Shown here: piece by piece, positions 1 through 64,000 of the stretch
How the letters are laid out: each line of letters starts with the position of its first letter
How positions within the stretch are numbered: the first letter of the stretch is position 1
DNA from: Plasmodiophora brassicae
Taxonomy: Eukaryota
NCBI GenBank assembly: GCA_036867785.1
Contig: CP145427.1
Span: forward strand, 62,001 to 126,000
Reading direction: 5' to 3'
Length of the DNA stretch: 64,000 nucleotides
The notes under the pieces: generated by a model
What the model was told of the DNA's origin: nothing
Database searches by the model: none
What the model saw: the letters and a program-made list of their open reading frames with translations, nothing else
Made by a program: the position numbers and the translations under genes

Positions 1-424
1 TCAACTGCATCCGATGATGAAGCGACACGGGGACGTTCGCGTCGATACACATAAGAGGCGAAAGATGGTTCTCCTCGCCCTTTGTCTATGGACATTGCAT
101 TGTGTCGCTGTAATGGCGTACGAACCCTGATCGGGCGCCGATGGTGACATTGTGCCCTGGTCAGGTGAATGCCCGCTCGACGACAAGGCTCTTGTCGTGG
201 ACGGCGGTCGCAACGGCCCCCGTTATGACAGCCTTCGTATGCAGGGCCGAGATCAAGGGGGTCTGCGCTGACAAATGGAATACGAATCACAGGACGGCGG
301 ACGCATTCACTGCCTGGCCAGGTGCGACTCAACAGCGAATCGTTTCCGGTAAGTGCAAATCCAGCAATCGCGTTATTATGGCATTGCGATAGTGGTACTT
401 CCTGCGAAGGCAGACCAGCCCGGT

Positions 425-808
425 TTATTCATCCTGCTTGCCGACACCAATCATGTTCTGCAGCCTGCCAAGAACGCCGGCGTCGTCGCCGCCCTGTGGT
501 TCATGACGCGGCATTGCGGCTGCGTACTCCTTCCTGAGTTCATCAATCTTGTCCTGGTCTTTGGAGGACATGTTCTTGAATTTGTCCTCATCGTATTTCT
601 CTTGCCATGCCCCGTAGTCCTTCTTGATCGCTTCCAGCCCCGGCTTGTCGTCCGCCTTGACATTCTTGGCACGCTGCACGATGTCCTCCATTTCCTTGAC
701 GGCCGGGGTCGGCCTCAACGCGAAGTAGAGCCCAACACCGAGACCGGTCAGGACCAGCACCGACACCACGACGGCAATGATGATCTTGTGGTTCTTGGAC
801 ATGGCCAT
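425..808 (-). CDS. Small single-pass membrane protein (N-terminal TM or signal anchor, K/D/E-rich helical tail); function unknown
   Basis: Clean 127-aa ATG ORF. Hydrophobic stretch IIIAVVVSVLVLTGLGVGLYFAL followed by a charged helical region. Composition is protein-like, unlike the overlapping shadow ORFs. Confidence 0.7.
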   Translation of the reverse strand: MAMSKNHKIIIAVVVSVLVLTGLGVGLYFALRPTPAVKEMEDIVQRAKNVKADDKPGLEAIKKDYGAWQEKYDEDKFKNMSSKDQDKIDELRKEYAAAMPRHEPQGGDDAGVLGRLQNMIGVGKQDE

Positions 809-1357
809 GTTTTACAGTGTTCCCGATTCGAGTACTGCTGATAGAAGGCTTGTGCGTTGATAGTTGGCGTTTAGGCGGCTTCTGGCAAATAGGCGACAAA
901 TCAGTCTGGCGTCCGGGCAGGTGTTCCGACCGGCTTCGTCGATCCCGGCGTCCCAGGTGATTGATCCACAGGAAGCGATGGTCGTCGATCAGATTAATCC
1001 GCGTAGACCCACCGGTCAATCATGCAATGGGGATCGCTGGTTCGCGATCGATCGTCCGAGGGTGGTGCGCTGGATCCAGCGCCCGCGTCAAGCACCACCG
1101 CGCCCAGGAAGGCGCGGGCATGACCCAGGGTCGACGACACGTCCGGAATAAACAGGGTGCACTGTGGTAGTCGTCTCTGTAGCCGGGCAATCGGGTTCCC
1201 ATCATCCCCAGAGGCGCGGGCCCTTGTCAACTCGTGGTTGTGAGCGGCAGCGGGCCGTCTGGGCGGTGCAACGGAACGTGAACCAGCATTGACACAATTC
1301 GGGAAGTGTCTAGGGTGGTTTAGAGGTATGACGTCGTCGTCGTCGTCGACGGGGACG

Positions 1358-4300
1358 TCAGGTGTTGCGCATGGAGTGGTGCAGCGAGACCGAGATGCTG
1401 GCGCGTTTGTTCGTGGACCGCGTCGACGGGACAATGGTGGGCGCCTGTTTGCTCGGCCCGACCCGGCGCCTGACGACGCGATGCCGGTGCAGGAGCTGTC
1501 GGACGGCGATGACGACGCATATGACCGGGCAGGCCAGCAGGAGGACGATGAACGCCAGCACGGTGTAGTACGTCCCGTTCTGCCTGCCCTGCACGCTCTG
1601 CTGTATGATCCCGATCGAGCAGATGCCGACGAGCGACGCGAACGAGAAGAACTTCAGCATGTTGTCTGCCCACGATGTGTGTGTCAGCGGGCGACCCAGC
1701 CGCCAGCGATGGTCCCCAACGCGATCGTACCGGCGTGATGGGCGTACGGCAGGCACTGCGTACGAACGTAGAGGATGGCCATGAGGGCCGTGCCCATGGA
1801 CAGCGGCAGCGACATGGTGTTCGCCGACGTGGGCACGAACACGAGCAGGACGAGGAGGAAGACGCGCTCGAGGCCGTAGTCGACGACGACCCAGGCCGTC
1901 ATGCCGTCGCGGTACCGCCGGCGCAGGTGCCCGAGCATGTTGTACCGGGGCAGCTGCGAGTTCAGGATGTGCTCGCCCTGCCCGATCAGGCGGTGCACCC
2001 AGACGGGGACGGCGACCACGAAGATGAACAGGAGCACGGCCGACACCGACATCAGCGAGACGTGCGTCGGCGTCATGCACTGCTCGCCGGGCAGGATCGC
2101 GATCACCATCTCGGACGTGCCGATCAGCCGGACGCACTTCATCAGGCTCAGCGACCGGTGGATCAGCGGCGTGCTGGCCACCAGCACCAGGCGCAGCGTC
2201 GCGTTCGTCAGGATCGTCCTCAGGAACGCGCTGTGCCTGCCGGCGTGTCCGCGTGTCATCAGGGCGGGTGCGGGGGGTGCGGGCACGCCTGCCCCTACCT
2301 GTCGGGGTGGACGAGGTCGTCGCCGGCGCTGAAGTCGTTGCTGGAGCGCTGCGCCCAGTCGAAGCGGAACTTCTTGGCGCGCAGCCAGGGGACGCCGGCC
2401 ACGACGATCAGGACGGCGGGCATGAACAGGTAGAAGCCGGGCATGAGCAGGATGGCGAGCTGGCGCTGCAGGTCGCCGACGATCCTGCAGGACGCGACCG
2501 GCAGCAGCAGGAGCGTGTCGTCCAGGTTGCGCGCCTGGATCAGCGTGCCCAGGAATTCGTTCTCGGGCGTGCGGACGGCGGCGCCCGACCAGAACGCGTT
2601 CAGCTGGAGCATGCGCGCGCCGATCTCGTAGTGGAACAGCATCGTCTCGAACGAGACCCGCTCGCTGTTCTGCGGGACGAACAGCGCCACCAGGGCGATG
2701 GCGATGACGGCGACGAAGGCGACGACGACGAACAGGGCGGCGATCCACCCGTGGGCGTACCGGTCGCAGTCCCAGCACTGGTTGTTCCACTGGCCCTTGC
2801 CGGCGCCGCACTGGTAGCAGGTGATGCCCATGAACCCGTCCTGGCACGCCGTCGTCTGCCCGTCGACGACGCCGGCGCCGATCTCGCAGTGCCCCGTCGG
2901 GCAGCACGAGTCCCGGTTGAACTCGCAGGGCATGACGAACAGCGACGACACGTTCGCCAGGGACGCCGGGCGGCTGTCGGGCGGCCGGATGATGCCCCAG
3001 TACCCGCGTTGCACGACGACGGTGCTCCCGCCCGGGCACGTCACGCCCGTCGGGCACGCCGTGCACGCCAGGCCGCGCCCGTCGACGTCGAAGAACCCGG
3101 GCAGGCAGACCGAGCACGTGTACTCTGCCGCCGCCTCAGCAACGTCGTCGAATGCCAACGGCAGCCCGCCTACCGGGATACACGACGCCCGCGCCGAGGG
3201 CGTTCGCGGCCAGGACGACGGCGTCGTCGGGGGCGGGCGCGATCAGCAGCTGCGACCCCACCGGGCATCGTTTCGTCTGCAGGACGTTCTGGAAGACGGA
3301 ATGCGACCTGCGTTGGGCGCGTCGTGAGCGTGACGACGACGTGGGAGGCGGTTTGTTCACGTACGCAGAGGCGCAGGTGACGGCCGTGATGGCTCTGGCG
3401 CCGGGCGCGATCGCCCTGGCGCCGTCCATCACGGTGACGCCGGTGCTGTCGAGGGCGACGACGGCGCCCAGCTGGCCGGTGCCGGTCCTGGACAGCACCC
3501 AGTGGGCGAACCGGACGACCTCGTCGGCGACGGCGCAGCTGTCGAACGCGGTCGGGAACGCCAGCACGACCGTCGACAGGATCGGGTAGGCGCAGATCAT
3601 GGCGCGGTCGACGACGGCCGTGGACCCGTCGGGCGACGCGTCCAGGTCGTCGGGCGTGACCGTGAGGCCGACAGCGTTCCTGGTGGAGCGGGCTGGGTCA
3701 GGGCCTTTGGCGTTCAATGGCGACGCGCGCGCGTGTCGCGTCACTGACCGGAACGCGGCAACTGATAGATTGGCCCGGGTGGCGCTGTCCAGGTCGGCGA
3801 AGCCGATGGCGTAGGCGGTGCCGGCGACGACGCTGGCGCCGCCGGCCGCCGCGGTCGTCGTCCCGTTCAGCGACGGCACCTGCAGGAACTGGGCGAACCC
3901 GGCGGCCAGCTCGGCGGGGACGACGACGGCGGCGATGCGCCGGGCGCTCGGCAGCGCCACGCCCGGGTTGTCGGCGACGACCCGCGCATCGTCCCAGGTC
4001 GTGGCGTTGCCCGCGAAGATGGCCCGGAGCGTCGCGAGCGACAGCGCCAGGCGCTGCGACACGCCCGGCACGTTGTACACGATGGCGATCGGCTGCCAGG
4101 CGAACGGGATCGCCTGGAACCCGGCCGGCGCCGGCGCCGGCTCGTACGCCGGCTGCAGGTCGAGGACGATGTCGACGACGCGCCCGGCGGCCCAGGCGGT
4201 GACGTTGCCGACGAGCGTCGCCATCGTGATGTTGTCGGACGGCAGCGGGACGGCGTCGGCGACGTACTGCGCCAGCAGGGCCCGCGCCACTGTCGCAGTC

Positions 4301-4383
4301 GACGGGGACGCCCCCAGGCGCACGTCAACGGCGGACGCGCCGCCGCCGACGCCCAGCAGCAGTACGACGAGCGTCGCCCACAT
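1358..4383 (-). CDS. Multi-exon receptor-like membrane protein: signal peptide + PstS-like periplasmic-binding domain + Cys-rich linker + multi-pass TM domain
   Basis: Signal peptide MWATLVVLLLGVGGGASA (ATG 4383). PstS-like motifs IAIVYNVPGV..LALSLATLRAIFAGNATTWDDARVVADNPGVALP, YAIGFADL and YPI in ORF 3136-4398. CxxC repeats CSVCLPG, CTACPTG and CYQCGAG in ORF 2295-3158. At least 7 hydrophobic helices across ORFs 2295-3158, 1684-3117 and 1358-2137, which join via short introns. Confidence 0.75.
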
Positions 4384-4530
4384 GAGTGGTGTGCCCAACG
4401 TGCGCGCGCGCGAGAGCGAGAGAGCGATCTACCCGCCCGCCCCTAAGGTAGGTGCGATCGCCACCGGGTACCCCTCCCGCTCCTCCTGAAGGGCATCGGC
4501 CAGCTTTGTCGCCCCCGTCCCGATCTGTGT

Positions 4531-6213
4531 TTATGTGCCCTGGTCGGATACGGCGGCGGAGGACGCGACGTCGTCGCCGCCGCTGGACGGGCGCGTGGCG
4601 ACGTCGACGGTCGCCTGCCAGACCCGGAACAGGTCCAGGCGGCGGCCGCATTCGTCCGACTCGACGATGGCGGTCGTCATGGGCGTGCGCGCGTCGTCCT
4701 GGGCGCGTACCCTGGCGGCGATGTCGAGCAGGTCGGCCACGAGCGGGAACTGGTTGCTGTCCAGCAGGGCGGCGACGACGAGGCGGAACGCGGTGGCCGC
4801 CGTGGCGAACACGTCGGGCGACAGGACGACGTCCACCTGCACCGACCGACAGCTCTGCACGACGCCGGCAATCACCCTGATCTGTTCGGCTTCGTCCGGC
4901 GTCGGGTCCCTGGGCGCCGCCGGCATGCTGGCCCGACATCAGACCGAACCGCGCGCCCAGCACCGGACGCGTCTCGTACCGTGCCTTCCATTGCTGGTGG
5001 GCGTCGTGGACGGCGCTCGACCACGCTGGGTCGATCTGGCCGGTCGCCAGGGCGCAAGGCAGGACCTGGACGACGTCGCGGGCCAGGGCGGTCAGCGACG
5101 GGCTCGCTGGGCGCTGGTGGTGCTGCGATTTGACGGACGCGATGAACCGCTGCAGGACCTCGGTGTGGTCGACGCCCTCCATCAACGCCGCCATGTCCTT
5201 CATGTCGTCTGTCGACAGCGTTAGACGCATCCGGCCACCGATGGGCAACACGGAGGGGGCGGAGCGCACAGGACCGGTTCGCGACCAGCGACGTCTCGAA
5301 GACGACAATCTTCCTCAGCGCCGCCCGGAAGCAGCGGATCCGCGCCTCCTCTGCGATCGCCGGTTCAGACCGCAACGACGACATCGCGGGGTGGCACACA
5401 CGTTCGGTACCGTTCGACTGGATGCCCTCGAGGACGCTGATCATGACGTCGGTGTAGATGGATTCGGCCTGTTTCAGGTGGCGCGCGACGCCCGCCCCGC
5501 CGTCGTCGTCCGACTTGGCCGGCTTGAACTTGGCCCGGAAGAAGGCGACGGTCGTCGACGACGACGCCGATTCGGCATGGTCCGAATCCGCCTTGCGGTG
5601 CATGCGATCGCGGGCATCCATCAGGGCCTACGTGGGTCGGTGTCAGCGGAGCGGGATGGCCTTGCGGGGGACGGCACAGCCGCGCCTGTCACCTTCGTGA
5701 CGCGCCGCCCTTCCTGGATCAGCTTGCCGTTCACCTTCTCGTACAGGTCCTTCATTTCCGCCAGCTCGGGCAGCACGTCCGTTTCGAGGCTCGACGAATA
5801 CGACAGGCGTTCGTTGGCGCCTGCACACGCCGCGTCAGGTGCACCGTTGGGTTAAACACAGCGCAGCCGACGTTGGCGGGTACCTTGGACAACGTCGACG
5901 CGGAGGCGGTCGATGGCCGACGCCAGCGTCCCGAACTCGCCCTGCCCGACCGCCCGCCGGGACAGCTTCGTCAGGTTGCGGCAGTGGACCCGTTCGCATC
6001 GGATGCGTTCGCGCAGGAACGCGATCAGCTCGTTGATGGATTTGTACCCCTGGGGCGACCCGGCGTCAGACCCATCGGGACGCGCGCGCGCATGCACGTT
6101 CGCTGACGAACGTTCTCGCAGCAGCGGACGACAACGTCAAAGTCCGTCCACAGGTCGCCGACGAACGACGGCGGCGCGGCGCCCGTCTCGCCGGACCCGG
6201 CGCCGTCGCCCAT
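4531..6213 (-). CDS. F-BAR/FCH domain protein (multi-exon)
   Basis: SFVGDLWTDFDVV / GYKSINELIAFLRERIRCERVHCRNLTKLS..GEFGTLASAI matches the FCH/F-BAR start. Coiled-coil exons follow, including EEARIRCFRAALRKIVVFETS. Last exon ends at 4531. Confidence 0.7.
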
Positions 6214-6410
6214 CGCAGGATCGGCGGCCGACGGCCTGACGGGCTGCGCGTCGCCCGCGCGCGGCGATTGCGATGGGCGTCAGCGTGACCCCCGACGACG
6301 ACGCCCTTGGAACGACGAGTCCCACGTCGGTACCCACCCGAGCGTGTGCAATGGGGAACATGCGGCACCGGGCGTTGACAAGCGTCGCAGACGACGGACC
6401 CTGGTCCGTG

Positions 6411-6534
6411 CCGTGTCGCACCTTGCTGCACTCCGCTGCAGTTCGTCGCCGTGTCGCACCTTGCCGCGCTCCGCTGCAGTTCGTCGCCGTGTCGCACGTT
6501 GCTGCGCTCCGCTGCAGTTCGTCGCCGTGCCGCG
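6411..6534. repeat. Tandem repeat, 38-bp unit x ~3.2
   Basis: CCGTGTCGCACCTTGCTGCACTCCGCTGCAGTTCGTCG at 6411, 6449 and 6487 (1-3 substitutions each), with a partial copy at 6525. Lies between divergent gene starts. Confidence 0.95.
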
Positions 6535-6700
6535 CCACTGACTGGGCAGCGCAGTTCCCGGCCCACCAGTGGGGCCCCTGACGTGGGCGAACTACACCTA
6601 CAGACTGCCGAGTCGACGGGCGGGCCGGGCGGGCCCGATCCGTCATTCGGATTTTGGCGGCGGACCGCAGACGCGCGCCGCGCGCAGTGTGCGTCGTCAG

Positions 6701-7048
6701 ATGATGGTCGTGCGGCGCTGCTGCTCGACGGCGGCGCCGGCGTCGCAGTCGTATGTGTCGCGGCTGAAGCGCAACGCGCTGCTGTACGGCCCCGTCGGGG
6801 TCGCCTGCCACACGGTGCTGTCGCTGACGTCGCTGGCGTCCTGGTACGGCGTCGCGGCGTACGGCGTCGACATCGCGTCGCTCATGGACCGGTTCGGGTA
6901 CGCCGGCGCCGTCTCGACGGGGTCGGCGTTCGCCCTGGCGTACGTCGCCCACAAGGTCACGATGCCGGTCCGCGTCCCCGTCACCCTGATGGTGACCCCG
7001 TACGTCGCCCGCGCCCTGAAACGAGGCCTGCCGCGGCCCCCCTTGTAA
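6701..7048 (+). CDS. DUF1279 / FAM210B-like mitochondrial membrane protein
   Basis: RLKRNALLYGPVGVACHTVLSLTSLASWY..GVDI..GSAFALAYVAHKVTMPVRVPVTLMVTP is the DUF1279 pattern. N-terminus is Arg/Ser-rich and acid-free. Confidence 0.85.
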   Translation: MMVVRRCCSTAAPASQSYVSRLKRNALLYGPVGVACHTVLSLTSLASWYGVAAYGVDIASLMDRFGYAGAVSTGSAFALAYVAHKVTMPVRVPVTLMVTPYVARALKRGLPRPPL

Positions 7049-7055
7049 TGCACGG

Positions 7056-8450
7056 TCAGAACACGAATTTTAACAGGCCGGGGACGACGGTGATGTCGGT
7101 GTCGCCCGACGGGAGCGTCTCGCCGGACACGTTCATGACGCCGCCGGGTTCCCGCGGGCGGTACTCGGCCGCCGTCACGCGATAGATCTCGATCTCGTCG
7201 AACTCGATGTGCCTCCCGGTCTCGAACGCGAGGAACAGGCGGACCATCGTGATGCGGGATATGCCTGCGCGGACGACGACAACGTACCTGCGTTGGTCGC
7301 GTTGTCAGCGCCCGTCGTCGACTGGTTGCAGCGCGACGACCTACACGGCGCCATCGTCGGGGAGCGCCGCGGGAGCGAAGATCATGTCGTGGCTGGCCCG
7401 GTGCGTATTGAAGACGCTGAGCAGAACGAACCGGTCGTCGATCATGCGCCAGTCGGGGCGGCCTTGGTCGTCGGCGTCCAGGGCGAAAGCGTCCTTCAGG
7501 CCGACGCCTTCCTGCGACGGTGCCGGTCGCAGGTACAGGCGGCCGGCGTACGACCGGTTCAGGCCGATCACAATGGCGGGCGCCAAGGCCACGCGGGCCC
7601 ACTGTGGCAGCGAACGCAGGCGACGCTCGAGCAGCTCGTCGTGGTCAGCGACGATCCCAGCGGACACTGGTCGCGCGTGTCAGCCAACCGGGGGGCGGGT
7701 GTCGGGACGGAGGCGGCCACCTCCCTACCGCAGTGCACGTCGAGGCGTGTGACGTTGGTGGCGCGCGACCTGACCGCGTACGCGTCGACGCTGCGTGCCG
7801 ACTCGCATTGCAGCAGGTGGAGGAGGGCGTCGGCAGGGGTCGGGTTCCCCAGCGATGACGACAACCCGTTCATCGTACCCTGGAGCCGCACCGGTCAGCG
7901 CAACCGGTATAGGGCATGGGCAACGCGGCGACGTACAGCGGGGATCATCAGGATGGGCAGCGTGTCGCACATCATTCGCATGCGGCCCTCGTTCCCGGAG
8001 CAGCGGTCGAACAGGCCGTTGACGATCTCGTGCAGCATGCCGTCCCCGGAGATGACGACGAGGCCGGCGTACTCGAGCAGGTTCGCCAGGGACGACATGA
8101 GGTCACGGGCGTGCCCAGCGCGCGCCGTCTCGACCAGGTCGAACTCGATGGCGGCTCTGTGCAGCGTGCCCTTCACGACGGACTCCCAGACGCGTTTCGC
8201 TCGGCCTGTGACCGTGTCAGCATCCGACATGTGCGGGTGCCGTCGATCACCGCCCCGCCGTACCGCCGCCGCCCAGCGGGTTCAACAGGACGAGAACGCG
8301 CAGGCGCGTCCACAGGCAGATGTTCGTGTGGTCCGTCAGCTGCTTCCGCAGGGCCGCCTCGGACCGCGACCTCCCCGGCGCCGCCACCCGGGCCCAGTAC
8401 GCGATCGCCACAACGGCAACGGCACCGATCGCCATTATCGGGACCCACAT
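7056..8450 (-). CDS. Sphingosine/ceramide kinase-like lipid kinase (DAGKc family) with N-terminal TM anchor, multi-exon
   Basis: Motifs VLLNPLGGGG, ETARAGHA, SGDGMLHEIVNG, IPA/GTMNGL, GIVADHD and VSGE distributed over ORFs 8247-8552, 7895-8230, 7568-7891, 7341-7667 and 7056-7247. Confidence 0.85.
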
Positions 8451-8716
8451 CCTCTGCCGGCGACGAGGGCTCCCCACCCCCCGCAACTGGTAGTCGTCCT
8501 CCGCGGCACTCGCGATGAACGTGAGTGGCACGCGCCGGGGGGTCACCCGCAAAATATCCGGGCCAACGGTCGCCTATATTTGGCCACGTGTTGTGTGTTT
8601 TGCGTCCCCCGCGGGGGGCTTGTCGCGCGCCACCTCCTGCACAGTGCAACTGGTGGTGATGGCCACCGGGGGGCGACGCCGTGTCATTTTGGATGGCACG
8701 GCGGTGGTGGCGGTGC

Positions 8717-11329
8717 ATGACGGGCAGGACGTGGGTGGGCCGGGCGCTGCGCCGGGCCGCGCAGCGCCCTGGCGTGTGCCTGGCGGGCGCCGTGCTGGCC
8801 GCCCTGTCCGTCGGCGTCATCGTGTCGGTGGCGCTGCTGCCGGAGGTTGGCCCTCGCGCGCACCGGGTCGCCCGGCCGGCTCGGCACCGGGCGCCGGCGT
8901 ACTGGCCGCCAAACCAGGACGTTCGAAGGGACTTCCGGAACTTTGCGCAAGCGCTGTCGTCGATTGCACGGCCGGAACGTGCCGCAATGGTTCGAATATG
9001 GTGCGTTCGCGGTGTCATTGAGCCATCGCTTGCCGTTCCTTATCGTGTTGCCTAGCATCGTTACGTACTCGCTGGTGGGGCCGACCAAGAACGGCGGTAT
9101 CGGGACAGCGGATACGGCGATGGCGGAGCTGCTCGCCAGTGACGGGCGATTCGCTGTTACCGTCCTGTACGTCGGCGAGGCGCCTGACAGTATCGCGCCT
9201 TGGGTACAGCACTACGCGACGAAGGGCGTCCACCTTGTCCCGCTGCCCGACTCCGAGGTTACCATCTCGGCGAATCGGTACGCCACGGTGTCGTATCTCG
9301 TGTACCGGTGGCTTCGTGCCCAGGAGCACGCGTTCGATATCGTTCGGTTCCATGAGTGGCACGGGCCCGGGTATTTCTCGCTCCTCGCCAAGCGCCAGGG
9401 CGAGTCGTCGTGCTCGTCGACGACGTTCGTCGTCACGCTGCATTGCCCGTCGACGTTCTACTTAGAGGGCAGTCGTCGCCCGTTTTCCTCCATGAACGCC
9501 TTCGTTTCGGACTTCCTTGAACGTCAGTCGGTGGCTCTCACCGATATACTGGTCCGGTCGGTGTCGTGGCCGTACCGGGATGCGCGTCTAAGCGTACCCT
9601 GACAGGTGAGCCCCAGCGCGTTCATGCTGGAGTGGGTGCAACAACGACCCGAATGGCCAACCCTGCCTGGACGAACGTTCGTGCAGCCGAATGTGCTCAT
9701 GCCGTCTGTGGCGCGGTCGTCCTCAGTTGCGTCGACCGGGGCCCAACGGGTGCCTGTTCACGAACTCGTGTTTTTCGGCCGGCTTGAGGTGCTGAAGGGG
9801 TTCCATATATTCTGTGATGCTCTCGACATTCTGTTCTCGTCGAGCATGCCTCTTCCCCTGGGCGTTACCTTTCTCGGGCGCCCGAATTTCGGCACGTCTT
9901 CAGATTCCACTGTCGACGCGGTTGCCAGAATTCGAGATCGGGCCCGGCAATGGAGCATCGAGCCCATCATCCTGACAGGTGCGGAGACAGCGTCAGCAAT
10001 GCGGGTGCGCCCTAACACGTTGGCGTTTCAGAAATGTCGCAACCCGAGGCGGTTGCGTACCTTCGTCACGGGTCAGGCCGACTGGCAGTTATGCCATCGT
10101 TCGTCGAGAACAGCCCATATGCGGTGCTCGAGTGCCTGGCGATGGGCGTCCCCTTCATCGCAAGCGCCGTCGGGGGCACGCCTGAACTCGTCGACCCGCG
10201 CGATACGAAATCGGTTCTGTTCGCTCCAGTTACTGCCGAAGCACTTGCCAATGCTTTGGGGGAAGCGGTTGAGCTGGGCGCCGTCGTTGCTAGATCCGTA
10301 TGGATAACCGTTTCGTTTGTTCGGCGCTGCTAACGTGTTCAGGTGCAGGTGGTTAACCACACTGCGAATGGGGCGGAAACAGCTGAACTTCACTGGCGAA
10401 TTGCACAGCCGGACCGGCCGGTGCCGCCCGAGTTGCCCCATCCGATCGTGGCGGTCTGCATTGTGCATCGCAATCGAGGAACGCTCCTGCAGCAATCGAT
10501 TGATGGCGTCCTGCAACAACGGTACGATCCCATGAGAATGGACATCGTCATTGTCGCCGACGGGAGCGATGACCGCATGAGCCTGGACGCGCTTGATTCG
10601 CTGGAGCTTCGCCTGAGGGACTTGGTGACATCGCAACAATTGCACGGTGCACAGGTGATTCGCGATTCCATCCGTTCGACGGTACGTGTGCGGATCAACC
10701 GGTTCGCGTGCCCGAACCCTGACGCTTGCCCCCTGCAGGGCGCTGCGCGCAATACCGCTTTCCAGCATTCATCGGCGGAATTCGTTGCGTTCCTCGACGA
10801 CTGCGATGTCCCGAAAAACACATGGCTGTCGTCAATGGTCAAGGTCGCCCTGCACACCCAAGCCGACATCGTGACGTGCATGGCCGACATCTTCGAGGAC
10901 GCGTCGCGCCCTGTGAAGGTGCATCCGGTTGCCCGTATTGCATCCCGTTCAATTCCGAATGCGCAACAACAGGTCCTGAGACGGTGGGTCCCGCTTGGTC
11001 CCGCACCCGACCTCGGCATGTTCCATAACGTGTACGGTGCGTACGCTGGCCTGTTCCGGCGGAAGGCCTTGGTGAGCCTTGGTGGCTACTCGGAGGACGC
11101 CGGAGCGACGTCCGAGGACTGGGAGCTATACGCGCGCGCCGTTCTACAGGGCATGCGGCTTGAGCTCGTCCCAGAGGCCCTGATCTGGTATCGGGACCGT
11201 CCTGGATCGATGCGCCCACAGCAGGACCCAGCTGGTTCGCCCGCACTTCGCCCGTATCTCGCCGTTCTGCGTCCTGAACTCCACAACGCCATCCGGTTCT
11301 CGCACGCGAATACAATCCGCGCCATGTGA
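8717..11329 (+). CDS. Type II membrane glycosyltransferase, GT4 (GT-B) + GT2 (GT-A) fusion, multi-exon
   Basis: N-terminal TM (VCLAGAVLAALSVGVIVSVALL). GT4 motifs GPTKNGGIGTA, VFFGRLEVLKG and PSFVENSPYAVLECLAMGVPFIASAVGGTPE. GT2 motifs VIVADGSDD, GAARNTA, FLDDCD and EDWELYAR. Confidence 0.9.
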
Positions 11330-11505
11330 ACGGCAATGACGATACGAGCACAAACGCGTGTGCAGGACGCGAGAGGTGGTGTGGCCGTGTTGCGCGCCGC
11401 CCTATTCCTGGCGCGGAGTGCCAGTGCCGGCGGATCACGTCGCAGCCGGTGGCCACAAGCGACCGAGCGCGTACGGCTACGCGACTGCTCCCTCGGCCAT
11501 CGACG

Positions 11506-11721
11506 ATGCAACATGGCGTACCTGGACGGCTGGAGGCGGTGACGCCATCCACGTCGCCGCAGACGAGCAAGCAGGGGCGGGAGTGGCTGAAGGCGCCGGA
11601 TGGCCAGCCGCGATCGTCGCGGCTGGGCGAGCAGTACCAGGCGTCCGTACCGCCGCTGCGCCCGTCATCGATCCAGTCATCACCGTCGGCGTCCCCGGCA
11701 ACCCGCAAGGCAGCCGTCTGA
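11506..11721 (+). CDS. Possible small protein with an ELM2-like motif
   Basis: 71-aa ATG ORF containing SRLGEQYQASVP, resembling the ELM2 start R-[VI]-G-x-x-[YF]-Q-A-x-[IV]-P. Otherwise low complexity. Confidence 0.3.
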   Translation: MQHGVPGRLEAVTPSTSPQTSKQGREWLKAPDGQPRSSRLGEQYQASVPPLRPSSIQSSPSASPATRKAAV

Positions 11722-11998
11722 CTCGGCCCCAGGTGTCGCAAGTAATTAACGTACCCATACTTAACGGCCACGGTCGTCTTCTCAGCGGATCAGGGCAGCT
11801 ATGTGACCCAAACGAGGACAGCGTTACCGCGGCGCACGTAAACGAGTTCTGCTCGAGTTTACTCGCTTCGAGTACGTACCAGAACCAGGGCACGGCGGTC
11901 TGTTCGCAACAGGACGGATGGGGCTTGTATTTAGTCAACTCGACAGCAACGCTTGGCAACAATCAACTACAGGCGGCAGCAGTATGGATGGCGGGTGC

Positions 11999-13135
11999 TC
12001 AGATGCCTGGGACGGCACAATACTTAAGGAAGATGTCGGATGAGGCCGCTTGCTCAATGCGCAGCAGCTTGTTGAGGTAGTACTCCAGAAGCACCCGCCT
12101 GTCGTGAACACGCCGGTCAACGCGAGCGAATACGAGTCGGTCGTCGGCCCACGTACCGGTGTTCAACGAAAACGGGGTCAGTGTGGTCGTGAAGCACGCG
12201 CGACTTCCGCGTCGGTGGCGCCAGCGGCAGTTTGCACAGCGCATCAGGGCACGTTCGCGCCAGCTCTGCACGAAGGTCCTTCATCATTGTAAGGAAATCC
12301 TGGCGACGCCGCACATCAGTGTGACGAGGGGGACAAGCGCAGACGCGCATCGAACCGTGAATCGCTTCAGGGACACCCAATGCGAATGCGAATGGCGAAG
12401 CTCGGTGTGCGGCGTCGCGCTGCAGTGAATCTGGTTGTCGCCATTAGAAACAACAGACCGTAAACGTCCGCCTGATGACGCGCGGTCACCTGCCTGGTAC
12501 AGAATGTGGTCGGACATCACCTTGGCCTGCGGGATGGAAATGTGGCGGATCTCCTGCAGGTCCGGGAACTCGTACGGTTCGTCGACGTCGAACAGCAGGT
12601 GCTTCATCGACCCGGTGTTGTCCCCTTCGATATCAACGGCGTCGGCGTCCCTGTCGGACCTGACAGACAGCAGAGCAGCGCATTGTCAGGCGCGGCGCGC
12701 GACGACAGTAGTCGAATGTCTTCGCACCCAATGAAGTTGAGGAACGTCGTGCACGTGGTAATGGGGCCGTCCGCGTTCAGCACCGATTTCAGGAAGTGCT
12801 CCAGCAGAATACGGCGCTCTTCGAGGAACTCATTGGATTGCCCGAGGATCCTGTCCATGGATGGCGCTGAGCGGAACGCTGCCACGGGTAACGCCGACGT
12901 CGTCCTACTTTGGGCGTTTCGGTGGCAGCGCGGGCAGCGGCACATCGGCGTACTGCGCCCTGAGCTCGCGGTCCAGGTTGACGAACTGCGTGAACCGCTT
13001 CGACACGAAGTAGGCGGGCCCGGCGACCGGGACGACGCGCACCGCGAACAACGTCGCCTTGTTCGCCCCGGACCCGGTCACGAACCTGGGCACACCAATG
13101 CGCTGCACGGCGCTCGGACCTTCGACGACGACCAT
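11999..13135 (-). CDS. Tandem PX (phox homology) domain protein, multi-exon
   Basis: PX1: VSKRFTQFVNLDRELR..LPALPPK..FLEERRILLEHFL. PX2: VSLKRF/DFLTMMKDL..LPLAPP..FVEHR/RVLLEYYLNKLL. Short introns link ORFs 12905, 12604, 12284, 12117 and 11999. Confidence 0.85.
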
Positions 13136-13582
13136 CCCGCCGGAACAATGACCCGCCCCCGCCGCAAATACGAATTGTGGGCTATTACTACTGGGGGCGT
13201 CCTCCAAAAGGGCGTCACGCTCGTCCCACTGGTGGACACTTTCGCGGCGTCCGCAGTCGCGAGGCGCGCACTGCCCCGCGCAGTCGGCGGGCGCGGGCGC
13301 CGCAAAACACGACGGCCGGCGGCGCCATTGTGCGCGTGCCCGCCGCCTCGTCTGGCAGTGCTCAGAATAGTACCACGGTGAACAGGCGGTGCTTCTGTAA
13401 TATAATGCGGGTCTGGTAGGGAAGATGGGTGCTGGAGCTATAGGTAGGACCGTTGCTGGGTGTGCAGGTTTCCCGCGGATCACACGGGCGTTAGGGTTGC
13501 GGTGGGTTATGACCTGACGACGCGGTACCGTGACGACGGCGCCGATGACAGGCGGCTGCAGGACATGGCCGTCGTCGACACT

Positions 13583-14845
13583 TTACGGGCTTGCTGTGGC
13601 GATACGGGCGCCTGCCCTGCAGACAGCGCTCGGCGTCGGAACGTGTAAGCGGTTAACGACAAACGCGGACGTACCGTCGTCCCGCTGGGCGCAGAGTAAC
13701 ACGGCCAAAGCGCTGCTCTGTCGGGACGGTACAGGATAGGAACCGGCACCGGGACAAGCGGCCGCCTTCGACGAGGGAGTGGTACGCGGCTTGCCATCGA
13801 GCAGGTGCGAGGCGATCGTTGGACACGCCGCGACGGAAGGCGACGCCACCGATCGGTCAGACCGGGCAGCGGAACCGGATGACGTCGCTGAGTGATCGTC
13901 CAGCTGGTCGCCTGTTAGATCAACCACATCGATGCCAGCGCGCGTCGCCGCTCTCGAGCGCTTTGCACATGATGGACGGGTGGAGACGTTCGACGACGAC
14001 GGCCGGCATTGCAGGTCCATCAGCACCTTGGCGAGGTACACCTCGAACCTGGCGGACAGCATGACCGCCTGCCGGGACAGGGCACTGTCGCTGTCGTTGA
14101 AGGCGGCGCAGTTCCTCCAGATCTGGCGAACCTCGTTGGCGAAATCGACGACGCGCGGGTACGCGCCGAGGTCCAGCTTGTTCTCGATAACGGCCAGGGC
14201 GATCGGCTCGTCGATGACCTCGTAGTAGTCCGGGCACGAGTCCGGGTCGACGTAGTACAGGAACGGTGCCAGCTCGTCGGTATAGTTGCATTTCAGTCGA
14301 AACAGGAGAAACTGCAGGCGCGTGCAGGCGTAGTCGTCGACGGGAACGTTCTCGATCGGGTCGTAGTACGTGCCTTCAGGCGCCGGGATCAGGCGGAACC
14401 CGACGTCGGGCGGCGGCTTGCGGAAGGTTTTCGAGAAGGCGCGCGTGAACCGCCCGCGTAGGTCTCTCGCGGCACCGTACACGGGCGAGCGCGACGTCGA
14501 CGGACCATTGAACAGCAACGCGTTGTTGAAACAGCGCATGACGTCACGCGCGACATCGTCCAGCGACGGATACCGGTTCGCGCGGAGGCGATCCTGTAGC
14601 AGGGTCGGCCCGTCAGGCGCAGCCATACATGTCGACGTCGCCGGCCGCACCTCAATGGTTCCCAGGTCGACCGGTCGTCGGATGACGTACGGGTAGACCG
14701 CAACGCCGAGCTTGACGGGGTCGACGGGCTCGTGGAAGTACGCGTACCCTGGCAGCGTCGTCAGGCCCTGCAGCACGCCCGCTATCGCCGACCGCCAGTC
14801 GCCCTTGTCGCACGGCGACGCCGCCGCCGCCGACTTCGACAGCAT
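13583..14845 (-). CDS. Double bromodomain protein
   Basis: BD1: YFHEPVDPVKLGVAVYPYVIRRPVDLGTI..CFNNALLFN. BD2: APFLYYVDPDSCPDYYEVIDEPIAL..IWRNCAAFN. Probable in-frame intron near 14600-14650. The 3' end is uncertain. Confidence 0.85.
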   Translation of the reverse strand: MLSKSAAAASPCDKGDWRSAIAGVLQGLTTLPGYAYFHEPVDPVKLGVAVYPYVIRRPVDLGTIEVRPATSTCMAAPDGPTLLQDRLRANRYPSLDDVARDVMRCFNNALLFNGPSTSRSPVYGAARDLRGRFTRAFSKTFRKPPPDVGFRLIPAPEGTYYDPIENVPVDDYACTRLQFLLFRLKCNYTDELAPFLYYVDPDSCPDYYEVIDEPIALAVIENKLDLGAYPRVVDFANEVRQIWRNCAAFNDSDSALSRQAVMLSARFEVYLAKVLMDLQCRPSSSNVSTRPSCAKRSRAATRAGIDVVDLTGDQLDDHSATSSGSAARSDRSVASPSVAACPTIASHLLDGKPRTTPSSKAAACPGAGSYPVPSRQSSALAVLLCAQRDDGTSAFVVNRLHVPTPSAVCRAGARIATASP

Positions 14846-15040
14846 CCGCCCCTGGCGCCTCCCACCCGGTCCCCGAAGAATCTACAAATGACTATTCTCC
14901 TTCGGGAAGGCGCCATGCCCGGTGTCCCTACACGCGCCAAAACGGGGCCCCCGCCCGCCCCCCCGCGCCACCACACCCGCAACGAAGAGGCCCAGAGTCG
15001 GCAACTGCAGCGTGCGCACTGCCGGCCGCTGCAGCTGCAG

Positions 15041-15177
15041 CGGTCGGCGTTACTGTTACAGTGCCCATCGGTTGGCGTTACTGTTACAGTGTCCATCGGT
15101 TGGCGTTACTGTTACTGTGCCCATCGGTTGGCGTTACTGTTACAGTGCCCATCGGTTGGCGTTAACTGTTACAGTGT
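15041..15177. repeat. Tandem repeat, 28-bp unit x ~5, with an internal palindrome
   Basis: CCATCGGTTGGCGTTACTGTTACAGTGC at 15065, 15093, 15121 and 15149, plus a partial copy at 15041. Most units contain ACTGT-T-ACAGT. Confidence 0.95.
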
Positions 15178-15209
15178 CGACGCGCTGTTTAATTTCTCGG
15201 CTGCAACGA

Positions 15210-15212
15210 CAG

Positions 15213-15246
<34 letters not shown>
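15210..15246. repeat. (CAG)n microsatellite
   Basis: About 12 CAG/CAA triplets just downstream of the stop of the 15277-15864 gene. Confidence 0.9.
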
Positions 15247-15276
15247 GTACAGGTTTGTCTCGGCGTACGAAGACGT

Positions 15277-15864
15277 CTATCGGGCGAGCAGGGCCGATTT
15301 CCTCTGCTGGGCGGCCTCGTTGCTGTTGTCGAAGACGTTGACGCTGGAGGTCCCGGATTGAAGGGAGGACGATGAGGCGCGCGTGGCCGACCCGACCGCA
15401 TCCTGCGACTTCTTGATGGTGTTCAGGCTGTTCATAAGGGCGTCGCCGTTTGCGCCCAGCCCGGTCATGGTGTTGTCCATCCCCGACGTCAGTTTCAGCA
15501 CCTCGCTCATCGACGTGCCCTGCTCGTTCGCGTCACCGACTACGAACGCGTTCGATGCATGGCTGCCCGAGGTCTTCCCAAGGCCGTATCCTTTCTGGGA
15601 TACACCTGCACTGTTCGGCGCGCCAACGGTCGCCGCCGTCCCCTGCCCCGCATTGACGAACCCTCGGTCGAACCCGTTCAGCAGGCTTCTGCTGGCCTGC
15701 TGACGTGCGGCCGTATTCGTCAGCGTCGAGGATCCGGAACGCCCCAGTTCGTTGGTCGTTCTCGTTAGCGACCCGAATGCACCGCCGGTTGGGAACGCAA
15801 GCAGATCTGCGTTCGACAGTGCCATCGCCAGCGACAGGGCGACGAGAGGTACCCGGAACGTCAT
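15277..15864 (-). CDS. Small secreted G/S/N/T-rich protein, Cys-free; function unknown
   Basis: Intronless 195-aa ORF with signal peptide MTFRVPLVALSLAMALSNA and a low-complexity mature region. Confidence 0.75.
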   Translation of the reverse strand: MTFRVPLVALSLAMALSNADLLAFPTGGAFGSLTRTTNELGRSGSSTLTNTAARQQASRSLLNGFDRGFVNAGQGTAATVGAPNSAGVSQKGYGLGKTSGSHASNAFVVGDANEQGTSMSEVLKLTSGMDNTMTGLGANGDALMNSLNTIKKSQDAVGSATRASSSSLQSGTSSVNVFDNSNEAAQQRKSALLAR

Positions 15865-15938
15865 TTTCGGACTGCACGACAGGAATAGATTCGGAGGTGG
15901 ACGCCCCGACGACCGATCCGCGGTGTTCTGCCATTCGT

Positions 15939-17598
15939 TTAGAGTTGGGTGGGTATTTCTAGCACGTGCATGTGGTGCAGGTCGCCCATTAGGATCGACA
16001 GCTCGTTCTGGCCAATGAGGAAGTCGTTCCAGAGCTTCTGGCCCGACGTCGTCGCCTTGAACCGCGGCAGGGAATCCTTGCTCATCAGCTCAACGACCTC
16101 ATGCAGCGCTGCGTCGAAAATGGTACCGTCGGCCAGGATATTGGCCGCCAGGATCATGGCATGTTCACGTTTCGCGGCGCATTTGCCGACGGACGGGCAT
16201 CGCTCGTCGATCGCCATGTCCACCGGATACTCCTCCATTCCGTCGACGAATGCAAACCGCTCGCGCAACCGATCTGATACGTCGAACGGCAAGTTCACCT
16301 GCTCAGTGCGTCTGTTACGATGGGACGTAGGCAGAGGAACAGTGCGTCGGGCCGGTACCTGGCATGGGGAGCCGTCCCGAATGAACGTCCGATAGATCCG
16401 GACGGCCTCATAGCAGACATCGAGGAATGGCAAGTGGACCGACGCCGGCCGGCTGTCGATATCTGCACTAAACGACATGCAGGACGACTTGTCGTTTGGA
16501 GCGTCGTCTTCGCGGAGACGCTGGCAGTGGCATTGAATCTCGCGAGCGCTCCTCCAGAACAGCAGGTTCTCCACTGAAAATTCCCTCCTGACGGGCAGCG
16601 CGCGCTTTGATCAACGATTAGCAATATGAGGGGGGAGCATTAATGTCTTACTGCAGGTGCTGGAGGAATGCGGTGAAGTTGCGCTGGTCGGCGAGGAACG
16701 CTTCCAAGGTGGCGGCCGGCCGCTCCGGTAGGTACGCGTGTGCCGTTGCAGAGTACAGCGGGACGCCCACGCCGATCAGGAACACGAGATGGTAGCCGAG
16801 GAGGGCCAGCGTGGTCCGCAGGCCGAATCGCCAGTCGACGACGGCGTAAGCCTCAGGCAGCGTTGTGAGGACGACGGTGCCGAGCAGAGTAACGGCGTGT
16901 ATGATAGCGATGCGGCGTAGGTTGCGTTTGATGCCGATGGCGTCTTGTGATATGCGCAGGCGGAACAACAAGGCGAGGAACAAGGTGAGCGACAGCCCCA
17001 TTTCGGTGATCTTGACGTAGGCCAGGCCTCTGCACTCCATGATCCAGCGCATGCGGTGGCAGTCGAGCGCCGTTACCGCCCCGACAGACCGTTGTCGAAT
17101 GAAAACGAGCGGTATGACGACGACCAACAGGTTCGCGATGATGAAGAGGGATGCGGCCCAGCGGGAAACGATACGACGGTCGAACGCGATGACGTCGAAC
17201 GATGGGACCAGGTCGAGCTTATCATGGCTGGACCTTGTCATCAACGACGTCAGGCGGCGATGCTGTTCGCGGACAATGTCCACCTGGCTTCTCGTCGCAG
17301 TGAATTTGGCATGGAGGACGACTAGCTGCCAAATGTACGCGTCGATGGCGATGGACGACACCAGGGCGAGCGGGGTACCCGTAATGAACACGTCCGAGTC
17401 CGGGGCCAACTCGGACGCGATACTCATCCAGCACCCGACCACCGCCGCCGACCCACCCGTCACAATCACCGCCGGGTCCCACGCCCGAATCGGGAACACA
17501 TCCCGCTTCCCCCAGTATTTCACCAGGCACACCGGCATGTACATCGTCGCGAACAGGTGCGCTACGTAATACCAGCGCGCTGCCGACGTCACCTCCAT
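15939..17598 (-). CDS. 7TM-RGS protein (membrane-anchored regulator of G-protein signalling)
   Basis: About 7 TM helices in ORF 16648-17598. Intron 16588-16651 joins FLQHLQ to REFSVENLLFWR. Further RGS motifs are IYRTFI..SPCQ/VNLP and IFDAALHEVVELMSKDSLPRF. Confidence 0.9.
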
Positions 17599-17896
17599 CG
17601 GCCCGCGCCGACGGCGTCGTTCCCGCTGGTCCTATTCGTACTGATTATCGTCCCCTGGCCATATGGGACTGGGTGCCGTGCCGACGCCCGATCCCGGGTG
17701 TGTACCGGGCACTTCGCCAGGTGTCTGTCCCCCGGTCTCAGGCTGTATACCAACCAGCAACGGCGACGCCCATTAGGGGGTTGCATTCGCTGCTTCCGCT
17801 ACGGGTAAGTCGGTCGTGTGGTTCTGCGCCGCGCATTGCGTAGTGGGGAAGAGCGTGCTACTGTTCAGGGCGCAGGTATATAGCACCTCATCAAGA

Positions 17897-18709
17897 ATGT
17901 GGAGCGCGGTGGTGGTGATCGCCAACGTCCTGCTGGTGACGGGCACGGCCGCTGATGGACGTGTGCCGCGTCGATGGCGCGTTGTGGCGGAGGACCTGGT
18001 CCACCCGCCGTACTGGGATGTGCGGCATCTGGAGTTCCTGTCCGGCACGGGCGACACGTTGCCAGTGACCTCCGTGTTCAGTTCGGGGGTCCCCGATAAC
18101 TCAGACGGGTGGTTTGATAGCGCGCCGGTGTGCGACGTGAACCCGCGCCAGGACTGGACCTGCTGGGGTGGGCGCCCGGATTCCCAAGGCACGTACTGGA
18201 TTGGCGCCGAGCTGCCTGCCGATGCTCCCGACGTTAGTGCTGTACGACTGGTGCACATGTACACGTACCATTTCGCTCGCGCGCTTCGCCTTGAGTACGC
18301 GAACCCCACCGGGTCCTGGATCGTGGCTGGCAAGTACGTCATACTGGACCCGACGCCCGATGCCATGGATGTGCTGCTTAAAGTCGACAACGACCACAAG
18401 ACACCGAGCGAGGCCAGCGCTGATATTGCACCAGAAACCGGGCCTGGTTCTGACGATACCTCCATGGGTGCTGGTCGTCATCTTCCGCCTAACAATCGTA
18501 TCGGCGACATCGTCCGCCAAATCAGTTTCGTATCAGAAACCCAGCCTCTACTGCCGCAACCAGCGGTGGCCCGTTCCACGAACCATTCGAGGCTGACGGA
18601 CGTGATCTGCCGTCGACCCCACCCAGCCGTCGCTGTGGCCGGGACCCTCATAACCGTCGCCATCCTGTCGATGGCATGCCGTACCGTGTTTGACCGCCTG
18701 TTTTCGTGA
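17897..18709 (+). CDS. Type I membrane protein with a putative beta-sandwich (discoidin/galactose-binding-like) ectodomain
   Basis: Signal peptide MWSAVVVIANVLLVTGTAA. Trp-rich ectodomain (WDVRHLEF, WGGRPD..YWIGAEL..VRL..LEY). C-terminal hydrophobic AVAVAGTLITVAILSMAC. The fold assignment is tentative. Confidence 0.65.
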   Translation: MWSAVVVIANVLLVTGTAADGRVPRRWRVVAEDLVHPPYWDVRHLEFLSGTGDTLPVTSVFSSGVPDNSDGWFDSAPVCDVNPRQDWTCWGGRPDSQGTYWIGAELPADAPDVSAVRLVHMYTYHFARALRLEYANPTGSWIVAGKYVILDPTPDAMDVLLKVDNDHKTPSEASADIAPETGPGSDDTSMGAGRHLPPNNRIGDIVRQISFVSETQPLLPQPAVARSTNHSRLTDVICRRPHPAVAVAGTLITVAILSMACRTVFDRLFS

Positions 18710-18877
18710 CCGCCGTAACATGACCTAGACTACCTCCCTGTGAATACACACGGGGCAACCTTCGTTCAGACAGCGACACAGTAGCACCGTTGCAGTCATC
18801 CTCTGCTGGTCTCTAACTGTTTACCTCGGAATTGCGATCGCGTCAGGGTACACTAACGTTTAGCGCAGATCGCAAAC

Positions 18878-20956
18878 ATGGGTATAAGGAGTGCCGTTCA
18901 ACAGCAAGTTCAACGGCGATGGTAATGCGCGGAAACGTGGACGTCGGCTCATGTGTGGTAACTGGGAGAGCAGGCACGGGAGCGTGTCCATGTTCTGGAT
19001 CGAGAAATGGCTATGCCTGCATCGATTTCTGCAGATCCAGGCACTGATCATCGTTGCCTCCCAGCCATGGCTATGGCCACCGCAGTACGAAGCCGACTTT
19101 CGCCACGACCCCAGCGCTGACTCTGTACGGGCATCACCCTTAGATGGTACACGAACATGGGATTCGCGTTGCTATTCAACGGCGACGTTGTCACCTTCTT
19201 CAAGGTGACATTTGGCGTCGTCATGCCCGGCGCTGCGATATACGCCACGCTGATGGCGAACCTGCCCTTAATCCAAGGCGCCGTTGTCGCCTGCTTCCAC
19301 TACAAAGTCCACTGCAACGGCGACGTGTATTTCCTATCACGGCACGACGTCGACCGGATCGCAATGAACATCGCCAGTGCCGGTACCATCCCGGTCCTCC
19401 TCAACGCAGCGTTTGTCATCGGCTGCAAGGAGTCCAGGTATCCCACTTAGTGTCACACAGGATGTCGCTTGGCTGACAGGTGCGATAGGCTGGCAATTGA
19501 TCACTCGTTTCAGTGTGGAACGCCACTACACGTAAGTATAGTGGTGTTAACGTGCGTGTCAGCATTGCTGGCAATCGCAGCGCTTCCTATATATATGGGG
19601 CGGATCCTACACCGAAGCGTGGTCTATTACGATTCGGCCAGCCATGAGCGATATCTGCGATCACGGGAAGTGGAATACCTCCTGGGCGTCACCGACCTCT
19701 ACAGGGCCGAACACTTCCAGTGGACCGCCAGTTTTACGCGGCGATGGTCGTACTATGGGGTAGGAATACATACGAATCCCCACTGGAGAGCTCGTGCCGG
19801 CTAACGCTCCGTGTATCGTAGATCGTGGAACACGTCCAAAGCGTGCTCCTGGTGGGGACGATGACGATCCTGGGCCCAACCGGCATCAACTGGCCCATGT
19901 CTGAAGCGAACATGTTGACAGCGTGGATCCTGATCCCCGTCGTGGCCCGTGTCGTATCCAACCAATACCGATGCGCGTCGTCGAACGTCGCCGCGCGTAT
20001 CCTCGACTGGTAGGGCAGGCGTCAGCTGCGCGACTGCTACATTGGCCGGCACTGACCTTCCTTCGTACAGTGCATGGATCATCGACTGCCTCATCATCGT
20101 ATCGACCGCGTCCAGGTCGCGTAACTCACTCCTGGTCCCGGCGACGTTGAACCGCATCCTCGTGCGATATAACGGTGTCGTCGTCGCGTGTTACTTCGCG
20201 TACATGGCGTATCTGTTCTGGGAGCAGAAACGCGTGCGAAGGTACGCGACGCCGGCGACCACACCGCAGTGGCCGACGACGCAAGACGACATCAAAGCGA
20301 TATCGGCGGAGCACCCAGATTGGGTTGCTGCTCTGCAGGTTGCAACGCGTCTCCTGCGCCAATGTGAGGCCATGCCTGAACCGTTCCTGAACGCTGGCAC
20401 GATCGAGGAGATGACGCGTACGCTGGACAAGTTCAGAAGACAGGCACACGACTGCGGGCACGTCCTGGAATGGACCCTGTACGACCATACCGAGAACGTC
20501 GCCGCCTACGCAGAGATAGCCAAGCGCCGCTCGATCTTGACGAATTCAGTGCTGATCAGGCAGGTTGATGGTCTCGGGGACGCCATGAAGCGTAAATCGC
20601 AGGAGCGGCTGCTGATGACGAGGGTCAAAGTCGATCTTCTGCAGAAATTGCTCGTCCTTCGTATGATCGTCTCGGACCAGTACGCGCATGGCGATCGAGC
20701 CGAGTCCGACGACGAAGGCGAAGCAACACTGTTCGAAGAGCAAGACCAGCTTCTTGATGACATGTTCAACTTCGAAGGATCCCATGTCACTATAGACGAG
20801 GATGACGATGACCGTATTGACAACGAACGCGACCGGCTCATCGTCACTGTGGACCCAACGTCCAAACTGTCCTCGTCCTTGGCCGCCCCGGGTCGCAGCG
20901 CCCTCCACACCAGCACCGCTGGCGAACCTGGCGAAGACCTTTCCGTCATGCGCTGA
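18878..20956 (+). CDS. Multi-pass membrane protein of unknown function, multi-exon, acidic C-terminal tail
   Basis: Successive hydrophobic plus-strand ORFs (18891, 19157, 19469, 19825, 19949) separated by short GT-AG introns. The start is uncertain. Confidence 0.55.
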
Positions 20957-21459
20957 ACGTTGGGCGCCGAAGTGCTGCCCGACTGCGTCAAATGAAGAAT
21001 TCGGGGTGCCCTCCCCAGCCGTTGATGTTGTTGGCCGGAACAGGAAGAACGGGATGGTGCTGGAAAAATCGCTGCTATAGTGGCCAAGGGCACGGAAGGC
21101 TGGACACTACGCAGATATCGGCTCCTGGTGACCGGCGACAAGCTTTCGTCAGTGTCGGTCTGGCCTGCACCGAAGCTCGCGTGCGCGCGCTTTTTGCTGC
21201 GGAACGGTCACCTCGGCAGCTCGCGCGACAGAGTCAGACAGCGCGCGAACGAGGCCGAAGTCGGGGGGTGGGCGTGCGTCCCCAGAAAAAAACGGAACCA
21301 AAACACGGCGGGATTTTTGCATCCCCTGGCTGTGCAGCACTGCTGGAAGGGGATGCCCCCCCGTGTCGCTCGAAGGGCAGCAGGAGGCGGAGAATTTCAG
21401 GGGCTGCGTTTTTGTCGGATTCGTCGGGGTTTGGGGGGAGTGCGACGCGGGGGACGACG

Positions 21460-21843
21460 ATGCTGTCGGTGGTGATGCGTCGCGTGGCGTGCGCGTCGCG
21501 CCGCCCATGGTCGGGGGCGTTCGCCGGGATGAAGACGAGCGCGATCCCGATTGCGGAGGAGACGTCCGAGCAGTACGACGAGTACGAGGCCAGCTGGCGT
21601 GTCAAGTGGTCCGTCGTCTGTCGAGGCCGCCCCGCGCTCGCAGGTCCTGACACGTTTGTTGTTCCCAGTTATAACCCTGCGGATTACGGGAAGGACGACG
21701 TGATCCCGGCGACGATGCATGGCACGCTGGAGTGGCTGATATCATCGCCGCCGGAAATGCACCTGTTCGAGGAGACGCCGATCATCTACGAGGCGACCGG
21801 CGGGCCGAGCAGCCCGCCGATCGCGTACGAGCCCGGCAAATGA
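21460..21843 (+). CDS. cox1-c: Nucleus-encoded C-terminal fragment of cytochrome c oxidase subunit 1 (Cox1-c) with mitochondrial presequence
   Basis: Presequence-like MLSVVMRRVACASRRPWSGAFAG. C-terminal TLEWLISSPPEMHLFEETPII matches the Cox1 tail motif TLEWxxxSPPxxHxFxxxP. Probable in-frame intron ~21606/21609-21668 (CTGAC branch, CAG acceptor). Confidence 0.8.
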   Translation: MLSVVMRRVACASRRPWSGAFAGMKTSAIPIAEETSEQYDEYEASWRVKWSVVCRGRPALAGPDTFVVPSYNPADYGKDDVIPATMHGTLEWLISSPPEMHLFEETPIIYEATGGPSSPPIAYEPGK

Positions 21844-21967
21844 TCGCCGTGACACAATATACGCCTTGTCGCATGCCCGCGGGTCATCGCCCATCATCGG
21901 TCCCTGCGTACGTTCCGGGCGGCCGCTGCTGGGATACCGGTAGTCGGTATTATTTGCACAGCTCGGC

Positions 21968-22327
21968 ATGGCGCCCCCCAGGGCCAGCAAGAAGTCGACG
22001 ATCGCGAAGAAGCGCGTGTCGAAATCGGTCGCGAAACGAAAGGGTCGCCACGTCACTGCCGTGCGACGGCATAGGTCCATGGTTGTCGTTGTGTTCGGCG
22101 GTGCTGATGATGCGGCGCCGCCAGCGTGTCCGGGCGACGCGAGGCGCATCGCTGGGGCTGACCGCCCGCGTCGCGACGACTCCGAACTGGTGGCCAAGAC
22201 GTTGCCGTACTGTGCGGGCGTGTTCCGCGTTCTGGTCCTGACCGCGGCCGTCCTCAGCCCCCTCCAGGTCATTGTCGCGTTCATCGGCGCGCTCAACAAG
22301 ACCTTCGACCAGATGGGCTCGACGTGA
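21968..22327 (+). CDS. Small hypothetical protein (basic N-terminus, hydrophobic C-terminus)
   Basis: ATG ORF with a K/R-rich start and VLVLTAAVLSPLQVIVAFIGAL. A probable internal intron. Confidence 0.45.
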   Translation: MAPPRASKKSTIAKKRVSKSVAKRKGRHVTAVRRHRSMVVVVFGGADDAAPPACPGDARRIAGADRPRRDDSELVAKTLPYCAGVFRVLVLTAAVLSPLQVIVAFIGALNKTFDQMGST

Positions 22328-22375
22328 CATACAGGCACCACACTTGGTTTTATTATGGGTCTCGGCACACGTCGG

Positions 22376-23665
22376 CTATGATGCGAACAGGTGGGTGAAC
22401 AGCTGGTCGATGTCGAAGTCCACGCCGGGCACGTGGCCAGACGGGGCCATGAAGTTGACGATCTTGTCGTGGACGACGTATCGGATCTTGCGACCCTTGC
22501 TGGCGCGCCGGTCCACAACCTTCCCGGCGGGGCGCGCCCCGGACCGGTTCCGCCTCGACGTGCTAAGCGCGCCTACATCATCGGCGCCGGAGACGAGGTC
22601 CTTCAGAAGGAGCCGATAGAGATCAGCGTCGTCATAACGATCGGGTCTTTGTCCTGTGCAAAGCGTCCCGGGGTCGCTATCCGGAACAGCAGATGCTCGT
22701 TCGATATGTGGGCCCACGTTCGCCATGGCAGTGCGAAGCTGATCGCGAACGCTCTGGTTCAGCGCCTTGAACTTCTTGTTCGTGAGCGACCGCCCGCCGG
22801 ACGCGATCTGCGTTCGTCGCGTCCAGACGTCGATCTGGTCGTCACGGAACGTTCGCAGTGATTCGAACCGGGCGTCGATCCTCGACCAAATCCCGTCAAG
22901 CGTGTGGTCAGGGCCACACTCAATCTCGTCGACGGCGACAGGGAAGGTCGACGTTCCAGACAGCAGGCGACGCTCCAAGTCCAGCGCAAGTTTCAGGGAG
23001 GACCGGAGACCGGATCTAGCCGAAGACAAGGCCTGTTGAATGTCGGGGCGGGTCTGACACAGGGCGTCCACCTCATCTTCCCCATGGGGAAGCCGAGACA
23101 CGATCTGCATGGGGCGTTGCAAGGCGATGCGCACGTCAAGGCAGGCATCGTAGAGGCGTCGTTGTCGGCGGACGGCGGCAGCTTTGTTAACGTCGACCTC
23201 GGACGACTGCGATTGCCGGAACAGGAACGCGTTGTCGTCCTCCTCGAGGGCCTCGAGTTCGTCGAGAGCAGCAGAAGCTGGCGCCGAATCCAATTCGTTC
23301 TGTTCATCGGCACTGGAATCCACGTCGTCGTCGTCGTCGTCATCGACGACGTGTGAGACCAACTCGTCATCGTCATCGTCATCACCGTCGTCAGACTCCT
23401 CCAGCAACTCCCTTCGACTGACGACAGCCCCATCGTAGATGGCGTCATCAGTCTTGGCGGCGCCAGCGGCTTTCCGCGCGGCTTTCCAGCGCCGGTACAG
23501 GTCCTGCTCCTTATCGCTGGCGACATCATCATCATGAGCGTCGTCGAGCTGCGCCGACCCGAACTGGTCAACGTCCTCGGGATCGACATCCGTTCGTCCT
23601 CGTTTCCGGGCGGCGGCCCCTTCCCAGGCGGCCCGGTGGTGGCCGTTGACGGTGACGGCTGTCAT
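22376..23665 (-). CDS. BFR2: AATF/Bfr2 small-subunit ribosome biogenesis factor
   Basis: Acidic N-terminus, LYDACLDVRIALQR, KKFKALNQS, YDDADLYRLLLKDLV and the TRAUB-domain end VDRRASKGRKIRYVVHDKIVNFMAP. Confidence 0.95.
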   Translation of the reverse strand: MTAVTVNGHHRAAWEGAAARKRGRTDVDPEDVDQFGSAQLDDAHDDDVASDKEQDLYRRWKAARKAAGAAKTDDAIYDGAVVSRRELLEESDDGDDDDDDELVSHVVDDDDDDDVDSSADEQNELDSAPASAALDELEALEEDDNAFLFRQSQSSEVDVNKAAAVRRQRRLYDACLDVRIALQRPMQIVSRLPHGEDEVDALCQTRPDIQQALSSARSGLRSSLKLALDLERRLLSGTSTFPVAVDEIECGPDHTLDGIWSRIDARFESLRTFRDDQIDVWTRRTQIASGGRSLTNKKFKALNQSVRDQLRTAMANVGPHIERASAVPDSDPGTLCTGQRPDRYDDADLYRLLLKDLVSGADDVGALSTSRRNRSGARPAGKVVDRRASKGRKIRYVVHDKIVNFMAPSGHVPGVDFDIDQLFTHLFAS

Positions 23666-23815
23666 GGCTGACGTTGTCGTCGGAGTCCGCCACGGACTCC
23701 GTGACAGCGGCGGGGGTCCACGACGGAAAAAACATCGTCGTGCAAAGTTGCTGCAAAGTGATGACGGGAACGCCGTGGGGCGTGCTGCGCATAGTCCCCG
23801 CGGCGGTCTGTGTCG

Positions 23816-24451
23816 ATGGCCGCTGCCGTGCGGAAGGTCGTCAAGTTGTCGGCCACGGCGCGCACCGCGCACGGGACGCACGCGTGCCGGGCGCTCCGCG
23901 GCAGCGGCGTCGTCCCGTCCGTGATCCACGGGCGTCGCCGGGACGACGAGATGCTGATCCAGATCGCGCACAAGGACATCGCGCAGGTCGTGCGCCTGCC
24001 CTGGTTCTGGAACACGGTCTACGACATCGACGTCGAGGGCAAAGGCGTGTTCCGCGTCATCCCGCGGTGCTTCCAGCGCCACCGCATGTTCTACCAGAAC
24101 ACGGTCAGCGTGACGTTCATGACGTTCACACCGTTCACGCGGCACCGCGTCCGGGTCCCCGTCATTCTTGAGAACACCGACAGCTGTTTCGGCGTGAAAC
24201 GCGGTGGCAAGATGAAGGTCACGCAGGACTACCTGAACTGCTGGTGGGCGGGCGACCACAACATCCCGCAGCAGATCCTGGTCGACACGCGCAACATGGA
24301 CATCGGCGACGTCGTCCACAGCAACAACTGCGGGCTGCCCGACGGCCTCGTCCCGGACAAAGCGTACCACCAGTTCCCGTTCGTGTCCGTCACCGGCGGG
24401 CAGAGCATGGAGTCGCTGGCCGCCACCGAGGCCAAGGCCAAAGCCAAATGA
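23816..24451 (+). CDS. rplY: Mitochondrial ribosomal protein bL25 (L25/CTC family)
   Basis: RALRGSGVVPSVIHG, VIPRCFQRH, VRVPVIL..GVKRGG and IPQQILVDTRNMDIGDVVH..LPDG match L25 plus its C-terminal beta domain. Confidence 0.9.
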   Translation: MAAAVRKVVKLSATARTAHGTHACRALRGSGVVPSVIHGRRRDDEMLIQIAHKDIAQVVRLPWFWNTVYDIDVEGKGVFRVIPRCFQRHRMFYQNTVSVTFMTFTPFTRHRVRVPVILENTDSCFGVKRGGKMKVTQDYLNCWWAGDHNIPQQILVDTRNMDIGDVVHSNNCGLPDGLVPDKAYHQFPFVSVTGGQSMESLAATEAKAKAK

Positions 24452-24486
24452 AAAACGGGTCGCCGTCATCCACACCAGCACCTTCA

Positions 24487-25610
24487 TTACAACGGTGTAT
24501 CGCAGGGCGCGTCTTCGGGCAGCGGGCGGATGCTGTCGAGGATCGCCTGGAGCTCGACGTCGTTCGAGTTGAGCACTGTCGGGTCCGGCAGGGCGAACGG
24601 CCCACATTCCATCCGGCATAGGTGCGACGTGAAGGCGCACGAGCCAACCGCAGCGCCCAGGTCGCGTACCTGTTCGGAGTGGCGTTATTACGCTCGCAGA
24701 CACCATGGACGTGGGCCACCACTGCTTACGAAGGACCGCACGTAGAACCCCGGCCCGCAACGAATGTCTGGCAGGGGCAATGTCATCTGGACGCACGTGT
24801 GGCAGGACGTGTCGAACAAACCAGTACGGACCGAAGTGGATATCGGGGAGGCGGAACTGGACCAGCTCGAGGCGGTGGACCTCGACCTGGCGCGCTGGGA
24901 GGTCGACGGCCTCGCCTTTCCGGACGCGGTCGCTGCAGCGGACGCCGCCAATCTTCAGCGCGGAATACCTGTGCGGCGCGTGTCACGAGCCGGCGCTGAC
25001 GAGCGCGCAACGGGGCGGAACGTACTGGGGCGGGACTTGCCAGACGGTCCCAGTCAATCGCGTCAGCGCGTCCTGGACAGCGTCCTTCGTGACATGTTCT
25101 ACAGACGCGAGTGAGAGGCTTGGAAAGCTAAACGGGGAGTCGCGGCCGCTGCCAGACCGAATGGCATTGTTTCTACGACCTTGCCGTGCGGGTCCAGTGT
25201 ATCGGTGGACGTCCCAAGCGTGGCGATGCAGCGATACCGTTTCGGACCGTGAAGGACACTCGTCAAGCGCTTGGTGGCCGGCCCGATGCCGAGGACGAGC
25301 AATCCTGGAGCAGCACGGTCAACAACAGCGGGCATGACACGCCGGACGGCAGACCTTCCGCGAAATAGTCCAACGTCCCCCCATGCCCGACCTTGAGTTT
25401 GGATGGGTAATCGCCGTGCCTGCGCAACGTCCTTTTCACCCTGCACAACGCAATGACGGAAACGTCGGCGATGAGCAAGACGGCCCGCGCGTATCGGTGA
25501 CGGGCCGTCCACCTGGCGCAGACGTCCGCGGACAGCGTCCCTGGCGCTTTGTAGATCGGAAGGAACCCGGACGTCGGGACGGGGCGCAGAGACGTCCGCG
25601 CGGCCACCAT
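24487..25610 (-). CDS. truB: tRNA pseudouridine(55) synthase, TruB family, multi-exon
   Basis: GFLPIYKAPG, KVGHGGTLDYFAEG/LLVLGIG, LGTSTDTLD, YSALKIGG, CGPGFYVRSF/VRDLG..CGPF. Stop TAA at 24487-24489. Confidence 0.92.
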
Positions 25611-25857
25611 GCTGCAGCTTCGACGTGCGGCCAGCGCCGGCAGCGACGGGAACAACACCGTGCGAAGACGGCGCGCGTCACGTAACGCGCAAAACGTCCG
25701 CAGCAGCAAGGAGGGCCGCCGAGGGATGCCCTGCGGCGATCCCCACTAGCTGGTGCCGCGCCCCCTTTCGTTTGTCCCACGAATTCATTCGTCCATTAGC
25801 ATTCCGCGTCGTACTATTAACCCATTGGACGTTGACGCACGCAGCGCAGCGCGTTGC

Positions 25858-27698
25858 TCAGCACGCAAAGAGAATGACCCACATAATGACGAACACGGCG
25901 GAGAACACGCCCACCTGGATCGCGTCCGGCGACGGGTACGCGGGAGTACTGTCGTGGCGCGGGCGCTTCGCACGGCTGGCGGCCGTCCCCTCTTCTTCCA
26001 CAGGTATCTCCCTGCGAGGTCTCTTCCTCGATACCCGATCAGCAGCACGCCTGCTTGCAGTCTGGTTGAAGCGGCCAACTAGGACATGCTCGTCTGCCGT
26101 GCACGTGCCTCCAGGCTGCGTACCCTCTTGAAACCGGATCGACCCGTCACGTGGGTCCCTACGCGCAGCCAGGTTGGCAACCTGACCCACGTCATCGTCG
26201 TCCTGCTCGCTCTGGATACGTTCCTCTCGACCATCGTCGCCGTCATCGTCCTTCACACGGTCGTCGTCGCCTTCATCGCTCCCGTTACGGGTCACCGTGT
26301 CAGCGACCAGCTGCAGGCCGTTGCCGCGTTCCGGTGCCGTTGTCCTTCCCACAGAGCCCGCCCGTACGCCGTCGGTATCGTCAGGTTCCGGCGCCAACCC
26401 CGACTTGGCCTGGACGCACGCCCCAACTGGTCGCGCACCGATGACGGTACACCTCCCACGACGTCCATCCGCGACTTGCGAGCTGGCACCCAGACTTCGA
26501 TGACGCGCCGGATCGCGATGGTCCCCGGCAGACGACGACGTCGGGTCGTCGCAGGAATTGACAGGCGCCGCTAGGAGCGGTACTGGGCACAGGTGTACGC
26601 TGCCCTGCGGCGGCGGCGGTTGCCCAGCCAGCAGCGATCTGGCCTCCGTTGCAGACGGCGACTCGCTCTGCGCCACCGGGTGGCCGTCTTCGGCAACCGG
26701 ACGCAAGATTCGGTCGAGGCCCCTCAGGGTTCGGAATTCCTGGGTGCGCTGCCTCAGAGTGGCAATGGCTAACAGTAGATCACATCGCAGAGTCTTGAGC
26801 TCGCTGGCGCTCTGCCAGGGACCCGCCTGACGTTCGCGTTGGGGCTCCACGACCGCGTCCGGCGGGTCAGGCGTCGCAGGAGGGTCAGGGAGTACCGGGG
26901 AGCGCGCGTCGTCGGGACCAGGCGACGGGCGATGTTCGCACCATGGCGACGCTCCTAGGATGTGTTCCATCACGTCCCCGTGATCGGCTGTGCCGAGGTC
27001 GTCACCACCGCCTCGGATCGACCCATACCGGGGGACCGTAGTACGCCAGTCGACGTGGCCGGCGGGCAGGTTCATGGCCACCAGCGACAAGCGACGTGAA
27101 CCTCCGACGGTCCGACGGGTGCCACATAGGTACGTTCAAACCACATACGTCCCCGGCAACGCGTGTATCGTCATCACATGCGCACGCCATCACGGTTGTC
27201 GTCGTCGTCATCGCGACACGGGAGACTTGTGTCGCCAGGTTCACGCGCCCGCTGCCGGTGACCCGGAATCGGATCATCGCCGCCGCCAGGGACTGATCAC
27301 CGAATCGTAAGTGCCAGATGAATCAGGCGCAGCGCGTTCTTACAGAGCGTCCGGAAAGGCGTCGTGGTGGTGGGCGGACCGGGCCTGGATTTGGAGCGTT
27401 CAATCATGGTCGCCAGCGCGTCCTGCAGCGGGACCTTCGTCGGGCTGGGCGACCCGATCAGCCGGTTCGTCCAGCGCGCTCGCGTCGTCGCACGGGGCGA
27501 CGACGCCGGCGGCGACAGCGGCTGCACCGGCCGGTTGGGCAAGGCGGCCACCTCGGCCCGCACCGTGAACCGGTGCGGGACCGACGACGACGGCGACAAC
27601 GTGTCCGGCGGATGGTACGCCATATCATCGCCCGGCGTCCGCTTCACCCGTTTCCTCGGCGTCGACGACGTCTCAGCGCCATCGTCCGTGCTGGCCAT
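25858..27698 (-). CDS. Hypothetical low-complexity (disordered, probably nuclear) protein, multi-exon
   Basis: ORFs 27297-27698 (MASTDDG..PRKRVKR) and 25858-27090 are P/S/D-rich with NLS-like basic clusters. No recognisable domain. Boundaries are uncertain. Confidence 0.45.
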
Positions 27699-28340
27699 AT
27701 CCGGACGCTGTTCCCCGCCGGGAGCGAAAGGGAGCCCGACGCTCAGCTTTTACTTTGGCGCGGACCCGCGCGCGTGCTATCGACACGCGTTCCGATTACA
27801 CCACGCTTCCTGAAACCTTGTCGGCGGCAGCACATTCGAATGCCACGTTTCAAACGACGTCGGCCCTATGCCGACGCGTTCCTGAACGTCACCCCAAGGC
27901 CTCGTGGGCCAGATCGCGTTCCACGATATGGCCTATGAAGTCGAAACCCATCCTCGGTACCCAGAGGCCAATCGCTGGTCCTCGTGCATTGGGCGCGGTT
28001 TCGCATCAGATCACTACGACTCTACCGACGGAGACGACTGTATACCGTAGATGTCTCCTAGACGGGCTTATACGCTGATCAGTTTCGGGGGGAGCGCCGC
28101 CCCTCGTGAAAATTCGCGGTTGCCGAGACAAACAGGGGCGGCGCCGTGTGTGCGGGTTCGTGCCTCGTGGGACCCGCCGCTTCGAGGCGCGCCGTCAAAA
28201 AAGGGCCATGTGTATCGTGAGTTCGTGACGAAACGTCGGGCCGAGGGGCGGGGCCGGTCGCACTGCCGCTGGTCGGCGTGATGCGCTCGGCGGCCATGCG
28301 TCCCACGCACCGGTCGCGATCGCTGCTGCCGGCGCCGTCG

Positions 28341-30360
28341 ATGGCGACGGGCCGCCCGGGCCCCACCGGCCTGCTCGTGCTGCGGCACACGGCGGACGGC
28401 GGCGACGAGCTGGTCGGCGGCGCCGAGCCGAAGCGGGCGCGGTCCGAGGCCGATGCCGCCTCGGTGACGCCGTCCAACAACCCGTGGCTGTCCATGGAGC
28501 TGATGGCGACGTCCCCGACGCGGGCCGTCCCCGTCGAGAAAATCGCCTGGCCGACCGACCCCGCCGACGTCACCGTCGACGTCGTCATACGGCTCGTCGA
28601 CGCCCTGCGACTGTGCGGGAAGGACCCCGGCACGATTCGACGAGTGTTCACGTTCGCGAACCTGTCCCGCCTCATCAGGCAGGCGGAAACCGGTCGGTTC
28701 TGGCGGGTCTGCCTGGCCCCCCCACACCGAGTGTACCAATGTTCGTTTGCCCCTTGCAGCGCTTCAGGCGTGCCCGAACGTGTGAGCGACGGTACTGCCG
28801 CCCGCTCGTCGTGTCGCGTAACGCTGTGCTGCTGCTTGCAGAGTGACGGTCGTTGCTCCCGACGACGGCGCCGCCCTGAACGTGTTCGGGGACACGCACG
28901 GTGCGGCACGTTCCTCGCGCGATCGCATTGTCGCATCGCGCTCATGTCGCACGTCGGCCAGGGCAATTCTACGACCTGCTGAACGTGTTCAGCGTCAACG
29001 GGTACCCGTCGATGCAGAACTGGGTGTGTGTGGCAGCAGCGCGCGTTTCGCGACCGCGGTTGATGGTTGCTGTTTCGCCCCCCAATAGTACATCTTCAAC
29101 GGCGACTTCGTCGACAGAGGCAGCTGGGGGCTCGAGGTGGCCGTCACCCTGTTCGCCTTCAAACTGCTGGTAACGCCACTGGACCCGTCCCGCATCCGCC
29201 TGACCGTTGGTGTGCCCCTGGGCAGTACCCGGGCGCCGTGCACTTGATCAGGGGCAACCACGAAACCCTGTACTGCACTCGAACATACGGTGGGCACGCG
29301 CGGTGCTTGTCGGCATGGCATGACAGTGCACCCATTGCCCGTCCCCCCATCAGGATTCATGGAGGAGTGCAAGGTCAAGTACAGCAAGGCGATCTACGCC
29401 AAATTCCATTCCGCCTTCTCTCGGCTGCCGCTGGCCTGCGTCATTCTACCGTCCGGGAGCACGGTACCGGGTGCGTCGTCACGATCGGTGCAGGAAACGG
29501 TGCTCTGGCGCTTCCTGACGTCCGTGTCCTGTACACAGCGACCCCGGACGGCCTGCCCGCCGGATCTGGCCTGGGCATCTTTGTCGTGCACGGCGGCCTG
29601 TATCGCCAGCCAGACGGTTCTGCCGGAACCTTGTCGCAGCTCCAAGCAGTCAAGCGCAACGTGAAGGACCCGCAAGGTACGTCAACGACGCTGCCGGCCC
29701 GCCCTCCACCCGACGTCTGACAGGACGCGCCTGCAGCCGAGGTACTGCTAGACGCCCTTTGGTCGGACCCGCAGACGGTGCCCGGGATCGAGGACAACAC
29801 GTTGAGGGGGTGTGCCACGTATGCCACCGGCTGCCCCTACTCGGCTGCCGATCCGTCTGACGCGTGCCAGGCTGTTCGGGCCCGACGTCACGGAGGCGTT
29901 CCTGAAGGCGCACGGCCTGTCCCTGCTCGTTCGATCGCACGAGGGGCCGGATGCGCGAGAGAAGCGCCCGCACATGCCGAACAGTACGTCGTGAGCGTGC
30001 GGCGCTGGCGTCTGTGAGGCTTAGCCAGCTGCCTCGTCCAGACATGATGTCCGGGTTCGGCATCGACCAGACGTATGGGGAGACGGGGGCGCCGCTCTGC
30101 ATCTCCATCTTCTCGGCGCCCAACTACCCCATGGGGTCGACCGCCCGGGGCAACCTGGGCGCGTTCCTCCGGTTCGACGGCCCAAGACTCAGGTTGCCTG
30201 CTGCTACTGCGAGATCGCACGTGTCGTCTGACACCGTCCTGGCAGGACGCTCGAGCCCGAGGTCAAACAATTCGGGGCGGTGACGCGCCCGCCCGTCCGC
30301 ACCTACTTTGTCGAGCCGCAGCCCGACCTGACCGACATGAGCGATGGGACGCCGAGATAA
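28341..30360 (+). CDS. PPP-family Ser/Thr protein phosphatase, PP7-like, multi-exon
   Basis: GDTHG/Q, FNGDFVDRGSWGLEV, RGNHETLYCTRTYG/F, VHGGLYR, LWSDP, FGPDVTEAFL, RSHEGPDAREKR and IFSAPNYP. Last exon TLEPEVKQFGAVTRPPVRTYF ends at TAA 30358-30360. Alternative upstream ATG at 28281. Confidence 0.92.
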
Positions 30361-30385
30361 AGGGCGGCCGTTGTACGCATGACAG

Positions 30386-30779
30386 TTATCGTGGGTTGGG
30401 CGACGTGTCGGCGTCGTAGTACGAGTCCATGTACGCAGGGACCGGCTGCGGGCGCATGCCCTGGTGATGCTTGCGCGACGAGGGCATCGTCCCGCGCGTC
30501 ACGTTGTACAGACGCGGCGACGCGATCCCGTAGTGCAGCGCGAGGTCAACCCTGTGCAACCATCATCGGCATCGCCAACACGGCCCGCGGGAACGACGCG
30601 ATCCGGTACCGGGTGTTGCCCTCGAACAGTTTCGCGTCAATCTCCTGCGCGTCCGTCAGCGCCGCGTTCTTCTCGAACAGCGACCGCGCCTCGTCGCGTA
30701 TCGTCCTGCCCTCATCCGGCCCGAACCGGCGCGACGCCCGCAGGATGCGACGGTACAGGTTCAGGGCGGCGCGCGTCAT
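30386..30779 (-). CDS. LYRM1: LYR-motif protein 1-like mitochondrial protein (2 exons)
   Basis: ALNLYRRILRASRRF..IRDEARSLFEKN spliced to VDLALHYGIASPRL..PAYMDSY, the LYRM1 pattern. Confidence 0.8.
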
Positions 30780-30977
30780 CCGTCCACTTCAACTCCGTCG
30801 GTGGGCCCCGCGCTGACGACCCTTTTTGCCGTCCTCCGGGCCTCGTTCTCCGACCTCCCGTCGGGGGCCGTAACGGTTCCCCGTCGGTAGTTCGCAGTCA
30901 CGCCGTCGTCTCCAGATGCAGTTCACGACACAGTTCGAGCCGCTGTCAATCATGTCGCCAGTACCAGTGGTCTGTTT

Positions 30978-32702
30978 TTAGACGCGTAGCTGCACGTCCT
31001 GGGCGGAGCGCAGGTCGTCCGTGTAACAGTCGAGGACGGGCTGGACGTGGCCGCGAAGGAATTCGTCGACCTGTTCGGGAGCACGTCCCTACCGCGACCC
31101 TGCGATTAGTCGGACGGCAACGGACGAACAGCGCGAATGCCTCGCCTACGATGAATGCGCGTGGGTCGACGATCGTCGACAGGGAAGAGGCGGCCGGGGC
31201 GAAGATGGGGTCGTTGGCGATGCGCTCGAGCAGGTCGTTGTCGGCGCCGGATTGCTTAACGGCGCAGCCGGCGGCCATGGAATGCTCACGGATGGCTTCG
31301 TGGACGGCCTGGCGGTCGCCGCCGGCCTGGACGCATGCCATCAGGATGTTCTCGGTGGCCATGAACGGAAGCTCCGCGTTGACGTGCTTCTCGATGACCA
31401 GGGGCCACACCTGACCAACGACAACGTTAGTCAGGAAGGTCGTTACAGGGTGCGGAAACGTGCCTGGAGCCCTGAGAAAACGTTACGCGCGACGTCGAGA
31501 ATCGCATCGACGCCGAGGAACGCTTCCGGAATGCAGATGCGCCTGTTCGCCGAATCATCGAGGGTGCGCTCCAGCCATTGCGTGCACGCCGTGTTGGTCG
31601 CGTTCGACAGCAACGAGGTCACGTAGCGCGCTATTGAACAAATGCGCTCGCATCGCATGGGGTTCCTCTTGTACGCCATCGCCGATGACCCGATCTGGCG
31701 AAAACACTCAGCAACGATCCAAAGCGGCAGTGCCGAACGCGTTGCACCTGGTGCGACTCGAACGGCTCCTCAATCTCCTTCGTGCTCGCCAGTAGGCGAA
31801 TGTCGGTGGCGAATTTATGCGCCGATTGTGCAATCGATGACAGAACGGCCAGGACTCGGAAATCCAGCTTGCGAGTGTACGTCTGGCCCTAAGCAGCGCT
31901 ATAACCCATCAGGCGCAGGAATCACCAATGAAGCGTGGTCCAAACACCGTTATCGGGAGCACACGGGCGAACCCCATCTTGTCGGAGACCCGACGGTCGA
32001 GTTCGACGACCTTAGCGTGGTCGCCGCTGAACAACGCGAGGAACGACGCCTGAGTGCCTGTGGTGCCCTTGACGCCCCGGAACGGGAGTTCGTCGATCAT
32101 TCGCGACAGATCGTGCAGGTCGATGAGGAAGTCCTGCATCCACATGCAGATGCGCTTGCCGACGGTCGTTAGCTGAGCGGGCTGGAGATGCGTGTAACCC
32201 AGCGTGGGCAACGCCCGATGCGTTCGCGCCTGCCTGCCCATGACGTCGAGCAGGCGGACGACCTTCTTGCGTACGAGGACCAGGGCGTTGCGCATTTGAA
32301 TCAGGTCGGCGTTATCAGTGACGAAGCAGGACGTGCAGCCGAGATGGATGATCTTGACGGCCGTCGGGCATTGCAACCCCCATGCTTTCACATGCGCCAT
32401 CACATCGTGCCGGACGTTGCGCTCGATCTCGGCGGCGACGTCAAAGTTCACGTCGTCCAGGGTCTGGCGCATCTCGTCCAGCGCCTGCGCCGTGACCTGA
32501 TCAATGCCGAGCTCGCGTTGCGTCTCCGCCAGGCACAGCCACACTGCGACGGCGCTCAGTCTGGCGCGCGGATCGGGCAGTGAACCGACTGACGTCGTCG
32601 CCAGGTGGAGAACTTCACCTGGGCCGACCACGCCCGCGTCATCTCCGCGCTGGCGTACCGCGACACTAACGGGTTCTCGTACGCCGCCGTCGACGTCGCC
32701 AT
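30978..32702 (-). CDS. ADSL: Adenylosuccinate lyase, multi-exon
   Basis: [81 protein letters not shown] and [14 protein letters not shown]. Confidence 0.97.
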
Positions 32703-33024
32703 CTCCGCCACGCGGAATGCCGCCTCGACTGCTACACGAGCAGGAGTACTGCGCGACTGTGCATCGCGTGCAGCTCGCACGGGGACCCTGTTACGCCGCG
32801 CCCACCTGACGTTACACAGGCAGCTACGGGCAGACCCGACAGGCGGACAGCAGATATCAGCAAGCGTTGAGCAGCACCAGTGAACCGCAGACGTCGTTGA
32901 CGGCGCATGTAAAATTTCCCTACAGTAGTATAGGCGTAAACGTGCGTGAATCGCTCTGTGGCAATGTATTGCAAGACGACACGTGATGAGATGTCGGTGA
33001 TGGATGTGCAGGAAAACGTGGCTC

Positions 33025-34257
33025 TCAGTGTAGAGGGCGATGGGAATTGGGGACGCAATCGTTCGACACGCACGGAACCCAGCGCTGAAGGTTCTTGCGG
33101 CGTTGGACGCGAGTCATTAAGGCCGCAAGATCTGAAAAGCCTCTCACAATGGCCAGCTGCTTCGCGTCCTCGAATCTACGCGTAGTGGTACGGAGCCCCG
33201 GTGTGGTGGCGAGTACCTCCGCGATATCCTCGAAGCCTCTGTCGACGGCCAGGTATAACGGGTAGTGAATGTTAACATCTGCCCCCGCGCGTACCAACAC
33301 TTGCACGACATCGCGATAGCCGTTCCTGACAGCATAGTACAGCGGCGTTTTCTTGGACCGCCCGCCAAAGTTGACGTCGACCGGCTCCATTGCGGTCAGC
33401 ACCTCGACGACATCATGGAGGTCGGGGTTGACGATGGCCCAGTACAGGGCCGATACGTCGTGCGGCGTCGCGTCGTCATGCGCCGGCGCCTCGTAAACCA
33501 GGCCGCCAGCACCAACCAGCGTTTCGACGATGTCACGATCCTGAGGGGTCTCGTTGGTCCGTAAACTGTCCAGCGCGATCTGCAGAGGTGTCACGACGGC
33601 GTCACCGAGCGCGTTCAAGTCAATGCCAGCGGCCATCGCGAGCACTCGGACCACGTCGGCATGTCGGAAGAGAGCGGCTAAGTGCAGAGGCGTACTGCCT
33701 TGCTCGTCTCGCGCATTGACGTCGATCCCTGGAGCGGTGAGCAACAACTCGACGATGGAGACATGACCCAGGGACGACGCCCAGTGCAGCGCCGTCCGCT
33801 GTAGCAAGGTTCCGCGCACCTCATTGACGAGGAGTCCCGGAACACTCACCAGGAACTCGACAACCTCTGTATACCCTCCGCGTGCGGCCCACTGCAGGAT
33901 CGTATGTCCACCTTCCCAGGCAGTTGCAAAGCTGGCGAACTTGGCAGTGCGGTATCCGTCACTGAGCTTGTGATGAAGCAGATTAACGGTGCGGATTTTT
34001 CGTTCGGTAAGCGCGGCTTCCCGGAGGCGAACGAGGCCAGGCGCGCTGTTAATCGCCCGCTCGAACTGTTCCCGATCAGTAAGCGTGGATCGCAGGTTGA
34101 CGAGGGCGGGCCAGCTGTTGACGGATCCACGAGTAGTAATCGTAACGGAGGCCGCGAAAGTAGGGAGCGTCACGGCAACCATGAGGAAAGCGGCGGCCAG
34201 GAACATGGGCGTCGCGGGCGCAGCACTCCTGGCTTGAACGCGATTGCTGATCGACAT
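33025..34257 (-). CDS. Secreted ankyrin-repeat protein (candidate effector)
   Basis: Hydrophobic leader MFLAAAFLMVAVTLPTFAA and about 7 ankyrin repeats (TALHWAS..GHVSIVELLL..DVNARD, TPLHLAA, TPLYYAV). Intronless. Confidence 0.88.
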   Translation of the reverse strand: MSISNRVQARSAAPATPMFLAAAFLMVAVTLPTFAASVTITTRGSVNSWPALVNLRSTLTDREQFERAINSAPGLVRLREAALTERKIRTVNLLHHKLSDGYRTAKFASFATAWEGGHTILQWAARGGYTEVVEFLVSVPGLLVNEVRGTLLQRTALHWASSLGHVSIVELLLTAPGIDVNARDEQGSTPLHLAALFRHADVVRVLAMAAGIDLNALGDAVVTPLQIALDSLRTNETPQDRDIVETLVGAGGLVYEAPAHDDATPHDVSALYWAIVNPDLHDVVEVLTAMEPVDVNFGGRSKKTPLYYAVRNGYRDVVQVLVRAGADVNIHYPLYLAVDRGFEDIAEVLATTPGLRTTTRRFEDAKQLAIVRGFSDLAALMTRVQRRKNLQRWVPCVSNDCVPNSHRPLH

Positions 34258-34913
34258 TGTACGTCGTTGATGCTGTGAGAGCCGGGTGGCACGCACGACT
34301 GCCAATTCGATATCGATCGACGTTGCCGGGGATGGTTCCGGAACCTGGACGTCCACAGCTGCCGGATTCGCGCCTTGATCGCTGGCCCACAATCACGCCA
34401 AATGCAAGTCTGCGCCCGCAGCCTGCGCAGGCAGTCTGGCTGGCCGTTGGGCACGGAGTCTCGGAGTCCGTAGATGCGCGGATTGTCCCGCAGCATTGTC
34501 CGCGCGCACTCAGAGTCCGGAGATGTGGCCGCACCAGTGACCAGTGCACCACTGTCCTGTGTCCGCCCGCAGTCCGCTCGGGCCGCGGTCTCGCGCTAAT
34601 ACCTGGCCCGCGGGATGAACTGCGGGGCTCGGGGGCTCGGGGCTGCCCCGGGGGGCAGACAGGTGGCAGAAGCACGTTGACATCCCCTCCTTATGTCTAC
34701 AGCTGCGTCATCTGCTTGCGATTCATCCCCAGCCCCATGTTGGCGCCCGCGCGCCATCACCGTACCGAGACAGCGGTGCCATTCGGGCGTATCCGTCCAG
34801 AACGTCTGCGGGCGGTCAGCGCCAGGGTGGCGGCACAAGTTGCCCGCGTTGTCGCCCGGCCGCATGGCGTCGGCGCGCGCTGTCAGCAATGGCCCGGAGC
34901 CCGTCCTGCCCAC

Positions 34914-35366
34914 TCAGGTTGTATTGATCGGCGTCCGGCAGGTCGGGCAGCTGGGTCGGTGCAGGACCCAGGTATCGGCGCAGGCCGCGCAGAACCGGTG
35001 CAGGCACGGGAACGCTTTCAGCTGTGCCCCCATGACGAACTCCGACAGGCAGATCGGACACTGGTCGTCCCCGTCGTGCTTCGTGTCGTACTGGACCGTC
35101 GCCAAACTGCCGAGAAGCCTATCGGTGGCCCGCGTTCTCGGGCGACATGTTAGGCGATCCACTGTGATCGGTCGCGACATTGGCGACGACGATCGCGACC
35201 GTGTCAGGGCGTTCTCGCGAAGCACGAGGTATCGCGGCGCGCGCCCTCGCGACTCCGGATGGAACACGATGACGTTGTCACCTGTCGTTTCCAGGACGGC
35301 GTTTGTCGCTGCGCTTCGTAGTCGGGCCTTGACGTTACACGGAAGGGCACGAGGTTCCCGAGGCAT
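34914..35366 (-). CDS. RING-finger protein (putative E3 ubiquitin ligase)
   Basis: CPICLSEF..LKAFPCLHRFCAACADTWV...SCPTCRTPI at the C-terminus. Confidence 0.85.
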   Translation of the reverse strand: MPREPRALPCNVKARLRSAATNAVLETTGDNVIVFHPESRGRAPRYLVLRENALTRSRSSSPMSRPITVDRLTCRPRTRATDRLLGSLATVQYDTKHDGDDQCPICLSEFVMGAQLKAFPCLHRFCAACADTWVLHRPSCPTCRTPINTT

Positions 35367-35477
35367 AGTTGTGTGTGTCTGGCCTGGCACTGGGGCGACA
35401 GTTTCGCCGTTAAACGTCAGTGATGGATCGTGACCCGGACGCAGCGCGTAACGTCACGGCGCGTGGTACGGTCGAGA

Positions 35478-36495
35478 ATGTGTACCCAGGCGAACGCCAG
35501 CGATAACGGGTATAGAATGCTGATCGAGCGTCCGCCGGCGTCGTCGGCGCTGGGGGAGCACAACGACAATGAGATCTTGGCGATCATCCTGGGTGGGACC
35601 GTGCTAGCGACGCTGTCCGGGTTTGTGAACGCGGTCAGCGTCTCCGGGACGTTCAGCGTCGGCGTGTCGCACGTGACCGGGTCGGTGACGCGCATGGGCG
35701 TCTCGTCCGTATCAGGCAGGTTCGACGAGTTCTGGGAGTTCACGGGGCTCGTCCTGGTGTTCATGTTCGGGGCGTTCGTCTCCGGGTGCATCATCCGGGA
35801 CCGGGCGTTCGCCCTAGGGCGGTCCTACGGCGTCGTCCTCATTATCGAGGCCATCGTGCTCATCATCGCGGCCATCGTCTACGAACGGCTCAAGTCGTTC
35901 GTCTCGGAGTACTTCATGGCGTTCGCTTGCGGCCTTCAGAACGCGATGACGACGTCGTACAGCGGTGCGGTGCTTCGCACCACGCACCTGAGCGTACGAC
36001 CGCGTATCGTGTCGATCCTCCGTTGGTTGTTAAGCAGGTTCCCACCAGGGCCTCGTCACCGACATCGGGTCGATAACGGCGCAGTGGGTGTTGGACGGCA
36101 AGGCGTCGAAAGACAAGTGGAAGCTCCAGATCTTCGTTCCGCTGCTGCTCGGATTCCTGGTCGGCACGTTCTGCGGTTCGTACGCGCACAGCATGCTGGG
36201 TGCGTACGCGCTCTGGATCCCTAGCGCGTTGTTTCTGTTCGCCGCGTTAGCCTACATGACGAACCCGTACGTTCGCAGCGCTCGCGTCGCTATGAAGCGA
36301 GAAGCGGAACGTAAGCTCGGGGACCTATGGAACGCGTTCGGCGAGCGACGCGCGCTGATCCCGACACTGCACGCTGGAGCCGTCCCGACGGAGCTCCAGC
36401 TCGTGTCCGTCCAGGACCAGACCGATAATCGGCCCGTCGTCAGCTCAGCTGAACGCGACCTGAATAGCAACTCGAATAATTCGGAAGGCGAGTGA
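35478..36495 (+). CDS. DUF1275/YoaK-family multi-pass membrane protein (2 exons)
   Basis: LSGFVNAV, VSHVTGSVT, FMFGAFVSG, AFACGLQNA, VLRTTHL/GLVTDIG. Intron ~35993-36048. Start is 35478 or 35517. Confidence 0.88.
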
Positions 36496-36836
36496 CGAAC
36501 GATCAAGACGGGACATCCAGCCGGCCAACCTTTACGACTAATACAGGGCCGTCTGGCCAACGTTACTGGTCACGAAGCGCTCCTGTGTCTGCAACATGGA
36601 TTCGCCGCAGGGCCGTTGCCGACGGATATAGGCGCTGTGGCGATGGCGTGCGATTCGCAGTGGAGTTGATCCGCGTTGGGTGCAACCCCCTGCACGTTAC
36701 GGGCCCGATCACGCCACGTGGGATTGGTCGCTCTGGCAGCGGTCCTGTGTTACATGCGCCGGACTGACGCGGCCTTCGGACGGCGGCGTCCTTGTTGCTC
36801 ATGATGAACGTGCCGTGAGGCGGGAGCATTTTATCG

Positions 36837-37214
36837 ATGGACCCGTTCGTTCGCATCGTCGGGGTCGTCGTCTTCCTGTCAATAGCTGTTGCGGCGGCCA
36901 GGATGGTGTGGAAGGTGCTGAGGAGGCGGAAACAGCTGATATCCATCGAGAAAGGTTCGTCGGCGTCCTGGATCGATATCCGCCGCGGGTGTTTCGTTCT
37001 CAGATGGGCGTATTTGTCAGAATATGCGACCCTGCGGGAGCAGCGGGACGAGATCCAGTTCCACATCGACTGGGCACTGAGCGCGTCCGAGCGCGTCCAA
37101 GCGGCCCGGCTCCTCGACGAGCGCAGGAAAATCGATAAGCGCCTGCACGGCATCCAACGAAAGTACACTTCGGTCCGAGACGCGGAACGGTCGAGCCCCA
37201 AGAAGCAGTTCTAA
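36837..37214 (+). CDS. Small protein with N-terminal TM helix and coiled coil; function unknown
   Basis: IVGVVVFLSIAVAAA followed by a helical charged region. Probable in-frame intron ~36955-37020. Confidence 0.6.
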   Translation: MDPFVRIVGVVVFLSIAVAAARMVWKVLRRRKQLISIEKGSSASWIDIRRGCFVLRWAYLSEYATLREQRDEIQFHIDWALSASERVQAARLLDERRKIDKRLHGIQRKYTSVRDAERSSPKKQF

Positions 37215-37482
37215 TAAACGTGATACAACCGTTACGTCGGAACCGATGACGTCGTGTGCCGGCTTTGTTGGCAATCTGGGTTGGTTGCCCGGGCGAGGCC
37301 ACATCCACGAGTGAGTGTGGAGGAAACCGGCGGCACGTACGGTGTCTGGCGGCGCCAGTGCTTGAAGGCGTCCGCACGGGTCTATTTTCGGAAGTCGGTG
37401 ACAGCGGGCGATCCCAAGGTGCGGGTCACCCGCATGACCGCGCTGGTTGACGTCGAATTCGGTATCGTGCGTCGCATCGACA

Positions 37483-39624
37483 ATGTGTAATGGCCGTGGT
37501 GGTGGGGGTGGTGATGATGATGGTGGCGGGGTGGGCGTGGAGTCGGCGGCGGCCGTCGAGGTCGTCGGGTCGCAACTGGCGATGCCGGTGACGTTCGCGT
37601 ATGGGCACAAGACCGTCATGCTGGTCGCCAAAGCGATCCGGATCTGCGTCGACATCCCGCTGCTGGTGCTGGTGACGCGTGCCGCGTTCATCATGGAGCG
37701 TCCGGACGTCGCCGCATCGGACCACGAACGGGAGATCCCGCACCGCCTCCTGCTGCTGTTCGCCGTCCTGTTCGACCTCGTCTACGCCGTCATGCTCGTT
37801 AATCAGATTGCTGCGCTCGTCGCCGTCCTGTCCCTACGGTTCCTGCATCGTCACCCGCGTCGGCGCCTGCAGGGCCCCCTGGTCATGGACCGGTTCCTCA
37901 CGATGCTGCTCGTCGTTGCCGCCAGCCTTGCCACCATTATGTACGCCGGCATCGTCAACGACGAAGGCCCAAAGGAATCGCAGGTCCGCCATCACGTACG
38001 CGTCTACCTGATCCTGACCTGGACCATCGTCGCCCTGCGCATCGCCTGCTACGCGATCTCCATGTCCAGGATCTCATGGGCCATCTGGCGAATAGGTCAG
38101 GCGGCCCGGGCCGCTGGATGCTCTGCTGCGCACACTGACCGCGATCGCCAGTGCTGATCATCGTCAAGGGGCGCGCGGCGTCCGACTCCGAGATCGAACT
38201 GGATCACGTCCTCGACGTCGTCACGACGGCGTTCGGGCACATGTCGCACCTGCATGCGGGCATTGTGCACGACCTGCTGCACGTCGTGGAAGCGTACCAG
38301 AAGCACCGCATGTCACAGCTCGTCGCCGTGTCATCCACACCCGAGTCAGGGCGGTTGTTGCTGTCTGTCTCACGCGGTCGTACTGATCGTATGCGACACT
38401 AGGCCACCTCCGCCGGACGTTATCTATTCCGATGACGAACTCCCCGTCCTTCGGGAAGCGGACCGTATCTTCAACGTGGCGCTGTCGTCATATGGTTCGT
38501 CGCGATTCGGAACTCGCACGCGATGCGGGTTACTGACAGAACGTGCAGGTTCCTGGATGGTTGCCTACTACCAGCCGAAGGAGTTACGCCGGGCGTTATG
38601 CAAGGGCGCGTCGCCTATGTGCTGTTACCCAGGCGCCGAAGAGGCACGTCACGAACGCGTCTTCGAGCTGCTGAGTTCCATTCCGTCAAAGTGCATCCTC
38701 GCCTCCAACCTGACGTCGTCTGTCTGTAAGTGAACGCGGGCCCCCCTTTCCCTGGTCGGCGCCGCCGTGTCTCATCGCGGCACCTATCGTGTAGGTTTCC
38801 CCGCGTTCGTTTGCGCGTTTGACGAGCGACACAAGGAACTGGTGGTCACCGTCAGCGGGTCCATATCGCTCGCCGACTACCTGACCGACGTCCATGCGCA
38901 CGTTCGGGAGGCGGGCGCTCCGTTCCCGGCCGGCTCCTACGCGCACCACGGCTTCCTGCAGAGCGCCCGAAACATCGCGCGGTGTCTTCGAGCGAGCCCC
39001 GCCCTCCTGGACTTCCTGGCCACTGCCCAGGGCTACAAGATGATCGTAACGGGGCATAGCCTGGGCGGGGCTACCGCCTCGCTGCTGGCGTTGCTCCTCG
39101 AGGCGGAACCGCTGCCGTCACAGCCGCCGCTGTTCTGCTATTCGTTCTCGTGCCCGCCGATCGCCTGCCAGGACATCTGCAAGATGGCCAGCCCGCGCAT
39201 GTACCAGATCGCGGTGGACGACGACTTCCTGGCCCGCATGAGCCTGATCAGCCTGTACCGACTGCTGGCGCAGATGAACGTCCTGCACAAGACGTTCCTG
39301 GAGTGGGACCGCAGGAAGCACGTGACGCGGCAATGGGCAGGCAAAGTGTCGATCCAGAGCATGCTGCACGACTTTGTCGGCCATCTCGACTACGACGTCG
39401 TGGAAGCGCAGATCAACCGGACCATGCTCAGCATGCTGGACAAGGAGAAGCATCGGCCGCTGCACAGCCCCGGGCGTCTGATCCGGCTGGGGCATGACCC
39501 GCGCGTGGACCGCACCCTGCACGAGGGCGAGATCATCGTCACGCCCACCATGTTCCTGCATCATATTCCACGCGCCGTCGCGCATTACGTCCGCCTGGCC
39601 GTGGAGCCCACACCTGAGGCCTGA
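37483..39624 (+). CDS. Class 3 lipase with N-terminal 4-TM region (diacylglycerol lipase-like), multi-exon
   Basis: Four hydrophobic helices in ORF 37447-38157. Lipase_3 motifs VVTVSGSISLADYLTD, AHHGFLQSA, TGHSLGGA and DDFLARMS, with a C-terminal His (MFLHHIP). Confidence 0.88.
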
Positions 39625-39831
39625 CTTACGTCAGTCAGGTCCACCGTATGCTATAGGCTAATTATTCTATACAACTGCTTCAAAGCATTGGGCGGCTGTA
39701 TGCCGTTGAACCTACGTACGCGGGGGGTTTCCCGCCGATTCGTCGCTGGTTCCAGACATGCCTATTTTTGGCCACGGACTTCTGCCGTGCCGGTGACGGC
39801 GCAGGCAGACGCGCCTGCAGTCGTGCGAAGC

Positions 39832-40717
39832 ATGGTGTCGTGGCAGGTCGTCGCGTTCTGGGCCAGTACAATGGCCGCGGTTGCGCGTTCGCTGTCGATC
39901 AGCGGACGCGGCCGGTGCCCGACTATCGACGGGGTCGGTGACGATCCGTCCGCGCCGGGGCACGTTTCGCAGCAGAAGTGTTCGTCCGTCGGGCTGTCCG
40001 CGTGCGGCAGCGTCTGACGGGTCTGGTGCAGGTTTCGTGGATGCGATCTCGCTGGACGTATTCGAGTGTCCTGTCGTTGCCAGTGATGGGAACACGTACT
40101 CCTGGTCGGGGCTTAAGCAGTGGTGCGCGGGCGCCAGTCGAGGGCCGTGCAGATCGCCGATCGACACGAACGGGCCGAACCTATCCGAGATCGTGTTCCC
40201 GAACAGCGATCTGGCCGATATCATGTCCCAGTGGCAAGCGTCCATCTACCCAGCGCTCCTGCGCGGTGAGGTCCCCGAAGCGATTCAGAAATGGCGGTCC
40301 CCGCCGGTGCTGATGGTCGACCTGCATGGGAGGTCCCTGAAGACGGGCACGGAGCCCAGGGCGCCAAACAGGCACCTCTACCCGAACCGGGCGCTGTCGT
40401 GCATCGTGCAGCGTGCCGTGGCCATCGCGGAACAGAATAACCGCCTGGACCCGAAGTCGCTGCGGGTGATGATGTGGGCGCTGATTGCATCGGGAATCGT
40501 TATCGTCGTTCTGTTCGTCGCCGTTGCCGTTTGCGTCCTCCGACGACGGCTCGCGAGTCGACCGCCGAAATACGCGGACCTGGTCAGCAACCAGCCGCCC
40601 AGTTACCAGGACCTGGTCCCTGAACATGTGCCCGAAGTCGTTCAGGAGCAGGCGGATGGTGCCGTCCGGCCAGCAAGTAGCGAAGTCGCCCACCAGGACC
40701 GTCGGCGAAGTGTGTGA
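39832..40717 (+). CDS. Signal peptide + U-box-like domain + TM + PPxY-tail protein
   Basis: Leader MVSWQVVAFWASTMAAVARS. U-box-like FVDAISLDVFECPVVASDGNTYSWSGLKQW..SPID..IVFPNSDL. TM WALIASGIVIVVLFVAVAVCVL. Tail contains PPKY and PPSY. Confidence 0.7.
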
Positions 40718-41120
40718 TAGAGGAACGCTTAATGTGTCACTGCTGCACGCTGTGTGGAGTCTGGTGTGTGGATCGTGCGCATCTAACAACGTCCGTTGTT
40801 CATATCGGGTTGGGATTTCCTCAGTACGACCATGCGGTTGACAGGGGGATCGGCCTTCCGTCGATGAAATTCGCATCCATTTCGGTCCAATCATGCGGCA
40901 AAGCCGATATCACGCTCAGCGCTGTGCCTGCGCCAATCGAGGAAGTAGCCGTGCTTTATTTACATAGCGTTACGGTTCACAGTGCAACGCTTGCCGCCCA
41001 GCACGCTCGCCAACGACGACGCCCTCGGCAGGAACGATTAACCGTGAGACCAGGAGGGCAGCCACACGAGGTCAGACATGTCCAGTCGCTGGCATAGTGT
41101 ACGATATTGTGGCACAGTCG

Positions 41121-41737
41121 CTATTCGTCAATAGGGCTGCTAGGATGATCAGCCCGGCTCGTCATTTGCAGGCTGGCCTCTCCTTGTGCAGGGACGACAC
41201 TAGAGAGCGCGAGTACCGCCCTGTCGCAATCCATTAACGATATCGTTGAAATTCTGCTGGACTTGCCGCCGAGGATGACCGCCTGCATCTCTTCTTTGTA
41301 CGACAGCCCTTGCAAACGTCGAACTTTCAGGTACACACGACAATCGGCACTGTACTTGACCAGGTACATCAATAATGCCATCGCCTTGACATTTGGAAAA
41401 GGCGCCTGCGTGAAAAGCGCGAAACCCAAATAAGCTTGACATTTGCTGACAAACCCTTGACGTCGTCAGCTTTCTTGACGACCCAGCCGTCGGCTCGTTT
41501 GATGAGCGCCGCCACCGTCCGCTGCCCCTGCAGGTGGCGAACGAACAGTTTCGGCTGGCGGGCATTGATCGCCCTGTTCCCGGCCACAGTGAACGACACG
41601 GTAGGCGCTGTATAGCAGAAGGTGAATGGCGCCACAGCCTGATAGGCGTGTATACCCGTTACCTGCATACGCAGCCAGCGGGTCCCGACCGGCCGCGGGG
41701 TGTCTCCGTCGCCACCACTTCGATATAGTTCGCGTTA
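41121..41737 (-). pseudogene. Frameshifted gene fragment of an unknown local family (copy A)
   Basis: ANYIEVVATETP..DPLAAYA/intron/APTVSFTVAGNRAINARQPKLFVRHLQGQRTVAALIKRADGWVV, continuing after a frameshift near 41428 into GFALFTQAPFPNV. Homologous to copies at 41807 and 42223. Confidence 0.6.
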
Positions 41738-42003
41738 GCACGGTTGTCGTGTACGTACGGGCACGGGCTTTCAGATTCACGACAGCCGTGCGACGATCGC
41801 GTTCCATAACGCGAACTATATCGAAGTGGTGGCGACGGAGACACCGACGGCAGGTCGGGACCCCCTGGCTGCGTATGCAGGTAACCGGTATACACGCCTA
41901 TCAGGCTCCTACATTCACCTTCCGCTGTGCAGCGCCCGCCGTGTCGTTCACGGCGGGGAACAGGGCGATCACGGCGCACCAGCCGAAACTGTTCGTTTGC
42001 CAC
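41534..42003. repeat. Long inverted repeat (arms ~200 bp, 69-bp spacer)
   Basis: 41534-41737 is the reverse complement of 41807-42003. The innermost 39 bp (TAACGCGAACTATATCGAAGTGGTGGCGACGGAGACACC) match perfectly and the outer parts are diverged. Confidence 0.95.
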
Positions 42004-42222
42004 TGTGGCGCTGTCCACGACCCCCGACTACGGCTACTACCTGACCACGTAGCGCGCGCCGCGTCAGGCCGTAGACAAAGGCCCTGAACGAGCACGTGTC
42101 TTCCCAGCACTAGCCCCAAATCGCGACCCGGCTCCGTCAGGCGGCGGACGTCATTCTGCATAGATCGTCGCTGTCCAGCGTTGACGTCGTTCACGATTGG
42201 TCTGTAAACCACCCGCAGTTAG

Positions 42223-42534
42223 TCACCCTGGGTCGGTCATCACACCTTCAGCGGCTTGGTTTACTACCCAGCCGTCGTCTCGCTTAATCAGATCCGCTAC
42301 CGTTCGTTCCGGATGCAGCTGACGAGCGTAAAGTTTCAGCCGGTGGACGTTGTTCGTCCTGTTCGCGGCCGCGATGAACGTCACGGTCGGCGCTGCACAG
42401 CAGAAGGTAAATGCAAGAACTCGCTTATAGCCGTGTATTATACCGTTCCCTGCGTATGCAGCCAGCTGGTCCTGGCCCGCCGCGGGTGTCCCGGTCGGCA
42501 CTGTTTCGACGTAATTGGTGTTCTGGAACGACAC
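42223..42534 (-). pseudogene. Diverged third copy (copy C) of the 41.1-41.7 kb gene fragment
   Basis: TNYVETVPTGTPAAGQDQLAAYA..APTVTFIAAANRTNNVHRLKLYARQLHPERTVADLIKRDDGWVV aligns with copy A, including the intron position. Confidence 0.7.
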
Positions 42535-43104
42535 GGTTGCCCGGCCGGATATGTCTCAACAACGACATGTACGTGTTCAGTTGTTCGCGCGGCGCGCCGC
42601 CCAGCATGGCTTCGGAGCTGCTCGACTGCACTCGACGTCGCCTGCATGGGAACGGCGATACTGCTGGCGACGATAGGCGTCACCGGGTATGCCGACGTCG
42701 CAAAGAATACTACTCTGTTTAACCAGCATAGGACCCGCGGCCTGTGCTCTGGATCCAACCATCACCACGATCGCGAACTTGGTTGTCCTTGACAACAACG
42801 TGGGCAACCGAATTAGAAGGCACGACACCGGTGCAGAAACGCTCTGAGCGTACCGGGAACGCGCGACGTAACAGGCAACGCGATGGCTGCCAGGACGAAG
42901 AGGTGTCTGGGCCGGGCACGACATGTCTGCCAAGCAGGCTAGAGCGCCGATAAGCACGGTTGTGCCCGCAGGTGTGCTAACCGGCCCCCGCCGATGCCCC
43001 CTGCGGCGGTTAGATGCAAGAGTCGCGACGCCAACGGCCGAACGGGACCATACTTCGGCCTCATCCTTCTGCAATGGGTCGTCACGCTTGACCCCCGACA
43101 GGAG

Positions 43105-43212
43105 CATACCGATGGTGGTGCCGTTCCAGCAAGCAGCGAGGTCGCCGTCCAGGAGCGCCGACGAAGTGTGCGATAGAGGAACTCTTAATGTATCACTGCT
43201 GTACGTCGTGTG
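43105..43212 (+). repeat. Duplicated 3' end (last codons, stop region and 3' UTR) of the U-box-like gene
   Basis: CCAGCAAGCAGCGAGGTCGCCGTCCAGGAGCGCCGACGAAGTGTGCGATAGAGGAACTCTTAATGTATCACTGCTG closely matches 40670-40747. Confidence 0.9.
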
Positions 43213-43223
43213 TTGCGAGCACG

Positions 43224-43986
43224 TTAGGTGGCCGGGTGCGGGGCGGGCGAATGAGACCCGGGACGGGACACCACGGCGCCATCGTGAGACGACGTCAGGT
43301 CCAGCCCGATGACCTTGACCCGCAGCAGGAATCGCCCGTCGGCCAGACGTTCCATGCGGTCCAATGCGATCGGCTCCGTCCACTGGCAGAACAGCCCGAC
43401 GGCCTAGACCGAAAACGGCATCGTCAGCTGACAATGGCCAGCGACGGACGACGGCGTACCTCGTCGTAGAGGTTCAGGTGGTGGCTGGTCAGCGATTCGA
43501 CCGGCAGCGTGCAGACCGACTTGACGTACTCGCAGGCGACCTGCGGCGACACTGACGTCGTACCACAGATCAGAACGGGGGGACACCGCAGCGATCGGCG
43601 TACGTACATGGCTGGGAGCGTGGCCATCGTAGCGGCTGAAGGCCCTGGCCGGAGAACCCTTCCGCCGTCAGCACGATGACGACGGACACGCGTTCGCCGG
43701 CGTCGTCGGCCGGGCGGGCGCGTTTCGACTCGGGCGGGGCGCCAGGCGTCGACGACGCCATGCGTTTGGCGTTCGGCAGGTCGCGGTTCGCCCTGATGTC
43801 GTCGTAGAAGAACGTCAGCATGGCGTCGACGACGGCCTGGTGCAGCTGGCGGCCGGTCGGCGACGCCGGGTCCCAGTCGCCGCTGCGCAGGACCTCGGGC
43901 CGGCAGCTGTCGACCAGGCGCCTGCGCACGCGCTCCATCAACGCGGCCAGCGCCGACGACGCGGACGCCGTCCCGTCCCGACGCAT
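43224..43986 (-). CDS. Hypothetical protein, multi-exon
   Basis: Protein-like, high-GC3 segments (LHQAVVDAMLTFFYDDIRAN; VACEYVKSVCTLPVESL..LNLYDE; QWTEPIALDRMERL) separated by short GT-AG introns. Confidence 0.5.
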
Positions 43987-44370
43987 GATCCCCGGACCTC
44001 GTTCGCTTAAATGGCCGCTCTCGGAAGACGGATAATCGCGACGTCATCCCCAAACGCAGAACGACTCGTTGAGCGCGTTGTCTGCTGCAGTTGGCCTGTT
44101 ACCAGTCCAACGATTCAGGTCGGGGTGTGCCAGCCACCAGCCAGCCAGTGCCGCCCTCAGGTGGCGCCGGCGTCATCGTCCTGCAACGAATCCGGCAGGG
44201 CGAACTCGCGCGGCCCAGTGGCGGACTGCGTGTGCAGTGCGGGTGACGCACTGCGCGCATCGGCCGGAAATAGACGACGGACACCGACTGCCGCTGCCAC
44301 ACCTGTCGGAGGCGCGCAGCCAGCCACCAGGCGGCTGCCCACCCGCGTCATCTCCAACCCGCTTCGTAAC

Positions 44371-47307
44371 ATGTTGACCGGACGCCACGTCGCCGTTCTG
44401 GTCCTTGTCGTTGCGGCGGCGGTGGTACGCGTCGACGGCGCGGCGTCGGAGCGGCAAGACTTTTTCGATGCGGTTTGCAACGGCGACCTTAGGGCCGTCC
44501 AGCGCCACAATCGTTCCTGTCTGGTGTGGACCGCTGGCGAGTTTTGCACGTCTGGCCCGAATATCACAGGCTTGCATTTGGCAGCCGTGTATGGGTATGA
44601 CCATATTGTGTCGTGGCTGATCCACAGCGGTGCTGACGTGAACGCCGTCGATGGTAACGGCAACACGCCCCTACACCTAGCGTGCGTATCGGAAAAGCAA
44701 GCTGTTGTTGTCGAGATTGTTGCGAGCGGTCGCGCCGACCTATTCGCCCGAAACAGGTTCCAGCAAACCCCTCTCGGGATTGCGATGACCGCCTACGTGG
44801 GCCTCCACCTCAGTCCTGAACGCTGCGACAATGTTCTTGGAATCGTTATGGTCCTGCTTGATGCTGGCGCGACATATGGCGAAAATTGGGACATTGCCCG
44901 TTTGAAGATGGCCAGACGAAAGCGGCTTCTGGGTTTCCTTCGTACGAAGGCAAAGCCTAGAACCTTGTTCAACGCCATCAAGGATGCGGATGAAGACTCC
45001 GTTCGAGGGATCTGTGACGGCAATGTTCGATGGGTGCAATGGACGGATCCGACCGGCCGTGACCCTCCATTCCAGGCAGCACTTGCAGCGCTTTGGAAAG
45101 CGTCTTCGGCGGTTTCCATTCGCAATTCTTCCGAACGCGACCTCGGGATTAATCGCTACCAGCGGCTGCTGTCCATATGTCGTTACTTTGCTCTGCACCC
45201 GAACACCGATGTCACAATACCTGTTTATAACGTCGACGACGGCTTTCTTGGGCTAGTATGGATGCCTTCTGTGCACGTCGCGGCAGTCTCAGGCGATCGT
45301 GCTCTACTGGCGACTATAATCGATCGGGAACCACGCCTTATCAATTCCCAGTGTACTGGCATGACCGTCATCGACTGGTGCTCTCTGCGGCTAGCCCGAG
45401 ACCCCAACGAGTGGATGCGTCAGCACCTTCGTGCGAATCGCGACCTTCTGATAGAGAAAGGCGCTGACATCTGGGGCAGTGAGCTCCCACTAGCGTTTCT
45501 TCTTTCCTCATCAATCAACGTTACCATGCTGTACCTGCACCAGGCCAGAAATCTGAACGAGCTCGTCAATACTCGATTCATGGTCGCCGCAGATGAGGAA
45601 ATCGTTGCTATCGAATCGAACCGAGACGGTTGGAGCCCTCTGCTGGGAGCTATTGTAGCGGGCAACGACATAATTGCAATGGCCCTGATCGATGCGGGGG
45701 CGGACGTCACTGTTAGCGGCAGCCTCACTCCCGATGGAATTGTCCAGCACGTCTTGCATGCTGCCGTTGAAGAAGGTCTCTCAGACAGGTTAATTTGCAA
45801 GCTTGTCTCGCATCCGGACATTGACATTGACAAGGTTGACGAATTGGGACGCACGCCGCTCTCTATAGCCGTGCACGAGGCGTTGTCGAAGTCGAACGCC
45901 AAGCCATACCTGTCCATCGTGAACCTGCTATTGGAGAATGGTGCTAGCCCGTGTGCCCTTGGAAATGATACGCCCTGCAACATCAAAGCTCTTTTCGCGG
46001 AACATCGTCCCGCGTGCGTGCGCGAGGATCCACGTCCAGCCCTGCTTGAAGGCATTCTGGCTTGCAACCTGAGCGCTGTCCATCAGATCTGCCGCAAGTT
46101 TCCACACTGGCATGCGTGGCATCTCGACGCTGGTCGTTCGGCGTTCGACATCGTGTTCGGGAACCTGCTGACTACCACCTCCAATGGCGTTGACCGGCAG
46201 CGATTGACAGATTTGGCTGCCTATCTGATTGGGGCCTGTCCATACCCTGATCTTAGGTCGCTTCGTGTGGCTGTCCTGTACGGTACGGCCGATCTTGTCA
46301 ACTCTATCATCGCCAAGAACCCTTATCTTCTCAATCGTACTGACGAACATGGTATGACGCCGCTGTCCTGGTGCTCTTTGCATCTCTACTGGAATCGTCA
46401 TGACGCGCAACGTGCTGGGCCTATTCGCGACGCCCTCATTCAGCGATGGCATGCGGATGTCGATGCGATTTCTTTCATTGTGGCCGTTGACCTCGGTGTT
46501 ACAAAGTCATACTTGACGAGAAACAATGGGACAGGAATTGATGCTGTCATCACTAATGCTGACCGCGACGTGCGTTTCCCGCAAGTGGCACCAGCTGGCA
46601 CACGTGGGAACACAGCACTGCATATGGCGCTGCTCGACCGGCATCTCTGCAATGAGGAAATTGCCATGTTCCTCGTCGATCGAGGTGCTGACCTGACCGC
46701 TGTTGATGGGCTAGGTCGAACGCCTCTGCATTTGGCCAGTCGCGCCGGCCTGCATTCCGTTGTACAGCGTATTCTCCAGAAGGCGTCTGAGACGAACGTC
46801 GATGTCATCACATGTACTGATCATTCCGACATGACGCCTCTGTTGATGGCTCTGGCATATAGCCGTGGAGATGAATCCTCTGCGAAGACCATTGCGCTTT
46901 TAGCGTCGCCTCCAGAAGGCCGAGCGCAGTTACGACGAATTCAGGACAGCATCTCTCCTCAGAACACGAAGGGACTCCGGCTACATCGTGCCTTGGACGT
47001 TATAAGTATCGTCGCGGAATCGTCGATAGCGCTCGCGATTGCACATCGTTTGGTGCATCGCTTCCGCCAAACGCGTCCTGCTCATACCACGTTGTCGACA
47101 GGCTTCGAAAAGGCGGTCATTGCTGCTACCGTCGCATCCTTCACCTTTGTGTTAGCGCGCAAGTCTGCAAGGGCCCGGGTCTATCTTGAGCAATCAGCTA
47201 CCGGGGCTTCTCTTGCTGCTACAGTGCCAAAATCGGGTGCACACAGGGCAATGTTCGGCGTGTGTGTCGGTGTGTCCGTCTTCCTCGCCTCTTTGTTCAT
47301 GCCCTGA
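44371..47307 (+). CDS. Large intronless ankyrin-repeat protein with signal peptide and C-terminal hydrophobic helices
   Basis: Leader MLTGRHVAVLVLVVAAAVVRVDGA (ATG 44371). Many ankyrin repeats (GNTPLHLAC, GWSPLLGAI, GRTPLSIAV, GNTALHMAL, GRTPLHLAS). Terminal MFGVCVGVSVFLASLFMP. Confidence 0.9.
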   Translation: MLTGRHVAVLVLVVAAAVVRVDGAASERQDFFDAVCNGDLRAVQRHNRSCLVWTAGEFCTSGPNITGLHLAAVYGYDHIVSWLIHSGADVNAVDGNGNTPLHLACVSEKQAVVVEIVASGRADLFARNRFQQTPLGIAMTAYVGLHLSPERCDNVLGIVMVLLDAGATYGENWDIARLKMARRKRLLGFLRTKAKPRTLFNAIKDADEDSVRGICDGNVRWVQWTDPTGRDPPFQAALAALWKASSAVSIRNSSERDLGINRYQRLLSICRYFALHPNTDVTIPVYNVDDGFLGLVWMPSVHVAAVSGDRALLATIIDREPRLINSQCTGMTVIDWCSLRLARDPNEWMRQHLRANRDLLIEKGADIWGSELPLAFLLSSSINVTMLYLHQARNLNELVNTRFMVAADEEIVAIESNRDGWSPLLGAIVAGNDIIAMALIDAGADVTVSGSLTPDGIVQHVLHAAVEEGLSDRLICKLVSHPDIDIDKVDELGRTPLSIAVHEALSKSNAKPYLSIVNLLLENGASPCALGNDTPCNIKALFAEHRPACVREDPRPALLEGILACNLSAVHQICRKFPHWHAWHLDAGRSAFDIVFGNLLTTTSNGVDRQRLTDLAAYLIGACPYPDLRSLRVAVLYGTADLVNSIIAKNPYLLNRTDEHGMTPLSWCSLHLYWNRHDAQRAGPIRDALIQRWHADVDAISFIVAVDLGVTKSYLTRNNGTGIDAVITNADRDVRFPQVAPAGTRGNTALHMALLDRHLCNEEIAMFLVDRGADLTAVDGLGRTPLHLASRAGLHSVVQRILQKASETNVDVITCTDHSDMTPLLMALAYSRGDESSAKTIALLASPPEGRAQLRRIQDSISPQNTKGLRLHRALDVISIVAESSIALAIAHRLVHRFRQTRPAHTTLSTGFEKAVIAATVASFTFVLARKSARARVYLEQSATGASLAATVPKSGAHRAMFGVCVGVSVFLASLFMP

Positions 47308-47336
47308 CGCAATGCTCCGATCCTGCGGTATCGGCC

Positions 47337-47597
47337 TCGCTTACCAAGTGTGTAAGTTTGAAAATATACAGGACATAATATGGGGTTCCGACCGATGGCC
47401 TCACCGTTCTGCAATGGGCCGTAACGCATGGCAAGAAACAGATTGTCGAAGTCCTGGTGGATGTTCCAGGCACAGACGTTAACGACGTGCGTAACGGGTT
47501 GCAACGGACGACGACATTGCACTGGGCCACGTTTGAGGACAATGCTCACATCGTAAAATTGCTGCTTATATGGACCTGCTTATGGACCCTGTTGTAA
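47337..47597 (+). pseudogene. Ankyrin gene remnant paralogous to the 33.0-34.3 kb gene
   Basis: AYQVCKFENIQDIIWG /frameshift/ DGLTVLQWAVTHGKKQIVEVLVDVPGTDVNDVRNGLQRTTTLHWATFEDNAHIVKLLL aligns with GYRTAKFASFATAWEGGHTILQWAARGGYTEVVEFLVSVPGLLVNEVRGTLLQRTALHWA. No start codon or signal peptide. Confidence 0.75.
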
Positions 47598-47969
47598 GCA
47601 CCAATGCACGCGATAACGGACTCTGGACGCCTGTGCAAATAGCTGACGTACATTGGCGGATTCTTGCGTTTGTTCTCCAACGACCCGATACCAAAGCAGT
47701 CCTCATGGTGTGACAAGGAATGACATTGGGTATCAGTATCAAATATCGCTTCCGGGCCCACGTGACCTGCTGTCGGCACTACTTCCGTTCAGTCATTCAC
47801 TTGTGGGCGGCTGAAATGCTACTACGTTTGCCGTTTTACTGACGAAATCGATGAAACAAGGACGAGCAGTGTACTGCGCAAACAGCATATTGCGCACGCG
47901 GAAGGTAAGCATTACCCATGTTCCGAAACCGCTCTCATCCGTCAGCAAATTGACCGTTTCGTTTAGTAC

Positions 47970-50900
47970 TCAATCGTTCGCCTCGAAGAAGTTGGCGATG
48001 GGCGGGAACACGTCACGGTATGCGTTCTTGCCGTACAGGCAATCCAGATGGCTGTACCTGTCGACGATCTGCAGCGAGAACAACGAGGTCGGCACGCGAT
48101 TCTTCTCGGCCACCTGTACCAGGGTATCGTAGGCATTTCTCGCCGCCGACGCCACCCAGACGACGTTCTCGGCGCCGTTCACAAGGTGGATGGGGATTTG
48201 GGCGCGCACCAACTCGGGAAGCAATGTGTCGAGGTCTTTCACGAACGGTCCTGGACCACGAAGCCTTTCGACGGCATCGAACAGGAAGCTGAATGCACTG
48301 TATCCGAAGATGGACGGGTAGGCAGCATGCGTGTCATGGTTCAACTGGTCGTGGGAGACCAGGCGCCCGAACGTGAATGTGGTCATATGGCAGGCCGGAC
48401 TGCTGCAGAATTCGCCCCAACCGCAAGCGAGTTGGGAGATGACCCCAATAGCTCCGCGCAGGACGATATTGTTGGATGAAGTGCGACTCGGGTCCAGCCC
48501 TTTCCAATGCAGAGCTTTGAATACGTAGTCCAGGTACATGCGTTTCCGGATGTTGTTGTACAGGCCGGTCTGAGGCATGAAATGCCCTTGAAGCAAGCAG
48601 ACGGCGCGGACGCGCTTGCGAATGTTCGCGTCATGAAGCAGAGCCAGCGAGAAGGAGATCGCCCCAAGGCAGTGCGCAAGAATCGACACCTTCGACGATT
48701 TGGACAGCTCGAGAATCTTGCCGAGCAACGCCGGGTAATCTTTGCTCGCGATGTCGTTCAGCGTTCCGCCCTGTCGCGCCGCTTCGGGATTCCACGGCGA
48801 GAACCGCAATTCCCCGACGTACACGTCGAACCCGCGATCCGTCATGAATTGCACAGCGTTCACGGCGATCGTTGGCGCTACGTCATCATCAACCCTTAGT
48901 CAGGCAGCACACAAGACAAGCCCCCTGTGCAGGACGTACCTTGATAGACGTTCACGACGGCTTGTCCAGCGAACATGGCGATGGGATGCTTTCGGCGTTG
49001 CTGGGACCGTGGTGACCGTTCGTATCTCGTGATGAGAAGGTCCAATCCATCGGCGGTCGTGACTGTGAACGTGGTTGTCCGCGGCTCGTATGCGACCTTG
49101 TCGATGTATGACGGGTGGTCGAACGTGGACTGCAGCATGACGTAGAGCTGAATGGCCTTCTCGATGCTGATCTTCAGCGCTCCGGAACAGGCGAACGCAT
49201 CCCGAAGTCTGTCCGTCCACGTTCGATGCTGCGAAGTGCCCGAACGGAACGTCAAGGGAATGCGCAGGGCATCCAGCAAGGACACTTTGATGGTACCCGA
49301 CAGTGTGACCAACTTGCCCAGGCCATCACGGTGGGTCATCTGCATAAAGGACGTCAGCCGTCATTTTGAATGCCACGCGAACTGGAAATCCAGACCTCGA
49401 CGAATGCCGTCGTTGCATCGTGGAACAGTTCGAATGGTGACGAAAACTTGTTTCGAAGGTATTTCTTTGCGATCGCCTGATACTCGATGCCTTCCTGGGT
49501 CAGCAGCGTCAACCGGTAGATGAGGCGTGCGCCCGCCACAGCATCGGGATCGTCTTCGAATACGGCGGTCCCATGCACGGCCAGATGCTCCTTGGATATA
49601 TGTTGGCAGACAGTCGTGCCAGACACGGGATAAACGACACCCATGATTGCAGACGGGTCAATCGACGATATCGTCAGCGATAACGATATCGGGAACTGTT
49701 GCTGCCCACCGACAACGCCGACGGAACCCTGCATCCGTTCTGTGAACGAGTACGCTCGCTGCATCGTCCTCGAGCCCCCGTTCTCGCCTCGCACCGTCTC
49801 GGTATCGACCTCCAGGTCCGGATCGTCTTCGACAACCTACCATCGAATGATGAATGAACCACGGCGACTGTGAACAGTTGCTGTCAGACCTTCGCCAGCG
49901 CGCGTTCAGCCAGGGTTGTTATGGTGAGGCTCGGGTTGATGCCGATCGCCAGCGGGATAATCGACCCATCCATGACATACAGGCCCTGGTGGACGCCACC
50001 GTCATCACCGTCATAGACCCGGCACCTGTCGTCAACGACGCCTTTCGATGGCGTATCGCTCATGCAGCACCCGCCCAGCGAGTGCACAGTAATTGTACGG
50101 TTCGTGAGGGTGATGGCAGGGTTGCCGATCAGGCCTTCACCGTTCAGCATGTTCGTCGCCGCCTCCATCACGTCATTCGCGCGCCTACACGAAAACGAAC
50201 GTTCACAGTGGGCAATTACTTGGACAAGACGTTATATCTGACTGGTAGTTCGGCAGCTTGGTGGATCCAGGCCAGCGAAGGTCAAGAGTGTCATCGCATT
50301 GTTTCAGGGACATGGACCCGTTCTTGGACGGGTCGTCATGCGACATGACCAGATAGGCGACGACGTGGTTGACATCCGTTCGGGTGGGTTGCCGCGCCAG
50401 ATCGTACAGGAGCTGATGGAACTGGTCGGGACGTTGCACCGCCGCCTCCACAACCGTTGCCAGCGGCATCAGCGGCGCGATCAGCGGCTTCAACGCGTAC
50501 GGGAACGTCGCATCCTCCAAGATCACGTCATCCTTCAGCAGGTCCTCGACGTCGACGTCATCGGACGGCACCACGCCCTTCCGCATCGTGAACGTTGCCC
50601 CGCTTGCAATGCAGGGGCCCGGTGCATGGTTCCAGTGTTGCGCCTTGTCCAAGTACGACGGGTTGCCGAACGTGGCCGTCCGGCGATCCAGCCCAACGCC
50701 CATGCCGAGCGAGTCGCCATTCCCCGAGTACCCTCTGCCGATCGCCGACGACAGGCGCACGCCCGACCGGGAACGCAGCAGGATCTCTGTGGATCCCAGC
50801 GCGCCCGCTGCCAGAACAACTCGTCCGGCGCGGACGAACCGCTCAGGCGATTCGGTATCCCCTGTCGGCTTGTAGAACACGAGGTACTCGCCCGGCAGCG

Positions 50901-51708
50901 TCTTGACCCTGGTGACCTGGACCTCGGTGAAGATGCGCGCGCCCGACGCCCACGCGTCCGCGATGTAATTCATCTGCGTCGTGTTCTTCGCGCCCGTGTT
51001 GCACCCGGTGACGCAGTTGCCGCACAGGTTGCACGCCGGTTGCACGTACCCGCTCGGGTGGCCCTGCTGCTCGAACGACACTGCCATTGGGTACTTACGC
51101 CATTCGATGGAGGCCCCCGGCGGCACGCCCCTCTCCTGCAGGCGCGCTGCGGCGTCCTTGATGGCTTCGAGTTTCGTCAACCGAGGCCAGTTGTCGGGGT
51201 AGACCTGGGCGCTCAACTCGTTGCGCACGCGATCGGCGTACCGCTCCATGTCGCCTTTGCGGTAGGCGACACGGATGGCGTCGGGCCAGAGGCGCGACTC
51301 GAAGACGCGAGGGTCGGGCTCGATGATGACGCCGGCGTTGATGAGGCTGCCGCCGCCCAGACCGCACCCGACGACGGCGATAACGTCGTCGTAGACGCGG
51401 ATGTCGTAGAGCCCGTCACGAGGGCCGACATGGGAGGTCGGCGTGTCGGCGCAGGAGACCGTGATTTGAGCCTCGGCGATCGCATCGGGAGTCGAAGTTG
51501 GGAACTGGCCCGGCAAGCGTTCCCTTCCGCGCTCGAAGACAGCGACCGACAGGCGCGCCCCGGTGGATTTCGATCGCATCTGCGAGAAGCGCAGCGCGGC
51601 GCACCCGCCCCCGTACCCGGACCCCACGACGACAACGTCATACCGGTCCGCTATTGATTCTCGGTCCGACGTGATCGAGAAGAAGCGGGCGGCGCCCGGC
51701 GACGACAT
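47970..51708 (-). CDS. GMC oxidoreductase (cholesterol oxidase-like) fused to a C-terminal alpha/beta-hydrolase, multi-exon
   Basis: GMC motifs VVVGSGYGGG, GCGLGGGSLINAGV, CNLCGNCVTGCNTGAKNT, AAGALGSTEILLRS, TVHSLGGC and VMDGSIIP..GINPSLTITTLAER. Middle domain SFTERMQG. Hydrolase motifs AHCLGA and YSHLDCLYG. Confidence 0.9.
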
Positions 51709-51815
51709 CGCTGGCACTGAGTGCAGGGAGAGACGAGATGAGGTGCAGCCCCTTGGTGCATCGGAACGTGACCCTGTTTATTATTGCCAGAAGTGTGGCG
51801 CGCCCAGGAGCGCCG

Positions 51816-54351
51816 TCATCCATATTCGGTGTCAGATGAGGTGGTCAGCGTCCTGGCTCCATTGTTGAACTTGTCGACGGCTTCGGAGCGGCGAAACCGG
51901 CGGCTGGGTGAGAGGTGATGATCAGCGTCGCTTAAAGAAGGAAGGTGGTTGGGCCACGTCGGCGGCATGTTGACCATGCCTTGGGAGGTTGGTGCCACGA
52001 CTGGGTACCGACCGCCTGCGAACATTGCGGGATCGTAGACGTTGCTGATTGCGACCGGCCTTGTCGGAATTCCTACGGGGAAGGAGGGGGCAGGACGCCG
52101 TTGATCCGAATCTTGTTTCCGGATCGATGCGAAGCGTCCAGCATGGAAGGTGGCACAGAAACACAATCCGAGTATGATGACAATCGCGGTAACGGCACCT
52201 GCAACCACGATCACAGACATTGAGACGTTTGGCGAATTCGACGAAACTTGCGAGCTGGGTGGTGGTCTTGGCGCGTGTGTGCTTCTCATGGCCGCTGCTG
52301 CAGATAGCCTGCTATAACTGGTCGCCGATTTGCTGCCTCGTAACGACGTGGGAAGTGGACGGGTGGTACTCAATAGCGAAGGACTGCTGCTGGCCACAGA
52401 CCCAGACGACGTCGAAGCAGGACCTCTGGGGCGTCGAATAATAGTGCTGGTCTTCACACGCGAACATGTCGCCACAACGCTGAGATGCTTCTGCTGTCCA
52501 GGGAACGGGTCGCCGAACAGCGCAGTCGTGACGGTCAAGTTACAGAAGGACCTGGGAAGGCACCTGTCGTTGACGATAGCACTGCTGTTCGCCGCATGAT
52601 ATGCCCCCAGGGAGAACGTCGGGAACACTCCCAAAGGCATGCCGTACGACGCGAACGAGATTGCAGAGATAGCGGCGTACCCAGGTGGACATTGCAATGT
52701 TAGTGAGTACCCGTCGAAGGCGGTGCCTCCGATGACTCCTGGCCCAGGGGAGGTCACGTTTGGTGCCGTCCCCAGCATAAGCTGCTGAAGATCCTGGTAC
52801 TGCAAGACTCTTGGCCAAAACCGCAGATCGCTTACGAGGCCCATAAAGAGCGGAGTCGGATCCGACGGTCGCGTCGACAGCCAGACTTGCTGGGTTGTGT
52901 GGTTAATTGCAACCGCGTTCGGCATCGGCGTGGATTGCTGGAAGAGGGTGCCGTTGGAGAGGCTGAAGGTCAAGGATAGCTGCCATCCCGAAGCCACGGA
53001 TACGGCGACGAACACCCAGGACGCTAATGGCACAGCTTGAGCTGAGGTCATCGAGCAGAAGGGTCCTTCCTTTCGTGGCTGCGTACACGTAAAGTGATTG
53101 CGGCGCCTGAAACTGTAGGCCTGGGGCGCGAACCCATTCCGGTCCATCCACGGCTGGCTGTACGACCATGATGTATGCTTTCGACGAAGGCGACATGAGA
53201 CGGCTGTTCGGATCGATGAACAGCCACATGGTGTAGGTGAAGTCGACTGTGGCTTGAGCAATTGACGACAACGAGGGACTTGGTGACAGAACCTGCCCTT
53301 TGATCGGGTACCCGACACCTGCCATGTAGGAATACCCGCTGGCCGGACCAAGATCAGATGCGTTCGTGCACAAGGCTGACACGCTCAGGCGTTTCACGTT
53401 GTCTGGAAACGGGTCGCCGAACAGGGACGAGTCTGCGACGACCTGGCAAGATGACAACCCGAAGCAGGCGCCTTGTACAATGGCGGTACTGTTTGGGGAA
53501 TGATGATCCCCGATTGTAAAATCAGGGAACCATCCCTCTGGTGTGCCATACGACGCGAACAAGATCGACGTGATGGCTGTCCCATTTGGACACTGTAAGC
53601 TGACGGCGTAGCCATCAAACGCCAGATCACCGATGACCCCAGGTGGAGACGACCCTTTCGTCGGGATCGTGGATGCACGTAGCTGGTTGAGCGCGGATGA
53701 CGATAAGACTTGTGGCCAGAATCGTAGATCTCGAAAGGCCCCGAGAAACGTGATGCCCGTCGGTGACGTACCCCAGACCTGCTGTGAAGTGGGTTCGGTA
53801 TAGATGTTGCTCGGTAGCGCAACACTTTTCTGCGATAGGTTCCCAGATGGAAGGGTGAACGAGAGCGTCAAATTGCGCTTCGGACCACTGGATACCGACG
53901 CCGCTAGGAACACCCACGTCCCTATTGTCAGACTCTGCACGGAGGTGAGCGTCGGCCACTGCAGCGCGGACGTCTTCGATGTTTGACAGTAAGCCTTGAC
54001 CCGTAGGTCTTTCTGAAGCTGGATTGCGGGCGCTCGTACGAGAACCTGCGAATCCACCGGGTCGCTGACCACCAGCATAAAGGCGGCGTTCGAATACGTC
54101 ACCGAGTCGCGGTTGACGATCGCCCACCAGGTGTACGTGAAGTCCAACGTGGACTGTGCGAAAGACGATAAAGCTGGAACCGGCTGCAAGGCACGGCCAG
54201 CACGCGGGAACGTCGTATTACCGGCATAGACGTACCCACGCAGAGGTTCGTCGCCGACCACCCCGCGTGCATTGAAACAGATCACCGCCGCCACGACCAG
54301 GGCAAGCACAGCCTCCGACAAGCGATAGCAGGGGAACCCGAGAGCCGCCAT
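51816..54351 (-). CDS. Type I surface protein: 2x (LamG/ConA-like + SUEL/Gal_lectin) + S/T-rich stalk + TM; apparent frameshift near 53070
   Basis: Signal peptide. Repeated DFTYTxW..RAP..WVF..DLRFWP units, each followed by LQCP..I.FASYG.P.G..C..C..LFGDPFP..K.LSV..C. TM VIVVAGAVTAIVIILGLCFC. The two halves lie in different frames. Confidence 0.8.
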
Positions 54352-54571
54352 CTGGTCTCCCGTCTAGTACAGATGACGACGATCGAGGTACCACTGTGGA
54401 GATGCTCCGTTTGGTGCGACGGGTACGCCGGGCTCTGGCAGGCCGTATACGTTGTATGTAGGTAGGCTTGTGCGACATGTGCGCCAGTTGCAATTGTCCG
54501 TGGGACGGTTGCAGCTCAGACAGCGATGCGCGCAAATGCCACCGCCGCCGGCAAGGCCGCCGGCTGGAGAC

Positions 54572-55532
54572 ATGTCCAAGGTGGCCCACCCGCCCGCTTC
54601 TGTATAATTCGATTTGCCTAACGCGTCGCTCTCCGCAGGCGGTCTCGGTGGGGTCGCTGCTCGGTACGGAGCGGAGAATAGCATCCAGCGTGTCAATGTC
54701 AGTACAGATGATGCCGTTTCTCGACCGCCGGTGTCTAACGCGTTTCCGCAGGAGGAGCGCGCCAGGCAGTACGCGATGCTGACCGAAGAGGAAAAATCGA
54801 TGCCGATAGACGCGCCGTTGACCGACGACCTCGACCTGTCGAACACGGATATGGCCAGTATGGACCAGCCGATTCCCGGCAGCAACATCGGCTTTCGAAT
54901 GCTACAGAAGCTGGGCTGGAAGGCGGGGTCCGGTCTTGGTCGCCGGCAGCAGGGCATCATCGACCCGATCCGATTCGATGTCAAAGAGGAGGTCCTGGGC
55001 GTCGGTGCCGAATCCCACTACCGGGAGATGTCGAAGATGACGACCTCGGAGCGGAAACGGCTTGAATCCGAATCTCAACTCAACGAGACGCCCGAGCAGG
55101 CGGCCGTTCGGGAGGCGAAAGCCGAGCAACGTCGCCGGCAGGACCAGAACGTCCAGGACGAGTTGAGCAACCTGCGCTGCACGCTGTGCAACAAGCAGTA
55201 CACGAAGGCGATCGAGTACCAGGCGCACCTGGACAGCTATGATCACAACCATCGCAAGGTACGGTGCATCGTGACGACGCTTCTGTGGCCATTGCCGCTG
55301 TCAGGGGCGCTCTCTGTAGAGGTTTGCAGACATGCGCCGGGACCATCGTGTCGAGTCGGGGGCGACGTCTGCGGCGGCGGCTGAGGATCGTATGCTCGCC
55401 AAACGGATAGCAGCCGCTGCGAAAGCAGAACCAAGTGCGCCTGCACCCGCTCCCAAGGCGCTGGAGCAGAACGACGAACGCCCCGTGCTGAAGTTCTCGT
55501 TCAAGGCCAAACCGAAAGCGAAACGGAGGTAG
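54572..55532 (+). CDS. G-patch domain + C2H2 zinc-finger protein (GPATCH8-like), multi-exon
   Basis: SNIGFRMLQKLGWKAGSGLGRRQQGIIDPI and CTLCNKQY...EYQAHLDSYDHNHRK. The start exon is uncertain. Confidence 0.88.
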
Positions 55533-55719
55533 AATACAATGCATCGCCCCTAAACAATATTGTCTGCATGTGTTACAGGACCCGGTCCACATCTGTTAGG
55601 CAACCCCCTACCGATGGGCATCTCCTGTGCTCGTCCCGCCAATATGACCGCGCAGGCCACCTCGCGCTCCCGTTCCCGCCAGCTTCCCGTCCAAATAGAC
55701 TATAACGTGGCATTGAATT

Positions 55720-56190
55720 CGATGGGTACAGGTAAGAAGAACCTGACAGGCGAGCAGCGGCGCGGAGTACAGAGGCTGCTATAGAGTGCTCTGTCTGGAG
55801 GAACGGACCGCCCAACTAGGCCACGAGGCAGCTACAAGGGTTGTGTGGGCGAGGTCAACGCGCTGGAGGAGTTCAGCGTCAGCAGAAAGACAGCTGGATG
55901 TGTCTGGAAGCAAGGTAGGATAAGGTGGGATCCATGACGTGTTTCGGCGGATGTATCTTCGCAGATCAAGAGCGATCCCGCTTCATCCTGCCTGAGTCGA
56001 TAGAAGTTCTGCAGGCAAAGGTCAAGGAAACCCCTTTACGGCATCGGTCTAACTATAAAACGTTGTCAGCCGCGACCGAGATCTCAGCTGCCACCTTGCA
56101 TCGGATTCGCCGCGAAGACTTGCATCTCCACACTACCAGCGTTGTAAAGCCCCTGTTAACGGACGAGAACAAAGTAGCGCATGTGCAGAC
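55720..56190 (+). mobile_element. Degenerate Tc1/mariner-like transposase, N-terminal (HTH) remnant
   Basis: KKNLTGEQRRGVQRLL*, EFSVSRKTAGCVWKQG and LQAKVKETPLRHRSNYKTLSAATEISAATLHR..TSVVKPLLTDENK resemble plant/oomycete-type mariner N-termini. Contains stops and frameshifts. No DDD domain or TIRs seen. Confidence 0.65.
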
Positions 56191-56204
56191 ACCCCTTGAG
56201 GTGC

Positions 56205-56310
56205 ATTGCGAAGGTAGGATTGCAGAGCAATACCACGCCAGTTGGAAGGGTCGGCGGGTTCAGTGTTGCCCCTGTGGACAGGGTATAGAAATGGGGTGGC
56301 TTCCTGCATC
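56205..56310 (-). mobile_element. Possible non-LTR retrotransposon reverse-transcriptase fragment
   Basis: LYPVHRGNTEPADPSNWRGIALQS resembles the LINE RT motif PIxKxG...DPxN[YW]R[GP]I[AS]L. Very short. Confidence 0.45.

Positions 56311-64000: not shown

Follow-up and report, generated by a model that had tools for sequence, protein, structure and literature searches.

The window analysed here is a stretch of 64,000 nucleotides from contig CP145427.1 of Plasmodiophora brassicae. Positions 1358..4383 of this window hold, on the minus strand, a coding region with a frame-consistent model of six exons (4383-3749, 3679-3365, 3307-3174, 3124-2299, 2236-1731 and 1665-1358, stop codon included); all features described below lie on the same strand. 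In the open reading frames of the window, translation starts at the ATG at 4383 and ends at the TGA at 1360-1358, and removal of five GT..AG introns (69, 57, 49, 62 and 65 nt) gives a single open frame of 907 amino acids. The public P. brassicae counterpart, SPR01933.1 (UniRef A0A3P3YP56, P0072), is named "PBP domain-containing protein", is likewise 907 residues long and is annotated with the same six exons. The two products align without gaps and differ at 9 of 907 residues, eight of which fall within the ectodomain. A tblastn search of the whole window with the 907-residue protein matches the gene itself only. Word-index searches with exon 4 and the N-terminal part against longer proteins, and with the N-terminal part against proteins of similar length (P0082, which is the same protein), found only the protein itself, which is weak evidence, and a pattern scan of genome contigs with exon 1 gave no relatives among 278 pattern matches.

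The first-pass annotation, made from the sequence alone, had described this locus as one receptor-like protein consisting of a signal peptide, a PstS-type domain, a Cys-rich linker, a multi-pass membrane domain and a short basic tail. All of these features are present in the sequence at 1358-4383, and the motifs on which the PstS assignment was based (IAIVYNVPGV, IFAGNATTWDD..NPGVALP, YAIGFAD and YPI) are all found in the translation. The predicted signal peptide spans about residues 1-17 (MWATLVVLLLGVGGGAS; 4333..4383) in a hydrophobic N-terminus with a Kyte-Doolittle value of 1.86 over residues 1-19; its cleavage site is placed by eye. The class II binding (Venus flytrap) domain that follows covers about residues 20-316 (3365..4326), and is encoded by exons 1-2 with intron 1 inside. 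The ectodomain has six N-x-S/T sites.

This N-terminal domain is a true relative of PstS, as indicated far above chance by Pfam, by PDB sequence matches and by the fold model. Pfam PBP_like_2 (PF12849) matches residues 88-275 on profile positions 83-265 of 267 with an E-value of 5.3e-9 (36.7 bits, passing the gathering cut-off of 27), NCBIfam PstS (TIGR00975) matches with 7.2e-17, and all 17 PDB sequence matches at E≤0.01 are phosphate-binding proteins. A local phmmer search of the PstS-like part against 71 HMMER hits gave nothing significant (best E 0.023). In a full-length AF2 run on the alignment of 43 family members, the PstS part had a pLDDT below 50, and this part was folded again on the basis of PstS sequences. 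The refolded ectodomain model (mean pLDDT 68, core >80) leans to the PstS fold because its input alignment consists of PstS sequences; with this bias, it predicts two lobes and matches PstS 8ods with E 9.8e-15 (TM 0.65 by target length, 319 columns) and at least 16 PstS structures with E 1e-12 to 1e-14 (TM 0.59-0.65 by target length). A periplasmic-binding fold is thus found in the N-terminal domain model at E-values of about 1e-14. The domain has the homologous class II two-lobed fold of bacterial PstS (TIGR00975; 1ixh, 1pc3, 8ods) and retains the framework stretch ..VxNxPG...L....L..IF.G....W.D..i...NPG..LP, and the framework columns W130, N139, L144/P145, G162 and P267 are invariant in comparison with 28 bacterial PstS. 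Unlike bacterial PstS, the P. brassicae protein is membrane-anchored and belongs to a eukaryote, and its TIGR00975 score of 61.4 bits misses the equivalog cut-off for functional PstS, which is 205.

The residues that we take to coordinate phosphate in PstS are T10, F11, S38, D56, R135, S139, G140 and T141, numbered as in the E. coli structure papers, and the E. coli PstS sequence has these residues at those positions. In the P. brassicae protein, V-P-A-E-L-A-A occupies the position of R-x-D-x-S-G-T, and each of the alignments shows other residues in place of R135, D137, S139 and T141. In alignments to PstS, the loop that carries S38 (GSGGG) is shorter and the D56 column is Leu. Of the eight phosphate ligands, five or more have been lost, mostly to Ala, Val or Leu, and the T10 equivalent is the sole ligand retained. 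The absence of the GSG and RSDxSGT motifs had been noted from the sequence alone and holds in three independent alignments. As the canonical phosphate ligands are gone, ligand specificity must differ, in line with the altered specificity proposed in the first-pass annotation. The best reading of these alignments is that the flytrap ligand would not be orthophosphate; a flytrap that is devoid of polar ligands may also bind nothing.

The flytrap is followed by a cysteine-rich stalk at about residues 326-481 (2766..3282, intron 3 inside) with 12 family-conserved Cys, whose columns are invariant in the family. The CxxC repeats recorded earlier correspond to four pairs among these Cys, C365/368, C382/385, C464/467 and C478/481. 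In Pfam, the stalk of the P. brassicae protein matches Ephrin_rec_like with E 0.0095, and the family profile matches Mst1 in the stalk with E 2.8e-13.

The membrane domain comprises residues 487-873 (1463..2750, introns 4 and 5 inside). The AF2 model, in which this part has a pLDDT of 70-95, and hydropathy together predict helices at residues 487-510, 520-536, 579-605, 636-669, 693-727, 752-770, 779-798, 804-830 and 834-873. The multi-pass character described earlier thus stands, with about nine predicted helices instead of the seven of a 7TM bundle. The cytoplasmic tail, residues 874-907 (1361..1462), is basic and Ser/Thr-rich, with five K+R and no D+E. Basic residues are commoner in the predicted inside loops and the tail, and the prediction places conserved Cys 574, 671 and 690 in loops on the outside; together with the N-x-S/T sites, this distribution suggests a type I orientation.

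The P. brassicae protein itself has no PF06011 match at E≤1 in the Pfam scan. Its membrane domain is linked to PF06011 ('TRP', Pkd2/Flc) through a relative, P0040, residues 1318-1590 of which match PF06011 with E 3.1e-13 (49.8 bits, where the cut-off is 28.5). In hhalign, the profile of the 43-member family aligns with P0040 over 426 columns with a probability of 99.8 % and E 8.4e-29, a score that includes the Cys-rich part, as the alignment pairs P. brassicae residues 326-831 with P0040 residues 914-1559; within it, residues 590-831 align with the P0040 stretch that Pfam calls TRP. Collinear PF06011 matches below threshold are seen in P0034 (5e-6), P0018 (6.1e-6) and P0014 (0.0033). Among the 55 scanned proteins, one is above the curated PF06011 cut-off and five match at E≤0.01. 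At the level of sequence profiles, these results show homology between the membrane domain and PF06011. Among protein-atlas leads, haptophyte, ciliate and cnidarian clusters are found, one of which has PF06011 on 18 % of its members.

The available text on fission-yeast Pkd2p describes a signal peptide, an extracellular binding domain, a TRP-like membrane domain and a cytoplasmic tail (bioRxiv 10.1101/316380), and Flc1 is given as TRP_N plus PF06011 in the accessible part of PMC9600462. The P. brassicae protein shares this layout with fungal Pkd2, Flc1-3 and TrpR, from signal peptide to tail. It differs in that the ML-like lipid-binding ectodomain usual in those proteins is replaced by the PstS-like flytrap and the Cys-rich stalk, and no match to TRP_N or ML appears in any Pfam scan. 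Structural searches with the membrane model gave no solved structure at E≤0.001 in Foldseek (best E 0.07) and a best Z of 8.4 in VIA-align (zinc transporter ZnT4), which is under the stated helical-bundle noise level of that tool; the matches listed by either program include no TRP or polycystin chain, and those listed by VIA-align no class C chain either. These blanks are not proof of a new membrane fold; with no solved structure resembling the model, they also give no structural support for a pore.

The stalk and membrane domain form a chassis common to chytrid and blastoclad proteins that bear other ectodomains. Among 54 relatives scanned, 13 have OpuAC and 10 have ANF_receptor, and others have LRR, beta-helix or RCC1 plus TIG ectodomains, whereas PBP_like_2 is found in none of them, so that the PstS-type domain is seen in the P. 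brassicae protein only. The idea of an independently assembled receptor does not fit this shared chassis. The relatives' ectodomains score well (OpuAC 4.7e-21, ANF_receptor about 1e-58), and their retention argues that ligand binding matters on the chassis. A search of the accessible literature returned no paper describing this family, no paper naming DUF7630, DUF7631, PF24633 or PF24634, and nothing relevant on a link between flytraps, TRP and zoospores or on P. brassicae receptors.

The explanation that accounts best for these features, to which we give about an even chance, is that a PstS-derived flytrap with replaced ligands, a stalk and a PF06011-type membrane domain constitute a ligand-sensing channel or receptor of the Pkd2/Flc type. 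The product would be a type I-oriented multi-pass surface protein with a signal peptide, a two-lobed domain, a disulfide-rich stalk, a domain of about nine helices and a basic Ser/Thr tail. A small ligand other than orthophosphate would close the flytrap, and the movement would be relayed by the rigid stalk to the membrane domain. This domain would then open or modulate a pathway for cations, probably Ca2+, as stretch does in fission-yeast Pkd2, and a fast ionic signal would reach the cell. The concept is that of ionotropic glutamate receptors, in which a clamshell of periplasmic-binding type is coupled directly to an ion pathway. In contrast to those receptors, the P. brassicae binding domain is unsplit by membrane segments and the membrane fold differs; neither Lig_chan nor any ionotropic glutamate receptor entry is matched in any Pfam scan.

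In the available part of PMC9727806, membrane stretch, not ligand, gates S. pombe Pkd2, for which alone this mode is established: stretch leads to calcium passage through the reconstituted protein. The P. brassicae protein could be a Pkd2-like sensor of mechanical force or of the wall. Its PstS-like domain would then no longer bind anything small and would act as a degenerate scaffold or as a tether, for instance to the wall of the cell or to the surface of the host. The loss of phosphate ligands to mostly Ala, Val or Leu agrees with this, and the concentration of isolate differences in the ectodomain would fit relaxed or diversifying selection. However, the invariant PstS framework, the predicted two-lobed fold with a confident core and the retention of OpuAC and ANF_receptor in relatives are not what an inert domain would suggest, and we consider a scaffold unlikely.

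Binding-protein domains normally feed transporters, and OpuA is a bacterial importer with a fused binding domain. The protein would follow that rule as a solute carrier whose binding protein is tethered to it, the flytrap handing a nutrient to the Flc-type membrane domain for passage across the membrane, as in OpuA. In a profile search, OpuAC parts of the family match chains in which binding domain and permease are fused, such as 7ahc, and the best, weak structural matches of the membrane model are transporters, as exemplified by ZnT4. Also, budding-yeast PF06011 proteins are named flavin carriers in the accessible text of bioRxiv 10.1101/316380, for which reason the chassis may have a function other than that of a channel. 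On the other hand, those structural matches are inside the noise range of the tool, and no transporter family is matched by sequence. A long rigid Cys-rich stalk is typical of receptors and not of importers with tethered binding proteins, and the LRR, beta-helix and RCC1/TIG ectodomains of the relatives do not deliver solutes. A carrier is thus a rather improbable reading.

Splicing was assessed on contigs of sequencing runs X1, X4 and X6, which are of RNA type by guess only, and of the DNA-like run X16. The gene is transcribed, and three of its five introns are seen spliced in the RNA-type contigs. Intron 1 (3680..3748, 69 nt, GT..AG, in frame without stop) is spliced out in contigs of X6 (side 112) and X1 (side 28), intron 4 (2237..2298, 62 nt) is skipped in X6 record 24, a single contig joining exons 6-5-4, and intron 5 (1666..1730, 65 nt) is skipped in X1, X4 and X6; none of these three joints occurs in X16. 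The single spliced transcript is thereby supported at introns 1, 4 and 5, but no splice joint for introns 2 and 3 is among the listed contigs of the four runs. Intron 2 (3308..3364, 57 nt, GTACGT..AG, in frame without stop) preserves the frame only with the GTACGT donor in the gene model; X1 contigs (records 3 and 4) end at its two edges, and X4 record 20 runs through it. Removal of intron 3 (3125..3173, 49 nt, GT..AG) is required to link the PstS frame with the Cys-rich frame.

The same contigs might be taken to indicate two products instead of one receptor, with intron retention making the full-length form minor or absent. Retention of intron 3, which is read through by X4 record 20 (2933-3606) and X1 record 3 (2329-3307), would give a soluble secreted PstS-like protein ending at the frame stop at 3138-3136, and retention of intron 4, as in X1 record 1 and X4 record 18, brings a stop in the first intron codon and would truncate the protein at residue 636, past predicted helix 3. 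At the low contig depth (about 5-19), however, some contigs are expected to stem from carried-over DNA or from precursor RNA before splicing. Moreover, the joined exons 6-5-4, the identical exons of the public annotation, the lack of a start codon in the downstream frame ahead of the first conserved Cys, and the family Cys-rich domain that crosses the exon 3/exon 4 junction (conserved C331, with hhalign beginning at residue 326) make two products very unlikely.

The first-pass annotation had likened the protein to class C GPCRs (mGluR, CaSR, T1R, GABA-B), with which it has in common the order of flytrap, Cys-rich domain and helical membrane domain. With E 5e-4, the family profile also matches the calcium-sensing receptor in its Cys-rich domain, and seven of the 43 members show weak NCD3G matches below cut-off; among the relatives, one bears the name 'Metabotropic GABA-B receptor subtype 3A'. 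The premise of class I domains only in class C receptors is contradicted by fungal 7tm_3 receptors with type II N-termini (PBP_like_2, OpuAC, LysR_substrate and SBP_bac_1), recorded in the accessible text of Krishnan et al. (2012; PMC3251606). As reported in the available portions of three surveys, PBP_like_2, OpuAC or SBP type II ectodomains occur on 7tm_3 receptors of chytrids and blastoclads (Krishnan 2012; de Mendoza 2014; Seppala 2016), that is, the same range of swapped ectodomains in the same organisms. Chytrids are already on record as having class C GPCRs whose binding domains are of type II, PBP_like_2 included.

No 7tm_3 match is found at E≤1 in the P. brassicae protein and ten relatives, at E≤0.01 in the 43 family members or at E≤0.001 in 12 more, so that 7tm_3 is absent from this protein and 54 relatives; the GABA-B-named relative owes its name to its ANF_receptor domain and likewise gave no match to 7tm_3. 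The match to full-length calcium-sensing receptor chains is limited to the Cys-rich domain and leaves the 7TM part unmatched. At a distance of about 12 kb, at 15939-16610, there is indeed an ORF with an RGS domain (Pfam RGS E 4.6e-5), preceded by an ORF with six hydrophobic segments; from this neighbour, G-protein signalling had been argued. Because the membrane domain is homologous to PF06011, this neighbour says nothing on the present protein. A PstS-type flytrap and Cys-rich domain that drive a 7TM bundle activating heterotrimeric G proteins is therefore the least probable of the explanations, and with a membrane domain of about nine helices that is neither 7tm_3 nor recognisable as another kind of 7TM, G-protein coupling is not expected.

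To our knowledge, how clubroot resting spores and zoospores perceive the host root is not known, and the same applies to the chemoreceptors of chytrid zoospores. The gene is a concrete and expressible candidate sensor, with a pocket of clearly altered specificity on a membrane domain that is related to a calcium-permeable channel. The bacterial-type binding domains found on chytrid class C GPCRs (OpuAC, ANF_receptor and PBP_like_2) recur on a second, unrelated membrane chassis. Should the flytrap be inert, the protein would join the Pkd2-like membrane proteins as a further member, set apart by its unusual ectodomain. If ligand gating is true, it would represent a new type of ligand-gated channel and provide a defined input for the poorly understood PF06011 family. 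More tentatively, eukaryotes that form zoospores (chytrids, blastoclads and Plasmodiophora) may have a so far unrecognised class of ionotropic chemoreceptors defined by the chassis of stalk and nine helices, namely Pkd2/Flc-type Ca2+ channels gated directly by interchangeable extracellular binding domains. The P. brassicae member, with its modified PstS pocket, would sense a compound of the soil or the host root by which the germination of spores or the behaviour of zoospores is steered. Such a class, which we regard as possible rather than probable, would be a fourth wiring of the Venus flytrap to a membrane effector, besides class C GPCRs, ionotropic glutamate receptors and receptor guanylyl cyclases.

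Strand reading and a scripted test of candidate splice sites define a single gene on the minus strand (window 4383..1358) with six exons (exon 1, 4383-3749; exon 2, 3679-3365; exon 3, 3307-3174; exon 4, 3124-2299; exon 5, 2236-1731; exon 6, 1665-1358) separated by introns 1-5 of 69, 57, 49, 62 and 65 nt, all of which are GT..AG. Of the splice-site candidates tested, solely this six-exon set leaves a single frame open throughout (907 aa). The product is already public as SPR01933.1 (P0072), an uncharacterised P. brassicae protein of also 907 aa that is named "PBP domain-containing protein" in UniRef; it aligns without gaps with the gene model, indicating that other annotators arrived at the same exon structure, and differs at nine residues (72, 85, 87, 148, 279, 288, 290, 291 and 470), indicating that the window comes from a different isolate of P. 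brassicae. Eight of these differences lie in the ectodomain, one in the stalk and none in the membrane domain, and four crowd into residues 279-291; this bias could mean that selection on the binding domain is relaxed or diversifying. The record of SPR01933.1 is probably mislabelled where one source names it 'unnamed protein product (mitochondrion)', given the spliceosomal introns of the gene and its location on a 746-kb contig. A second copy of the gene was not found within the 64-kb window.

Contigs of four public sequencing runs were placed on the gene: X1, X4 and X6, from three studies and classed as RNA by automated guess alone, and X16, which is DNA-like. Intron 5 is spliced out in contigs of X1, X4 and X6, intron 4 in X6, and intron 1 in X6 and, short-sided, in X1, with none of these joints in X16; exons 6, 5 and 4 are joined within one X6 contig (record 24). 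In the contigs of the four runs, no splice joint is listed for introns 2 and 3; both are read through in X4 record 20 (2933-3606) and intron 3 also in X1 record 3, and intron 4 is kept in X1 record 1 and X4 record 18. Since coverage by the contigs is low (depth about 5-19), the retained introns are explained most simply, and probably correctly, by precursor RNA that had yet to be spliced, regulated intron retention being the alternative. Removal of intron 3 is supported because frame logic demands it (retention leads to a frame stop at 3138-3136), because the Cys-rich domain of the family crosses the exon 3/4 junction, and because no start codon precedes the first conserved cysteine in the downstream frame. 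At least 90 % of 43 relatives share C331, which exon 3 encodes, and the family profile alignment with the relative P0040 begins at residue 326 of the 907-aa protein. If retained, intron 3 (3125-3173) would end the protein after the PstS-like part, and intron 4 (2237-2298) would end it at residue 636, past predicted helix 3. Directly past the stop codon lies a GTC/GAC triplet run (1330-1364) that draws many unrelated contigs: all four sequencing runs show peaks of depth and loose contig ends at 1330-1332, and depth over this triplet stretch is meaningless because of that pile-up.

The first-pass annotation had recognized a PstS-type N-terminal domain, and the Pfam search bears this out: PBP_like_2 matches the spliced protein at E 5.3e-9 (36.7 bits vs a cut-off of 27) and the read-through frame at E 1.2e-8. 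The NCBIfam PstS equivalog TIGR00975 gives E 7.2e-17, yet its 61 bits are far under the cut-off of 205. Every one of the 17 PDB sequences reaching E<=0.01 is a phosphate-binding protein, with M. tuberculosis PstS-1 (3.7e-8) as the top match. A fold model of the ectodomain, for which 28 proteobacterial PstS sequences were aligned with the read-through frame of the window, has a mean pLDDT of 68, with a core over 80; in structure searches it hits PstS entries with E values of 1e-12 to 1e-14 and, over about 320 columns, TM scores of 0.59-0.65 (by target length). Because it was built on a PstS alignment, this predicted fold confirms rather than proves the PstS relationship; the sequence evidence does not depend on this model.

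The phosphate ligands of E. coli PstS, which we take to be T10, F11, S38, D56, R135, S139, G140 and T141, are found at exactly those positions in the E. coli sequence. Three alignments were compared (HMMER with PstS-3 and Xanthomonas PstS, phmmer with E. coli PstS and MAFFT with 28 PstS), whose registers are off by one or two residues. All agree that V-P-A-E-L-A-A stands in place of R-x-D-x-S-G-T, that the S38-bearing G-S-G-G-G loop is shortened, that a Leu lies opposite D56 and that the T10 equivalent is retained, upholding the reported loss of the GSG and RSDxSGT motifs. The framework columns W130, N139, L144, P145, G162 and P267 are invariant against all 28 PstS. Judged from these alignments, the replaced ligand residues on a retained framework indicate that the ectodomain is a clamshell derived from PstS whose pocket has been rebuilt and is less polar, and in which canonical phosphate binding is very unlikely.

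Exon 4, encoding the Cys-rich part and the first helices, was scored with HMMER against 1.84 billion representative proteins and gave 71 matches at E<=1e-3, one of which is the gene itself and the rest 23-45 % identical. In local phmmer comparisons with the spliced protein, many of these extend across the whole membrane region (e.g., residues 363-853 for P0014 and 363-874 for P0007), and none aligns with the PstS part. Pfam domains were sought in 54 of the 71 matches and in the 907-aa protein; the other 17 matches are mostly fragments. OpuAC occurs in 13 of the 54, ANF_receptor in 10, Beta_helix in four, LRR in one and RCC1 plus TIG in one, and Chlam_PMP repeats are present in several long relatives; PBP_like_2 occurs in none, the 907-aa protein being its sole carrier. 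Unrelated domains in some long relatives, such as TrmO_N (residues 1032-1153 of P0017) and DUF92 (393-534 of P0036), probably represent adjacent genes fused in draft annotations, not real architectures. Thirty matches were looked up, 18 of them with an organism on record: the P. brassicae gene itself and 17 from Chytridiomycota/Blastocladiomycota, the genera being Irineochytrium, Phlyctochytrium, Polychytrium, Chytriomyces, Physocladia, Obelidium, Siphonaria, Zopfochytrium, Podochytrium, Catenaria and Blastocladiella. Almost all are labelled "hypothetical protein"; one is labelled "Metabotropic GABA-B receptor subtype 3A", a name evidently prompted by the ANF_receptor domain that it carries. 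Leads from the protein atlas point to haptophyte, ciliate and cnidarian clusters.

A class-C-like 7TM membrane part, as proposed at first pass, is contradicted by these relatives: 7tm_3 occurs in none of the 54, and the profile of the 43-row family alignment (A1) matches the calcium-sensing receptor at 5e-4 in its Cys-rich domain, not its 7TM. Among PDB sequences, this profile also matches the Cys-rich mastigoneme protein Mst1 (2.8e-13) and OpuAC proteins, and nothing credible for the membrane region. PF06011 "TRP", the domain of fungal Pkd2/Flc proteins, is found in five of the 54 at E<=0.01: P0040 (3.1e-13, 49.8 bits, over the cut-off of 28.5) and, more weakly, P0034 (5e-6), P0018 (6.1e-6), P0014 (0.0033) and another A1 member. 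The alignment of the A1 profile with P0040 has a probability of 99.8 % and an E value of 8.4e-29; it covers 426 columns, residues 326 to 831, of which residues 590-831 fall onto the P0040 stretch called TRP by Pfam. Assignment of the membrane domain to the Pkd2/Flc superfamily rests mainly on this alignment, and the link is transitive because the 907-aa protein itself has no Pfam match to PF06011 at E<=1.

An AF2 run on P0072 with A1 has pLDDT 70-95 over about residues 330 to 885 and predicts helices at residues 487-510, 520-536, 579-605, 636-669, 693-727, 752-770, 779-798, 804-830 and 834-873. The model fits a nine-helix topology that begins with an extracellular N-terminus and ends with a cytoplasmic C-terminus; the count of nine stays provisional because predicted helix 2 is weakly hydrophobic. 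This topology agrees with the six N-glycosylation sequons that the ectodomain contains, with the placement of conserved Cys 574, 671 and 690 in predicted outside loops, with the higher frequency of basic residues in the predicted inside loops and the tail and, as to the C-terminus, with a C-terminal SH3 domain in one relative. No solved fold relative of the membrane model was found by Foldseek (best E 0.07), and the best VIA-align score, Z 8.4, is inside the stated noise range for helical bundles. Residue 528 in predicted helix 2 (window about 2627-2625), Gln in 21 of 23 full-length relatives and Glu in the 907-aa protein, may have a functional role in the membrane domain, whose conserved polar residues also include H695 and N807.

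The nearby 7TM-RGS gene, taken earlier as a sign of G-protein signalling, stands in outline and has no bearing on the 907-aa protein. A minus-strand ORF (15939-16610) opens with an FSxENLxFW-like motif and matches RGS (E 4.6e-5, 24.2 bits vs a cut-off of 23.9); directly upstream lies another minus-strand ORF (16648-17631), in which six segments are hydrophobic and for which Pfam gives no family, and 15939-17631 is a probable 7TM-RGS gene. The neighbourhood also includes plus-strand glycosyltransferase-like ORFs at 8721-9602 (Glyco_transf_4, E 1.5e-4) and 10334-11329 (Glycos_transf_2, E 9.5e-14), which may represent exons from a single gene or from two genes, and a minus-strand ORF with two bromodomain stretches (13583-14881; Pfam E 2.4e-29).

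Type II binding domains on class C GPCRs are already known: fungal 7tm_3 receptors are reported with PBP_like_2 (SPPG_06488), OpuAC, LysR_substrate and SBP_bac_1 (Krishnan et al. 2012; PMC3251606), OpuAC and ANF architectures are described as conserved (de Mendoza et al. 2014; PMC3971589), and about half of gut-fungal class C receptors are stated to bear type II binding domains (Seppala et al. 2016; PMC5168858). As far as literature searches reach, no description was found of such ectodomains, or of a PstS-type domain, on a PF06011-type chassis. Fission yeast Pkd2p, whose budding-yeast homologues are Flc1-3, is described as having a signal peptide, an extracellular binding domain, a TRP-like membrane domain and a cytoplasmic tail, the same layout as that of the 907-aa protein (10.1101/316380). 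Reconstituted Pkd2 is reported to pass calcium upon membrane stretch (PMC9727806), and Cryptococcus Flc1, consisting of TRP_N and PF06011, to function in calcium homeostasis (PMC9600462).

The interchangeable extracellular binding domains on a constant stalk-plus-membrane chassis argue for a sensor whose input is determined by the ectodomain. From this and the biology of the Pkd2/Flc relatives comes a proposal whose established part is the anatomy and the homologies alone, and which as a whole, with the gating, permeation and host-sensing role that we infer, has about an even chance of being right: ligand binding would close the rebuilt flytrap, whose movement would be passed on via the disulfide-rich stalk, thereby opening or modulating a cation pathway of the membrane domain.
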